DNA of 64,000 nt, taken from NCBI GenBank assembly GCA_002104905.1, contig MCFE01000201.1, forward strand, positions 1-64,000, in the 5' to 3' direction. Below are positions 1 to 64,000 of this stretch, piece by piece; position 1 is the stretch's first letter; each line of letters starts with the position of its first letter. The position numbers and the translations under genes are program-made. The notes beneath the pieces were generated by a model, which was not told the DNA's origin, ran no database searches, and saw only the letters and a list, made by a program, of their open reading frames with translations. Origin of the DNA: Basidiobolus meristosporus CBS 931.73. Taxonomy: Eukaryota > Fungi > Basidiobolomycota.

Positions 1-433
1 TTCCTTGGACGTTCCACAATGCTACCAAACCAACCAGCCATTCGACGCAACCTGATTCCAGATATCAACGGATTTTCAACCAATGGACCTGACAGAAAAT
101 CGGGATAACTGGCTTGCTATACTGATCGTTGGCAAGTATGGGTGCCAGACATGTGACACCATAGCAACCCACCAGGCATATATCGGGTCCCTTGATGGCA
201 AGGCCATCATTCCAGTGTAGTCCACCATTGGCTATCTGATTCATCGGCATTCCCTGTAAAAGCCCTTGGAAGGTCTGATCCCAAATGGCCTGAAGGGCAA
301 GAGTTTATTGTCTGACGAGTGAATCGATCGATACCTCGCCCTCCAGACTCTGGCAGGTTGGACGCCAATTGGCAGCTAGCCCAAGATGTATGGACACCCT
401 TAATGCTATCTGATGCCAGTCACCTGAGCTCAT
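1..433 (-). CDS. Hypothetical spliced gene; 3' part unresolved, may run off the window start
   Basis: ATG at 433 opens MSSGDWHQIALRVSIHLGLAANWRPTCQSLEGE. A GTATCG...CCCTTCAG intron joins it in phase 0 to AIWDQTFQGLLQGMPMNQIANGGLHWNDGLAIKGPDICL (ORF 65..250). No family recognised. Confidence 0.35.
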
Positions 434-695
434 CCATCGTACTCACGTAGCAAGAGGATTGAAAGGACAGGGGTTTATTGGATTTGGATTGTCGTTAAAG
501 AGAGCATTGACAAAGCGGGATATCTAGCTATAGGTGGGCGGACATTCCTCAAGCCCAAGGCTAGTGAGGATCCAAGGACCAGCCTTTGATAGGTTATGGC
601 GAAGGGAAAGCCTTTCTCACAGCATGCTTTCAGTCAGAGATGATTCCCCACTCTGGTGGCGAAGATTCAAGGTTGGCCCGATCAAGGAGTTCGGA

Positions 696-2727
696 TCACC
701 GTGCACATCTCACTAGGATCCATGCAAGCACCGCACCTACACCAACCCCCCCGGCAAGCATCTCCCAAGAAAGTTGATCGTCTCTTGGCCGACGAGGAGC
801 TTTTCTCTGGTTTACGTGATAAGTGAATAGATCCGTCAGCTCCCACAGCTCCGTTCTCCATGAGTCGACAGTGGTCTGCATCAAGGTTATTTGGGTCGCT
901 TCCTTGACCGACTCCTCCACCATCTGACCCGCTAGCTTTTTCATTTCCCAGCTGAAATTGCGGGTTAAGGTACCGTGGTACCTGTGGAGCAACCTGTTCA
1001 AGCTCAACTGGAAGTCGATGTTGTGGTCCTGCAGGTGAAAGGTGATCTCCTGGTGGAAGCCCCCTTGTTGGTCCGATAAGAGGGTTTGGAAGTTCGCCAC
1101 AGCCAGCCGGCCTTCCTCTCGCAGACATCGACCAAGATCTGGCCACTCTGGATTGGGCTCGACAGCGGTGAGCTGGCTCTCGGCTCGGATCTTTCTCGGA
1201 ACCACGTCCTGAGCATTACCACCTGGCGGGTTATGGCAGATGGCTGCTTTCCTGTGGATCACCCAAGAGCTGGTTAAATAAATGGGAGTAGACTTGACAG
1301 AGTCTTCGAGCAGTATATCTGGAGTACGCATTGGGCCTTGGGGCATGGGAGATTGGCCAGATATTGGTACTGGTACTGGTGCTCCGTTCGATACCGGAGG
1401 ACATGTTCCCTGCTTGTTCCCTATAAAGGACAAGAGTATTGGATTAGTGTGGATCTAGGGATCCTTGGTGGATCAGTGCAGGTACCTTTAGGGCATTTAC
1501 TCCCTTCGAAGACATGGATGCACCGACCCTTCCATGGGGGAGGGTCAAGTGTGGGGGGCTTGAATCCCTCCAACCGGGATCTTACCAAAGGCTTTTCGAT
1601 GCTGTGGCGGGTTGTTAAGCGCCCGTCGGGGGGTTTGGTGCTTCTGGGAGGTGATGACGCCGAATTTTGGGTAAATTTTCTAAATTTCCTGACAGGCCAG
1701 CCATCAGCTGGATCTGGCGCAGGAATATGACGACATGCGTTCACCTCCTCGCCAAAAGGCTTGGAGTTGGGGTGCTTTCGAGAGGAAGCACGACCAGATG
1801 TGCTTCTGGACGGTTGGCGAGTCATGTTACGGACGGGTAGGGTTAGCGAAGGGATTAGATATGGAAATGGACCGGTTCACCCACCCCCTCGGACATTTTA
1901 TCTCGGTCTCCGCTTTCGTGAGCCAACAATGAAGCAACCCCGACTGGCAGACAGTTTGTTGTTGTGTGGCTTGGGTGTTGATATGGGTTGTTGGGTGAAT
2001 CAGCAATACACTGCCACATGCATGGATCCACCGGTGATCCAAATAAGTCGCGCATCCCCTCAGCCTCAGGATCAGGCGATGCCTAGCGGGTGGGTCCGAG
2101 GTGATTTGGACACTAACTATGTTCGAGAAGATCAAGATCCCGCCAGCTCATCCGCAAGTCCTGTGATGCAACTACGCGTCCCCTATGGAGCAGACCGAGG
2201 CGTATTGTGAGGGGATGAGTCACAGTAGTCGATTCTCAGACCACGGCGTTGAACCCGCAACACGCAACCTCGAAGGTTGGATAGCTGGCAATGCATCAAT
2301 GAAAGACCGGTCAGCGTTTCCCTTCATCCCTGCGAAGTGCTCTTGCAGCTTGACTGTTTGATACTGGCCTGGGTCCAGTCTAATCACTCGTACTCCATCC
2401 CAGCCAATTATGGCCCTTGTCGACTGAGGCGCCCAGCTTAGATCCCGTGCTACACGAAGGTCGAATGTCTACACAACTGAGGGAAGGTGGAGAAGTCTAA
2501 ATACCTTGGGGAGGATTCTTGCTTGCCGTCGAGGCGTCCCATATGCCGCTTTGCGCATCAACATCATCAACCTTCACCGGTGCTGAAGAACGCTGGCGTA
2601 GTTTGGTTTGTGAAGTCGACCATTCAGAATGTTCCGGTTTTCTCGTTTGCGTAACGTAAACTACGATCGAAGTGGTGGCTAGGATCGATGATTGGTTCAC
2701 TGCTTGGTGTGCGTAAATTGAGGTCAA
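696..2727 (-). CDS. Hypothetical multi-exon protein with C-terminal hydrophobic anchor; 5' structure uncertain
   Basis: A 65-nt GTACCT...TTTATAG intron (1485-1421) joins ORF 1421..1825 in frame to ORF 696..1433. The product ends in a hydrophobic segment plus basic tail (LSWEMLAGGVGVGAVLAWILVRCAR*). Exon-like pieces upstream to ~2727 could not be assembled unambiguously. Confidence 0.5.
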
Positions 2728-3139
2728 GAAGGATGGGGTGATCCTGCTCTGGTTGGCTTAGATGAAGGTTAACCATCAAGGCCGGCCAAATATGGAATAA
2801 TGGGCTATGCACTCCACTTTAAGCAAGTCATTCAATCTAATAGAATACAAGGACGGATTCAACTAATAATAGATCCGAGCCAAATGGGTTGTCATGTAAA
2901 TTAATTAGAGATACAAACGTAACACCATACGTACCTATAGCGTTTCCCATATAGAGTCCCATCCTTTTCTATATTCGGCGGAGTCGCTACCATCTCTTAT
3001 CGAGGGGCATTTTTCTTCCTGACCTTTCATAACTCTATCTTTTAGCTGGCCACGTTCTTCTCCTTCGGTATACCCATTTCTGAAACCTCCACCCTCTTTT
3101 GAAAGTTGCTTGGTGTTCCCTGCAGTTCTCTCTAAAGAT

Positions 3140-4353
3140 ATGCCTGAATATCCTCCCAAGAGACCCCATTCTCAAAGTCCCTCTCCTTTCCGTAGAGAGA
3201 TGCCTTCGCCAGCAGGCACAGGCCCAACTTCTCCTCCCTACAACCCAGCTCTCGATATCAATGATGAGGATGAGGCATTCGACCAGCCTTATCCCCTCAA
3301 TCATGCACCGTTCAATCGAGACCGCGAGCGACCCTCTGTTTACGGGAAACAGTTCAAGCCTGAGCCCCTGCCTCAAAACACCTCACGAGGCTCTAATTAC
3401 GGTGTCTACGCCATGCCTGACTATTCGGGCTATCCCTCTGATTCTCCCGCTTTCCATAACAATCACTCCACCCAGAAGCTGCACGACGTCAGCCGCTCCT
3501 CAACCTCTCCCTCACTCCCCTCTCCCTCCATCTCCTCCACCAGTGCGCTTCAAAAGTCCGGAGCGCCAAGCGGAAAGCAGAACCTAACCACCCCGAGCGC
3601 ACCTCCACCTCCCATGTCCCCCTTTGACTTTAACGACGACCAAGACGACCAGATATCCTTCAACGACGACCAGTCCATCGTTACCTTTTCTTCCGACAAG
3701 GCCAAGAAAAGTAAAAAACCTCAGGGGGTTTGGCCTTGCTGTTGCTGCCCGCCATGCTGCTCTCGCAAAGTATGTGTGGCTGTGTCATTTGTGGTGATCG
3801 TGTTGGTAGCGGTCGGGGCGTGGTTGCTCTGGCCCAAGGTCCCGTCAGGATATATCGACGCATTGAAGATTACGCAGGACCCGGTGGTGAACATCAAGGA
3901 GTTGCCGTACACATACCAACAGAACTTCACCCTAACCATCTACATTGACAACTATAACATCCTCCCCTTACGCCTAAACCAAATCGACGTTGTGGTCAGT
4001 ATATTCTATCAGTTGTTCTCCCGCAGCTGACCCCAGTGTCTAAAATTTATTCCTAGGGACGTGATCCAAATGGCAGATCAATCGACCTGGGCAAGGGCCA
4101 GGCAACCAACATCAGGCTCCGCAGCAAAGCGTTGACCTCCTTTGATGTCCCATTCCAGCTGGACTACACGTTCGGCAATACGACGGATCTCATATGGACC
4201 CACCTGGCCCAGGCGTGCGTACCAAACCTAATCCCGAGCCCTAACAAATACAATATGCCGATGTCGTTTATCGTCAGCCTTCATATTCCGGAGATCACTT
4301 GGATCTCGAAGGTCCCTCAGGCTACCTATAAATACGACTACGTCTGCAATTAA
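3140..4353 (+). CDS. LEA_2-like type II membrane protein (Pro/Ser-rich N-terminus, Cys cluster, single TM, beta-sandwich)
   Basis: ATG 3140; TM VCVAVSFVVIVLVAVGAWLLWPKVP followed by NFTLTIYIDNYNILPLRLNQIDV, a LEA_2-type signature. Intron 3995-4056 (GTCAGT...TCCTAG) joins in phase 0 to ORF 4132..4353. Confidence 0.75.
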
Positions 4354-5260
4354 CACGTTTGGGTCTCTACTCGCCATTTCCCTTCCCCTTCCCCTTCCTC
4401 TCCCCCACCCCAATCCATCTATTTGCCCATACAGCATCTACATCTAAACGTGTCACTCGATATAACACGGGTTTCGACATCCATGGGACCGCTCGGGTCT
4501 GCAACATTTCCTCGTCAGTACATAGCGTGAGTGGACTACCACTTTCTAAAGCCACTCCTCCCCCAACCCTCCCTCCGTCAAATACCATCACAGCCTAATT
4601 CCTCTGTTGACCCTAATGTTCGAAATATCCATACCTCCGTGTCCCTACAAGTTTTGTCTCATCTCTCTTCTCTAAGTAACCAGTTCAATCCCCATCACCA
4701 TCTCCATTCACTTAACGATTCCTAAATAGGCACAGGTCCCCTCAACCAAAAGTTTCCTGTTTCAATACACACATATATATACTTATTCCCAGTAAAATTA
4801 TCATCCAGTTCTTTCGTGTACAAAGGCATTGATCAAGCTACCTTTGAACAGACGGTGTATCCGGTCACATTTCTGGAGGGTGCTGGTCGCGGGATGTGAG
4901 AAGTCCCGACGCCGGTTACCACGGCCACCACGCAACATGCATCGTCGAGAGAGTAAGGGGACGTGGGTAGAACTCGTCAGTGCCTTTATTCTGGTCGTGC
5001 TATGGTAGAGGTTTCTGATGTATTGCTGAACGAGAGATAAATAAGCCAATGGAGATGGATGACTGCGAGAGAGAATATAGTAGGTATCCAGGACGCATGT
5101 CAAGGGTCCAACCAGAGTGAATGTGGATATGAACGTGGGTGTGGGTGTTACGGAAGTGTACATAAAAAGAACCGAATTAAATGTTGAAAATAGGAAAAGA
5201 AAGTGTGGAGTTGGCCCCTCTTTCAGCCAGGTCTTCGTCGGGGGTCACCCCGCTGCCGAC

Positions 5261-8200
5261 TCAAACCGTCCAAGAGGCAAGCTCCTCTTGCTCGTCCTGT
5301 TGAATAAATGGTAAGTCGATGCTCTTGATCATGAGATCTCCGCATAGGTAGCACTCCGCCGCCACTAAGTCGTCCAGCTCCTCCTTCAGTTGCTCTAGGT
5401 TCGTGGCGGAGTCCATTTTTTCGGCGGCTTGGTTGTTCTTTCCAGCACGTCGTTGGATGGTCAGATCACGAGCAATCTCTTCCTGAAGCTCCTGGAGCAG
5501 GCGGATTTGTCGAGGATTGAGGTATTGCTTGACCTGGAACAGCTGGCTTAATTTTGCAACCCTGGAATATACCTTATCATGGGGCAAGTTACCTTGTTGA
5601 TTAAACAGTCCGCATGGAAGGCATGTTGGCAAGGGAAGATGTAGAATTGGCGAGTAAGCACCGGTTGGTCGCAGAGAGAGCAATTTTCGTTGAGACTGAC
5701 TATGGCAAATCTAGTGGATAGTGGGTGTCAATCAACATACTCCAGTGCTGCCCGCAGATGGCCGGTCCATGGGACAAACTTACCGGTTCTTTAGCTCTTT
5801 GATATCCTGTCGGATATTCTCTGCGTTTCTGGTAGCTTCGTCCATCTCCCCCTTGAGATCCTCAATATGGATATTGTATTCCTCTAAAGCAGAACAGATC
5901 TCCTCCTAAAATGATGGTTCTGGTTTAATACAAATTCGGGGAAAGAGAAACGAAGGGTCGGCACCTTGAAATCGTCGATATGAGTGAAGTCCGGGAAGAA
6001 AGGCAGAATATCTTCGATCTTCAGCAGGTCTGACTCCTGGAGGAACCTCATGGCACTGTATCATAAGAACTGGTTAATCCCTGAGCTGTTGAGGAGTGTG
6101 ACGGCCATTCCCTACGTCTTAACATCATGCTGCTTCTCGACCACGTATCTAGCGATCTTGAGCCACAATTTCTTCCGCAAGTCTTCATCGTCGTCTGGCT
6201 TGTCAGCATTAATACGTGCAAGCTCCAAATCCTGGTGCTACATGAGTCAACCACGGCGTATGGTGTGTTAATTCCGGGTCATAGGAGATTCTCGTGCGAA
6301 AGCCACAAACCTCTAGTGCCAGATCCACTGCCTCCTCGTACATCCCCATGTTTCCATAGATTAGGACACAGCTCTGGATCCGATTATGCTTGCTGCACAA
6401 ACGGAGTGCATAGTCTTGGTTGTACTTCATCTCTCGACCCTAAGGAGCGCCATGTTAGTGAGATCGGTCGGTGTAGTTAGGGGAAACGAGCAGCGCTACC
6501 TCATTGTTCAGAAAGCTAAGGAGATCCGACTCATCCTCGGTAGGCTGAGTAGTATACAAGGTGAGAAGATAGTTGTGAATGACCGGATCATTGTTGTTCA
6601 TCTTTTGCACCACAAATTGCAGATAGCGAATGGCTTGATTCTATAGAGAAAATGAGTCTTCACCACATCAGTAACCAAATTGCAGTTGGGTCCTACTTGG
6701 GTGGTGTCCTCTGGTGCTTGTGAGTGGTCGTATTTGAGCAAGGCAGGGATCAGGTTCCTGGGGTTGAGGTTGGTATGCCTCATCCACATATTTACGGTTT
6801 CTACGGGAGCATGTTCCATAAGCACCGGCGAATATTTGTAGTATAATTCCACTGAAGCCTATCATGAGGCAGTTCTCTCCATCAGTAACCTCTTGACCGG
6901 GAGCCGGATTCGACAAACTTACCTGCTTTCCAAGAACCTTCGATGCCTCAGCGTAGTTCTTCTCTTGAATCCAATGAGAGATCACTCGATCATAATCGTG
7001 CATCAACGATGCATAATGGAGCAGATCTACATTTCGTCCGTGGCTTCCGATCAAGTCGTAGGTAGTCTTGGGGTCCAGGTGATTCTAAAAAAATGGTAGT
7101 AGGACCATTTAATGATGGATGGCGACTTGGAGGCTATAATACGCATACTCACTTTGTACGATTGCAAAAAGCCGTGGAATTCTTCAGTGAGGATCTTTTG
7201 CTCCTCCTGATAATTGCGCTTCTCCTCATCTTCGAGCGACCCCATTGCTAGGTCCTCCAACGCGTTCAGCTTATTCAAGTAGATCTCCACCAGCCATGTC
7301 CCAATGATGGTGATTTGTGTCAAGTCCTATACAAACCCGGAGATCAGTCAGTCCAATGACCAGTACACAGCACAGCTTCAAGAAACCACTGACGTTCTTT
7401 CTCAACTTTTCAATCTTCTGTAGCAGGTATCTTCTCAAGGCGTCACGCTCGTCACGCTCCACAAATTTGAGCACCACCTCCTCAAATGACACTGTCGACT
7501 GGGCAAAATAATTTGCCGAGAGCAAGTAACGCCCCTGAGAGAAGTAGTACTCTGCCTGCGCGGTCAGGATCTTGTCTTTCTGGATCGGGCTCTATCGACA
7601 GGTTGGACAGGTACCGATTAGATCACGCATTATACTACTAGTACCAAGTGGTGTTACCTTGGCATACTGCAGAGCAGCATCGAACATCATCTTCTCCAAA
7701 TACAGGCTCCACATGTTCTTATCTTCGTTGGCAACAATCAACTCATAAATGGAAACATTGGTGAAGACCCAGTAGGTGTTCTTGGTTGAATCCACCACCA
7801 TCCCCAGGATGTGTTGCGAGGGAGCCTACACATATACGTTGCGACGTTAGCCATTACTCACGGCTTGGAGGGGACAGCTCACAGACAATCTTACCAGGGG
7901 AATCGCGTCTTCGTAGACAACCTGGTCGTTTAACTGACAAACGGCTCTGATTCGATCGTCGTAGAGAAGAATGAAGTGGAACTCGGTTACTGCGATAGAG
8001 ATTGGGCCTTTGGTTTCACTTTGATCAGCCTCGTAAGATGTAGGCGCGTATCTGATTAAGTCAGGTAAACGATAAGTGATCTGATTGCTCCTAAATATTC
8101 CTGCTGACTTACGGCAAAAGCTGGGCGCTATCAATCACGCTATCCCCGACTCCTTGCGACCCGAACACCAGGTCGCCATGGTAGATTCCAGGGCCTAGTT

Positions 8201-9544
8201 GTCGTCCATGACAATATAGAAGCGTAGGTTAGACGCGAATTGCAGAGGAATAGCGATAGGATAGAGGGAAGCATCACCGGTTAACCAACAGAATTTACTT
8301 GCGGTGCTCTGGACCTGAACATCTTGGAACTTGCTAAAGAAGTGTAGCTCGCTGTACGAAAGCTCTCCAGGGATTTCTTGATAAGCTAGTGCAAATTGTA
8401 AGCCTCTCTCCACCCACCGCAGCTCCGCATCCACTGGGCAACTTACATGGATTGTTGGTGTATTTAGAGAACAAGCTCTCGAAAAAGGTACCGTCTGGGC
8501 CATTTTTCTGCGGATTGACATTGCCGATCATCTGGTAGAGTCGGGTGGGCGTGGTTAGAAGCACAAAGTACTTCTTGGGGCTCACCGGGAACTGCTCAAA
8601 CCGGATCCCAGTAATTGGGTTGGCGTCTGCCAAAGAGAAAACCTAAATCTACTCGTTAAATCAACTCAATCACCTCTATGAGTAATCGTTGAGCGCCTCA
8701 CTTGTTTGATGTATTTGTCCTCCTTCTTGAAGTACTCGTCGGTAGGCTCAAGCTCAGTCTCAAATACCGCACCATTCTTGGTTCCGAGCAGGATCTCTTT
8801 CGTGGATGCGTTGGCCCCTTTGCTGATATTTTTATTCCAGGCAACGGACTCTATGGTAATTCCCTGGTAGATAGAACGGTTGAGAACTCGGCTTCCCTCA
8901 TCAGGCTATATGTTAGAAGAATGAGAGATACCTTCAATTTGGATAGGATTTTGCATTTCTTCCATTTCTCATGCAAGTAGTAGTTATCCCCCTCGGTGGT
9001 GGTCACGAGGAGATGCTTTCCCGTGGGATCGAAAAAGATCTTGTATATTTTATTTTCGGGGGCACGACGAGGTAATTCAATGTCTACGGGAAATAGAAGG
9101 ATTAGTAAACTAGGTAGAACCAAGACTGTGTTCAACAAGCTGCTCCATGCCTTCGACATCGTGAGCCTCCTGCAGGTTAATCCTCAAAATGTGATTATTC
9201 TCCAAGGCCATTACAAGAATATTATTGGAAACTTGCACCGAAATAAGGGGAGCAGGAAGTTGGAATTGCACCCTATCCAGGGCGAAGACGTCTGCTTCCT
9301 CAGCTTTATCGATGCCAGCACTGACAAACCCGGTCCCTAACTATGGGAGAAGTAACGTTTAGCTATCTCCGAAGCTATGCTTGTAGAGTGTTCTCTGACT
9401 AACCAATGCAGGCACTGAAGTTTCAAACCCGGAGAAATCGTTTTCCTCGGAGATGGGTATATGTGACTCTTGTAAGGACGAACTGAGCTGTGGTCGGATT
9501 GCCTGAGATTCATTGTGTTCGATGAAGTCATCAATTAAAGACAT
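5261..9544 (-). CDS. VPS18: Vacuolar protein sorting protein 18 (Pep3), CORVET/HOPS core subunit; multi-exon
   Basis: Collinear exon ORFs: KIFFDPTGKHLLV..GDNYYLH, TEFHFILLY, ANYFAQSTVSFEEVVLKF, GTWLVEIYLNKLN, LYYKYSPVLMEHAP, ALRLC...YEEAVDLAL, and the C-terminal VAAECYLCGDLMIKSIDLPFI. All are Vps18/Pep3 hallmarks. ATG at 9544 (MSLIDDF). Confidence 0.95.
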
Positions 9545-9967
9545 TTCATATATTTAACTCAGCAAGAGGATTATCAAGAACTAGATGAATTCCAAAGTCG
9601 GCTAAGGTTTTTGTCTAAACGAGATTCACTGAAAGCTTCCTTACTAGTGTCAAGTTATTGAGGCTGTCTTCGTCAAATGATATCGCTTAATTTTACCATT
9701 GCATAATGCTGATTTCTATACAATCTACGCTGATTATATTTTACGTATTCCTACTACTTGGGACTTATAGGCTCATCCCCACCGGCCAAATCATCACGTA
9801 AGATGTAAGCTGGCATTGGATTTGATATACTGAAATTGGATATTCTGTGTGGTAATAGGCATTGACATGAAAAGATGGTGGTTTATTATGATGCAAGTTT
9901 GTTGAAGCTAAGAGTAGTCAGGATAAATAGATCGAACGGGTCTATACAGTGCCGCAACAGAATTCCC

Positions 9968-10503
9968 TTACTCACCAAAGAGCCTTTGCACACGCTTGAG
10001 TACGGAAACCTTAGACGGATCTATAGAAAGAACAGATTAGTCTGAAGCCACTTCCCGCGGAGTCTGCTTACATACCGTAGGGTTGATCCTTTGAAGGGAT
10101 ATCAAGTACAGCTGGAAAAGCTCGATCGTGGTTGCCAATGAGTTCGCGAATATTCTCAGCAGTGTTGGTTAATCAAAACAATAGCAATATCCTTGCGATG
10201 GGTGTACTCTAGAAATGCCTTCCCGATGTTAGCCAAAGTGGTTTCTCGAGTTTGCGAAGAGCTAAGCACAGCTGAGGAATGAAAATTGTTCAGATAGAAC
10301 AGCTTACTGGCATCCACCACTAAAAAGTTGGACTTTTGTCTGGAGTCTACATGGCCAACCCTAGCTAGGAGTAGACCGGTAATGGTGTCCTGGAACAGAC
10401 ACTAAGCATGAAGGTAAATCCAACTATCAGACATTGAGGCATATACTTCATCTTCAATCACAGCTATGAAGTTGCGATCTTTGTATTGATTTCCAACGGC
10501 CAT
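9968..10503 (-). pseudogene. VMA7: V-ATPase subunit F pseudogene (not in the ORF track)
   Basis: Hand-spliced 4 exons: MAVGNQYKDRNFIAVIEDE|[27 protein letters not shown]|[28 protein letters not shown]-(frameshift, ~10161)[28 protein letters not shown]|DPSKVSVLKRVQRLFGE*. Carries a frameshift plus substitutions at normally conserved glycines (IGDE>IEDE, LAG>LAR). Confidence 0.85.
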
Positions 10504-10559
10504 TATACATACACTACACAATGAAGCACAAGCTTAAAGACTTCAAGGATTGGATAGAT

Positions 10560-11530
10560 ACCCAATAAACCAGAGCAACTAATAGGGAATCCTGATACGA
10601 TTCCGAATTGCTATTCCAGAATGAAAGATATGATGACAAAGCATATCTATGAAAAAGCGTTTGGAATTTGGAAGAAATCATCAACCGGTAGTTTGGCATG
10701 TTGCTAACAACCACAGAAAGCACTCTATACCAACACCATCAAAGAGTGTCTTGCTCATTCCATTGATAGCGAAACATCATAACCTGAGCAATAGCTCCCG
10801 AATGTCTTTCATTATGACTCAACCCCATCAACCAATTCTGACAATTGTCTGGACTTTTCAAGTTCAGATTGGTGAATGGCTAGTTGAGTATGAGGATATG
10901 TCAATATCAACGGAGATCGCCATGGAAGCGTTTCCTTCGAATTCTGGAACTCAAACACTGTACACTATCAAGGAATGATTTTGGAATCGAAACAATATTC
11001 AATATCAGCTGAAAGAGCATTTCGAGCATCTATTTTTGGTCCCTTGGTATCCCTCTATGGTGGATTCCTTCAGGATAAGCTCGTACTGCCTTTACAGGAT
11101 ACTGCTAATCAGTCATTTTTTCTAGAAACCATGAGTTCTATCCATGGAAATTTATTGGAGAAACACATGGCCAAGATCTGACCTTCATTGTGTGCACCAA
11201 TAGGTGAGGGATATTGGATACCAATACACCACAGCCAGCCTGAAAACCATCAATTCATTTCAAAAATACCAGTAAAAATCACTTGTACTTGATTGGAATC
11301 GTGTCTATTTATACATTGATCGGACTATATAAATGTGTCCATACTACTAAACATGAAGATCCACTTCGGAATATTTCTATAATTTTGATGAATCCACACT
11401 ACGTTGAGAGTTTGGTCAACATCACCCAAATTTGGCAGCTTGGAAGGACATTCCACCACACTGTCTATGGGGCTTATAACTGGAAATTATCAAAAGCGAA
11501 TCTGCATTATTTTGGCCTAATGTGTCAATA
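10560..11530 (+). pseudogene. Possible decayed intron-containing gene of unknown identity
   Basis: Exon-like frames (NHEFYPWKFIGETHGQDLTFIVCTNR|GTGAGG; FDESTLR*EFGQHHPNLAAWKDIPPHCLWGL*LEIIKSESALFWPNV|GTGAAT) with splice-like borders and in-frame stops. No family recognised. Confidence 0.25.
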
Positions 11531-14500
11531 GGTGAATAATGCTCTTCTGCATACTTCATCTCACACCCAAGCCCACAATTTTAATTGATACAATTGGCAC
11601 AACAAGCGAACATCTACATTTCGAGTAAATACAAATCTTTGCGCTAGTGCAAAGGAAGTGTTAGCACTATGCTCATGGGACAATCTCTGCCAAGACTCTT
11701 ATCTAACTTCCAACTAAGTCAACATGTGCAATCATGAAAGCAATCTCATATATATAGGAGGCCAGTCATTAGTGATACCAATATGTGGTTAACCATGCTA
11801 CCAAACGCACGGTAAGGAGCTCCTCCATTGACGCGCGGGCTCTCCGGCAAAAGTCACGCTAATGGAAGGTGTCAACTGTGATAAATACAACCTAGAGAGA
11901 TGCGAAGCTGTGCAATGCGTTTAGTTAAAACATTTAGATCATGCTTGTGAGCAATATAAACGATTGATGACATTGCTACAATGGTAAATGACACCCCTTA
12001 AACCCCCAGTATCCTTTAGCATGTCTATGAAGGTCCTACAATATTGAACTGCACCTATGTATTAGACGCTAGATGACTCATATTCCCACTAGAACCTTTA
12101 CCTTTGGCAACTCCATCCCATACTGCTGCTGATATTGGGTGATTCTCCAGAGTTAACGATATTGTGTATTACTCTGTGTATTTTGCACAAGCACCTACTA
12201 TTTAGCCAACCTGGTACAAAACCAGTTATTCAAACCAAAACCAACCCTAAATCAATAACTGGAGATGGGATGTCAGGTGACACGTCGACCCAAACCATTG
12301 ATTACCTTCCCAGAAACCACCGAAATAACCTAAAGGGTGGGAATGCTTGTACTTCCACCCGATTTTTCTGGACCGCTCCTCCATCCCCAAATTCCCAAAG
12401 CTGCAGTAACCAGCAAATTACTAGTATAGGATAGCTTAATACGGTATTTTTTTAATGGAATTAATTAGCTGCCAAGATTCTCCCTTGTATTGCTACAATA
12501 GCGATAGGGAGGAGACGCAACCCTGTATATCAGGTGTACCGACCAACGCGCACGTATTCACGGTCGCGCCATACGTCTCCAGCACATTCTCCAAGTAGGT
12601 GACAACAGGTGCAAGATCCCAATCTGTTGCGATTACTACCTGAGACACTGCCTCTCCTGAGCATCAGATATATAATGCCACTGTACGGAAATCCATGGTA
12701 CAATGCCACAAATTAAAATGGAATAGTTGGTTTCCCATCAATAATGAACATTGCAACCACGTAACGGCGGATGGTGAGAAAGCTTAATTAATATTTGGTT
12801 GGCAGTCAATCCAGGTTTCAGATTGCAAATTTGCCTATGAGCAAGCGACTCAATATGACAATGTTTGACATCGTTCTGGTAAGGCAGATGTACAAGGAGC
12901 ATATTTTCTGTTTGGTGACACTATTGTGACAATTTCGCGAAGCCATGGTAGGGGGCGAGATTGCTGAGCAATTTGGTCTCTGCAGAGCTCAATTCAATTT
13001 TTTGGATAGGGACACTCCATCCATTATTTGTGTAGCCATGCCAATGGGGGACCATGGCACCATTACACCATGCTCCTAAAATCTCATATTTCCTGTATTT
13101 CCGTTGGATTCTTCACACAGTTAATTAACGACCACCGCTTGTTTACTATTTTTATCTTCCCTCCGATATTGACGTATCTCTCAGCATTCGGTGTTTATGT
13201 CAGGAACCTGAAAGGAACCTTAACATGACAATCCTCTTTGAAACAACCCTGGATTTGTGCCACCAGGCAACTGCATCAGTTCTATGGCGTAGCCCTGTGA
13301 TAGGTTGCGTATGGAGTGCATACCTAGTAGCGTTAGCTATAGTTGGATGATGCTAGGCAGGTATAGGAACCCGCGAATTAGTCAAAGGCGCGGGCTTATC
13401 AGCCTAGCTGTAGAGATAGAGGCTGATCAAGCAGATGGCTGCTACCTATAGAGTTGGGATCATGCAAATGGAGATCAGAGCAAACGATGGTGCCAAAGGA
13501 GAATTTTACCCCCCCCCCCCCAAATCATGGCCATCTCCCTCCTGGCTTCCAATGGTGGTCAGCTATTGCCATTCGTAGCGCTAGCATAGAAAACATCACC
13601 AATCTAATCTAGACGGTATATTACTAGCAAACACAAACACATGACTAACCCAATACTCAGGAAACCAAGCGTGTGACACGAAATGGATGTTTTGGACGCT
13701 AATCTAAACCCACCAATGAGACAGCTCCTCGTGTGAATATATCGTTTAGTGTGAGATTTCCTTGATATTTAAGATTTTGGCCCGGATTCGTCGATGGGTT
13801 GTCACCATCACCATTCTGTTGATGCCTAAATCGATACACCAAATCTGATGATTGCAGCGATTTTCTAACCCATTTCACCACGTGTCTTCCAATATTCGCC
13901 ACCCCAACAGAGGCTGAAACGTTCCACTAACTTCGAAGCATTTGTCAATCCTCAGCCACAATAAGCTACTTGTGTCCACATTTTGGGGTGAGGGAGGACT
14001 TTAAGGAAGCAATTTCATTCTGGACGTATATGGAAGACATGTCAAATCTGTCAATTCAGAATTAGTGCTAATTCTGCTTGCTTTTTGTAGTGCCTTCAGC
14101 GCAATCGCTCCGAGCCAATAGAATGGCCGATCACCAGCGAATGTAATCATCTAAAGCGAATGCCCATAAGGTAGCACACGAAAGTTCGGGAAGGTTGCCG
14201 CGGGCCAGAGAATATTTTCGCCAGCGAGCGGGTGCAGAGCTTCGTTCGCGCCTAGCTGCCCGCCTGGTTACTAAGAAACTTCTTAAGAACTGGTGCATCC
14301 ATCTAGGATGGATGTTCCACACGATAGCACTTTGAGCTTTTGTGAAGGTGATGCTATAGCTTGGTGATACACAGATTGTCCGCGAGAGAGATTGGCCCAG
14401 TGGGTTACGTCATCTCTGCCAATGTTGTCAGGCACCTCCGATCAGCCATGGATAGGTATAGAAGCTCAGGTACTTGGTGCTCGATGGTGTGAGCAGGCTT

Positions 14501-14993
14501 CGACCTTGCCCTCGTCGTTGCTACATCAGTTGTGGAAGTAGACGTCTTCATTCCGAAATACGATTCTACTTGGGCTGGCAGCATTCCTAATATGTCAGCT
14601 GGTAAGTCAACCATGCATGTGATTTTGGGTGCACTTCTTTATTTTTTAGCACGGGTTATGCTTCACGAGACGTTTTGCCATATTTGGTCATGCTGGATGA
14701 GACGATGCGGTGAGCTCTCAGTGCAAGTTTGATAAATTAGCTAACCACGCACTTTAACGTTGGCCAATGATTTGTCCAATCCGCTGACTGGACAAAAAAA
14801 GAATTGCCCTATAGAAACATCTTGATCATTGGCTCCCGTCAGCCAGTCAACTCTTTAAAACTGCGGTGGCTCGAACAATCTTGCCCTTCGAATTCCAGTT
14901 CCCTCCTTTGATTGCTCTCGTTTTTTACTTGAATCTTCTCATACGCTTTTGTGCAGATATTTCAACCCATCTGTTTCCCAATACCTGGTTGTA

Positions 14994-16160
14994 ATGCCTC
15001 CACTAAATACTTGTGAAGAGCAGGTGGATTCTTATTACCCACTCGAGGATTCTCGTGCCAACTCACCTTTCGATGACGAAGGCGACGACGATTTCCTCGA
15101 AGAGGATTTGGAAGAGGCCATCAAAGGTGAGCAGGATGAGGCCTCTCCAGACAACAAGCCTGATCGCTCGTTGTTCCTCAACTTCAATGCAGACCTCAAT
15201 CCACAGAACACGAATAAGAAACCAAAGGCAAAGAAGGCCACAACGTACAAAGTCAATGGGGTGAACATCTTGAATAGAAAGAGTCTAGATAGCAAGACAG
15301 TCATGGAGCGGTTAAAGAGACGCAGAGAGAATCACAACTCGGTAGAGCGTAAGCGTCGGGACAATATCAATCATACGATCTTGGAGATATCTCAGCTCAT
15401 TCCCCACGAGACAGCCAGCACAAAGCTGAACAAGGGGAGTATACTGCGCCTAGCTGCTGACTATATCAAGGTTAATATCGGTCGAGCCCATATTCCTTTA
15501 TTCATTCCTTTTCTGACTTGGATCCAATTGTAGGAAGTCCAGGCTGAAAACAAGAGACTTGTTGCGGAGTTGGAGCGGTACAAGGCTGATACTCGGGCTC
15601 ATCCAAGCGATGAGCGGATTGGGTATCCCATGAGGCCGTACACGCAACTTTTACACGATCAACCCAGCTATCCTGTGCATCCTCGAGCTGTCCATGGGAA
15701 TAGCCAATTTGTTCCGACGAAGGCAGGTCCTGGTTATCATTCAAGTATTGGGACATCGCCTGCAGAAACCGCAAGCCGCTATCCAGGCTCCCAGCCACCG
15801 CACCAAAGCTTACTAAGCAACCCCCAGGTTCCCGTGTTTCCATCTCAACCTGTATCTCACCACCAAAGCCACGCACTCAACTCCCCTCATGGCCATCTCC
15901 CATCCACTAATGCTCAGCACCACATCCAAAGCACCTCCGTCCCGGATCAGGTTTATCCTCCTTCCAGCTTACCATCATCCCACGTTCGGCATAACAGTAT
16001 TACTTCGCAGCCTTACCCATCTCACCCTCTTTACGGGTACAATCAACCATCCCCCACCACGGCAGTTCAGAATATGCTCCCTCCGTTGTATAAATCCACC
16101 CAGCCGCAGCGCAAGGGAATGATGTTTAACGAGTTCAGTGGCACGTTGAACCTGTTCTAG
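14994..16160 (+). CDS. bHLH transcription factor (E-box class B, Cbf1/USF-like basic region) with Pro/Gln/His-rich C-terminus
   Basis: RRRENHNSVERKRRDNINHTILEISQLIP...KLNKGSILRLAADYIK. Intron 15471-15533 (GTTAAT...TTGTAG) joins in phase 0 to ORF 15570..16160. An upstream exon is possible (acceptor-like TTTTGTGCAG at ~14956). Confidence 0.9.
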
Positions 16161-16415
16161 AGCACGAGCGGCAACAGTATCAGATGGTTCGTCAACCACC
16201 CACCACTTTGACCCTACTCAACCAATCTAGCCCTAAGATGGAAGTGGCATCCCTTCATGACTCGGGCCAGCACTAGACGACATACCCCGCATACCCGGGC
16301 TCTTCCATCCATTCATCCATGCACATGTATTGACAGAAACATTCTTGCATTAGCACACCTTTCATTTCACCCTTATTTACTATGAGTCCTTCGATTAGAA
16401 ATTTATTTTTGTCAA

Positions 16416-17060
16416 TCAGCTGTATAAATCGATTTTTTCCTGACCAATTTGGGCCGTTACTCTGGTTCGCTGTCTGACATCCCAGCTGGAGACACCGCCA
16501 GCCAGCGTCCATGAGGAGAAGTGGGAGTCCCAGGCCACTTTGGGGCGATTGCGGTAGTACAGCCGGCTTCCGAGGCTCGAAGATGATTAGATCATACTCC
16601 CATGTTGGACAGTCATCCTAATTGAGCGGCCAGAGTGATCTAATTGGACTTGTGTCAGAATCTACCAAAACAAAACATCAACACAATAAAGTTTGTCGAC
16701 TTCGAGAATTCACGGCAGTCTGTTGTGTGATCACAGTATGACGATGGGATTCAGCGCATGGAGGCGGTGCCACCTATATGCTGGGGAAACCTGAAGGGAT
16801 GCATACAAGGTGGGGAAGACTGGTCGTACCAGCCTGATGGCAGATCTAAATCTCATGCACACTGGTCCATTGCCTGATCCTTCATCCAGGCCACCCAGTT
16901 GGCGGAGAGGGACTTGCCTCGGCCTTGTCGAAATATAGCTGGATAGGCCTTGGCAGTACGCTTGTGCACCTTCGCCCAATCCATTTCTGCCAGGCGCTTC
17001 AACACGGAGCATGACGTTGATCGGGAGAACGGGGGATTTTCGTGCCCATAGGATTCCTCC
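16416..17060 (-). CDS. Possible small spliced gene or remnant, unknown product
   Basis: Protein-like frames DWAKVHKRTAKAYPAIFRQGRGKSLSANWVAWMKDQAMDQ and RLYYRNRPKVAWDSHFSSWTLAGGVSSWDVRQRTRVTAQIGQEKIDLYS*, separated by intron-like sequence. No complete model obtained. Confidence 0.25.
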
Positions 17061-17480
17061 AGATTAGGTTGGTGCCGGTTCCATCGTACCGGTTAGTGAG
17101 CAGGGTCATCAGGTAGGTTGGAGGGTTTATGGTTGGCATTGGTCATTTCCATTCATAATCACCTAATTTGTGACTGCTAGATAGGTGCATGTGGTGTTAA
17201 TCTCCAGGTTGTCCGAGGTAATTGCACTCTTGATTCCCGTATCCTTGGATTAACAAGAATCTCGAACAACCAGGTGCAGGTGGCCCGGTAGGCGAGACTA
17301 GTGCTGTGATGACATTCCGACCTTCCACATGTATTATGCCTCGCGAGAGGAAATGGTGTGATGGTTATGCGCAATCATGAAACGGATGGCGACATCCTTG
17401 GGAATCAGACATCAGTTATATATTGCTATCTGGTTGACCACCTTCCCTATTGAAGTTCGCATACCCGTCTTAGCATTACC

Positions 17481-18509
17481 ATGACAGTGACCCAGAAAGA
17501 AATCAATGGAGCCGCCTCCTTGAATAGTTATCGTAACCCCGAATACATTCAAGGATTCAATGCTCACCCGGAGCGTAAAAACTTGCTCGATGCCGCTGCA
17601 AATCGTACTGACCTGACTCCTTCTATCGGCACCGAGCTTGAAGGCCTGCAGCTAGCGAAGTTAACTGATGCACAGGTCGAGGATCTCTTGGCCCTAGTTG
17701 CGGAGCGAGGCGTCGTCTTCTTGAGAAATCAAGATTTCAGCCAGGAGGAGGAGCTGGCATTCGGTCGAAGACTTGGCCAGCTCCACATCCATCCGTTCAT
17801 AGCGGCACCCGATTCCTACCCAGAGATAGTGATTCCGTCTGGCGAAGGCCGAACCCACCCACAAGTAGATAACATCTACCGCAAGGGATACTGGCACACA
17901 GACATCTCCTTCGAAGAGTACCCGGCGTCCTTTTCAATTCTCCAGTTGAAGCAGGTCCCAACAACGGGTGGAGACACCCTCTGGTCCAACTCCTACGCCC
18001 TCTACGACAAACTGAGCCCCGAATTTCAGAGATTCCTGGAGGGACTAACTGGGGTTCACAGTGGGGAGGTTTTCATTAAACTTTCTGATCTCTCCAGTAA
18101 ACCGCTCGCAAGGGAGATCCCAGTTAACACCGAGCATCCGCTTATTCGGACCAACCCGCTGACAAACCAAAAGGGCCTATTCGTCAATGCCATCTTCACC
18201 AAAGCGATCAAGGAGCTCAATCCGATCGAGTCGGACATTATCCTCAACTACCTATTTGACCACCTGCACAGAACACATGAGGCCCAAGTGCGCTGGACTT
18301 GGTCGCCGAACTCGGTAGCCATTTGGGATAATCGTAGCACGCAGCACAACGCTACTCCCGATTACTACCCCTACCATAGATACGGTGAGCGCATCACGGT
18401 CCTAGGAGAAAAGCCATACTTTGATCCTAGCAGTACAACGGAGGCGGCTGTGAAGGCACCCCAGATTGAAGCATTGCTCGAGAAATTGAAGTTAGGGCAT
18501 TCTTTGTGA
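17481..18509 (+). CDS. TauD/TfdA-family Fe(II)/2-oxoglutarate dioxygenase (sulfonate/taurine dioxygenase, Jlp1-like); intronless
   Basis: 342-aa ORF with LVAERGVVFLRNQ, WHTDISF (HxD), GGDTLW, HPLIRTNP and IWDNRSTQH motifs. Confidence 0.93.
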   Translation: MTVTQKEINGAASLNSYRNPEYIQGFNAHPERKNLLDAAANRTDLTPSIGTELEGLQLAKLTDAQVEDLLALVAERGVVFLRNQDFSQEEELAFGRRLGQLHIHPFIAAPDSYPEIVIPSGEGRTHPQVDNIYRKGYWHTDISFEEYPASFSILQLKQVPTTGGDTLWSNSYALYDKLSPEFQRFLEGLTGVHSGEVFIKLSDLSSKPLAREIPVNTEHPLIRTNPLTNQKGLFVNAIFTKAIKELNPIESDIILNYLFDHLHRTHEAQVRWTWSPNSVAIWDNRSTQHNATPDYYPYHRYGERITVLGEKPYFDPSSTTEAAVKAPQIEALLEKLKLGHSL

Positions 18510-19442
18510 TTGTTCCTATCAGATGAACTTGCGGGCCCCTTCGGCAAATCCCATCACTGCTCAGTAAATCAGCAGACCATTTTTTCTACCAAAGCCAATA
18601 AAATTCCCGATCAACCGCTCTCAGGGTTCATGACGGATGCATGCCAAATTCAGGCAACACAGGTCCAAGGGCTCAAGATGGTGGCATATGATATTTTGCT
18701 CGGATCCCTGGGATTGTAAAGCAATGGAAAATGGGCGCGTGCTCTGATCGAGTGGCTTGCCAATGAAAAGCCCATCTGTATCACATGTTTTTTCATTCGA
18801 AATTGTTGCCGCAATTGATCCAGCCTCAGTATCAAGATACCAGTTAAATCCATCCATAACAGTTGAAGTCTAGGCTAGGCAATGGACAGCCAGATGATAA
18901 GCCTCTTAGATCAGAGGAGTAACATGTTCAGTACGCGTAGGGACCCCCTCCAAGCCGACAGCTGCTTCGGCCAGGGTTCTCGACCAAGGATGCTATGTAT
19001 CTAAAACCAACCGTATTTCTCCTACCTATATCAATGATATTGGAGAGACAAAGAGGGTTTTCCGGGTTGTTCTAGATACAGGTATTGATCATTGAGGACT
19101 AGATAAAGTAGCAAAAATAAGTACTATAGGCAGCATGTCCTAGGGCCAGATAGCCATATTCAGTGCCTGTATATTGCATACATACAGAAAACAGCTAACA
19201 CTCATTTTTCATTTGAGAAGTGAGTTTACAGTCAGCAAAGATAACGGATGATGCTAAGAAAATGGTTCTTTTGTAGTATAAGACATGTTCAGCTAATGAG
19301 GCCATAGAAGCAACGTAAATTCTAAAACATCAAAAGCAAGGATGAAGCGAGATACCAAGGGACCCGGCAAAGCTTGTATGCTCAGATATGTCTTGTGTTT
19401 CTGCTTCCAGCCTATTGTTGGTGCAATTGAAATTAAATGGCA

Positions 19443-19554
19443 AAGGCTTATAAGCCTTGAAAACCGGAATAACGCTTGCCTGAAGAAAGATGGTTTCTTG
19501 TACCATTAAACGGAGAAATGCCCATCACTCTTAGAATGCTAAGCTTAGCATTCT
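19443..19554. repeat. Two perfect palindromes: 16 bp (19443-19458) and 22 bp (19533-19554)
   Basis: AAGGCTTA|TAAGCCTT and AGAATGCTAAG|CTTAGCATTCT, read directly from the sequence. Confidence 0.9.
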
Positions 19555-19877
19555 TAGCAAAGTAGCAGCAACCATTGTAGCTGTTTCTGTTAAAACTAAG
19601 GATCTCTATTGGATAAGCTTAGCACCACTTGACGTATATAGCCTATCTTGGCTTCGTACTAAGTACATAAAAACGCGAGTGCACCATTGTAACAATTCTG
19701 GTAGTATCAGAAGGTAAACTAGAAATCAAGATACTCAATATTCCTTTATCCATAGGATACCGTCGGATTCCACTGATTGCTAAAGATTATCCAGAAATAC
19801 ACATTGTAAACATACACAAGACTAATATTTAATATGTTCCAAGACACTGTTTAGCAGCTGATCCTGGATCGTTTTTA

Positions 19878-21182
19878 TTGTAAATCTGGTGCTTGTACCT
19901 AAATATTCCATCAACATGGTCACTAAGGTCATTGCATATGAGCTTTACTCTCTGTCAGGATTTCAAAAAGTCCTACTAAAGCAACAGATACCCACGGCAT
20001 AAAGATTCTCAAGGTTATTCAAAAGCCCCTAAACTTTGCACACATGTTCCTGGAACCTTTCTTATGATAGTGTACGTGGTTGATTTGCCAAGACCTTGTG
20101 ACACTATCAATGCCACCCTTACATACAACAATTCATTAAGTAAAAACCAAACAATCTACTTGTTCTTCCATTCACTTACAATGTCTCCAAGATACCCTCA
20201 ACATTATCAGCAGCTTCTGCCACATCAAAGACTCTTACTCTGCTGCCAAACTGACCTTTTAGCTCTTTAAGGAGCTACATTACCCTTGTATATGTCTAAT
20301 TGGCTGATTTCTGGGGAAGGCTTCAGGATATAAGCAGCATGCTTCAGCACATTCACACAAAATGGTCATAAGAAAATAATTGGTAGGCATAAGCCACACT
20401 TGGCTTATAGCATACTGTGAATAGGCCCATTCCAGATGGTCCATGTTAATAGACCTAGTTTACTTCAGAATCCTTTCCACCAACTGGGCCACACTGTAGA
20501 CTAGAGGTGCCATTGTAACAGTTTTGGAGATATCAGAAGTGGCGGGGAGTGTTGTAAGAGTCTTGGAGATATTGGAAGTGATTTGGAGAACAAGTAGATT
20601 ATGTGGTTTTCACTTAATGATTTATTGAATGTAAAAGTAGTATTTATACTTTTACCTGGTCTTGGCATTACAAACACGTAGAATAGGCTAAGGAAGGTCC
20701 CAAGAACATGTGTGCAAAGTTTGGGGCTGTTTGGACAACTTATCTAATTTTCATGTTCTGGGTAAATATTCTAAGTAAATCCCGACAAGGAATTTGGTCA
20801 GTATTCTCTAGGATTTGAAGGTGATGATCTAAGTGACTAAGTTAGGTGAATATTTAGGTGGAATTCCGAATTTTTACAACAGGGAGAACAGGTAGATTAT
20901 GTGATTTTCATTTAATGATATAATGAATGTAGAGGTGGTGTTTATACTTTTGCATAGTCATGGCAAAATAAACATGTACACTATGTTTAGGAAGGTCCCA
21001 AAAACACGTGTGCAAAGTTTGGGGGCCTTTGGACAACTTTGAGAATCTTCATGTCCTGGGTACTTGATCTCTTGGCAAAATATTCTTAGTAAATCCCGAC
21101 AAAGAATTTGGGCAAGATCCATAGACTATGATCCAGTGACAAAGTTGATGGAATATTTAGGTGTAATTACGAAATTTACAAC
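19878..21182. repeat. ~300-bp repeat in three diverged copies: one inverted (19878-20190) and two tandem (~20563-20880, ~20881-21182); probable non-autonomous DNA-transposon relic
   Basis: Shared blocks GAGAACA(A/G)GTAGATT, AACA(T/C)GTGTGCAAAGTTT(G/A)GGG, AAATCC(C/T)GACA, GAATATTTAGGT and TTTACAA occur in the same order in all copies. The tandem period is 298 nt (anchors at 20586/20884 and 20711/21009). Confidence 0.85.
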
Positions 21183-22479
21183 AGATATTACCAGTGATTC
21201 CATTACCGAAAGGATCAAACCAAAAATCTACATTATGCTGCCATTATTGCTGGTCTCAAAGAGAGCGGACACGTTGCAGCAACCATATCAAAACCTCTTT
21301 TGCTAGGCAACCAGGAACACTGCACACTAATTCTGGCTCCCGTAGTCCGTTCGACAAACTCGTTTTTCATATACTTCAGATATGCTCAAACCAATATGGA
21401 GTCTGATTTGATTTGACATCGATGTTTAAACTCCCGCATATTGCTACAAACATTTTTGAATATATTCCACCCTATCGTAAACTGCACTTAGGGGCCAGTT
21501 TGCCTTATATTGATGTAAATCTCCTTTCCTTGAGTTAGTAAAGCTGCAAGGGATTTGCATTAGCCAATTGGGACCACTGCTACATCGCTTTTCCATAATC
21601 AAACCTTGCCATTACGATTAGCGCTCCAAGGTTCGCCGGATGCGAGACCTGACTTGTGGATCAAAAATTCCCATACATTGTATGTTGTGGCCGTGAGTGA
21701 AAATTGATGTGAGGGTCAAAAGCAAAAAACCAGAAGTGCCTTTGTCCATGGCTTGAGAGATGCGGAGTGAAGGAAGGGTTACGTTGATTTGTTTGCCTAA
21801 TGGTTTGTAAGCAACCGGGAGCATTTCCATTCTTCCAACAATGCCGTATCCTCGAAAAAAATATCGAAATAAAAGCATTCAAGGTTATTGAGCATGTACA
21901 CATACAGCACAGCATGACTTTGGTTCCCCTCGGATGGTAGTAAAATATCGATATTTCAGCCAAGCCAAGGTATTTGTCAGTTGTGATAAGGGCAATCAAA
22001 CTTAGCAAAATGATGTTCCCCGCGTTTTCCCGGAAATCCCAATAGGTGCGAACCGCACTCCCGGCTGTCACACACATTACCTGACACCCAGTTGCTGCAT
22101 CTAACTATAATGATACCCATTACTGCAGTACACAAAAGTTGGTAGTTGTTCCAAGCTTAGAACATAGTGTAAACCTAGTCACTGGAAACGTACTATAATG
22201 GAAGACCTGGATTTTCCGATGATATCGTCCCGAGGGTTAGCTTTCAAAGTGGGTTGTGCACATGGTAGATGTTCAACAAGCCGATCTCATCTCCAGCATT
22301 CCCAATACTCCACTCTTTAATTATGTGGAAGGATTTCGGATAGAAGTTGTGGGTTGAGGACACGCTCACATGTAATTACTTCCCATAGCTTCCGGTGTAT
22401 ACTTAGGTAACCATGTATATACATTAGAAGTTGAATATTGCCCCAGTCAGTCATACTACTGAGTAGCTACTCATTGAAC

Positions 22480-23305
22480 ATGAGTGCCCGCAAAGCCTCA
22501 CACATCCTGGTTTCAAAATCAATAGCCCGCGTTTCTCTCTCCGCGAGTTGGCAACTTTATCTGGCCCAAATTATGCCATCGAGTGCTTGCCAGATCCACG
22601 TTCAGTCCTCCAATAATGACAAGAGAAGTATTGCTAACCTTGGATACTTTGAGTTGCCCGAAGAGCTTCTAAACAACGTCCACCCTACGTCTGTTCAAAA
22701 CGACTTTATCTCTCGTCAACTTCCTTCGGACGAGCTGGAGAGGTGGGACATAGGGTTAACCAAGTATCACGAGCCTGCCAATATTTATGATAAGGTGGCC
22801 TTGACAGTGGTCAAATCACTACGTATCCCCACCGATCTGTTCTCTCGAAAGAAGTATATGCACAGAGCAGTGGTATGTATCAGTATCTTGCCACTTGGTT
22901 GAGCGTCTTTAATATGTACACACAGGCTCTTGAGACCATTGCTGCAGTGCCCGGAATGGTTGGTGGTAAGGTGCTTTTCTGACTTGTATTCTGAGTGGGT
23001 GCTTATGTTATCTTCCCCAGCGGTGAGATACGTCACTTACGAAGCCTTCGGAAGATGCAACACGACGGAGGGAAGCATTATGTTGTGAATTCACTGGATG
23101 AACGTTTATGTTGAGTTGGCCTGTGTAGGTTGGATCACCCATCTGTTACATTAAGCAGAGAATGAAAGGTAATGGGTGATGCCACGGACAATACCGCCTG
23201 CATTGCAACACCCGACTCACCTTAATTTCGAGAATAGAATGCATTTACTTACCTGGACTCATTAGCTGATGAATTACTCTTGCTGGACCTACCATTTGGG
23301 AGTGA
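22480..23305 (+). pseudogene. AOX: Alternative oxidase pseudogene; multiple lesions and 3'-truncated
   Basis: KVALTVVKSLRIPTDLFSRKKYMHRAV|ALETIAAVPGMVG|A..RHLRSLRKMQHDG|GWITHLLH*AENER|MHLLTW. Lesions: +2 frameshift at ~23023-23030, donor GT>GG at 23071-72, E>TAA at 23152-54, and TGA at 23303-05 after PTIWE. No YLEEEA exon seen downstream. Confidence 0.9.
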
Positions 23306-23933
23306 CCTCGGTACTCAGAAGGTATCGAGTTTTCCGAGGGACTTGCCAGTTAACTCTCCTTCTTATATTAGTTAAGAACGTGAAGCAATAGTTACAGTGA
23401 GGATTTCAACCGAATTAAAGAATCTACGTTTTGGCGAACCCTTAATATACCAATATCATGTAGCAGTTGATGTGTTGCAAACTCATCCCTTGTTCCCCAC
23501 CTAGCATGTGCTGCTCATTCACTTGGCCCAGCCGCATATTTGCCCGTGAGGTGTGTGCAATATTCTTACACTTCCAGCAGTTACAAGATGATTGCAGTAT
23601 CTATATGGAGAAAAATGTACCGGGAAAAAGGAGGGCCCTAAATGCTTTATATTGATAGTAACACTGCGATAGTAGGATGATTGAAATGCCTACCAGAATG
23701 GACTTTTGCGAGTTTCGAAAATATGCACTCATCAGCGAAATTTGCAATTCTGCATACTTGCTAGAAATCTCAGCTCATAGCAAGTAAATAGTCAATATTT
23801 ATGTGCCATAATTGAATCTATTTGAGTAACCTTTGTTTTCGATTTATGGCCAATTCCTTAAAATCAGTTTATTATTCTATGATTGCTCAAAAGGTTGTGA
23901 TTAATACACTTTAGTTGGCGTTTCTCACAAGAC

Positions 23934-26735
23934 ATGAAGAAGCGTCCGAATTACTACGCCGTTAGGAAAGGGCGCGTCTGCGGAGTGTTTCGGAACTGGC
24001 CTGATTGCAACGCTCAAGTGTACAAATATAGCGGGGCAGAGTTCAAATCGTTTGAAACCTTGCCGGACGCTGCACTCTGGCTTGGAATTGAAGCTAAAGC
24101 CTTAGAATACTCCGAAGATATTAATGGCTGGTCGTGGACTCCCAAAGTTCCAGAGGAAAAAGGCATTTTCAACAGTGTCTCGAATGGAACCTTGTCTCCC
24201 GAGTGGGACAACTGCATCATGGATGGCGTATATTTGGATTCGTGCCCTGACTTACCGCCGCTAGAACAGCACAATCCCATCCCATATATATCTACAGAGC
24301 TTCGTCACAATGGATTCATTGCAACGCAATACACCTACTCGCCTTTTGCTGTTCAATACCCAGATTCAACCGAGCCTATTGCCAACGAAGATACACCCAC
24401 ACCACAAAAGCAGGGAGCGAGCGTTGGTATACTCGCTAAAGATGCCACCAAAAACGAAACGGCTCCACAGCTAGAATCACTTCAAAACACGAATCCTGAT
24501 GTTGGTAAACAAGAAAGGCCTCAAGGTGTGACCCAATTCTTCGACTGGAACGCAGACTTCATATCGTTCTCCGACTCTTATGAAGAATTCCAAGAGTTGC
24601 AGCCCGAGGTCAAGCTCTCAGCAGAACAGGAGGAAGTCTTACAAGCATTCGTAAGTGGCCCCGTTTACTCAAGCGTTTGGATGAACTGTGCGCATGTCTG
24701 ACCTACATTTCAACACAGGGAGAGAAAGCAAATCTCTTTATTACTGGGTCGGCGGGAGTCGGCAAAAGTTTTATTTTAAAGCAAATCATTAGGCAATGCT
24801 ACGCTTTGTCAAAGGTTTGCGTGGTGACCGCTTCCACCGGGATCGCTGCTGTGGCTCTAAACGGGCTTACCGTCCACTCCTTTGCGCGCCTTAACTTGGG
24901 CCAGGATCCAGCCACGAAAATGTGCGTATTTTACAAGTCATCGCTGCGTGTCGTGTTCACTCACTGACAAGCTTGGGCCCATAGCGCGGCAAAGATCATG
25001 TATAGCAAAGCCTGCACAAGCACCAGAAAGCTTATGGAGAAACTAGATATTCTGGTTATTGATGAGATCTCCATGCTTTCGGACGATACGTTCGAGAAGC
25101 TGGACCTGGTATTGAAGATTGTAAGGGAATCCTCGGTGCCCTTCGGAGGAGTGCAATTGGTTGTGTGTGGGGATTTTTATGCAAGTATATCTCTTATTCC
25201 ATGAGGCGAGGTGCATGTCTAACCGCAAGACCTTGTTGCAGCAACTCCCTCCGGTCCCCAGTAAGCGATATTGCCCAGAGTGTGGTTCGGATAATAGCGT
25301 TCCAGCACCGAATCACGGGTGGGATATGGTGAATTGTTTAGGTGAGGTCAACTTCGATCTGTGTGGCGCTCTGTACCATACAGATACAAGGTTTGTATTC
25401 CAGTCTCCAATCTGGGATGCTGCGAACTTCAAAGTGTTTCAAATGAAGCAAGTATTCCGACAAGCTGACCAGCACTTTGTAAAAATTCTCAACAAGATCC
25501 GAGTTGGGATTTGTGATGCAGAAGTGCTCGAGACCCTTCAGCAATGCAATCGCCCTGTGACCAACGAGGTACGATCCGAATCTTTTCATCTGGGAACTTT
25601 CTGCTTTATTCAAGTAATGGTTAGGGCATGTCTCGACTTTACTGTACTAGGGCTCAAGTTATGCGCGAGAACGCTAAGGAATTCGTGAAGATACAAAGCC
25701 CTGTCTACTCCTACAGCGTCATCAGTGGGTGGGCCAACGCAAGTTTCGCACATCTAGTGGAGCAAGTGAGAATTCCTGATTTCGTATTCCTTTGCCGCAA
25801 TTCTCATCACCGCTTATCAGGTTGGGCAGGGGCCGATCCCTGATACCATAAAGTTGAAAATCGGCTGCAAGGTAATTCTTGTCAAGAATCTAGACTTCCA
25901 TCGGGGCCTTGTCAACGGATCCCAGGGCGTTATCACCAAAGTAAGTCTTTGCACACACAGCTCCTGGATCCATCGCATCCCACTTAGCTCTGGCAGTTTA
26001 TCCCGATTAGAGTTTCGTCTAAGCATCATGAGTTCAACGACCAACTGATTTCCCCTTTTCAAGCTGCGTTTCAGGAATGGGAATCCATAGAGGCACATCA
26101 GTGGGTTCCAGTGGTGAAATTCACTAATGGCATTGAATGTGCCATCAAACAACATTACTGGACCGTTGAAGTAATGGGCCATGTAGTGGCATGGAGAATT
26201 GGGTTACCCTTGATCCTCTCGTATAAGTTGTCCTTTATTTCTTTGTGTAGCGTAGATTATTGACTCGTATTTCTTCCCAGATTTGCTATAACTGTACACA
26301 AATCCCAAGGAATGACGCTTGATTATGTTGGCGTAAGTTGCTTACTCTTCTATCGCATTGCTATCTTAGCATCACTCATGCTCAACTCGATGCTCTCGGT
26401 AGATCTCATTGGTTCGAGCATTTTCTCCTGGCCAAGGCTATGTAGCAATTAGTCGAGCGCGAAGCCTAGAAAACTTACAGTTGGATAGATTTAACCCTTT
26501 GGTCATCCGAGCACACCCATTGGTCAAAGCTTTCTATCAGAATATCAAGAACAACCCAGCCAAGAAAGTCTTGACACATGGTGGAGAACAAGAAACCAAA
26601 AACTCGCCAGAGCTATCGGGGCATAGTGAATACCAGGACGTTTACATAGCAAGTACGTTCCATGGGTCAGCTAAAAGAATTTGGGAGGAAGCAATCATAT
26701 CTCCTAGCCAGAAACCCCGATATTTTGATTCATAG
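23934..26735 (+). CDS. PIF1: Pif1-family 5'-3' DNA helicase with N-terminal RNase H1 hybrid-binding (Cauli_VI-like) domain; multi-exon, apparently intact
   Basis: N-terminus YYAVRKGRVCGVFRNWPDCNAQVYKYSGAEFKSFETLPDAALWL. Helicase motifs LFITGSAGVGKS, TASTGIAA, LVIDEISML, FGGVQLVVCGDFY|QLPPV, QVFRQAD, LKIGCKVILVKNL..LVNGSQG, FAITVHKSQGMTLD, PGQGYVAISRAR all splice in frame, using one GC-AG intron. Confidence 0.93.
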
Positions 26736-27235
26736 ACCTGTAAATATGTCCATATATTATCCCCGCTACAAACATAATATTGATATTAAAGAGCTCTGTT
26801 TATGCAGACTGGGTGTGTTATTGTTAGGATACCAAGTGATATATACATTACATCTCCAACTCTGAGGTACATCAAGGCTCGAAAGATATGGCACTAGAAT
26901 TGGCGAGTTAACAGCATGACCTCCATATATTCAAATAAGTCAATCACCACCTCAACACCACAAACCGGACGAATGCATCACGGACAACGCTATACATAGA
27001 TCCAAGCTAATACGAAGCCTAGACCGAGCTTCCAGTTTCTCAAGTGCTAGAAGAGGCGTCGGAATAAAATAGTTTCATTCATTTAAACACATGCTCACTC
27101 ACATCGTTGCAAGGAAAGATACACACAAAATTCACTTGAAGAGACGACAAATAAATGAGCCGATCATGAGAAACAAAAGCGGCTGGAGATCCAAGGACGC
27201 CCATGTTACTAGTAGATTTGATAGAATCGGCTCAC

Positions 27236-27484
27236 TCAGGAGGTATTCATCACAAGGGTAGGTAGTGGCGGGAATATGAACACCCTCTCAGGACTTGAGC
27301 CAGTTGACGAGCGGACCGGCGAACGGTCGTACTCCTCTGGTGAGTGTGTGAAATACACCTTTTCAAAGCGACTGAATCTCACCGACTTTGAATTTGTAGG
27401 CGAGGCTCCTTCACTCGATGTTGGTGGTAGGTTTCTTGTGTTGATTGTGACAGGTGGCTGTCCTTTTAATGCGATAAGAGGCAT
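27236..27484 (-). CDS. 82-aa protein with a Bni4/neurabin-like PP1-docking motif
   Basis: ATG at 27484 within ORF 27236..27622; KSVRFSRFEKVYFTHSPEEYDRSP = RVxF followed by a T(H/Y)S..EYDR motif. Confidence 0.65.
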   Translation of the reverse strand: MPLIALKGQPPVTINTRNLPPTSSEGASPTNSKSVRFSRFEKVYFTHSPEEYDRSPVRSSTGSSPERVFIFPPLPTLVMNTS

Positions 27485-27935
27485 CGTGTCGAAGTAATGA
27501 ATGATAAACGTAAAGAGGGATGATCGCACACAGATAGTCGGTCTGGAAGACTTATAGCTGCAAGATATCAATAGGCCAGCTGGTAGAAAACTCAAATCAG
27601 GTAGGATACGAAGCCAAAGCAATATTACCTCGAGGCCTGCTCGAAATAAAGCTTACTCTAAGAACTCAGAAGTGTTTAGAACAAACCAAGAGCCAAACAA
27701 AGCAAGACCGGCTAATAGGCTTGGATTAAGAGGGTGTGGCTTTGAGATAGTATGGTAGGATGTTAGCTTGAGGTTGAGGACAACGATCATGGAGGTTGTA
27801 TATATAAGCTCTGGGATGCACTCCATTAGCATATTAATCGACCAATCAGCGGCACGATGCGACGAAGGATCCTGCCGAGGTACAAATATGGAAAACAGGA
27901 CATTGGGAACCCATGTGTGGTATTGAATAAATTAT

Positions 27936-29257
27936 TCACAAGTGATATTGTTCCGCTTTAATTTCCTCAACGAAATTTGTACAATGGTATGGTGCCAAAT
28001 TAATACAATGGCGATCGGGTTTACCAGCGTTTCTTGATACACCATTCTCGTTGGCGTCTCCTAATTTCCATGCTTCCTTCTTCCACCACAAGCGATGTGC
28101 ATATAGGTATCTATTAATAGAGTAGAGCACCAGTGAAAGCCGCTGCTTTCCATGCCCCTCTTTGCTTACGGGATGTATTCTAAGGATATTTGACTTTTGG
28201 AATGAATCGGCCTCTACATCAATTGTATAACCCAGTTCCTGCTCTGCGATATTGAAAATTCCATGTGGCGAAATGACGAAATGGCTGGGTCCCAACAAGG
28301 CACTCAGGGTGAACCAGATCTGTGAAATAATCTTCCTTACATCATAGGAACAAGGCACATATGGGTTGACAAACTTGGCCAGGCAGGTTTGCACCTCCAA
28401 TGCGTACGTTATTAATAGAGTAGCAATAATGGAAAAGTCTAGGACTTGCTTAGGTCGCTGTTAGATTTGTTTTCGAGTACGGGTATTTGTGTAACGTAGC
28501 TCAATGCTGGCCCATGATGGATATCAATTTTAAAGGGGCCTTCGGTAATTCAAGTAAACACTAACATTCGTACCAGGGTACGTCTACTCGAATAGCAGCA
28601 ACATTAGGAGCCAATACTAAATGATGGGCTGGCCTTGGGTGTTTCATCCAGCAGCGCTCATGCTTTGTGATCATTATTTTGCATATCGCCTCGCCTACCT
28701 CGTGATGGAAAATATTCGAGCTCGCATGATCAAATGATATCAATACAGCGCCATTCCAAACCACCTTATATAATACATGAGTGATTTCAGCACACAATTT
28801 AATTAGATGCGCGGATCTATTTCAATTGAATGTAAGCCGCCGTACAATGAGAAGCATGTGCTACAGTATGGCTGCTATGGACTACAAACATCCACTGTGC
28901 TAGGTGTGTTGCACGGTAAAGGTACCATGGAATTTTCAATGCCTATTTTCGCCAATCGCTCACCGCCCATATCGGCCAACAAGGATTTGCTGTGTATTCG
29001 TCGTTCCTATTGATTGGCATGATTTTCCCTTGGTTTCTGTTAGGTGATAATCTTATACAATGAAACCCCGCCCAGAGTGTGGTCCCACTCCAGCTAATTG
29101 ATTATTTATTCAACTACCTCATCAAGGATGATGCACCCGACTTCACTCCAGCATTATGAAGATTCGTTCTGTCCATATCTATGGCCTGTGTACTCGATTT
29201 CAGTGTATCCTTTTCCGATGCTCCTCCAAGGATGTCGTAATGCACCCAAGTATCCAT
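27936..29257 (-). CDS. Hypothetical spliced gene or pseudogene, unknown product
   Basis: Collinear ORFs 29114..29296, 28561..28797 and 27936..28400 with plausible GT/AG borders. One apparent frameshift near 28985. No family recognised. Confidence 0.35.
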
Positions 29258-30035
29258 CCTCAATAAGATCCAAAGATAGAGACAAAGCGTAAGCAAATTA
29301 GATTATTCTAAAACCTCATTAAGTAGGTGCTAATAATAAAACAACATATGAGAAATACTCCCAGAGCATGGCCCTTGAATTTTCAGGCGATGATCAGGAT
29401 GCTTGGTGACCAATTATCATGGACCTACCATAGTGCAATGGCCAAATTATGCTAGGTTGGTCTGGATTATGTCAATAGTCTTGATGTTTTTGAGGAAAGA
29501 AAGTCAGTGCCATTCGAATACTTGAGGGTTGTCACGTGAGCTGACGTCGATGAAGTAGACCAACTTGAGCCACCCGGTCAGTGGTTTTGGCATTTCGTTT
29601 AACAATACTCCCATTCCCAAGGGGATCTGGCAGCGTAGCAGAAATGATCTATTCATAGCTACCTCGGCCGCCTCTCCATTGCGGTTTCGGTTTATTTATA
29701 TTTGCAGCGTATCGAGATTTACTCTATACGGTGCATTTCATTCCGGAGGGATAATTGTAGAAAATCGATGCAGTGAAATCCTCGTATTATTTGCTGGCTC
29801 TAGATTGGAGGTGCTACCATTGGATTTCGGACTGATATTTGGGAAGGAAAAATATAAGGCGTATACTGATTCTCTCAAGAACTGACTGGCCTGTAGCGGA
29901 GCTTCGGTTTGAGAATCATTTCGCTGACCGTTATAAATATCACTTGGAATGCAGATTCTGAGGTATATATACGTGGGGAATTACATCTTCACAACCAGAC
30001 TCTAATAACCATATCTCGCGTTGAACTCATTCAAT

Positions 30036-31901
30036 ATGCATTTCAATCGGAGATATCATATTCTATGGGCTTTGCTGCCTTCCTTATTTCAACCGGTATT
30101 TAGTCAGCTTTCAGATGCCCCTGTGAGGTTCACTCCTACTATTGGTAATACAGCACCATACAGCTACACTATGGCACTACCGTCCATCACTGTAACGTAC
30201 TTTGTCCCATCCCATACAGTGATTGGCGTAGTGGCTGGTTACTCAGGAACTGTGACTGTCTCATCCGCTAAATTCACGGATGATGTGGATGCGATCACAT
30301 TCACAGAGCTCTTCCGCGGCTCGTCTGTTGTGAATACCTATCCTGCGAGCACCGTGATAAGAGATCTCCCACCTAGAACTGTTTACCAAAATATCAATCC
30401 CACTACGGTTTCGAGATACTTACCTACCTCGCTCTTTACTGCTACTTTGGGCCAGATCACGCAAACGGTATATAAAAATGTACCGGTTCCCACGGTGACC
30501 TTGAGTGGCCCAGATGACCCCAACAGGAGTACTCTATGGACTTACACCGAGCTGAAGAATTCGTTTAATCTAGAGGTCACCCTCAATGGACCCACTATTA
30601 CCCATCTGATAGGAAATAACGTCAACACCGAAATAGTTCCACCCGAAACAGTTACATATTCCGATGATGGCTCTATTTCAGTCACCGTTTATTCGCAGGA
30701 GACAGTGACAAACACGGGAGAACCTTACTTCACTGAAACACTTTATAGCACTGTTGCAACTAGGCCAGTTGGATCAACTGTGGTTACTGATTTATTCCCC
30801 CCTGTGTTTGTCACTAACTACCCTACGCTTACTGTCACACAACCAAGTACTACCTTGATGCCATCAATAATTACTGGCACAATCACACCGTCTATCAATT
30901 CGGTGATTTCTGTGGATTCGACCTCGCTCACCACTTTCATCAATACGCCTACAGTCACAGTAACTCAGCCAAGTGTGTCCTTGCTGCCTTCTACGATTGT
31001 TGATAGTGTTACACCACCTCCCTCGGTTATTTCGGAAGCATCGGTATCCTTAATGACCTTTTCTATCACCCCTACCTCATCTGTCACCATTACCTCTACA
31101 ATCCCAACCACCATTACTGAGACAGTCGGAAGTCCAAGTGGGCCAACTACTACCACAATGACAGCTTCTGTCACCATCAGTAGCACTGAAACTCAATCGG
31201 GCGTTGGATCAACTATCACCGATGGTATTTATGTCCCCTCTACTCTTACGGAAACAGCTACAATCCAGTCAGGCGAAAATGAAATCAACCCTGGAGATGG
31301 TGGCGGTGGGGATTACTCCACTGGCATGAACGGCCTTACAACACTAGTGACTAGGACAATTACCGCTTCTCCCAATGGTATTAATATGTCTGTCACTACT
31401 TTAGAGACTTCCACTAGAATCGCCCATGACCCCGTCTCCTTACCACATACAGAGAGTAGGACTGTCACCGTGACGACCACTATTACTGATCTTGATGTCA
31501 GAGCAGATGATACCATATCTCTTACAAGGACCGTTACCTACACCGAGACAAACCACGGGGAATCAAGAAACGTTATCACGGCTACCATAACTACGATAAG
31601 CAATAAAACGGATCCCAACGGCAACGAAGTAACGAGAACCACAACCGAAACCGAGACCGAAACTGAGATCAACGGTGGCATTGATTTCCTGGATGATAAT
31701 TCAAGCGCGGCACATTTCGATATAAGCACCGACAAAATACTTGCCAATCTTGGTCGTGATTGTGTCTCTGGTAGATACAAATGCGATGGCGATGGGTTTT
31801 ATCAATGTATCAACAAGGCTTGGCGTCGACGCCCCTGTGGCGAAGGAGCTCGCTGTTACCCTAGTGAAGACTACAAGGTAGCCTGTAGAAATTATGTCTA
31901 A
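30036..31901 (+). CDS. Secreted Ser/Thr-rich mucin-like protein with C-terminal Cys-rich chitin-binding module (CBM19-like); intronless
   Basis: Signal-peptide-like MHFNRRYHILWALLPSLFQPVFSQ, a long T/S/V/P-rich region, and C-terminal CVSGRYKCDGDGFYQCINKAWRRRPCGEGARC. Confidence 0.8.
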   Translation: MHFNRRYHILWALLPSLFQPVFSQLSDAPVRFTPTIGNTAPYSYTMALPSITVTYFVPSHTVIGVVAGYSGTVTVSSAKFTDDVDAITFTELFRGSSVVNTYPASTVIRDLPPRTVYQNINPTTVSRYLPTSLFTATLGQITQTVYKNVPVPTVTLSGPDDPNRSTLWTYTELKNSFNLEVTLNGPTITHLIGNNVNTEIVPPETVTYSDDGSISVTVYSQETVTNTGEPYFTETLYSTVATRPVGSTVVTDLFPPVFVTNYPTLTVTQPSTTLMPSIITGTITPSINSVISVDSTSLTTFINTPTVTVTQPSVSLLPSTIVDSVTPPPSVISEASVSLMTFSITPTSSVTITSTIPTTITETVGSPSGPTTTTMTASVTISSTETQSGVGSTITDGIYVPSTLTETATIQSGENEINPGDGGGGDYSTGMNGLTTLVTRTITASPNGINMSVTTLETSTRIAHDPVSLPHTESRTVTVTTTITDLDVRADDTISLTRTVTYTETNHGESRNVITATITTISNKTDPNGNEVTRTTTETETETEINGGIDFLDDNSSAAHFDISTDKILANLGRDCVSGRYKCDGDGFYQCINKAWRRRPCGEGARCYPSEDYKVACRNYV

Positions 31902-32695
31902 CGCACTATCCTACAGAAAAAAGCACACCACTTAAGCCAATAAGTGTACTAAACCGATTGAAATAAATAAACTCCTCAATATTTATTCCAGCTATAGTGT
32001 AGGGTCAACAAGCTCGCCTTTTCATCCACCAGTCTCAAAGTGAGATAGGTCCATCCATCACGCCAAATGCTCATGGTTGAAAGTTGAACATTGATGAGAC
32101 ACCAGTGGACCGTTTATTAAAGATGAACTTTCCCGCTGAATTCTGAAATTCATTGTTTACCTACTTCACAACCGCAGCTACATGTCTAGCTGGAGTTGAG
32201 TTTTAACTGCTGATCGAGTGGATTTTCGGTTGTGAATCGGGATCGGTCTGTTTTTGCTGAGCAAATGAAGATTTGATTTATGTCAAATGGCATCAGCCTA
32301 AGTCACGCTACAGATAGCTTCAGAAACATAGATTGCTAGGAAAGCAATGTCAATCATGCTTGTTGTCCGCAGCTTGGGCTGATTTCCTCAGGCAATCAAG
32401 GCCCGATACGTTTTCTAGAGTGGTGTTCGCTGGTTGAGTCCCTCTAGCCGCATGAATTCTGCAGCAAGTCGGCGTTTGCGCCAGCCAATATACATATAGT
32501 CACATAAATCAGGCTTTATTTACATTGCATACTTATAATTCCAATGATAGGCTTGACAAATTCGATCGCTATATTACTCTACTATACAACTACATGTACA
32601 CATCGACTTCCTCAATCACGGCACCAGTCGCTTCGCAAATTCTATTAGACATTTCAGCGTAAGTCATACGCAACCCAAAACCATTTCGAAGAGAT

Positions 32696-33462
32696 CTAAC
32701 TACTGTACGACTCGGTGGAGGCTCTGGTAAGCACCTGGTTATCTAGATCGTCCCAGTGGCGTTGCTCCGTCAGATAAGCACGACGTACAAGCATGGAAAG
32801 AATACCTGTGGCAACCTGAACATCGAATTAGAGAAAACATTCAATGGCTAGCATCAAGGATGAACCCAATAAACATACCGATAACAGTATCGCCCAACTG
32901 TAGATTATCATCAAGCTGGTGTGTAGGCTAGCATTTGTCAAGCGCTGTAGATGCCAAGCCAGAGCGTATCCATACGGAATCGGCGTTGATCTAAACCACG
33001 AGTCGTACATATGCTTGGATATTAAATCCGTCTCCAGAGCGTCTTGGGCATAGCTGGTGATTTTTATTACACGAGTACTGATCAGGATACAAAAGATGAT
33101 CCAGAGAATGTGTAATATACTCCATAGAGAATACTAATGCAAAAGAATGAATAACAGCTCTACGCCCAATCAAAATACAATGGCCAACTTACAAATAGTA
33201 GGATCCGCTTGACATATCGAAGCGAACCATAGAGATTAGCCACACAAACACCGATCAATAGGATATTTGCGGTTATAGAAACGTACAGCGATTGTGTGCG
33301 TGCGTGATAGAAATCGAAATATATCAGCAGCAGTAATGATATCTATCCAAGAAAGCAAGTTGGCGTAAGACTCGGCATTGCAAGCGAATATCAAAGATGA
33401 AAGTCTACCAATTCCACACTTAAGAAGGCGATTAAAATCTCCTTCATCGTTGTCATATCCAT
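32696..33462 (-). CDS. Four-TM membrane protein of unknown family (4 exons, ~190 aa; mostly missed by the ORF track)
   Basis: ATG 33462; three phase-0 GT-AG introns give MDMTTMKEILIAFLSVEL|ISLLLLIYFDF...ILLIGVCVANLYGSLRYVKRILLF|YSLWSILHILWIIFCILIST...SLMIIYSWAILLS|VATGILSMLVRRAY...ESYSS*. Confidence 0.8.
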
Positions 33463-34947
33463 TGATTTTTTACTATTGAACCCCATACTTGCAGGCTGAG
33501 GTTGTTCCGTAATGATTATCTTCCTCTTGGTGGTTGAAGGAGAACGAAAGTCAAGCGAACTCTCCTAGATGGGTTTCTTTGTAGCCACTTTGTGTTGACG
33601 CGCGTAGACGTTGGGAAGCTATATTCTATGTTGACTTTCAGTCTACGTTGTATAGGGAGTATACTCTTGTAGGGATAAAAAGGGTTGATAATCAGGGTAA
33701 CAGCTGGATTTAATAGGTTTCTACACGTGATTACCTGTGGGGGTTACAAGGATAATGTGCGTTTAGGGAGTAGAGGCGGGGATCGGGAGTCGGAAGTCAG
33801 ACGAGACTAAATCACTCGGTGCTCCATGGGGGCTAGGATTCGCTTTTTATTCGATGAACACCGAGCGTGGGACTGCCGGAGATTTCTGGCTATTTCCTCG
33901 CTGGTTGGAACGGTCTATTGTAATGGCTGTTTCAGTGATTTGGGATGTAGGCTTGTTTTTCTTGCTAGCCGATGCATTAGATATTTGGACGAATTGGCGC
34001 TGGCTGCTCCCACTGGACAATACGAAAAGAACCCAATGCTCATGATGAATTGGTCAATACGCCAGGTGCGAATTGATTAATTTGGCACCTAATTGAGTTG
34101 ACCAGACCATAATGAACCCATAAACAGAGTATGCTGCGTATAGTTAATCATATCCATCAAATTTAGCTGCAGAGGGGTCGATCCTGATTAAAATGTCTCG
34201 TAAACATCAACAAGAGATCCACGTGTACACACATTGCCTGGCGAGCCAGCATTCGAATGCAGAGCCCTCTGAGACACATACCCCGTGAAATGCGATGCAT
34301 GGCCGTATAATAAACGAATTTCAGTCTGCTGGTTGGGCGGCCTGCAGAGGTGCGTATGAAGTTGGTAGCGGGCCCTTCCGTTATTAGCAAAATCACTTGC
34401 CAATTTATTGATTTCAGCCAGTTGCCACTGAATTACTAGAAAATTGTACTCTACACTTCATGCAACTCTCCAACCTAGATGACCCATCTCAACACCTGAC
34501 TTCATTGACCACGAGGTGGCATGGAGATATGAAATTGCATTTAGCGTCGATACATCATCACGCGTGCAAAGCATCATGCTAAAGTTTCTGAGCATTTTGA
34601 GCTTTCATGAAACCATGCATAACTTACTTCAATCAAGTGACTACCCAGCAGAAATTGGCTTTGGTGATGACCAGTCGAAAATGGATAATTTGCTAGTCAC
34701 GCAGGTTGATTCATTAAATATTTGGATACGTGATTCGCGTAATTCCACAGCTGGATTGGTTGTACAATAGTCAACAAATCTCTACGTGATGATTGGTAAG
34801 GTAAATAAATAAACAGGGGATCCCAAGGATATCCATGGCTTCTTTTTAGTTTTCAACCATGCTGGTCGGATTGGCATTTTCCCCAACACATCCACATCCA
34901 CATCCACATTCAAAGAGTGAAGCAGTGCCTTCTTTGCCGTCAACGTT

Positions 34948-36484
34948 ATGTTCTCCAAAGTGGATCTAAGAGATATTTTCACCCAGACGTCTGGTGACTT
35001 GAACGACATTGCCCAGAGCATATATTCATGCAAAAAGTGCGTCATATTAACCGGGGCTGGGATCTCCTGCAGCGCTGGGATTCCGGTAAGTAGTTGTTTC
35101 CACTTCGCGTGATCGGATGGCGTTTATTGACCTTCCACTGAATCCCAGGATTTCCGTTCGGCCGATGGTCTCTATAATTTGGTGAAAGCCAAGTTTCCCC
35201 AGTCTGTGCTGAAGGGCAAGGACATATTCGACGCCACTCTATTCAAAGACGAGGTTTCCACCAAAATCTTCTATAGTTTTATGGCAGAGCTCAGCGAGCT
35301 CACTTCCAAGGCTCAGGTCACCAAAACCCACGAGTTCATACGCCATTTACACGATGATGGAAAGCTGCTCAGATGCTACACACAAAACATCGACTGTCTG
35401 GAAGAGAAGTTGGAGTTGAATACGGATTTATTGGACGATAGTAAGAATGTCAAAGTGGTCCAATTGCATGGTAGTTTGGGCAGGGTTTCCTGCACAGCTT
35501 GTAGCGAGAAGTCGGATCTAACCAAGGCAATCCTCGATCAGTTCCATACAGGAGCAGCTCCCCCATGTAGTGCATGTAGCGTGCGTTGCAGAGAGAGGGA
35601 GCAGAAAGGAAAGAGATCTATCGCAGTGGGGACTCTTCGACCCGACATCATCTTGTATAACGAACATCATCCACTAGGGGATACCATCGGGAAAATCCAA
35701 CAGGTAGATCTACGAAGGAAGCCAGACCTCCTAATCATCATGGGTACCACATTGAAAGTATGCGGTTTCAAAAACCTGGTCAAAGAGATGGCCAGAACAG
35801 TTCACCTATCCAAAAAGGGGAAGGTGATCTTTGTGAACAAAACTGAGCTACCCACCAAAGAATGGGAGGGGGTTATCGACTATTTCGTGATCGGTGAGAC
35901 TGACAAGTGGGTCGAGCAAGTGGAAAGACTGGTGGATGAGCTCAAAGCGAAAAAGGCCTCTCGAAAGAAAAAGGCCCCCGTCCAGGACAATACTCTGGAT
36001 AATTACATCTCCGAGATGACATCCGATGACGGTATCTATTATCTCCAGATTGCATTTGTTACAGAAGATGGAACTAACCTATATTGCCTTAGAACCTCTG
36101 CCTTGCACCATCATGGCCGTTCACAAGACTCCTGAGAATAAGATACGCCGTAAGGTTTTGGGTCGTAAATCTGTTCCCAAACTTAATATTCGTGCTGAGC
36201 CAGTGACGTCGATGCTGCCAACACCACCTGCATCCCCCGTCAAGTCTAGGTCACAAAGTTTGGATGTTCCGAGCGATAAGCCTATCAAAAAGACAGGGGC
36301 CAAGAAATTATGTGAGGTGGTTCTGTCTACATCACGTGTGACCAGACAATCTACTAGACAGCAGACAGTTGATTCGATGCTGAAAGCGACCAAGAATACC
36401 ATCGGATCAAAGAAAGCCAAGCAGCCATCGCCATCAGGCTTAGCTGCAGCACGTGGTCGACTGATTGCCACCGGTGATAATTGA
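34948..36484 (+). CDS. HST3: NAD-dependent deacetylase, sirtuin of the Hst3/Hst4 type (3 exons)
   Basis: VILTGAGISCSAGIP|DFRS.DGLY, LLRCYTQNID, VQLHGSL, CxxC...CxxC, LRPDIILYNE.HP, PDLLIIMGTTLKV. Introns 35086-35148 and 36032-36092. HST3 versus HST4 cannot be resolved. Confidence 0.9.
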
Positions 36485-37071
36485 TGCGGCCCTGTTAGAG
36501 AACCTTGTTCCTTGTACAATTTTATCATGTATATACTACCCTTGCGGAATTTAATTCATGCATATCCAACGTGTACATACACACCCATCATTCTTCTCAA
36601 AGCCTTGCTCACCAGCCAAGTATAGGCCATCTGTCAATGTACACATGTTGGAGTGCATCAAAGTGACGTTCGCACGCCGCGATACGGATTAGGTTTTATA
36701 GTGTAAGATCACTCATTAGAGCTTGTCATCATTAAACGGATTGAATTATTTATATGTGATGCATACAGAACTTATTATTCAGCCCAAGGGAGCTTTCCGC
36801 GAATCAGACAAGAGCTAGACGTCGACGTGACCCACAAGGCCATGATACCAATGGTCCGCACGTTGAACAAATGCACTAATGTGGTTTCTTCAGAAAGCTG
36901 AGACTGATGATCCTGAGGATTATGCATCCCCTTAAACCAGTTATTCGAGCCATTCAATTGTTTGTGTTGAAAATAGGAGGCAACAAGCAACTATAAAACG
37001 CAGGCCTGCTGTTGATCTAGCCAAAAACATACCATTTCTTCTTTGACATCGTAGTGATAATTACATCTGAT

Positions 37072-37773
37072 ATGACAGTCAATTTCCGGGAGATAACCAC
37101 AAATCTCTTCTACTTACTAACCGTGTTTATAGCCTTGCTTGCATGGATCGTGCTGTTTGTTTCTGCCATTGTTGCCGGTGCTCTTGGGTTTACATGGTTC
37201 GTGATCATTTTCCTGTTCGTGCTGAAGGTGTTGTTGATCATGGCGATCATTACTGGTTCGGTTCGCCACCACCGATTCGCACTGTTGGTTTTCCTGACCA
37301 TCGGTATTGTTCTCTGCATTATTGATATCAACGCATTCGTGTACTCCACCGAGTCTGTGTTCCGAGCATTGGCTGCTGGCTTCATCATCTCAGTCATCGC
37401 CTTGATTTTGTGGGCCATTGCCATGGGTGTTGAACAGGAGACATACATTCATCGTACGCTCCATTCATACAAACTTGGCGAACCGGTACGTGGTGCAGAG
37501 GCTTCAGAGGCTCCACCTATGTCACAGAACAGTGCCGCACCACCCCAAGTGACCTCACACGGGGATTACCCACCGCTGGCAAACAATGCTCAATACTCGT
37601 TCCGAGCTCAGGCACTTTATCCGTACCAAGCCAATCATAGCGATCCCCAAGAACTATCGTTTAATGAGGGTGAGGTGATCGATGTGGTGCAGCCGGAAGG
37701 CAAGTGGTGGCAAGGAAGAAAAGCTGATGGTACCGTTGGCGTCATACCAAGCAACTTCTTCCAACTCCTATAA
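37072..37773 (+). CDS. SHO1: High-osmolarity signalling sensor Sho1 (4 TM + SH3); intronless
   Basis: Four hydrophobic segments, then ALYPYQAN..DPQELSF..GEVIDV...GKWWQGRKADG.VGVIPSNF (SH3). Confidence 0.92.
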   Translation: MTVNFREITTNLFYLLTVFIALLAWIVLFVSAIVAGALGFTWFVIIFLFVLKVLLIMAIITGSVRHHRFALLVFLTIGIVLCIIDINAFVYSTESVFRALAAGFIISVIALILWAIAMGVEQETYIHRTLHSYKLGEPVRGAEASEAPPMSQNSAAPPQVTSHGDYPPLANNAQYSFRAQALYPYQANHSDPQELSFNEGEVIDVVQPEGKWWQGRKADGTVGVIPSNFFQLL

Positions 37774-38210
37774 GTAGAGATACATCAATAAGCATATTCT
37801 ATCAAATTCGCTGAAATTTTTGCTAAACCTATCACTTTTACAATAAAGTGTCATCGATAAAAATGTTGTGCAAGTATGAAGTTGCAATAGACGTGGGGAG
37901 AATCGGGCGATTGCAGTGGAGGTTTAAAATAGTTTATTTGGTACAAGCTGATTGATGCAAAAATGGTTAAAAGAAAAGGTCAGTTCGGGGGCACGAAAAT
38001 GCCCTCAGACAAAGGCAAGGGGATTCCTGTTGGAAGAGTGCATTGCCCAACAATCTGTAAACAAGAGATGACTAATACTTGGTGAGATGATATTAGAAGG
38101 AAACAAGTCATCGCCAAGGTCCTTGATACATGTAAAAATATGATATTACACTGCACGGCTAGAGGTCTGAGGCTTCGGGGAAGTGGCGGCCAATCGGCTG
38201 GATCCATTGA

Positions 38211-39512
38211 TTAGGAGAAAAAGATGCTTACCAACAATGATAACCCGACCATAATCAGTAGCCTAGTGAAGAACGCTTGCTGAGGGTCTCCCCCTAAGGA
38301 ACTCCCGATAAGGATGGGCTTGTAGAGCATAGAATGCAACAGTTCCTCTTACCTGGCTGGTTTCCAACTTGTTGAGCAGGTGGGAAAGTCTAGATCTAAT
38401 GTTAGTCATCCATCATATGCCAAGTCATATATGAAATAAACTCTACAAAATGAAAGCCAAAGAGTCCTGGTAGAAATCCGAAACCACCACCAATCGAGAA
38501 AAAAGGGGCGAAGTTTACTCCTCCCATATTGATACCTCCCCATCCGTTGTTGTTGTCCTCACTGGGGTGTTGAGTTGGTTCTGGGCGTTGACCGGCTGGT
38601 CGTTTAGGGCAGTTGGGGTCAGTTCTACCGTTTACTCTCCGTTAATAATCAGTAATAACCTTCTGCTACTCTGAATACTTGCCTTGGATCCTTTGCTTCC
38701 TTTCCTCGACCATAAACTGGAATCACTTTGTCTTCACCACAACCAGCTTTACAAACGGGGCAAAGAGGGTTACGGGGCTGTGCTTCTATCCACTGTAAAA
38801 ATGGTGAATCTCTCCCGTGACGTACAAGTTGATAGAACGTTCGGAGTACTTACTTGATGTAAACACGGCCAGCTAATAAACGGATCGAGATGGATTTCCC
38901 GGTTAGAGGTAGAGGAAGAGGAAAGGATGGTGCACGGACGCTTACCAGTACAAATGTCCGCAAAGAGTTAATACGGGGTATGAGACCGCGTCGAAACTGT
39001 AGTGAAAAAACATTAAAATGAAAAGCCAATAATAAAGACGAAAGGAGACCTTCATACCATATGTTGCATGAGAACTCATTACTAGTTTCACTGGTGTCGG
39101 TTGGAGATGAGGAGGTGTTTGAAGATTCAGCAGTTGAGTTTATTGAAGCTCTTTGCTGTTTTTTCAAGCTGGTTCCAGAGAAGGAGTAGGTGGTGCGGGG
39201 CCTCTCTTTTATTATAAAAGCGGGATCAACATAGGCTGTCGTCGAATCGGATGGAGGATCCTGTGTCGAAGGAGTGAGGTTACTTCCCTCCTTGTCAGTT
39301 TCAAGAGGGCACTTCTCAGCTTTTTGTTCGTTAGTTGCTTCCAAAGGGGAAATTTGGTCGGGGTAGACACCGGAATTCGATACATCCACGTTCTCTTCTA
39401 ATTTCTTGGCTTCTTGAGGAAAACCCGCGTTTAGGTCTATTGCTAGGTTCGGATGCGGGTCGATTGCATCAATAACCGCTTGATTTCTTGTTTCTTCACA
39501 CTGAGTTTCCAT
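38211..39512 (-). CDS. RNF185: ER-membrane C3HC4 RING E3 ubiquitin ligase, RNF5/RNF185/RMA1-type; multi-exon
   Basis: Spliced [59 protein letters not shown]...PKRPAGQRPEP and C-terminal TM QAFFTRLLIMVGLSLLVSIFFS*. Includes a 19-nt exon (38854-38872) and a GC-AG intron. Confidence 0.92.
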
Positions 39513-40528
39513 ATGGCTGAATTCTCGCTACAGGGGTATTGGAAAGGTCGTTGTGTGGATTTGCTAAATTTCAAATGGCCAAGTACTAACGAACTGACGC
39601 AAGAGAATGTTAAAACGACTGCTGGATTGACTACCAGATCTGCTAACAAATCTATCGGTGATGAAAAACATGGACTATCGAAAAGGCCAGAATAGGATCG
39701 AGATCAAATCCAGAAAAGTCTCGAATTCCATAAATCCATGAAGGATTAGCCAAATCATTGTTTAAGCGTTCGGGATCAAAACTCTCATCATCATTGATAA
39801 ATAGACCATTCGGGAGAAATATTCAATACACCGACTACCTATTAGTCCATCTGCGCAAACAGAATGTTGTGGAGAAGATTGAAGCGCTAGCTAAGTATAG
39901 GGAGCTGCTTACTCAATCAGCATGGAAGGCAAGGTTTAGGCTGGGTGCACCCGAACCAACCGTTCTAATTAGTCGACACAATAAAATTCGAGGTTTGCTA
40001 GTTACGGAATGTGTTTACCACAATAGGATAGCTATTAGATCTTGAACCGACAACGTATGAAGATGCATTTCAGAGTTTTGCAGCAGGAACATTTGAAAGG
40101 TAACCGATCTAAGGCTTAGACGCATGCAGATTCGGGCATCACGTGCCGCCCTTAGTTATCTAAACCAGATCTGAAAGGGGCTTTTGGTGACACAACGTAC
40201 ACGAAAGCCTCTTTGAAAAGCTACCATGGGCACTTGGAAGTACTGCCAGAAACAAGGTAGGAGGACTGGAGAGCCCCAGCTATCACTTCAAACTTACGCC
40301 CACTTGCAACTCAACGTGGCTTATCGTAGGCAATACACAAGACATAAAAGGTAATTAACTGGATGAAACATCATATCTGCTATCAGGTTGATCTTTGCTG
40401 AAACCGATACACAACTTCAGGGGAATCAGTGGTGAATGAGCGGTGCACACGTATGGCAACTTTCATATGACTATTGACTTTTATATCAAGCCACCAACTC
40501 CCCATAGTAAAGCAGGCTGAATAGAGAT

Positions 40529-42052
40529 ATGGAGTATCTGCGAGAGGCTTTGATTAACACAAGGGAGTTATTTCAGCTATGTTATGGCTTCCTACAGGCA
40601 CTTTGGCTCAACAAGCCTTTTGTTTTCGAATGGCATCAACTGCCCCGTATTTTCCAAGCGATATCGTATCGCTTAACTCTATTTCTTCTCTGGGTGGTTC
40701 GATATATCTCACCTCCTTCCTATTTTCTTGAATTGGAGGCCAATGCTTTTTTGCGCTCTAAGGCACTGTACATCGCGTGTAGGCTGAATGTAGCGGACGT
40801 TCTAGAGAATGGCCCATTAGATATTAATACTCTGGCAAATCGAGTGAACTCAAATACCAAGCCATTACGTACGTTGTCAACCAACTTTAACGCCTAGCCC
40901 ATCATATACTAATGGCTCATCAACAACAGTTCGTCTGATGCGAGCATTGGCCGGGTTCGGAATATTCGACGAGAGTTTTTCAGGAGGAGCAATGATATAT
41001 TCCAACAATCGACACTCGCGACTACTCGTATCGAGTAATCCCAAGACCCTGAAGTACTATGTTCTACATCGGTAAATATCCAAACCCTCTGGCTTTTGGT
41101 CTCCATGGATCTAAACTTGCTCTCTAGAGGGAACGAATCGTATGCAGCATCCGTAGATCTGGACAAAATGTTCATCATAGAGAACAAGGGGAAGATTGCA
41201 TTCAATAGCTATTACAAAACAGACAAGAAGTACTGGGAGTGGTTGGAAGAGGTGGAGAACAAAGAGATTCTCGATATTTTTGGCAACGCGATGGTGAGCA
41301 TCTCCAGTTGGAAAGGGAGAATAGTGGCTGGTGGTAAGAATTCGTAAACGATGTGAATCTCGCGGTACAAATAACTTACAGACTCTTACAGAATTCAACT
41401 GGTCACAGTTCAGGCATAAGCATCTGGTTGATGTGGGCGGAGGCTTTGGTGGTGTACTTAAAGCCATTCTGGAGGAGAACCCACAAATTCGGGCAACTAT
41501 ATTTGATCGGGAGGCAGTTATTACTCTTTCACGACAGGTCTGGCTTTGGCTTTGCTGTAGATAGCAGATATCATAACTAATTAGTGTTATTTCTTAGGAA
41601 TGGGCACTGAGAAACCATCATATCTCGGACAATGTGACTTTTACTGGGGGTATGACAGGTCGTTCCACGCTCTCTATTGAATTTCAACTAACCGATCCTT
41701 TCATATATTCTTAGGGGATTTCTTCAAATCGGTTCCTAATGATGGTGATGTGTACCTTCTGTGCACAGTTCTACACGACTGGGATGATCCTTCATGCATC
41801 AAGATTCTCAAAACCATACGAAAGCACATGACTAAGCCACATGCAAGGCTTCTCATTCTGGAAATGATAGTCACATCACCAATGCCAGACCCAGTCGTAG
41901 CATACAGTGATCTGCAGATGATGATGATGGTGGATGGTAAAGAACGCTCCCCAAAGGAATTCGCCTATCTGTTGCAGAAGTCTGGATTCTTGCTCCATCA
42001 GATCCACACTCTCTCTAAAGGGTATGCGTTGATTGAGGGACGCCTGCCATAA
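40529..42052 (+). CDS. SAM-dependent O-methyltransferase (Methyltransf_2 with dimerisation domain); multi-exon, in frame
   Basis: SKALYIACRLNVADVL, HLVDVGGGFGG, GDFFKSVP..GDVYLLCTVLHDWDD, ARLLILE, DLQMM..VDGKERS. Confidence 0.92.
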
Positions 42053-44205
42053 CTATGATTTACTGATGGCTTGTCAAGCCCATCCATTATACTTTTAGTC
42101 CTATCATTATCAGCAGTTTTCGTATATTTAATAAAAACAATGGCGTCTTCACAATTGTTCACATCGTTGTTTTTGAATACAGTGGATGGTTGAGCAGCAG
42201 CCCAGATCTTGTGCATATGAAAAAAGGTTAGACACGACAACTATGAAAAGTGTACTCAATTCTAAATATCCTCTATCTGCATTTCGGGACGTATCTTTGT
42301 TTTATATCATTAGGAGGGTTGTTGAGTTGGGAAACGTATTCACTTGGAGGACACTTGAGACTGCATGCTGCCGCTTACAATGTTAGGCAGCTTCAAGGTG
42401 TTTAGTAAATTGAGTAGCTGCACTATAACACTGCTGATGTTTCAACTGATAAACCATCCATGTGCTGCGAGGAGCACGCTTGGAGAATGTTCATATTGAT
42501 GTGGGTGATGCAGTCAGTGAGCAGGATTCCTGTATCACTGGGAGATCAGCAACGCTTCTTTCCAGCTGCCAAAATTGGCCCGAAATCTCTGCGCAACTAG
42601 GGTGTTGGTTTAAATAGGTTCAATAAAACCCACATACCTAAAGCAATATCTTAGTTTCGATAGGCGTTTGATAAGTGGTACTAATGCATGAATATATAGA
42701 ACCATAAGAAAGAACGCATCCTACTTGCTTCAAGGCCTGTTCCACAGTATCTATTCCCCCAAATACACCACTCTGTGATGTCAGGCACTGGAAATAAATT
42801 CAAGTTCAGTTTTATATAGCAGATCGAGTCTACACAGGTGGTGTCACATGGGCCCTTTGCCAGCCAATGATTCATCCAGGATCCTCCAGCCATAGGAGTC
42901 AATGCTATGAAATCCTGATAAATACTAATAGCATCCTCTCCCAGCAGGCGCAGAAACCACGATGGAAGTTGATTGTAGGGGGTGAGTGGAACCATGGTAA
43001 CCTTGCCCGAACGAATTCGATCCAATTCCGGAATCATGAAAGGCTCAGCTTCCCCACATCTGTGATGATGACCGAACCGCCCCAAGATGTATGCTAATGT
43101 TTGACTGATACCAAAAATCATCGCTTAATTGAATAAAGCAACCTGCAAGACATCTAGTAAGCAATCCTGCTCAGCCCTGTCGGCCCCGTATTGGCGAGTC
43201 CGCCTCCATTAGTGTTGCATTACTCTGGCAAATTTATAGATGGAAAATGCCAATGACTGAAGTCTTTATTTGCCACCCAGGCAAGAGCAAATCCCACCGC
43301 TCTCCCGGCATAGAAGGTAATAATTGTTAGTATACTTGATATTAGGCCAGATATTCTCCGGAGCCTACAAGCAGCGCTTTTCTTTAGGATCTGATCCGGG
43401 TCTTAGCATGGTCTTTTACAGCTCTGGTAAACCAGCTACAATCTGGCGTGGTTCTTCCCATTTGATCTGAAAGCTCGATTCCACACTGCGGAGATTTTCC
43501 GCAATCTAGATGTATAGACGTCCAGTGTTCTCCCCACTTGGACATTACTGTCTGGTAACTGTTCTGTTCCAAGCGTGGCTCATGTTAAGAAGCTGCTGTG
43601 CATCTCGCTGGTAATCATGACCGTCCAAGAGAGGTAACATCCATTCTTTCTCTGTTGAAGCAATCAACCATCATGTAGTACGTGAGGAGATTTTCCGTTT
43701 TACTGATAACACCTATATCGATGACGATCTCACTGCAGCCACTCAAGCCCGTAGGTTGAGAATCCAGCGAGTTTTAACTCCCAATGAAAAACCCCTCGGG
43801 TAGTACTATCTGGATGTCATCCTATTTCGGTGGCCACACTGATTGTGAAATCTTAGTATTTATTGAGAAATTTTGAAAAGGAAACACCAGAACATTGATT
43901 GTGAATAAGTATACATATGTTACAATATCTACCCCTAACTAGGCACAAAGGCAAACGATTTGAAACGTGCTACAACTTGATTTCTTGCTGCTTGCATTCT
44001 TGGGGACTAGACAATACTGAGTATCGCGCTGGATGATACGTATGGATTAGGTAGGAGGATAGCTAAATGATGAGCGCAATGACCGACACCCTTGGGACCG
44101 CTTCGGAGTTATCGCCTCGTGAGCGTAACATTACGTGGATTTAATAACATCTTGAAAAGATTCATCGGAATAACTACTGTTCTATAAGAGATGGGAATTT
44201 TCCAT

Positions 44206-45714
44206 TCAACCTCGGATACAAGTTGCAGGAGGAGAGATGCCATAAGGATTTGCTCTATACGGTGCTCCAGTATGCGATAGATTTTTGCTGCGAATTGTAT
44301 CAGTACTACGTGAATGGGTAGAGTTATTTCCAATGGAGATTGGTTTGGATGTAATATAGGATGAAGCGTTCGAAACATAATTTCTGGAGAGGGTATTGTA
44401 TGAGTTCAACAAATACCCTGGCTCCTCCCATGAGTTGCTTCCAAAAGGAGACTCAACAGAGACTGAACTGTAGGAGTCATATTCGTGGTTTAGCATCTGG
44501 GAAAGTGAGGAGGTGGTGTATGCAGAGGGACTGTCGTAGGAGTCGTGTTGCTGATCAATCTGATCAGACGTGGGGAAGTCGAAGTAGTCGGAGCTCTCTA
44601 GTTGACCTCGAGAATTGCGCGCTTCAGATGCAAGAAGAGCAGAAAGTGAAGCGCCAAAGTCGTATCGTGAGCTCAGCTTCTTGGTAGAAGCAGATCTTAA
44701 AGAGTTCAGGGGACTTCCGGACGAAAAGTAACCACCGGGGTCGGCACCTTCATACGAGCTTGTCTTGATGGGTCTACCCTTATTAATATCTACAGGTTGG
44801 GCTTGCAGGTCCCATGGCTCACTGGTGTTTTTGATCTTCGATAAGACGAACTCCACGTGGTAGTTCATTCCGTCGTTATTGTCCCAGAACTCTTCGCCGT
44901 TCACTTGGTATTTAACTGCAAAGAACATGGTCTTCTTGGGTGAACCAAGCTTAAGACTGATCCTTTCTTCAATGTTAATACTAAAGTCAAATTTATCAAC
45001 TCCGACATAGTTCTCATGATCATGGGCCGAGGACTGCTTGAAGTCAGCCGAGACCTCCTCAACTGTTTGCCAAAAGTCAAAGGTATAGCGCACCGCCACA
45101 TGCTTTCTATAGGCAAGATTGGCAACCTGGATAGTCCCAATTACATCTAGTTTATCTTCGGACAATGAGATGTCTTGAACACTCACAATCTTAGAATTGT
45201 AGCCAGGGAAAATCGGAGGTGGGAAATTGGGCAGGCGGATCGATAGGGAGACCTCATCATCTTGATCGTAATAGTCATCGTCAGAGGAAGTACCATCTTC
45301 ATCGTCGGAGCCAGGGTTGGATATAGTCTGGGGCTTCTCGCCTTTCATGAAAAGTTTTATGTATTCGAGCTGCGCATCGAAATGTACAAACTTTGTGGGG
45401 GATGTAGGCAACGATTTTGGCCGGTCGTTCTCTTTACCTTTCAAAGCAGATTTGACAACTTCACCGCTCTTCTTTCTCAGAAGTTGAGGACGGAGTGGAA
45501 TAGAAAAGACCGGCTTTTTATGTCCCGATATGAGATCAGTGTGAAGGTTTACATCGATGTTGGATAGTGGGTTTTCGGGTTTACAGGAATTAGTGATACC
45601 TGTAATGCTGCGTTGACGGCTAATGAGAGAAATGCTCTGAGACGCCGGGCGAGGGATGCTTGTGGTATGCGACTCTCTAGTTGAGAGGCAAAATCCGGGG
45701 GCGTTGGGAGCCAT
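44206..45714 (-). CDS. CBM21-domain protein phosphatase 1 glycogen-targeting subunit (Gac1/Pig/Gip2-like); intronless
   Basis: KFVHFD (RVxF) followed by GTIQVANLAYRKHVAVRYTFDFW...DKFDFSI...FFAVKYQVNGEEFWDNNDGMNY. First ATG at 45714. Confidence 0.9.
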   Translation of the reverse strand: MAPNAPGFCLSTRESHTTSIPRPASQSISLISRQRSITGITNSCKPENPLSNIDVNLHTDLISGHKKPVFSIPLRPQLLRKKSGEVVKSALKGKENDRPKSLPTSPTKFVHFDAQLEYIKLFMKGEKPQTISNPGSDDEDGTSSDDDYYDQDDEVSLSIRLPNFPPPIFPGYNSKIVSVQDISLSEDKLDVIGTIQVANLAYRKHVAVRYTFDFWQTVEEVSADFKQSSAHDHENYVGVDKFDFSINIEERISLKLGSPKKTMFFAVKYQVNGEEFWDNNDGMNYHVEFVLSKIKNTSEPWDLQAQPVDINKGRPIKTSSYEGADPGGYFSSGSPLNSLRSASTKKLSSRYDFGASLSALLASEARNSRGQLESSDYFDFPTSDQIDQQHDSYDSPSAYTTSSLSQMLNHEYDSYSSVSVESPFGSNSWEEPGYLLNSYNTLSRNYVSNASSYITSKPISIGNNSTHSRSTDTIRSKNLSHTGAPYRANPYGISPPATCIRG

Positions 45715-46439
45715 GGTGGCGTTGCAAGTAGAGAGTAGAGAAACCCGCCTCTTTGGCCAGACATTAATTGAATTGAGGTGCTCTGCTGATTTGTCCTGAG
45801 CAGTCAATGTTGCGTTCCAGGAGCTAAACATTCGTGAGATACAAGAGTGAGGGTCAGGAAATACCAAGAAATTTAGATCGTAGAACGTGTGTAGCCAAGG
45901 AGGATGAAACGGTGTTAACTCGAAGTGTCACCCGCAACGTGAAGGGGAAGAAGTAGACTAGTACAGAACAGAGAGTATGAAGTCTGACCCAGACTACACG
46001 GATTTAACAAGGCGGTGATGGCCGTCAAGTATCACTAAGGTAGGCCTAACAATTTATAGAAAACCAGAAGAAAGTGGGGATACATCACTGGAATCGAGGG
46101 GGTACACCGGATTTCAACTAGTGATATATTTTCATGGTTAATATAAAATGTTGATAGATAGCAGTTTGAGACAGTTTCTCTTTTGGTCACACCACACAAT
46201 GATAAATTAAACAGTCCGTTAGCCAAATGGCAATATACTGATCTTGATGTGGAGGATCATGAATTGGATACGTTATTAATTACAGACACCATTCATCCTG
46301 CGTGGTTCATTTATAATACTCTCTCAATGAGATAGATTTTTGTTCCTATTTATGGAGCCAATCCATATACGGCACAAAATTGTATGCAGTAAATCTACGT
46401 GATCACGCTATTCCATTTAGGTTCGGAGAGAATTGATTG

Positions 46440-47900
46440 AATATAATCTGCATTTGAGCTATTGCACCATGGTGTTTTGCCACCGCTCAGCTCGATGATA
46501 TCTATGACGTCTTCCGTGGAATCATCTAAGGATTGGAGGCTGGATAACACTTCGGTATCCCCTTTCTCCGTCTGATGTAATGATTCTTGTGGCACACAGG
46601 GCGCGTACCAAAGAGTCTTGGGACATTGATTTCAAATGAGTGCGGCGCTCTGGTCAGACTACGTAGACGCACGCCAGAATGCTCTGCAAAAGTCCCGAGA
46701 AAAGCGACACTACAACATAGAATGGACAAGGTGACTTGCAGTGGCATATTAGCCAGTACGTATTCCCAGATGCTGAGATGAATCAACCAGTTCCGAGATT
46801 CAATGAAAACATTGGAAAATCCTCGTCATGTGAGCTCCTCCGCCAGTAAGAAACGCCCAGCGAACCATCTCAGCAGATCGAAATCCCGTTTATTATTTTT
46901 GGGATCTGGGGGATATCAAGAAAAAGACGCGGCAGGGGAGTAGAATGGTTGTTTGGTGCCGAGGGATGCATGTATAGGTGCTCTGCCGGTGCGCGGAGGC
47001 AAGAATACCCCAGCAGGCCAGACTACGGGTAGGAAAGGCGATTGATGGAGGCGGATTAGTTTGTTGCAGATAATGTGCACCCAACTTGCGTGTTCAACAC
47101 CAAGGCTAAAGAAGATTGCCATATGGGTGAATGCTATTGTTATGAACAGCAATCGGACGTTTCTGCTTCTGCTGACGCATTCAATTTCAATATGCACCGT
47201 CACTTGGAATTCCCTTTCATTGGCCCTGCACCAATCAATGATTCATTTCTCATTCCATTAGATTGAGGAGGCTAGGATCTCGATTCGATGAAAACTAATT
47301 CGTCAGTAAATTCTTTGGTCTTGACTGTTAATTGTCGGAGTATGTTGGGAACGTATGTAGGGCACTACAAGCTGCACAGCCAATAGATTGAGCATCTTCG
47401 TCCAACTCCCTCTATTGTCCAGATACCAACTTGCGCTTGGAGGAGGCTTGAGCTCCGAAGAATATCCAAAGGATATTATCGTCGGGACTATTCTGCCCAT
47501 TGTATGTCCATTCATGGGAATACATGTTCACGTAAAGAAGCTAGAATTGGGATCATTAGATTCGCATATGTATCACTGTTTAGGGTATATACCATTCTTG
47601 AAACGCATCTCAGAGAATAAGACCATCGACGATGGAAGCCTAAAGGCCTGCTTGCCGCGGAACTCTCACTGTGCTGGATCCTTTATTCGGGGTTCACTTG
47701 CATGGCACAGATGACACCAACGACAACCCAACAACGGACCTTTGTGCTGTAATCCTTACTTGGATGCGGAGCCTTGCTAACAATGGCTGCAAACTCAACA
47801 CGAAGATTCGATCTCAATCAACTCACCGATGGATGTGAAATTAGCTTTGCATTTCTCTGGGATCGGGGTGTTGTGAATGGTGGTGTCTAATCATCGGGGA
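46440..47900 (+). pseudogene. Possible decayed multi-exon gene of unknown identity
   Basis: A chain of exon-like segments with GT/AG borders and stops at positions readable as Gln/Arg codons (QLDDIYDVFRGII*GLEAG*HF; LWSDYVDARQNALQKSREKRHYNIEWT; QIEIPFIIFWDLGDIKKK; DNVHPTCVFNTKAKEDCH). Confidence 0.3.
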
Positions 47901-50635
47901 GTGTTTATCTCCCATGACACATATAGTTGCAAATCAGCAACACACATGCATCTATATGGGTACTGGCTATTTGCAACATCGGTATCAGATCTCACTCAAG
48001 GGCTTAAAAGGCTAAGCAACTGATCCCAAAAGTCATTGATATATTTAAGATTGGCACAACGCGAGGTGGCTCCTCCTTCTCTATTTGCCCGTAACAGATG
48101 TAAAACTCTCGCGCAGATTATCCGAGTGAATGGCAACTCGTTGGCGCTGGCTACTTATCATTACAAGCATCTCCAAGCTTCGGATAATGAAGACCATGTA
48201 CGATGGTAGCATAGATCCCTTGGTTTCCTTTGTATTTTAGCAACAGGAATGTCATCAGTTCAAGGTAATATAGTCCTAATATATTTCATTGGTAACTGGA
48301 ATAACTGACTCCGCACCAGTAATGTAACCAGAAATATCAACTCATCAAAGATCAAGTCTACGATTGATACGACAAAGCAGTGGATCAGATCTCCGTGTAT
48401 TATCAGCATACCCATGTAATAAACAGTATTTTGATCATCAAATCCCTAGTACGATCCACCGCAATACGTAATCCTGAAGCCGAAGTGAGGAGCAAGTAAG
48501 CCACTTATCTGCAGCAACGAGTGGTTTGTAAATCATTTTATCCGACGATGGCCGCTTATCTCTAAGGGTCTGTGGCTGTACTGGGTATCCATTGTTCAGA
48601 TGTACTCAAAGCAAAATGCTCGAGTGGAGTCACTAATCAAGCCGAATTCGCAGTTAAAGCACGCATGTCTGATACTGAGGCACGTGAACAAAGCCAAGGC
48701 AAACAATACCCAACCTTTGAATCGTACCACGATAAACAAGTACAAAGAAACAGAACTTCCATCAATACCTTTCAATTTGACATAACAGTAGCCTTCATTT
48801 AGCTTGACATCATTCCCTTTACTTTTCTTAAGAATCCAATTGGTTTGAAGGTGTAGGTCAATGAGAATCAAAAATCGGATTCTGTCGCACAACACCAACC
48901 TAAGTGGCAACCATCTCCATTTACCACTGATAGCCCTTCCAATTGACGATTTCTGAACAGACTCAATTCTCTTTCAGGCTGGAAAATGCGTCAGTGGTGC
49001 AGATATATGAAGCACATGTGAGTTGTAGCACAGTATATTAAAACCCAATTATGAAAACCAAGGAGTATCTTTCAAATTGCGGTATTAATGTGGATGAAGA
49101 AAAATCCCAGTGGATATTAGATTTCACTAGACGTTAAATACAGGTTACTAACATACCAAGACATTCTTGGAGCAAGCTTTATAATGCAACAGCTGGAACA
49201 AAGTGGTCCAGGTTACAACATTAGTGCTCGTTGATGGACAATTATTGACGCTCCAATAGAGTGGGTTGTACATTAAAGAAGTATGACCTAATTTGTGATA
49301 GAATTCGAAGTATCTATGGCTTCTGCACCAACAAGTCTCACCATCTAAGAGCGCCGGATTTTCCAGACAATACTTAAATGGTGGTGGTATCTATATTTAC
49401 AACCATCAACTAACTCTACCCAATCGATATATCATCAAATCCATATTTCTCACTCATCAGTCAAAATGTGGTTCTTTTTGTAACACTTGCCATATTGCGA
49501 TAAAGTGCATTTGCAATTTACTACTAAATCAATCGAACTTGCAAGGTTGATCAACCGCAAGAATACCAATAATACTGGCGTGCTCATTATTTTAGGTTTA
49601 TCTCCATACCAATCATTCGTTATGACAAACTTATCGAGATTTCCAGCCCAATCGACGATAGCCACCTCCTCATGTATACCAGAATTGTCAGGGAATTCTG
49701 TGTGCTGAACTAAAGTGGATATCAATATAAAAAGCATCTTGGGGGATCATTCACATCATTGGGTACTGATTCTTGGTTCAGATCGATATGAACTACTTGT
49801 TAACACTGCATGATGCCAAGTGTTAAAGATGGGGGTGGCTTTATCCTGCTAAAATTGGTCATACACAACACGGATACATGCCATTTATTGTGCCGCCACA
49901 ATCCAAGCCATTTTCCCTGAAGGAACCTGGGCTACATTCAACAGAAGGCAACTAGTAACTCTTTATAAGGTCTTGGTGACTCTAAAAAACGAACCGCCTA
50001 TATCCACAGTGAGATTTAGTTCATATTGCATGTTTTTTTACAAATGTACCAACTGTAGTTCAGAACTGCCAGAGGTGCCCAGGTGAAGAACGTCTAGTTC
50101 TCATTATCTAAAACATTCTAACTACAGTTGCAATACAACTTGATGAAGGAAAAGGTCAGAAAAGCACTGGTAGATTCATATCAAGGTACTCCAGATTTAG
50201 TGCCAAGAGCTTGATCAGTTTATTGTAGTCAGTAGCATCAGTTTCCAAGGATTTGTTAAGATTGTGGCATTTGACAATCTTAATAAGTGAGCAATACTAG
50301 GCCTAGACTGATTGGTGGAAATTTCCTCTTCGTCCGCTCAAGTGTTGGCAACCCTAAAGATATCTCTTCTAAGCTTGCAATGCACCATTCTTTGATATCA
50401 AACACAGATGACTTGCAAGTATCAAAAGATTATCCACGCATAATTATCTTAGTTGAAATCCTTTCAAGGTTTTATGAAAAATTGCTGAGATATTTACCAA
50501 AACCAGATTTCCCGATCTCCAAGACGATTGGTTTTGCTACCAACTAAATGAATATGACCAGGGATCCATGCTTATTTTTTGGATTACTGAGCTTTAATGG
50601 CTTCACCATAAGGCCTTACGAGTTCGAACAATACG

Positions 50636-52254
50636 ATGGCGACAACTCAATTAGAAGATACAAAGCCTGCATTAGTGGGAGCCTTAGCTTGTCAACTAGA
50701 TCCCTACCGTAAAGAAATAAAAACCACTGTGTATTCTTGCACCGACAAGCCAAACTCTGACGGCCTATATGAGATAGAGCTACTGGATACAGGTATTTCC
50801 GTTCAATAGGGATGCACTGTATGCTCGATTTAATACCTATTTTCTGTCTTCAATACAGTCTTATTTCCAGAAGGTGGAGGACAGGTGTTGTACCCAATAT
50901 TGGAGAATTATGTCTGAGCCATTATTGATTTATGCTCTTCTAGCCTCACGATACGGGTTTTATCGATGATGTTGAGGTGGTCAACGTTCAGCGAAAAGGT
51001 TTGGATTGCATTCATTATGCAAAAGGTTCATTAGCCGTGGGATCAACGGTGATTGCTAAGGTTGATTATGAACGTCGGTGGGACCATATGCAACAGCATA
51101 GTGGTAAGTGAGGGAAGTCGAGCTGTGTTGAGCAAGTAATAGTAAGCCTTCAATGCACAATAGGTCAACATCTCATTAGCGCTGTAATGGAAAGCGAATT
51201 TGGCTTTGAAACTCTTTCTTGGTACATTATTTTCATATGCCTCGAATGGAAGCTGTTTAGCTAATATTCCGTGGTGGCCAGGAATCTCGGGCTAGTAAAG
51301 TCCCACATAGAGTTGGACACTAAGAACGCCACGCCAACTCAGGAACAGATAGACAAGTTGGAGGCATTATTGAACGACAAAATCCGCTCAGCTATCTCAG
51401 TGAATACAGTCCATATAAAGCAACATGATGGCGCGGAAAGCAACCCCGATAGCTTGCCAAAAGACTATGTAGGCGGTGTGGTGAGATATGTACGCATTGA
51501 CGGCCTCGACAATAATGCGTAAGTACAGGACTGTTCGAAGTTAAAATGGGAATTTGCATATTAACTGATCCTAGATGCTGCGGTACCCATGTCAACAACC
51601 TTAAAGATCTTCAGGTAAGGCACCTACGTAAATGTTCCTATTAACCGACAGCTGAGGATTCAATTTTGTATTCAGGTTATCAAGTTGCTTCACACCGAAA
51701 GAATCCGTGGCACAAATACTTGTCTCTTCTTTTTGGTCGGAGACCGAGTCACCCAATACCTCCACCAAAGCTACGCTCGTGAACGAGCCCTAACCGCCTC
51801 CTTAAGTTGTGGCCCAGAAAGCCATGTAGACGCAGTCAGCAAAACTCAAAAGCAATACAAGGATACTCAGAAAGCAGTCAAGAGTTTGCTTAAAGAAATC
51901 GCAGACTATGTTGGAAAAGAATTGGTTGAAGCAATTAACGATAAGGGCTACATCACGTATCATCGTGAGGACGCTGATATGACCTTCCTTAATCTTCTGA
52001 CACACCACTTGAAAGTGGCCTCACCTGAATCTGTGGCCTTACTGTGCGGTGGTCCCAAGAAGGAAGGTGGTCCTATCATCATCATAGGGAACCCGGATAA
52101 GGTCAAGAAATGCAGCGATATCGTGACGGAGACGCTTGCCAATGTCAAGGGGGGCGGGAAAGGAAGATGGCAAGGAAAGACTAGCTCATGGACTAACCTG
52201 GAGACTGTCTTTGCTAAGGTTTCTGAAACTTTGACTAGCCTGGAGGCTAAATGA
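50636..52254 (+). CDS. AARSD1: Alanyl-tRNA editing protein AlaX-type (AARSD1); multi-exon
   Basis: VGALACQLDPY...ELLDT|VLFPEGGGQ|PHDTG, RRWDHMQQHSGQHLISA, DNNA|CCGTHV, and C-terminal KGGGKGRWQGK. Zn-binding HxxxH and CxxxH editing motifs are present. Confidence 0.92.
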
Positions 52255-53217
52255 TTTTGCCCCCTTTGGACCCTTCATTGTTATGATACAAACCAGTTTA
52301 GTAGCAGTCAATTGGATTGCTCCCCAACGCACGGCCATTCTCATACAATAAACCCCACATTTAAAATATTTCAGCTAAAACTACTGCCAACACCTTACTA
52401 GAGTGGATTACGATCTAGTGTACAAAGCACCAATCCCACTCGTGAAGGCACCGAATATCGTTAGTAATAAATTGACCAACCCGTTCAGGGATCTGTTGCC
52501 GTTGGCGAAAAGGCTGGTGTATAAGGGCTCTTGGCGTCGGATATGAGACTTGATTTCCGCTGAAGAAATATAAACAGCTAAATGTGGATTTAAATGGCAT
52601 CCATATGTTTGGAGTAATTAACTTCTGCTTATAAACCGGTAATTTTCGATCCATATTTCTCATGTATTTGTAATGCATCCACTCGTGTCCCAATTAGTCA
52701 AGTGAGCACAGTGATCTGCAAGAAAGCGCTAATGTTCCAAGAAGCTATCAAGATGGTGCCACCCTAGTACCACCGTGTGTTGTGCGATTCCTCACCTCGA
52801 CGCCGCCGTGGGTTTTCAATTATAAATCCAGGTTCTTTCGGTTCATATAAGGCTGTGTGGTATCATTTCCATGTGAGATAGGCTTTGCATTACAAATTTT
52901 GTACCATGCCGCGAGAATCTACATAGCACTTGATATCCACTTTGCCGAAGCCCACCATATTAGGCGATTGCTTGATTTGGTGTAGATTAGTTGGAGGTAG
53001 GAAATCCGGTAGCCCCACTATTTCACATTTATTGTGCTATTATTGGTTTTGAAGTCAAGTTTATCAAAGGAGAAGGTGTGCTGTGATTGGTTGGGGGAGA
53101 CCCAAAAGTTGAAGGTTCAGTCAGCTTTTTTTTACCTTCTACCTGGCTACTAAGCTTCAACAACCCTCTAACCGTTTATTTCTCTGTGTTACTTTTTGTT
53201 TTCTCAAACGATCAGTT

Positions 53218-55458
53218 ATGTCTGAGAGTTTATCGAAATTTCCAATCACCGTTTCTATAATTGGTGCTGGTAGCAGGCATGTTATATATTCACCATCGCT
53301 ATACGCTTCGCGGTGTAGAAAACACGCGTCTGACATTTGTCTTTATCCAGAGGTTCAAGCTATGCCAATTTTTCACTGAAAAATCCACACCTTATGAAAG
53401 TGGTTGCCGTGGCAGAGCCCAAAAACATCAGAAGGAATAATATGGCGGAAGTAGGTGGCATGGAAATTCGGTATCCCCGCATCGTTTTATAGCTTACAGT
53501 ATCTTGTAGAAATATAATATACCCTCGAAATATGTTTTTTCTGATTGGAGAGAGGTATGTGCAAGCATGAAGACCGGTTTACGAACTCGATTCTTACACG
53601 ACAAATCTTTGAAAGTTAACCAAAAGACCAAGGATCAGCGATGCAGTTGTGATTGCTACATTTGATCACTTACATGTAGAGCCCACTCTTGGTTAGTGCG
53701 CGCTTTTGAATACAACCTTTGGAATATCAGGTCTCATTTTGTGCAAACAGAACTGGCGAAACTCGGATACCATATAATGCTGGAAAAGCCCATGGCTGTG
53801 TCTATCAAAGACTGTCAAAGAATTGTGAGCGCTGTCAGAGATCACAAGGTATGTCATATACGTGTTACTCTATTTGAACGCCAATATTTATCGTGATATA
53901 ATATATTCTAGATTATATTTGCTGTTTGTAAGTGCCAACCTTGAAGAGATGGCGCGTGCTTCTTTTCTTAGCTATCTGCTTCTCTAGGTCATGTCCTTCG
54001 ATATACCCCATACAATCGTATGCTCAGGAAACTCATTCAGTCCGATACGCTTGGAAATATCATAAATATTCAGCACTTGGAGCCAATTGGACACTCTCAA
54101 TTCGCACATTCTGTAAGCTGTAGTATTCATCATGTCGGTGCTGGCAAGCTTCTAATTTTCAATATTAGTTTGTTCGAGGAAATTATCAACGCGAAGACAG
54201 GATCAACAACGTGCTACTGAACAAGGTCAGTTCACTATTGTCGCTTTCTTTGAAAACTTTACTGATTTTTATACAGTGTATTCATGATTTAGGTGAGCAA
54301 GAAATCATCCAACCTTGAACTACACCAGAATTCTAATCCATTTCGATGCAGACCTCCTCGCCCATCTTATAGGACGTCGATGTGTGGTATGTCTTCCAGC
54401 TATAACTAAGTATGACTACCGTTTACCAACAGACTCTACAGAAAATTAGCTCGTTTGGAAATATCTCTCATTTTAAGCCAGATAGGAAGCCGAAGCAGGC
54501 TGGTGAAGCGAAGTATGCCCCTTTATGGACTTTAGTAGACCATATAGTTGACCTAGCTTTGTAGAACATGTATGGATTGTCCGTATGAATCGAGTTGCGC
54601 ATATTCTGCTGTCAAAATATATCTGGATCCCCTTAAGAGCGGGGAAACAGGATGGCCCGTTAGTAGTGTTTCAGATATTGTTGGTAAGTTTGTATCAACC
54701 AGGAACGGTGAATCTATCATATGTTTAATTGCGGATATTTTAGACATTGAAAACGTCACCAAAGCTTTAGAAGACGGCCCCTATGGTAGATGTGTCCATG
54801 AGTGTGAAAATGACGTATGCGATAATCAGGTTGGTGTTGATTCTTGAGGTGAGTTGGTATTGTAGCTTGCTAAATACTCGTGTCATCAGGTGGTCAACAT
54901 GATCTTTGAAAACGGCAGCACATGTACATTGACTGTTGTTGCCGGGACTGAGGGAACGAATCTGGGAAAAGTAAATCTACTTGTAAACTTTCGTATTCTT
55001 CAGTTTGCCTAACCATTCTCCGGGCTGCGTGTAGACTCGGATCTTCGGTACCAAAGGCGAGGTCGACGGTGATGGCAAACTCATTAGACATACTGACTTC
55101 CGCACGGGGGAAAGAGTGGAGATAAACCCATACAACCAACAAGAGAGTGATACAGGTAGCTATCTAAAAATACCAATTCTGATTCTCCGGCTGATCGAGC
55201 ATATCCCGTAGAAGAACCTGAGGACGATATGATGAGAGCGTTCGTCCACGCTGTTGCACAAGGAAGTCCTGATGGGTATATCCTCACGGGCCCGGATGAA
55301 GCCTTCAGTAAGTGGAAATCGCTGGTTGTTTAATGGAGAACCGCACTGACAATTCATCGCTGGTAGACTGTCACGTATATGCATTTGCAGCTGAATACGC
55401 ACGCACAAGTAATTCCGTAGTGACGCTTGATGAGTTCAGAAAACTTCATTCTTGTTGA
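53218..55458 (+). CDS. Gfo/Idh/MocA-family NAD(P)-dependent oxidoreductase; highly intron-rich
   Basis: IIGAGS|RG..YA, VVAVAEP, DAVVIAT.D..H, HIMLEKPMA, HVLRY.PY, LEPIG..FAHS|FVRGN, GPYGRCV.EC.NDVCDNQ|VVNM, TRIFGTKGE. Splices in frame using one GC-AG intron and two 16-nt exons. Confidence 0.9.
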
Positions 55459-56131
55459 GCATTCTGCAGAATCGTCGTCATAGACAGGTTGACATTCGCC
55501 TCACCATATCGCCATGTTAATTGGTGGTTTGCATTTCTAATTCTTGTTGATTGCAAGACCCTAATACGACAACATCTAGCTTAGTTATACATAAGCGCCT
55601 TGGTGGAGTCACCCACCCCTGTATAGAAATCAAAATCATCGTATTCCTTAATGTACCCCACTTTTTTCATACCGAACCTGAATTCGGGGATTTCCAACTT
55701 CGCAAGTCCCAATCTTTGAGCCGAGCCAGTGATCACCCTACCATTGGTTTATGCTATGTAGCCAATAAACACCAAGAGAACTTAACTGCTTGATAGCATC
55801 CCCCCAATCAAGTCACAGGACATCATATATATGAGGATGGAAATATATGGTTTACGTTGAATTTGGTCGATAGGAATTTCTAGAACCTATGAAAATTTTG
55901 GGCGGAGGACTAAATCCGATTTGTTTGACAAAAAACTCGAGGGGGATCTGTGGTTTTAAGTGCGCATCGGAATTCCATCTCTTGTGACCTTCTTTTCTTC
56001 AAGTCTTCCATTTTTGTTCTCCTAGCTCACTTGCACTCCTTGCACGGGCTCCTGAATTCCTTACCGGTAGCTAGGCTTACGTATTTCCGGTGTAGTGTCG
56101 TTAAGTTTTCTATTGAAACACCATACCAGTT

Positions 56132-57703
56132 ATGAGAAGACCGCCACTTATGTCAGAAGGGGTTTGCAAACGTCGCCGCACTTCTACCTTTCGAACTGAG
56201 CCACAGAAGACGTCTGGAACCACCATAAATTGCATCGTGAATGCCTCCATCACAGTAGTAGGGTCCGGGGTGTACGTTTTTGGTGGATTTCATCAATATA
56301 CAGGGGAGGTTTACAACGAAGTGTATACCATGCGGCTAGACGACCTGGTATGGAAGCAAGTATACGTCAAGGGCGAGCCCCCCTCCAAACGGAGTGACCA
56401 TACTGCTTCTTTGTGGAGGGGTGATCGGCTGGTGATCTTTGGTGGCACCGATGAAGTAGATGCCTATTGCAACGACGTGGTCATCCTCAACTTTGCAACC
56501 CATTCGTGGGAGCGACCAACAGTAAGTGGTTTTATACCCAACGGTAAGAACAAGCACTCGGCCGTCATACATAATGATCGCTTGTATATCGTTGGAGGTT
56601 GCAGCTTCTCAGGGACTTCTTCCTTGATGCATTGCTTGGACTTGAACACAATGGAGTGGCAAGAACCGGTCCCATTCGAGGCGGTTTACTCCCATTTCTC
56701 ATGGGTATACGAAGACAGACTTTATGTGTATGGCGGATACAACAACGACATGGACCGCCTTATGGAGATCTCTGTTTTAGACCTGAAAACTTACGAAACG
56801 TACAAGATTCTGATCAAGGGCGAAACCGCGCCGGTCCTCGCTGGACAACATTTTGCCCAATTCAGTAACAACAAGCTAATCGTGATACTCACCCAGTGTC
56901 TGAAGCACGGATCCTCCGAGATACAGACTGGCGTGTATTCGTTAGATATGCAGACCCTACAGTGGACGAACTCTTGCGCCGGGAACTGGTTGGAGGTTGG
57001 AAATTGGTACTACTTTGCTATGGAGGAGGAGCGCAGCCACTTCCACCTCTTCGGCACCATCGACATAGACTCGGACGAATATCTCGGCTCTGTTCTTACC
57101 CTCGATCTTCCTCAATATGGACTTTTCAGTATTCCGAATGCCAGCATCGCGAGTGATTTCGGCTCCTTGTTCGAGGAGAAGACACTGACTGATTTCGAGG
57201 TGATCTCGGCGGACGAGAACTCCCCGACGATTCCTGTTCATCGAGTGGTACTGCTGGCCAGATGGCCACATTTCGCGAACATTCACAAGTCGGGAATGAA
57301 CGAGACTCTCTCGCAATCCATGAAGATCAACGAGCCATACCAGACGGTGAAAGAGTTCATCCGATACCTCTATACAGACAAGCTGGACACGCTGCCGGTC
57401 GAGACGGTGGCTCGACTGATGGTGCTGGGAAACATGTACTTCTTGCCCCGTCTCCAGAAGCTGTGCGCGCGGGTACTCTACCATAGTATTGACATCGACA
57501 ACGTCGCAAGGGTGTACCGACACGCCGTGTTGGCTCAGGATCCAGGGCTGAAGCGAAAAGCGCTCGAGTTCATCTTCAAAAACTACGGATTGGTCGTGAG
57601 AAGCGAGGGATTCCGGACCATGCCGCAAGAGGCGCTCCTAGATCTATGGGATCATGTGCCATCGTCGGCGGAGATCCTGATCCCACAATCTTTAGGTAAT
57701 TGA
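56132..57703 (+). CDS. Kelch-repeat + BTB/BACK protein (LZTR1-like putative Cullin-3 adaptor); intronless
   Basis: Repeated (V/I)FGG...W kelch blades; TDFEVI....IPVHRVVLLARWPHF and FIRYLYTD (BTB), followed by a helical BACK-like tail. Confidence 0.88.
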   Translation: MRRPPLMSEGVCKRRRTSTFRTEPQKTSGTTINCIVNASITVVGSGVYVFGGFHQYTGEVYNEVYTMRLDDLVWKQVYVKGEPPSKRSDHTASLWRGDRLVIFGGTDEVDAYCNDVVILNFATHSWERPTVSGFIPNGKNKHSAVIHNDRLYIVGGCSFSGTSSLMHCLDLNTMEWQEPVPFEAVYSHFSWVYEDRLYVYGGYNNDMDRLMEISVLDLKTYETYKILIKGETAPVLAGQHFAQFSNNKLIVILTQCLKHGSSEIQTGVYSLDMQTLQWTNSCAGNWLEVGNWYYFAMEEERSHFHLFGTIDIDSDEYLGSVLTLDLPQYGLFSIPNASIASDFGSLFEEKTLTDFEVISADENSPTIPVHRVVLLARWPHFANIHKSGMNETLSQSMKINEPYQTVKEFIRYLYTDKLDTLPVETVARLMVLGNMYFLPRLQKLCARVLYHSIDIDNVARVYRHAVLAQDPGLKRKALEFIFKNYGLVVRSEGFRTMPQEALLDLWDHVPSSAEILIPQSLGN

Positions 57704-58704
57704 CAAATTAGCATCGGGCCAAGTGAATCGGGATATGCGCAGAATGAACTAACCGAATTCCCCTATTCTTAGAAGAGTTTCTGGAGAAACCGTTGGATGA
57801 ATAACGTTCGGAGGGAAGACCTGACCCACCGGAGCGGGCCTTCTGCCTGCTCCCCAACTCACCCACACCAATGTGTTGTACTACTAACCATCATGAACAA
57901 TAGAAACCATTCCTTCATCTGGCCATCTCACTTCAAAACCACTTGCTCCCTTTCCCCTTCCTTCCCCCTCCCCTACCGCATCCCTATCTAATCAACATTC
58001 CCCCATTTACCGAGCACTCTATCGTGAGTAAACAATACCTAGATCCCAGAATCCCCTCCCCATCGTTGGGATGCATGAAAACACGAGCCCACGGTTATAC
58101 CAGAGTGCGTTGGTGGATCACAAGGGGATCGATAGTCGTTGTATTTTATTGAATAAATCCCAAAGTTTCTCTTGCCTTCGCTGGACTAGGCGCAGCGGGT
58201 TGTACAGGAAGCGGTCCCTATGGTGTTTGATCTTTCATATCCGTTGTATATTGGAGGTTGGCTCGAAGCTGTACTGTTATGAAACCAGTGTTCAATGTCT
58301 GAGCCTATTCGAGGAATTTCAGTTGGATCCTCGTCGACCGATCTCCCATATACAACAGCCGAGTTTCGAATGAACCATGCTATCTACCATCTGGCAACAC
58401 TCGTAGGTGTGCAGGTTTAGTGTCAGTGTCAATAGCTGTATATCATCTAATTTAGTCAGCAAGTATTCTAGTTTAAGGTGTATCGGGTGGTTTCGAACTA
58501 GCACGTGTAAGAACAGGTTGGTGTTGGTGTGCAAGTGGGAAGGGGAGGGGAGATCTTACATTCCTTCTTTGATCCATTCAATGATTTTCATGCTCGCATT
58601 GATCGAAGTAGACCGAGTGCTTGGCGTGATGTTTAAGGGGCAACGAAATCTCCGGTCGATGTAAGTGTACTTGGATAACAAGCAACCGCATTCTTGTTGA
58701 CTGC

Positions 58705-61559
58705 TCAAGCGATCTTGGAAAGCGTGAGCTGGCAAAATTCGATCAACAACGGCCGCTTGGGCTGGGTTTGGCGTATTCTAGCCTTTGTAAAGGATGATTC
58801 GATAGTGGCGATTACATGTTCTCGCTTGAGATGCTCCAGCCTTGAAGGACTCAATACCTTATCACGATACTGGTCGTTGATCTCATGATTGCTAGGCGGT
58901 TCGCTTTCAACCATGGTCATCCGATGCAGATTCAGTATGCTTTTTTGTTGCATAATCTGTAGCAGTTTCTCATCTGTTGAAGAGGGAAGCGTAAGGGGTC
59001 TATAAATCTTAGGGGAGGGGGTTTTGAGCGGACTGCTTACCGAACACGAACTCGAAGAACGGAAAGAACGAAAATCCCCCATTCTCCGCGATAACATCGA
59101 ATGTCTGTTGAATGTACATGACCGCGTGGGAAAAGGCAAACTGACTCAGAATGAGCCTGCAAACGATAAGGTCATCATCAAATCTGTGGCATCTGATCTC
59201 TCTCTATTATACAGGAGGGATACTTAGTGTTTGAGGTGATCTGGTTGGAATGAGTCTAGAACATACCAGGATGGCATGCATTGTGTGGTGGATGCACTGG
59301 ATGACCAGTGTCTCGGGTGTGGCCGAAGCGATTCTATATTTCCCTTCTCGATCAATAGGCAATGTTTCTGGTTGGATCTCTGTGTAAGGTAGTGCGCAAA
59401 TGATCCCCAGGAATCTTTTGATCGCCGCCTAAACGGGATATCAGTATCAACCAGCTGTTGATCATAGGTACGTTCCATCACTTACTCGGTATTGGCCATC
59501 TAGAAGAAATGCGATTGCCATGACATAAATGACCCTAAAGGGGAACAATATCGACCAGCGGCTACTTAATAACGTCACGTCCAAAGAGTGAAGGGGTGCC
59601 TCATCAGTGGCATCAAAAGTGCGAGCTTGTTGCTGAACTTCCCAGGCATGTTTAAGGCGCACACTAAGTGATTGACAAATGGGTATTGCTTCGGCAGGGT
59701 GACCCTAGAGATACAAATGCGTACGCTCGAAACTGCACTTGAAAAGAGGGTTGATGTGAGATGACAGTTACCTCCATTATATTCAAGTCAGCTGTCAAAG
59801 TGTCAACAGCATTCTGCAAATCAAAAGGTAGCTTCCATCCTTGATATAGATCACTAAGCTCTGTAATCATAAGAAAGTGTTAGCAGTGGCGTAGAACGGC
59901 AGATGGTAGGTCGACTTACCGATGCCATACGAACATGCATCCATATGTCTCCTCAATTCTCCAGCCTTTCGTAAAAGCAGCAGCAGCTCAGTAGAGGAGG
60001 CAGCTACGAGTACAGTTTAAGAACAGACACTCTAGTTAATAAAGCCCGCATAAGGCTACCTTGGGATGATGTATCGCCTTGCGATTTGGAATGATACTTC
60101 CGCTTCTTCACTTGCCCATCCACTCCATCACGAATCAATCCAATAGGAATCATAACTGTATCAGCCGAAGCATATTCTAGATCAGTCAAAATTCTCTACA
60201 CAAACAGGTAAGAAATATTACTGTTAACAGGACTGTGTTGGGCGACGGCGGAGTAGTATTCGAATGCCAATTGCACGAAGTATCCGGCCAACAATCGGCA
60301 CTCAAACCCCTTGGGGAGAGTCCCGGGGTTACTCCAAAGGTTATGAAGGAGCTTGCCGGAAATCGACATATGATCCGTATCTGATTCATTCTTGCCCAGA
60401 ACGCTTTAGAAAGTCAATGAAAATCAGGTTACTGAGGATCCACCAGCAAAAAGTAACTGGTCCACATACTCGAATTCTTCCAGGAAGCCACATTGCCTCA
60501 TCATCCGCACGGTAAACCTGTGCATTTTTTCCCACTGATTTCGTGAGAAATAGTAACTTTGAACCGCATCGAACCATATGGTCATCTCTCTTTCAGATAA
60601 CGATAGGAATGTGGGTAGAGTCTCATTTGAGTTTGTGATCCGGACTTGCTGCGTGAATATTTGTGGTAATATCGATTGAACTGGTTCGAAATACATGTCA
60701 AAACGTTGGCCGTAGACGCACTACATATAAATCGAACCAACCAAGAATGCTTCGATATGTGTTCAGGTGAGGCAACGGTTGATTGATTTCTTCGCATTTC
60801 AGGGCCAGTCTAGCAGCGAAAGCCTGTAGTTATTGAGAAAGAGCAACTTGGTGATGCGAGAGAATAAATCACCTACTCCATATGACGGTATCATATCAGG
60901 AAATTGGATAACGATGTTTGAGTATATCTTACACGCATCGAAGATCTGGCCTCTTTTTTCGTACACCGCTGCAAGAGTACTCTATTGTTAACAAGAGTCT
61001 ACAGAAATCTTGAAAGTATGCTGGGTGAGCCATACCTGCTGCACTTATCAACAATTCCTTTTGCATGATTCGAGGGAGGTTGGAGTAGAATGCTAGCAAG
61101 GTTCCGAATGAATACAAGAGAAAGTTGGTGCGGTAATAGCCTATTTCGTGCTAACCGTAATATTCGTTCTGACATTGATAGAATACTGCTTGCGAAAAAG
61201 ACAACAGGAAATCTTTATACAGTTCCTCTTGATAGTAATTCTCTTGGCTGCAAGAAGAGTTGGGTGAGTTCAAGCTCAAATGTATATACACCCGCCTCCC
61301 TTACATGTAGCGAAAGATGTTCACCGCCCTTTCTATTCTACCTTCGCGAAAGGCAATCTTATGCTCGAGAAGCTATTGTGGAGCAGAATTCAGAGAGGGG
61401 CCATACGCTATCACCGTACAGTAAACTTACCAACAGTTGGAGATTCTTGGAGTAGCGCAGGTAGGCCTTCTCAAGTTCCATATTGGCCAGGATGGTCACT
61501 CCGTCAGCCAAGTGCTTCTCGATTCTTTGAATCCTATCGGGTAACGAGTTCGAATCCAT
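58705..61559 (-). CDS. INTS10: Integrator complex subunit 10 homologue; multi-exon
   Basis: Hand-spliced blocks FYSNLPRIMQKELL...QFPDMIPSYG...LNTYRSILVQSILP; ADLNIMEGHPAEAI; YVMAIAFLLDGQYR; DDLIVCRLILSQ...NGGFSFFPFFEFVFDEKLL; LIEFC*. These match, in order, the metazoan INTS10 blocks as I recall them (F..LP..Q.E.L, FP....G, N.FR..V..LP, DM.IYQG, ALGEYR, DD..G..IVLLQ, G.F.Y..FF.YV, FC). No search was run. Confidence 0.8.
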
Positions 61560-62746
61560 TTCACATTCAAATGCTCTGGAGTAAAACTACTATGAATCGT
61601 TGTCTGGTCGTTTCAAACGGAGCCGGTATGGTTTACAGGAAATAAGAGTTGCTCACTAAAGAGATGTGAACCACACGACCCCCTATAACCCCATGCGATT
61701 GCATAAATACTATTCTATCACACAAGATGGTTTCATTGCTTTATTTCTATTCCAAATTCCCAACCAGGTGACATCACTTTATGTGCTCTGGGAGAAACAG
61801 AGTGGACTGAAAGACTAATGCGAAATCTCCGAAACTGGTTAGTAAATCTTGACAAATGGCCTGATACCGCCAACCAATTAACCTTAATCCGTCCGGAGTC
61901 ATTTTTTTTGTTGCTACAGGTTTTATGTAGAACAATGACTCAGTGAATTCCCACATGTCTGCTTACATGATTATTAAGCACCAAGAGCGATAACGAGGCA
62001 AGCATGTTGCATGTTACCCATATGAGTTGTTGTCATCTGAGTGGAGTCGGAGAATTGCGTTCCTGGTATGGAAAGTGCTTGAATGCCTTATGTAGGTTTC
62101 GAATAGTCCAGGGGCTCTGCATACCATTGTTTGAGAGTATTACGTAAAACATGGAGATTGGAACGCACGCTCGGGAATCTGTGAGTCATCGAGAATATAC
62201 AGGCTCTGTGGTGGAAGCTGGGGCTGAGAGACCACCAGATAGGCAGCCAAAGACTCAAACACAATGTAGATGCTGAACATCGTTTAGCTGGAACATGGGG
62301 TCGAGGGTACAATTGGCCCATTTGTAAACCTTGTGTGTCGTTCAATAGTGGATGCAGCCTGAGGTCTCATTTAAAGGCCACGTTGCGTGACCATCCGCAT
62401 TTCTGGATTAGGCCTTAATGGGTGATACATTTGATTTCACCAGAAGGGCGTTCCTAGGACTCCAGTTAAGCGAGGGGGAACCCGTTGATGTGTTCTGCAT
62501 AGGAGCTTCTAGGCTGCGATGCATATAGCGTGCTAGATAGCAAATTCTCGATCTCAGACTACGGGATTTCGCTTACAAACTTTGCACTGAGCTTTAATAT
62601 CTATTTCGAAGCAAGGATTATGGAAGAGGGAAACCAAAGCGAGGGTGCTGAAGAAATCCCACAAAAAAACAAGCATACTGAAAGAGGAATCGGTGGAGCG
62701 AATGCAGAAAACCTCGGCATCTTCTACTTGGATCGGAGATATACCG

Positions 62747-64000
62747 CTACTCAGCAGCTGTTCCATGGACGCGAAAACGATATAGGCACGTGTAGGCCTC
62801 TTGCCCATAATTGCTTAGGACACGAAGCTGTACTATACGTATTGGTCTTGAGACATTTACTTGTACCTGGGTAGGGAACGTCTGGATATGATGCATCCCA
62901 TCGATATCGTACTCGTATGAAGCCAAGTACTGTTGTTCATATAGTTTGTTCTTGTAGCTTAGGAGCTCTAGCCTATTCTCGTCAGGTACCGAACCTGTCT
63001 GTTCATATAAAGCATATACTTCGATCCTCTTTGGTGCACTTTTAACATCAATCGCTATACTGCGAGGGACATGCTCAATTGAAAAATTGCTAGGGATGAT
63101 GTCTCGCGAAAGGGAGATCGTAAGATTCCCCTGATCTCCGGGAAATGGCCAGCATTGCCCCAGATGAATATCCGGGTTGAGTGCAGTCGTTGGTGGATTG
63201 CCCAGACCAAGCGCATCCAAGCCCACTAGTTTAGTAACCAAACGCGCAAAAATCGACTTCGAAGGTACATTATATGAAGTTGAAGTGAGGGAGTGGATCA
63301 CACGGCCGCCTCCGGAATACAAAGCGTAGTCAGGAAGCCCAAGTATATCGGCGGAGTGTTTAGCTAGTGCCTTCTCCATGAGGCGGTTTACCAAGGAGAC
63401 AATCTCGGTGTTTTCGATCAATCCACTGGAAGAAATCGCTTTCAGTGATGCACTTAGCTCGTGATGGATATTGGAGGTGATCTGCTTTTTAAGATCATCA
63501 AGCTTTCCCTGCAGCACAAAGAGTAATTTTTCTTTACTTATAATTGCTCCAGTGTTGCTCATTGACTTGATTGATGTTTCGAGGGTGTCCTGAATGATAG
63601 AGTACAGCACTTGTTTGTTGTCTTTCACAATATAGTTTGCGCCCGTTTCTTGAACTATAGCTTGGAGTTTCTCTGGTGTAATGAAAAGGGTGTTTAAATG
63701 GTCAAGGAGCTCGGGGGAAACATCGAAACCACCTGTTCTACTATTTCTCTGAATGACAAGGTATCTTGGCAAAGCTTGCTCGACGCTATCGGCAATTCGG
63801 CGGGAGTAGTAATCATATTGCGAAATCTCTGCCACTCGTGCTTTCACCTGCTCAAGATCAGAATTCACGTTCTCCACCCTCGGACCAAATAAATCAATCC
63901 TCTTCTCAGCATGGGCCACTTGGCTCTTCAAAGACTCCACGTACGCGGTGAATCCTTTCAATTGATTACCATGCTTAAAGGCATCCTCAGATATTGATTC
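62747..64000 (-). CDS. SUN-domain (Sad1/UNC-84) nuclear-envelope protein; 5'-truncated by the window edge
   Basis: Coiled-coil region, then PDYALYSGGGRVI..LTS.SY, GQCWPF.G..G.L, FSIEH....SAPK.IEV, SNYG..YTCLYRFRVHG. The frame stays open to position 64000. Confidence 0.93.
   Translation of the reverse strand, partial: ESISEDAFKHGNQLKGFTAYVESLKSQVAHAEKRIDLFGPRVENVNSDLEQVKARVAEISQYDYYSRRIADSVEQALPRYLVIQRNSRTGGFDVSPELLDHLNTLFITPEKLQAIVQETGANYIVKDNKQVLYSIIQDTLETSIKSMSNTGAIISKEKLLFVLQGKLDDLKKQITSNIHHELSASLKAISSSGLIENTEIVSLVNRLMEKALAKHSADILGLPDYALYSGGGRVIHSLTSTSYNVPSKSIFARLVTKLVGLDALGLGNPPTTALNPDIHLGQCWPFPGDQGNLTISLSRDIIPSNFSIEHVPRSIAIDVKSAPKRIEVYALYEQTGSVPDENRLELLSYKNKLYEQQYLASYEYDIDGMHHIQTFPTQVQVNVSRPIRIVQLRVLSNYGQEAYTCLYRFRVHGTAAE

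Follow-up and report, generated by a model that had tools for sequence, protein, structure and literature searches.

Pif1 helicases remove RNA:DNA hybrids. A passage of PMC10641170, citing Tran et al. 2017, places the PIF1-family helicases among the R-loop resolvers and credits them with the suppression of R-loop instability. The canonical PIF1, Rrm3 and Pfh1 proteins and metazoan PIF1 are devoid of a hybrid-binding domain (HBD); metazoan PIF1 carries PF25344 in its place, and the yeast proteins have long disordered N-termini. In eukaryotic RNase H1 (human, 3BSU/6VRD; yeast, 1QHK), the HBD is followed by a flexible linker and then by the catalytic module.

The HBD and the helicase are found together in Basidiomycota, where Cauli_VI plus PIF1 (PF01693+PF05970) is the usual PIF1 architecture, present in dozens of named species of genera such as Coprinopsis, Cryptococcus and Kwoniella (about 60 clusters in one listing). 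These proteins, exemplified by Coprinopsis cinerea okayama7 pif1 (P0185), Cryptococcus neoformans PIF1 (P0321) and those of Kwoniella, Paxillus and Scleroderma (P0156), consist of a single N-terminal Cauli_VI/HBD, a linker and a PIF1 core that includes a 2B domain. Both domains are likewise joined in the alga Mesostigma viride and on giant-virus-like metagenome contigs. A statement in Andis et al. (bioRxiv 10.1101/163188, citing reference 14) extends the list to amoebae, in which an RNase H1-like nucleic-acid-binding motif accompanies the PIF1 core; this likeness is one of description. The literature that we searched yielded no biochemistry of any HBD-PIF1 protein.

Here we describe an HBD-Pif1 gene of Basidiobolus meristosporus (NCBI assembly GCA_002104905.1), a non-Dikarya fungus, located in a 64,000-nucleotide stretch of DNA that was analyzed as a whole and is called the window below. 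The basidiomycete PIF1 proteins are the best sequence matches to its product and have the same organization. The first-pass annotation of the locus had regarded the fusion as potentially novel, on the assumption that the HBD is absent from the canonical Pif1 proteins of fungi. This assumption is wrong for Basidiomycota, and the novelty falls with the wide cataloguing of the architecture there, in Mesostigma and on the virus-like contigs. The HBD-PIF1 proteins are a known, widespread architectural class, to which the Basidiobolus gene adds a divergent member.

Gene structure

The gene occupies positions 23934..26735 of the forward (+) strand, on which all of the features described below are located. 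It extends from the ATG at 23934 to the TAG at 26733–26735, and our model of nine exons and eight introns, which aligns end to end with the Pif1 homologues, encodes a protein of 770 amino acids (~86 kDa). The ~2.3 kb of coding sequence runs through the nine exons without a stop or frameshift. All eight introns are of consensus type and 55–70 nt long, one of them is of the GC-AG type, and every one of the eight splice sites is usable. The gene coordinates and the in-frame intron 1 (24651..24718; 68 nt, GT-AG with GTAAGT...CAG, phase 0) had been given exactly in the first-pass annotation, down to the ATG, the stop and the splice; the single intron that it named is real, but is one of eight. Domain searches and fold predictions were run exon by exon, and the work on the spliced protein was performed by script.

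The public annotation of the locus is limited to a 117-amino-acid 3′ fragment (26312–26735), in which intron 8 and the stop are identical to those of the nine-exon model. The HBD-Pif1 gene is apparently intact, yet unannotated publicly apart from its 3′ end.

The N-terminal hybrid-binding domain

Residues 7–51 (23952..24086) form an RNase H1-type HBD, as identified by Pfam, PDB sequence matches and the predicted fold. Residues 7–49 of exon 1 match PF01693 Cauli_VI over HMM positions 2–44 of 44 (E 3.2e-17; 62.9 bits, against a gathering score of 21 bits), and the same residues are recognizably similar in sequence to two PDB chains, 1QHK and 3BSU. In the AlphaFold model of exon 1, residues 1–50 are predicted with a pLDDT of 90–97 and adopt a β-β-α-β-α fold (strands 7–12, 17–19 and 36–40; helices 22–29 and 43–50). 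The best Foldseek match of this model is the human HBD, 3BSU, with a TM score of 0.91 and an rmsd of 0.6 Å. The N-terminal domain of about 50 residues had been assigned to the RNase H1/Cauli_VI family from the letters of the sequence, and both the HMM and the fold bear this out.

The residues Y8, W22, F37 and K38 correspond to Y29, W43, F58 and K59 of the human HBD, and all four are conserved. Y29 and F58 were reportedly described as hybrid-contact residues of the human domain by Nowotny and colleagues in 2008. The roles of W43, K59 and K60 in hybrid binding were established with the binding-dead WKK-A mutant of the human HBD (PMC8677849). The position of K60 is occupied by Ser in the Basidiobolus domain, and Ser is also the commonest residue there among 45 HBDs (22 Ser, 11 Lys, 11 Gly). 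The Agaricomycete HBDs shown in our alignment have an additional residue (GREGP/GRDGP) that the Basidiobolus HBD lacks. The identity of the Basidiobolus HBD is 35–40% to PIF1-linked HBDs versus 32–48% to other HBDs, and it is therefore no closer to the former than to the latter.

No exon gave a match to the RNase_H catalytic domain (PF00075) at E≤1, as expected from the first-pass annotation. Therefore the protein is not an RNase H1; compared with that enzyme, it has a helicase in place of the nuclease.

The linker and its junction with the helicase

The HBD is followed by an acidic, Pro-rich linker (residues 54–225; 24093..24608), which was delineated by its composition, pLDDT and codon score. 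This linker of 172 residues has a pI of 4.1, 28 acidic (D+E) versus 9 basic (K+R) residues and a Pro content of 10%, confirming the acidic/Pro character that had been noted for it. It is mostly disordered in the AlphaFold model of exon 1 (pLDDT largely <50), with a possible β-hairpin at residues 118–135. The codon score is coding-like over the whole linker, which contains no in-frame intron candidate. The HBD and Walker A are 196 residues apart, whereas in 66 HBD-PIF1 proteins this spacing has a median of 88 and does not exceed 167 residues; the linker is thus unusually long for this class.

Exon 1 ends with the start of the Pif1 domain, a LSxEQxxVL helix (24615..24650) recognized by alignment and fold. 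Across the exon 1/2 junction, it aligns without gaps to the pre-Walker-A helix that is conserved in the homologues, and a helix is predicted at residues 230–238 with a pLDDT of ~90. Since a single uninterrupted exon encodes both the HBD and the first conserved helix of Pif1, the fusion is independent of the predicted splices. The joining of exon 1 to the helicase, on which the first-pass reading depended, is thereby supported by homology, as exon 1 itself holds the beginning of the helicase domain.

The Pif1 helicase core

Exon 2 (24719..24921) encodes Walker A (24746–24769) and motif Ia (24824–24850), and exon 3 (24985..25180) encodes Walker B (25055–25075), the Pif1 signature stretch and the start of motif III. 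Both match PF05970 PIF1 (E 6.6e-15 and 55.7 bits for exon 2; E 7.1e-14 and 52.4 bits for exon 3; gathering score 25.9 bits) and together cover HMM positions 23–149. Intron 3 (25181..25241; 61 nt), the GC-AG intron, interrupts GDFY|QLPPV and was placed here because no other junction restores motif III in frame. The remainder of motif III was located in exon 4 (25242..25568), together with motif IV (25452–25469), by alignment with 31 homologues. Exon 6 (25821..25940) contains motif V as well as the 2B SH3-like domain, which matches PF21530 Pif1_2B_dom (E 5.4e-12; 45.7 bits, gathering score 23.9 bits). The HKSQG motif is located in exon 8 (26281..26332), according to the spliced model and the homologue alignment. 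Finally, exon 9 (26403..26735) encodes motif VI (26430–26465), a tail of ~55 residues without a known domain in Pfam, and the stop of the model.

Walker A, Ia, Walker B, the Pif1 signature stretch, III, IV, V and VI are all intact in the spliced model, in which the homologue-aligned motifs read GSAGVGKS, VTASTGIAA, VIDEISM, FEKLD..PFGGVQ, CGDFYQLPPV, VFRQ, HKSQG and GQGYVAISRA. Together with the PIF1 and Pif1_2B matches, they justify the earlier description of the Pif1 core as complete. By its sequence, the product is a Pif1-family SF1B DNA helicase, with a predicted activity of 5′–3′ polarity. The core, the motifs and the 2B SH3 domain are shared with PIF1, Rrm3, Pfh1 and metazoan PIF1, at an identity of ~34–36%.

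A 42-codon Cys-rich stretch (25260..25385), delineated by alignment, fold and codon score, follows QLPPVP of motif III in exon 4. It is missing from all of the 31 aligned homologues and, along with the longer linker, distinguishes the Basidiobolus protein from basidiomycete PIF1. In the AlphaFold model of exon 4 it has no secondary structure and a pLDDT of 39–61, a low confidence that is uninformative. Intron signals are present within it, consisting of a GTAAGC donor at 25261 and acceptors ending at 25341 or 25383, which would delimit an intron of 81 or 123 nt, respectively. By codon-usage log-odds, its first 27 codons lean toward noncoding; this score is indecisive, given that the HBD, a genuine domain, has a value nearly as low. 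The stretch may be a lineage-specific loop or an unrecognized in-frame intron. The zinc-ribbon matches in Pfam are too weak (E 0.2–0.3) to count as evidence.

Relatives and phylogenetic placement

The helicase of Basidiobolus is divergent. Its highest identity is 36% by BLASTP or 39% over the tree columns, in both cases to P0156, and its core is ~33–39% identical to the basidiomycete proteins, which are themselves 41–81% identical to P0156. The searches for a close orthologue were negative within their scope: full-library HMMER with exon 1 gave no match longer than the HBD, word-index searches (with P0086, with a 19-row alignment that included exon pieces of the gene, and with P0086 plus five cleanly aligned pieces of it) returned nothing closer than ~36%, and metagenome scans with exon 1 and exon 4 found no relative.

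In a tree of helicase cores comprising 39 rows, without Helitron or RecD outgroups, the Basidiobolus protein falls inside a 22-row eukaryotic PIF1 group (SH-aLRT 90), as a long, unplaced branch with a length of 2.21 versus a median of 0.62. A tree forcing it into the fungal clade was not rejected (p-AU 0.61). Forced monophyly with basidiomycete PIF1 is 18.2 lnL units worse, with a p-AU of 0.094, and is thus disfavoured, though not rejected.

Other fusions also carry an N-terminal HBD on a repair motor, as the Basidiobolus protein does: HBD-UvrD (P0130), HBD-PIF1-UDG (P0258/P0213) and HBD-PIF1-RING (P0198). Mesostigma P0034 and P0086/P0054 are PIF1 proteins with two HBDs, compared with one in Basidiobolus. 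These other fusions have extra domains or two HBDs; several of them are encoded on giant-virus-like contigs and belong to separate clades of the helicase tree.

Genomic neighbourhood

The neighbours of the HBD-Pif1 gene are ordinary, encoding TauD, bHLH, V-ATPase F, Vps18 and sirtuin proteins. An alternative-oxidase gene located just upstream is apparently decayed and is a probable pseudogene, indicating that the neighbourhood tolerates gene decay. A cluster of MITE-like repeats lies 3 kb upstream. The flanks contain no repeats that bracket the gene, and neither the gene nor the flanking ORFs gave evidence of a Rep/HUH or another element protein.

Discussion

Our analyses make it rather probable that the locus is an intact cellular gene for an HBD-tethered Pif1 helicase of a widespread class, which is targeted to hybrids as had been proposed. 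The proposal of an R-loop-targeted helicase was right in its anatomy, and hybrid targeting is reasonable from the two domains, although the rarity on which it was premised is wrong. Targeting of R-loops or other RNA:DNA hybrids is plausible on these grounds. The HBD would dock on an A-like RNA:DNA duplex, such as those of R-loops, Okazaki or primer remnants, and telomerase or retroelement intermediates, and this docking would raise the local concentration of the helicase. The helicase might then load on the neighbouring single-stranded DNA and remove the RNA strand in the 5′–3′ direction. Gene structure, domains, fold, conserved residues and the broad distribution of the class are observations; the protein's hybrid binding, its helicase activity and polarity, its substrates and its expression are inferred. 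The retention of the HBD-PIF1 architecture in dozens of basidiomycetes and elsewhere argues that the combination is functional.

The HBD could be genuine and yet serve another purpose, such as binding to dsRNA, general anchoring to nucleic acids for processivity as in RNase H1, localization or protein contacts, on an otherwise ordinary Pif1 that acts on G4 DNA, forks or telomeres. Members of this domain family occur in many non-nuclease contexts, including arrays in which as many as eight copies follow one another in tandem, and the fusions to UvrD, UDG and RING repair modules suggest a general tethering module. The presence of the HBD changes state at least eight times on the 39-row helicase tree, which fits a portable accessory. 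However, the residues that correspond to human hybrid-contact positions W43, K59, Y29 and F58 are all retained, the predicted fold superposes closely on a hybrid-bound structure, and the Pif1 enzymes are themselves linked to the removal of RNA:DNA hybrids. We therefore regard such a role as unlikely, albeit the most serious competitor to hybrid targeting.

It is less likely still that the locus represents a silent or decaying paralogue, so far spared by disabling mutations, with a working Pif1 encoded elsewhere in the genome. The 3′-limited public annotation, the long branch without a close relative among our searches, and the adjoining probable pseudogene would be in keeping with decay. On the other hand, the open coding sequence across nine exons and the eight usable splice sites speak against decay, as do the catalytic motifs, none of which is damaged, and the conservation of the HBD consensus residues; the linker also remains coding-like by codon score. 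That a mobile element or giant virus was the source of the gene, by way of a Helitron-type or viral Pif1-like helicase, is highly improbable: HBD-PIF1 genes do exist on giant-virus-like contigs and MITE-like repeats lie upstream, but the gene has eight spliceosomal introns, its flanks revealed no element proteins or bracketing repeats, and its core groups with cellular eukaryotic PIF1, apart from the virus-like clade (99).

Beyond the hybrid-targeted helicase that we favour, a bolder and quite doubtful idea is that the fusion arose, or was kept, independently in an early-diverging fungal lineage, as a specialized paralogue for RNA:DNA intermediates of unusual abundance in this genome. The marks of such a paralogue would be the long acidic linker and the Cys-rich insertion beside the DNA-binding face. 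If this were true, the recurrent gain of the HBD on Pif1 would identify hybrid recognition as an adaptive add-on.

To conclude, our work describes a non-Dikarya fungal example of the HBD-Pif1 fusion and mends a gap in the public annotation, rather than defining a new kind of system. As a natural and widely conserved fusion, HBD-Pif1 may represent a built-in answer to the question of how Pif1 finds its hybrids.

Gene structure and annotation

The Pif1 gene was assembled from the window sequence and predicted splicing as nine exons on the + strand (23934-26735), located at 23934-24650, 24719-24921, 24985-25180, 25242-25568, 25625-25765, 25821-25940, 25997-26220, 26281-26332 and 26403-26735. Spliced, the model is 2313 nt long and its 770 codons include no internal stop; its ATG, stop and first intron coincide exactly with those of the first-pass annotation. 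The eight introns are short (55-70 nt), and seven of them are GT-AG. Intron 3 (25181-25241) uses a GC-AG pair (GCAAGT...CAG), the sole junction giving an in-frame motif III (GDFY/QLPPV).

The public calls (GCA_002104905.1, MCFE01000201.1) place no gene between the end of TauD (18509) and 26312, and this uncalled span of 7.8 kb (18510-26311) includes most of the Pif1 gene. The sole call within the gene is a 117-aa product (26312-26735), which shares intron 8 and the stop with our model. As only this 3' fragment has been called, the full gene counts as unannotated, which explains why a HMMER search of the full library with exon 1 returned no self-match; it also returned no match extending past the hybrid-binding domain (HBD).

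Architecture of the HBD-PIF1 protein

The first-pass annotation described an RNase H1-type N-terminal domain, a long acidic and proline-rich linker, and a complete Pif1 core lacking an RNase H catalytic domain, and our analyses agree with each of these features. Residues 7-49 of exon 1 match the Cauli_VI/RNase H1 N-terminal domain in Pfam (E 3.2e-17; 62.9 bits, with a cut-off of 21 bits), and the N-terminal sequence resembles the yeast RNase H1 N-terminal domain (1QHK) and the human HBD (3BSU). The AlphaFold model of exon 1, which used 44 HBD sequences, has pLDDT values of 90-97 over residues 1-50, in beta-beta-alpha-beta-alpha order. In Foldseek it matches 3BSU best, a structure of the human HBD in complex with an RNA/DNA 12-mer (TM 0.91, rmsd 0.6 Å, 44% identity). 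Y8, W22, F37 and K38 are the counterparts of human Y29, W43, F58 and K59. The binding-dead WKK-A control mutates human W43, K59 and K60 (PMC8677849); the position matching K60 is Ser here, which is also the most frequent residue there across 45 HBDs. On the helicase side, Pfam assigns PIF1 to exons 2 and 3, assigns the Pif1 2B domain to exon 6, and detects no RNase H catalytic domain in any of the nine exons. Walker A, Ia, Walker B, the signature stretch, motifs III, IV and V, HKSQG and motif VI are all intact, and align with the yeast, human and basidiomycete Pif1 proteins.

The final 12-14 residues of exon 1 (LSAEQEEVLQAF) correspond to the conserved first helix of the Pif1 domain (pLDDT ~90), and the alignment across the exon 1/2 junction gives the same spacing from this helix to Walker A as in homologues. 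Since the helix already lies inside exon 1, the uninterrupted ORF 23934-24701 holds the HBD, the linker and the helicase start. Judged from the sequence and the model, the fusion is independent of any predicted splice. Residues 54-225 form an acidic linker (pI 4.1, 10% proline) that is mostly predicted to be disordered, with a possible hairpin at residues 118-135; its codon score stays coding-like, and no in-frame intron candidates were found within it. Between the HBD and Walker A lie 196 aa, more than in any of 66 comparable proteins (median 88, maximum 167).

In exon 4, the 42 residues after QLPPVP (379-420, nt 25260-25385) contain four cysteines and are missing from all 31 aligned homologues. 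At its start, at 25261, this stretch has a good donor (GTAAGC), and two in-frame acceptors lie within it, allowing a possible intron of 81 nt (end 25341) or 123 nt (end 25383). Left unspliced, it gives a spacing of 45 residues to the next motif, which would fall to 18 with the 81-nt intron or 4 with the 123-nt intron; homologues have 4-15. By codon score the first 27 codons lean noncoding and the last 14 coding, a weak measure given that the HBD itself scores low, and the pLDDT is 39-61. All three readings (a loop or either intron) stay in frame, and the helicase is therefore intact either way.

Distribution of the architecture

A local HMM found the HBD in 100 of the 252 proteins retrieved by Pif1 searches. 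Among the HBD matches, P0086, P0054 and P0034, the last from the green alga Mesostigma viride, are long proteins with Cauli_VI, PIF1 and Pif1_2B. Searches seeded with such proteins returned PF01693 (Cauli_VI) together with PF05970 (PIF1) in about 60 clusters of the best 120 listed, and all named clusters of this type among the matches listed are from Basidiomycota. The architecture is shared by the Coprinopsis cinerea 'DNA repair and recombination protein pif1', by PIF1 of Cryptococcus neoformans and C. gattii, and by many proteins of Kwoniella, Paxillus, Rhizopogon, Mycena, Phanerochaete, Pleurotus, Tremella and others.

A large set of metagenome HBD-PIF1 proteins (550-580 aa), with UDG and RING variants, is encoded on contigs of densely packed, intron-free and mostly orphan genes. 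Ribonucleotide reductase, kinases and glycosyltransferases are encoded there too. We read these contigs as giant-virus-like; two of them, L003 and L004, carry P0258 (HBD-PIF1-UDG) and P0207 (plain HBD-PIF1). Outside the window, we also observed HBD and PIF1 joined to uracil-DNA glycosylase (P0258, P0213, P0250 and P0407, about 800 aa) or to a RING finger (P0198 and P0219, about 790 aa), and an HBD fused to a UvrD-type helicase (P0130, 1157 aa). According to Andis et al. (bioRxiv 10.1101/163188), previous work in amoebae had found accessory motifs for 'RNase H1-like RNA binding' on PIF1 helicases. Given this catalogue, the architecture is already widely recorded and is not new, an outcome that the first-pass annotation had named as counting against its reading. 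Our literature search found no paper testing the function of an HBD-PIF1 fusion.

Proposed function

A preference for RNA:DNA substrates is established for PIF1-family enzymes. R-loop resolvers include members of this family (PMC10641170). The window protein carries the hybrid sensor of RNase H1, joined to its Pif1 motor by a long flexible tether. The simplest reading of the domain content, and the most likely one, is that the HBD would concentrate the helicase at RNA:DNA hybrids, where the motor would strip the RNA. An HBD that does not target R-loops, serving for example as a general nucleic-acid anchor, is the foremost alternative, and we consider it unlikely. It is quite improbable that the gene is a silent paralogue.

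Phylogenetic placement and genomic surroundings

The helicase core is only 33-39% identical to any of the retrieved proteins, the nearest being P0156 from Scleroderma, and its branch in the 39-row maximum-likelihood tree is long (2.21 vs a median of 0.62). The tree places it within the group of cellular eukaryotic PIF1 proteins (SH-aLRT 90), apart from the virus-like clade (99), and the neighbouring genes are ordinary (Vps18, V-ATPase F, a bHLH factor, the single-exon TauD and a sirtuin), with no repeats found bracketing the gene in the window; a mobile-element or viral origin is very improbable. Constraining the gene to group with the fungi (chytrid, ascomycete and basidiomycete) gave a likelihood slightly better than the free search (p-AU 0.61), and placing it beside the basidiomycetes was 18 lnL units worse (p-AU 0.094). 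From this placement and these tests, the sequence is compatible with a divergent fungal PIF1. Its HBD is no nearer to PIF1-linked HBDs than to other HBDs, and HBD presence requires at least eight changes on the tree, a count that unresolved nodes, and possibly truncated metagenome proteins, push upwards.

Several other features were observed nearby. About 3 kb upstream, direct and inverted repeats cluster at 19878-21181. Their arms measure 180-250 nt and are 73-82% alike, and the arrangement resembles nested MITE-like elements; it does not bracket the helicase gene. Alternative oxidase (AOX) pieces, absent from the public calls, occur in two reading frames at about 22600-23260 (+). They include LETIAAVPGMVGG at about 22929-22967, a conserved LLEEAENERMHL-type motif interrupted by stop codons near 23130-23170, and a second ENRMHLLTW near 23230; the ORF 22438-22899 has a weak Pfam match to AOX (E 0.003). 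We take this region to be a probable AOX pseudogene, decayed or duplicated. Downstream, at 30021-31901 (+), lies a single ORF of 626 aa whose product resembles a cell-wall or adhesin-type protein: it abounds in Thr, Ser and Val, has a signal-like N-terminus and is Cys-rich at its C-terminal end.

To conclude, the first-pass interpretation of an R-loop helicase is plausible from the domain content, but not new. The finding is of modest value: the gene adds an unannotated, divergent, non-Dikarya member to a widespread but experimentally neglected class.
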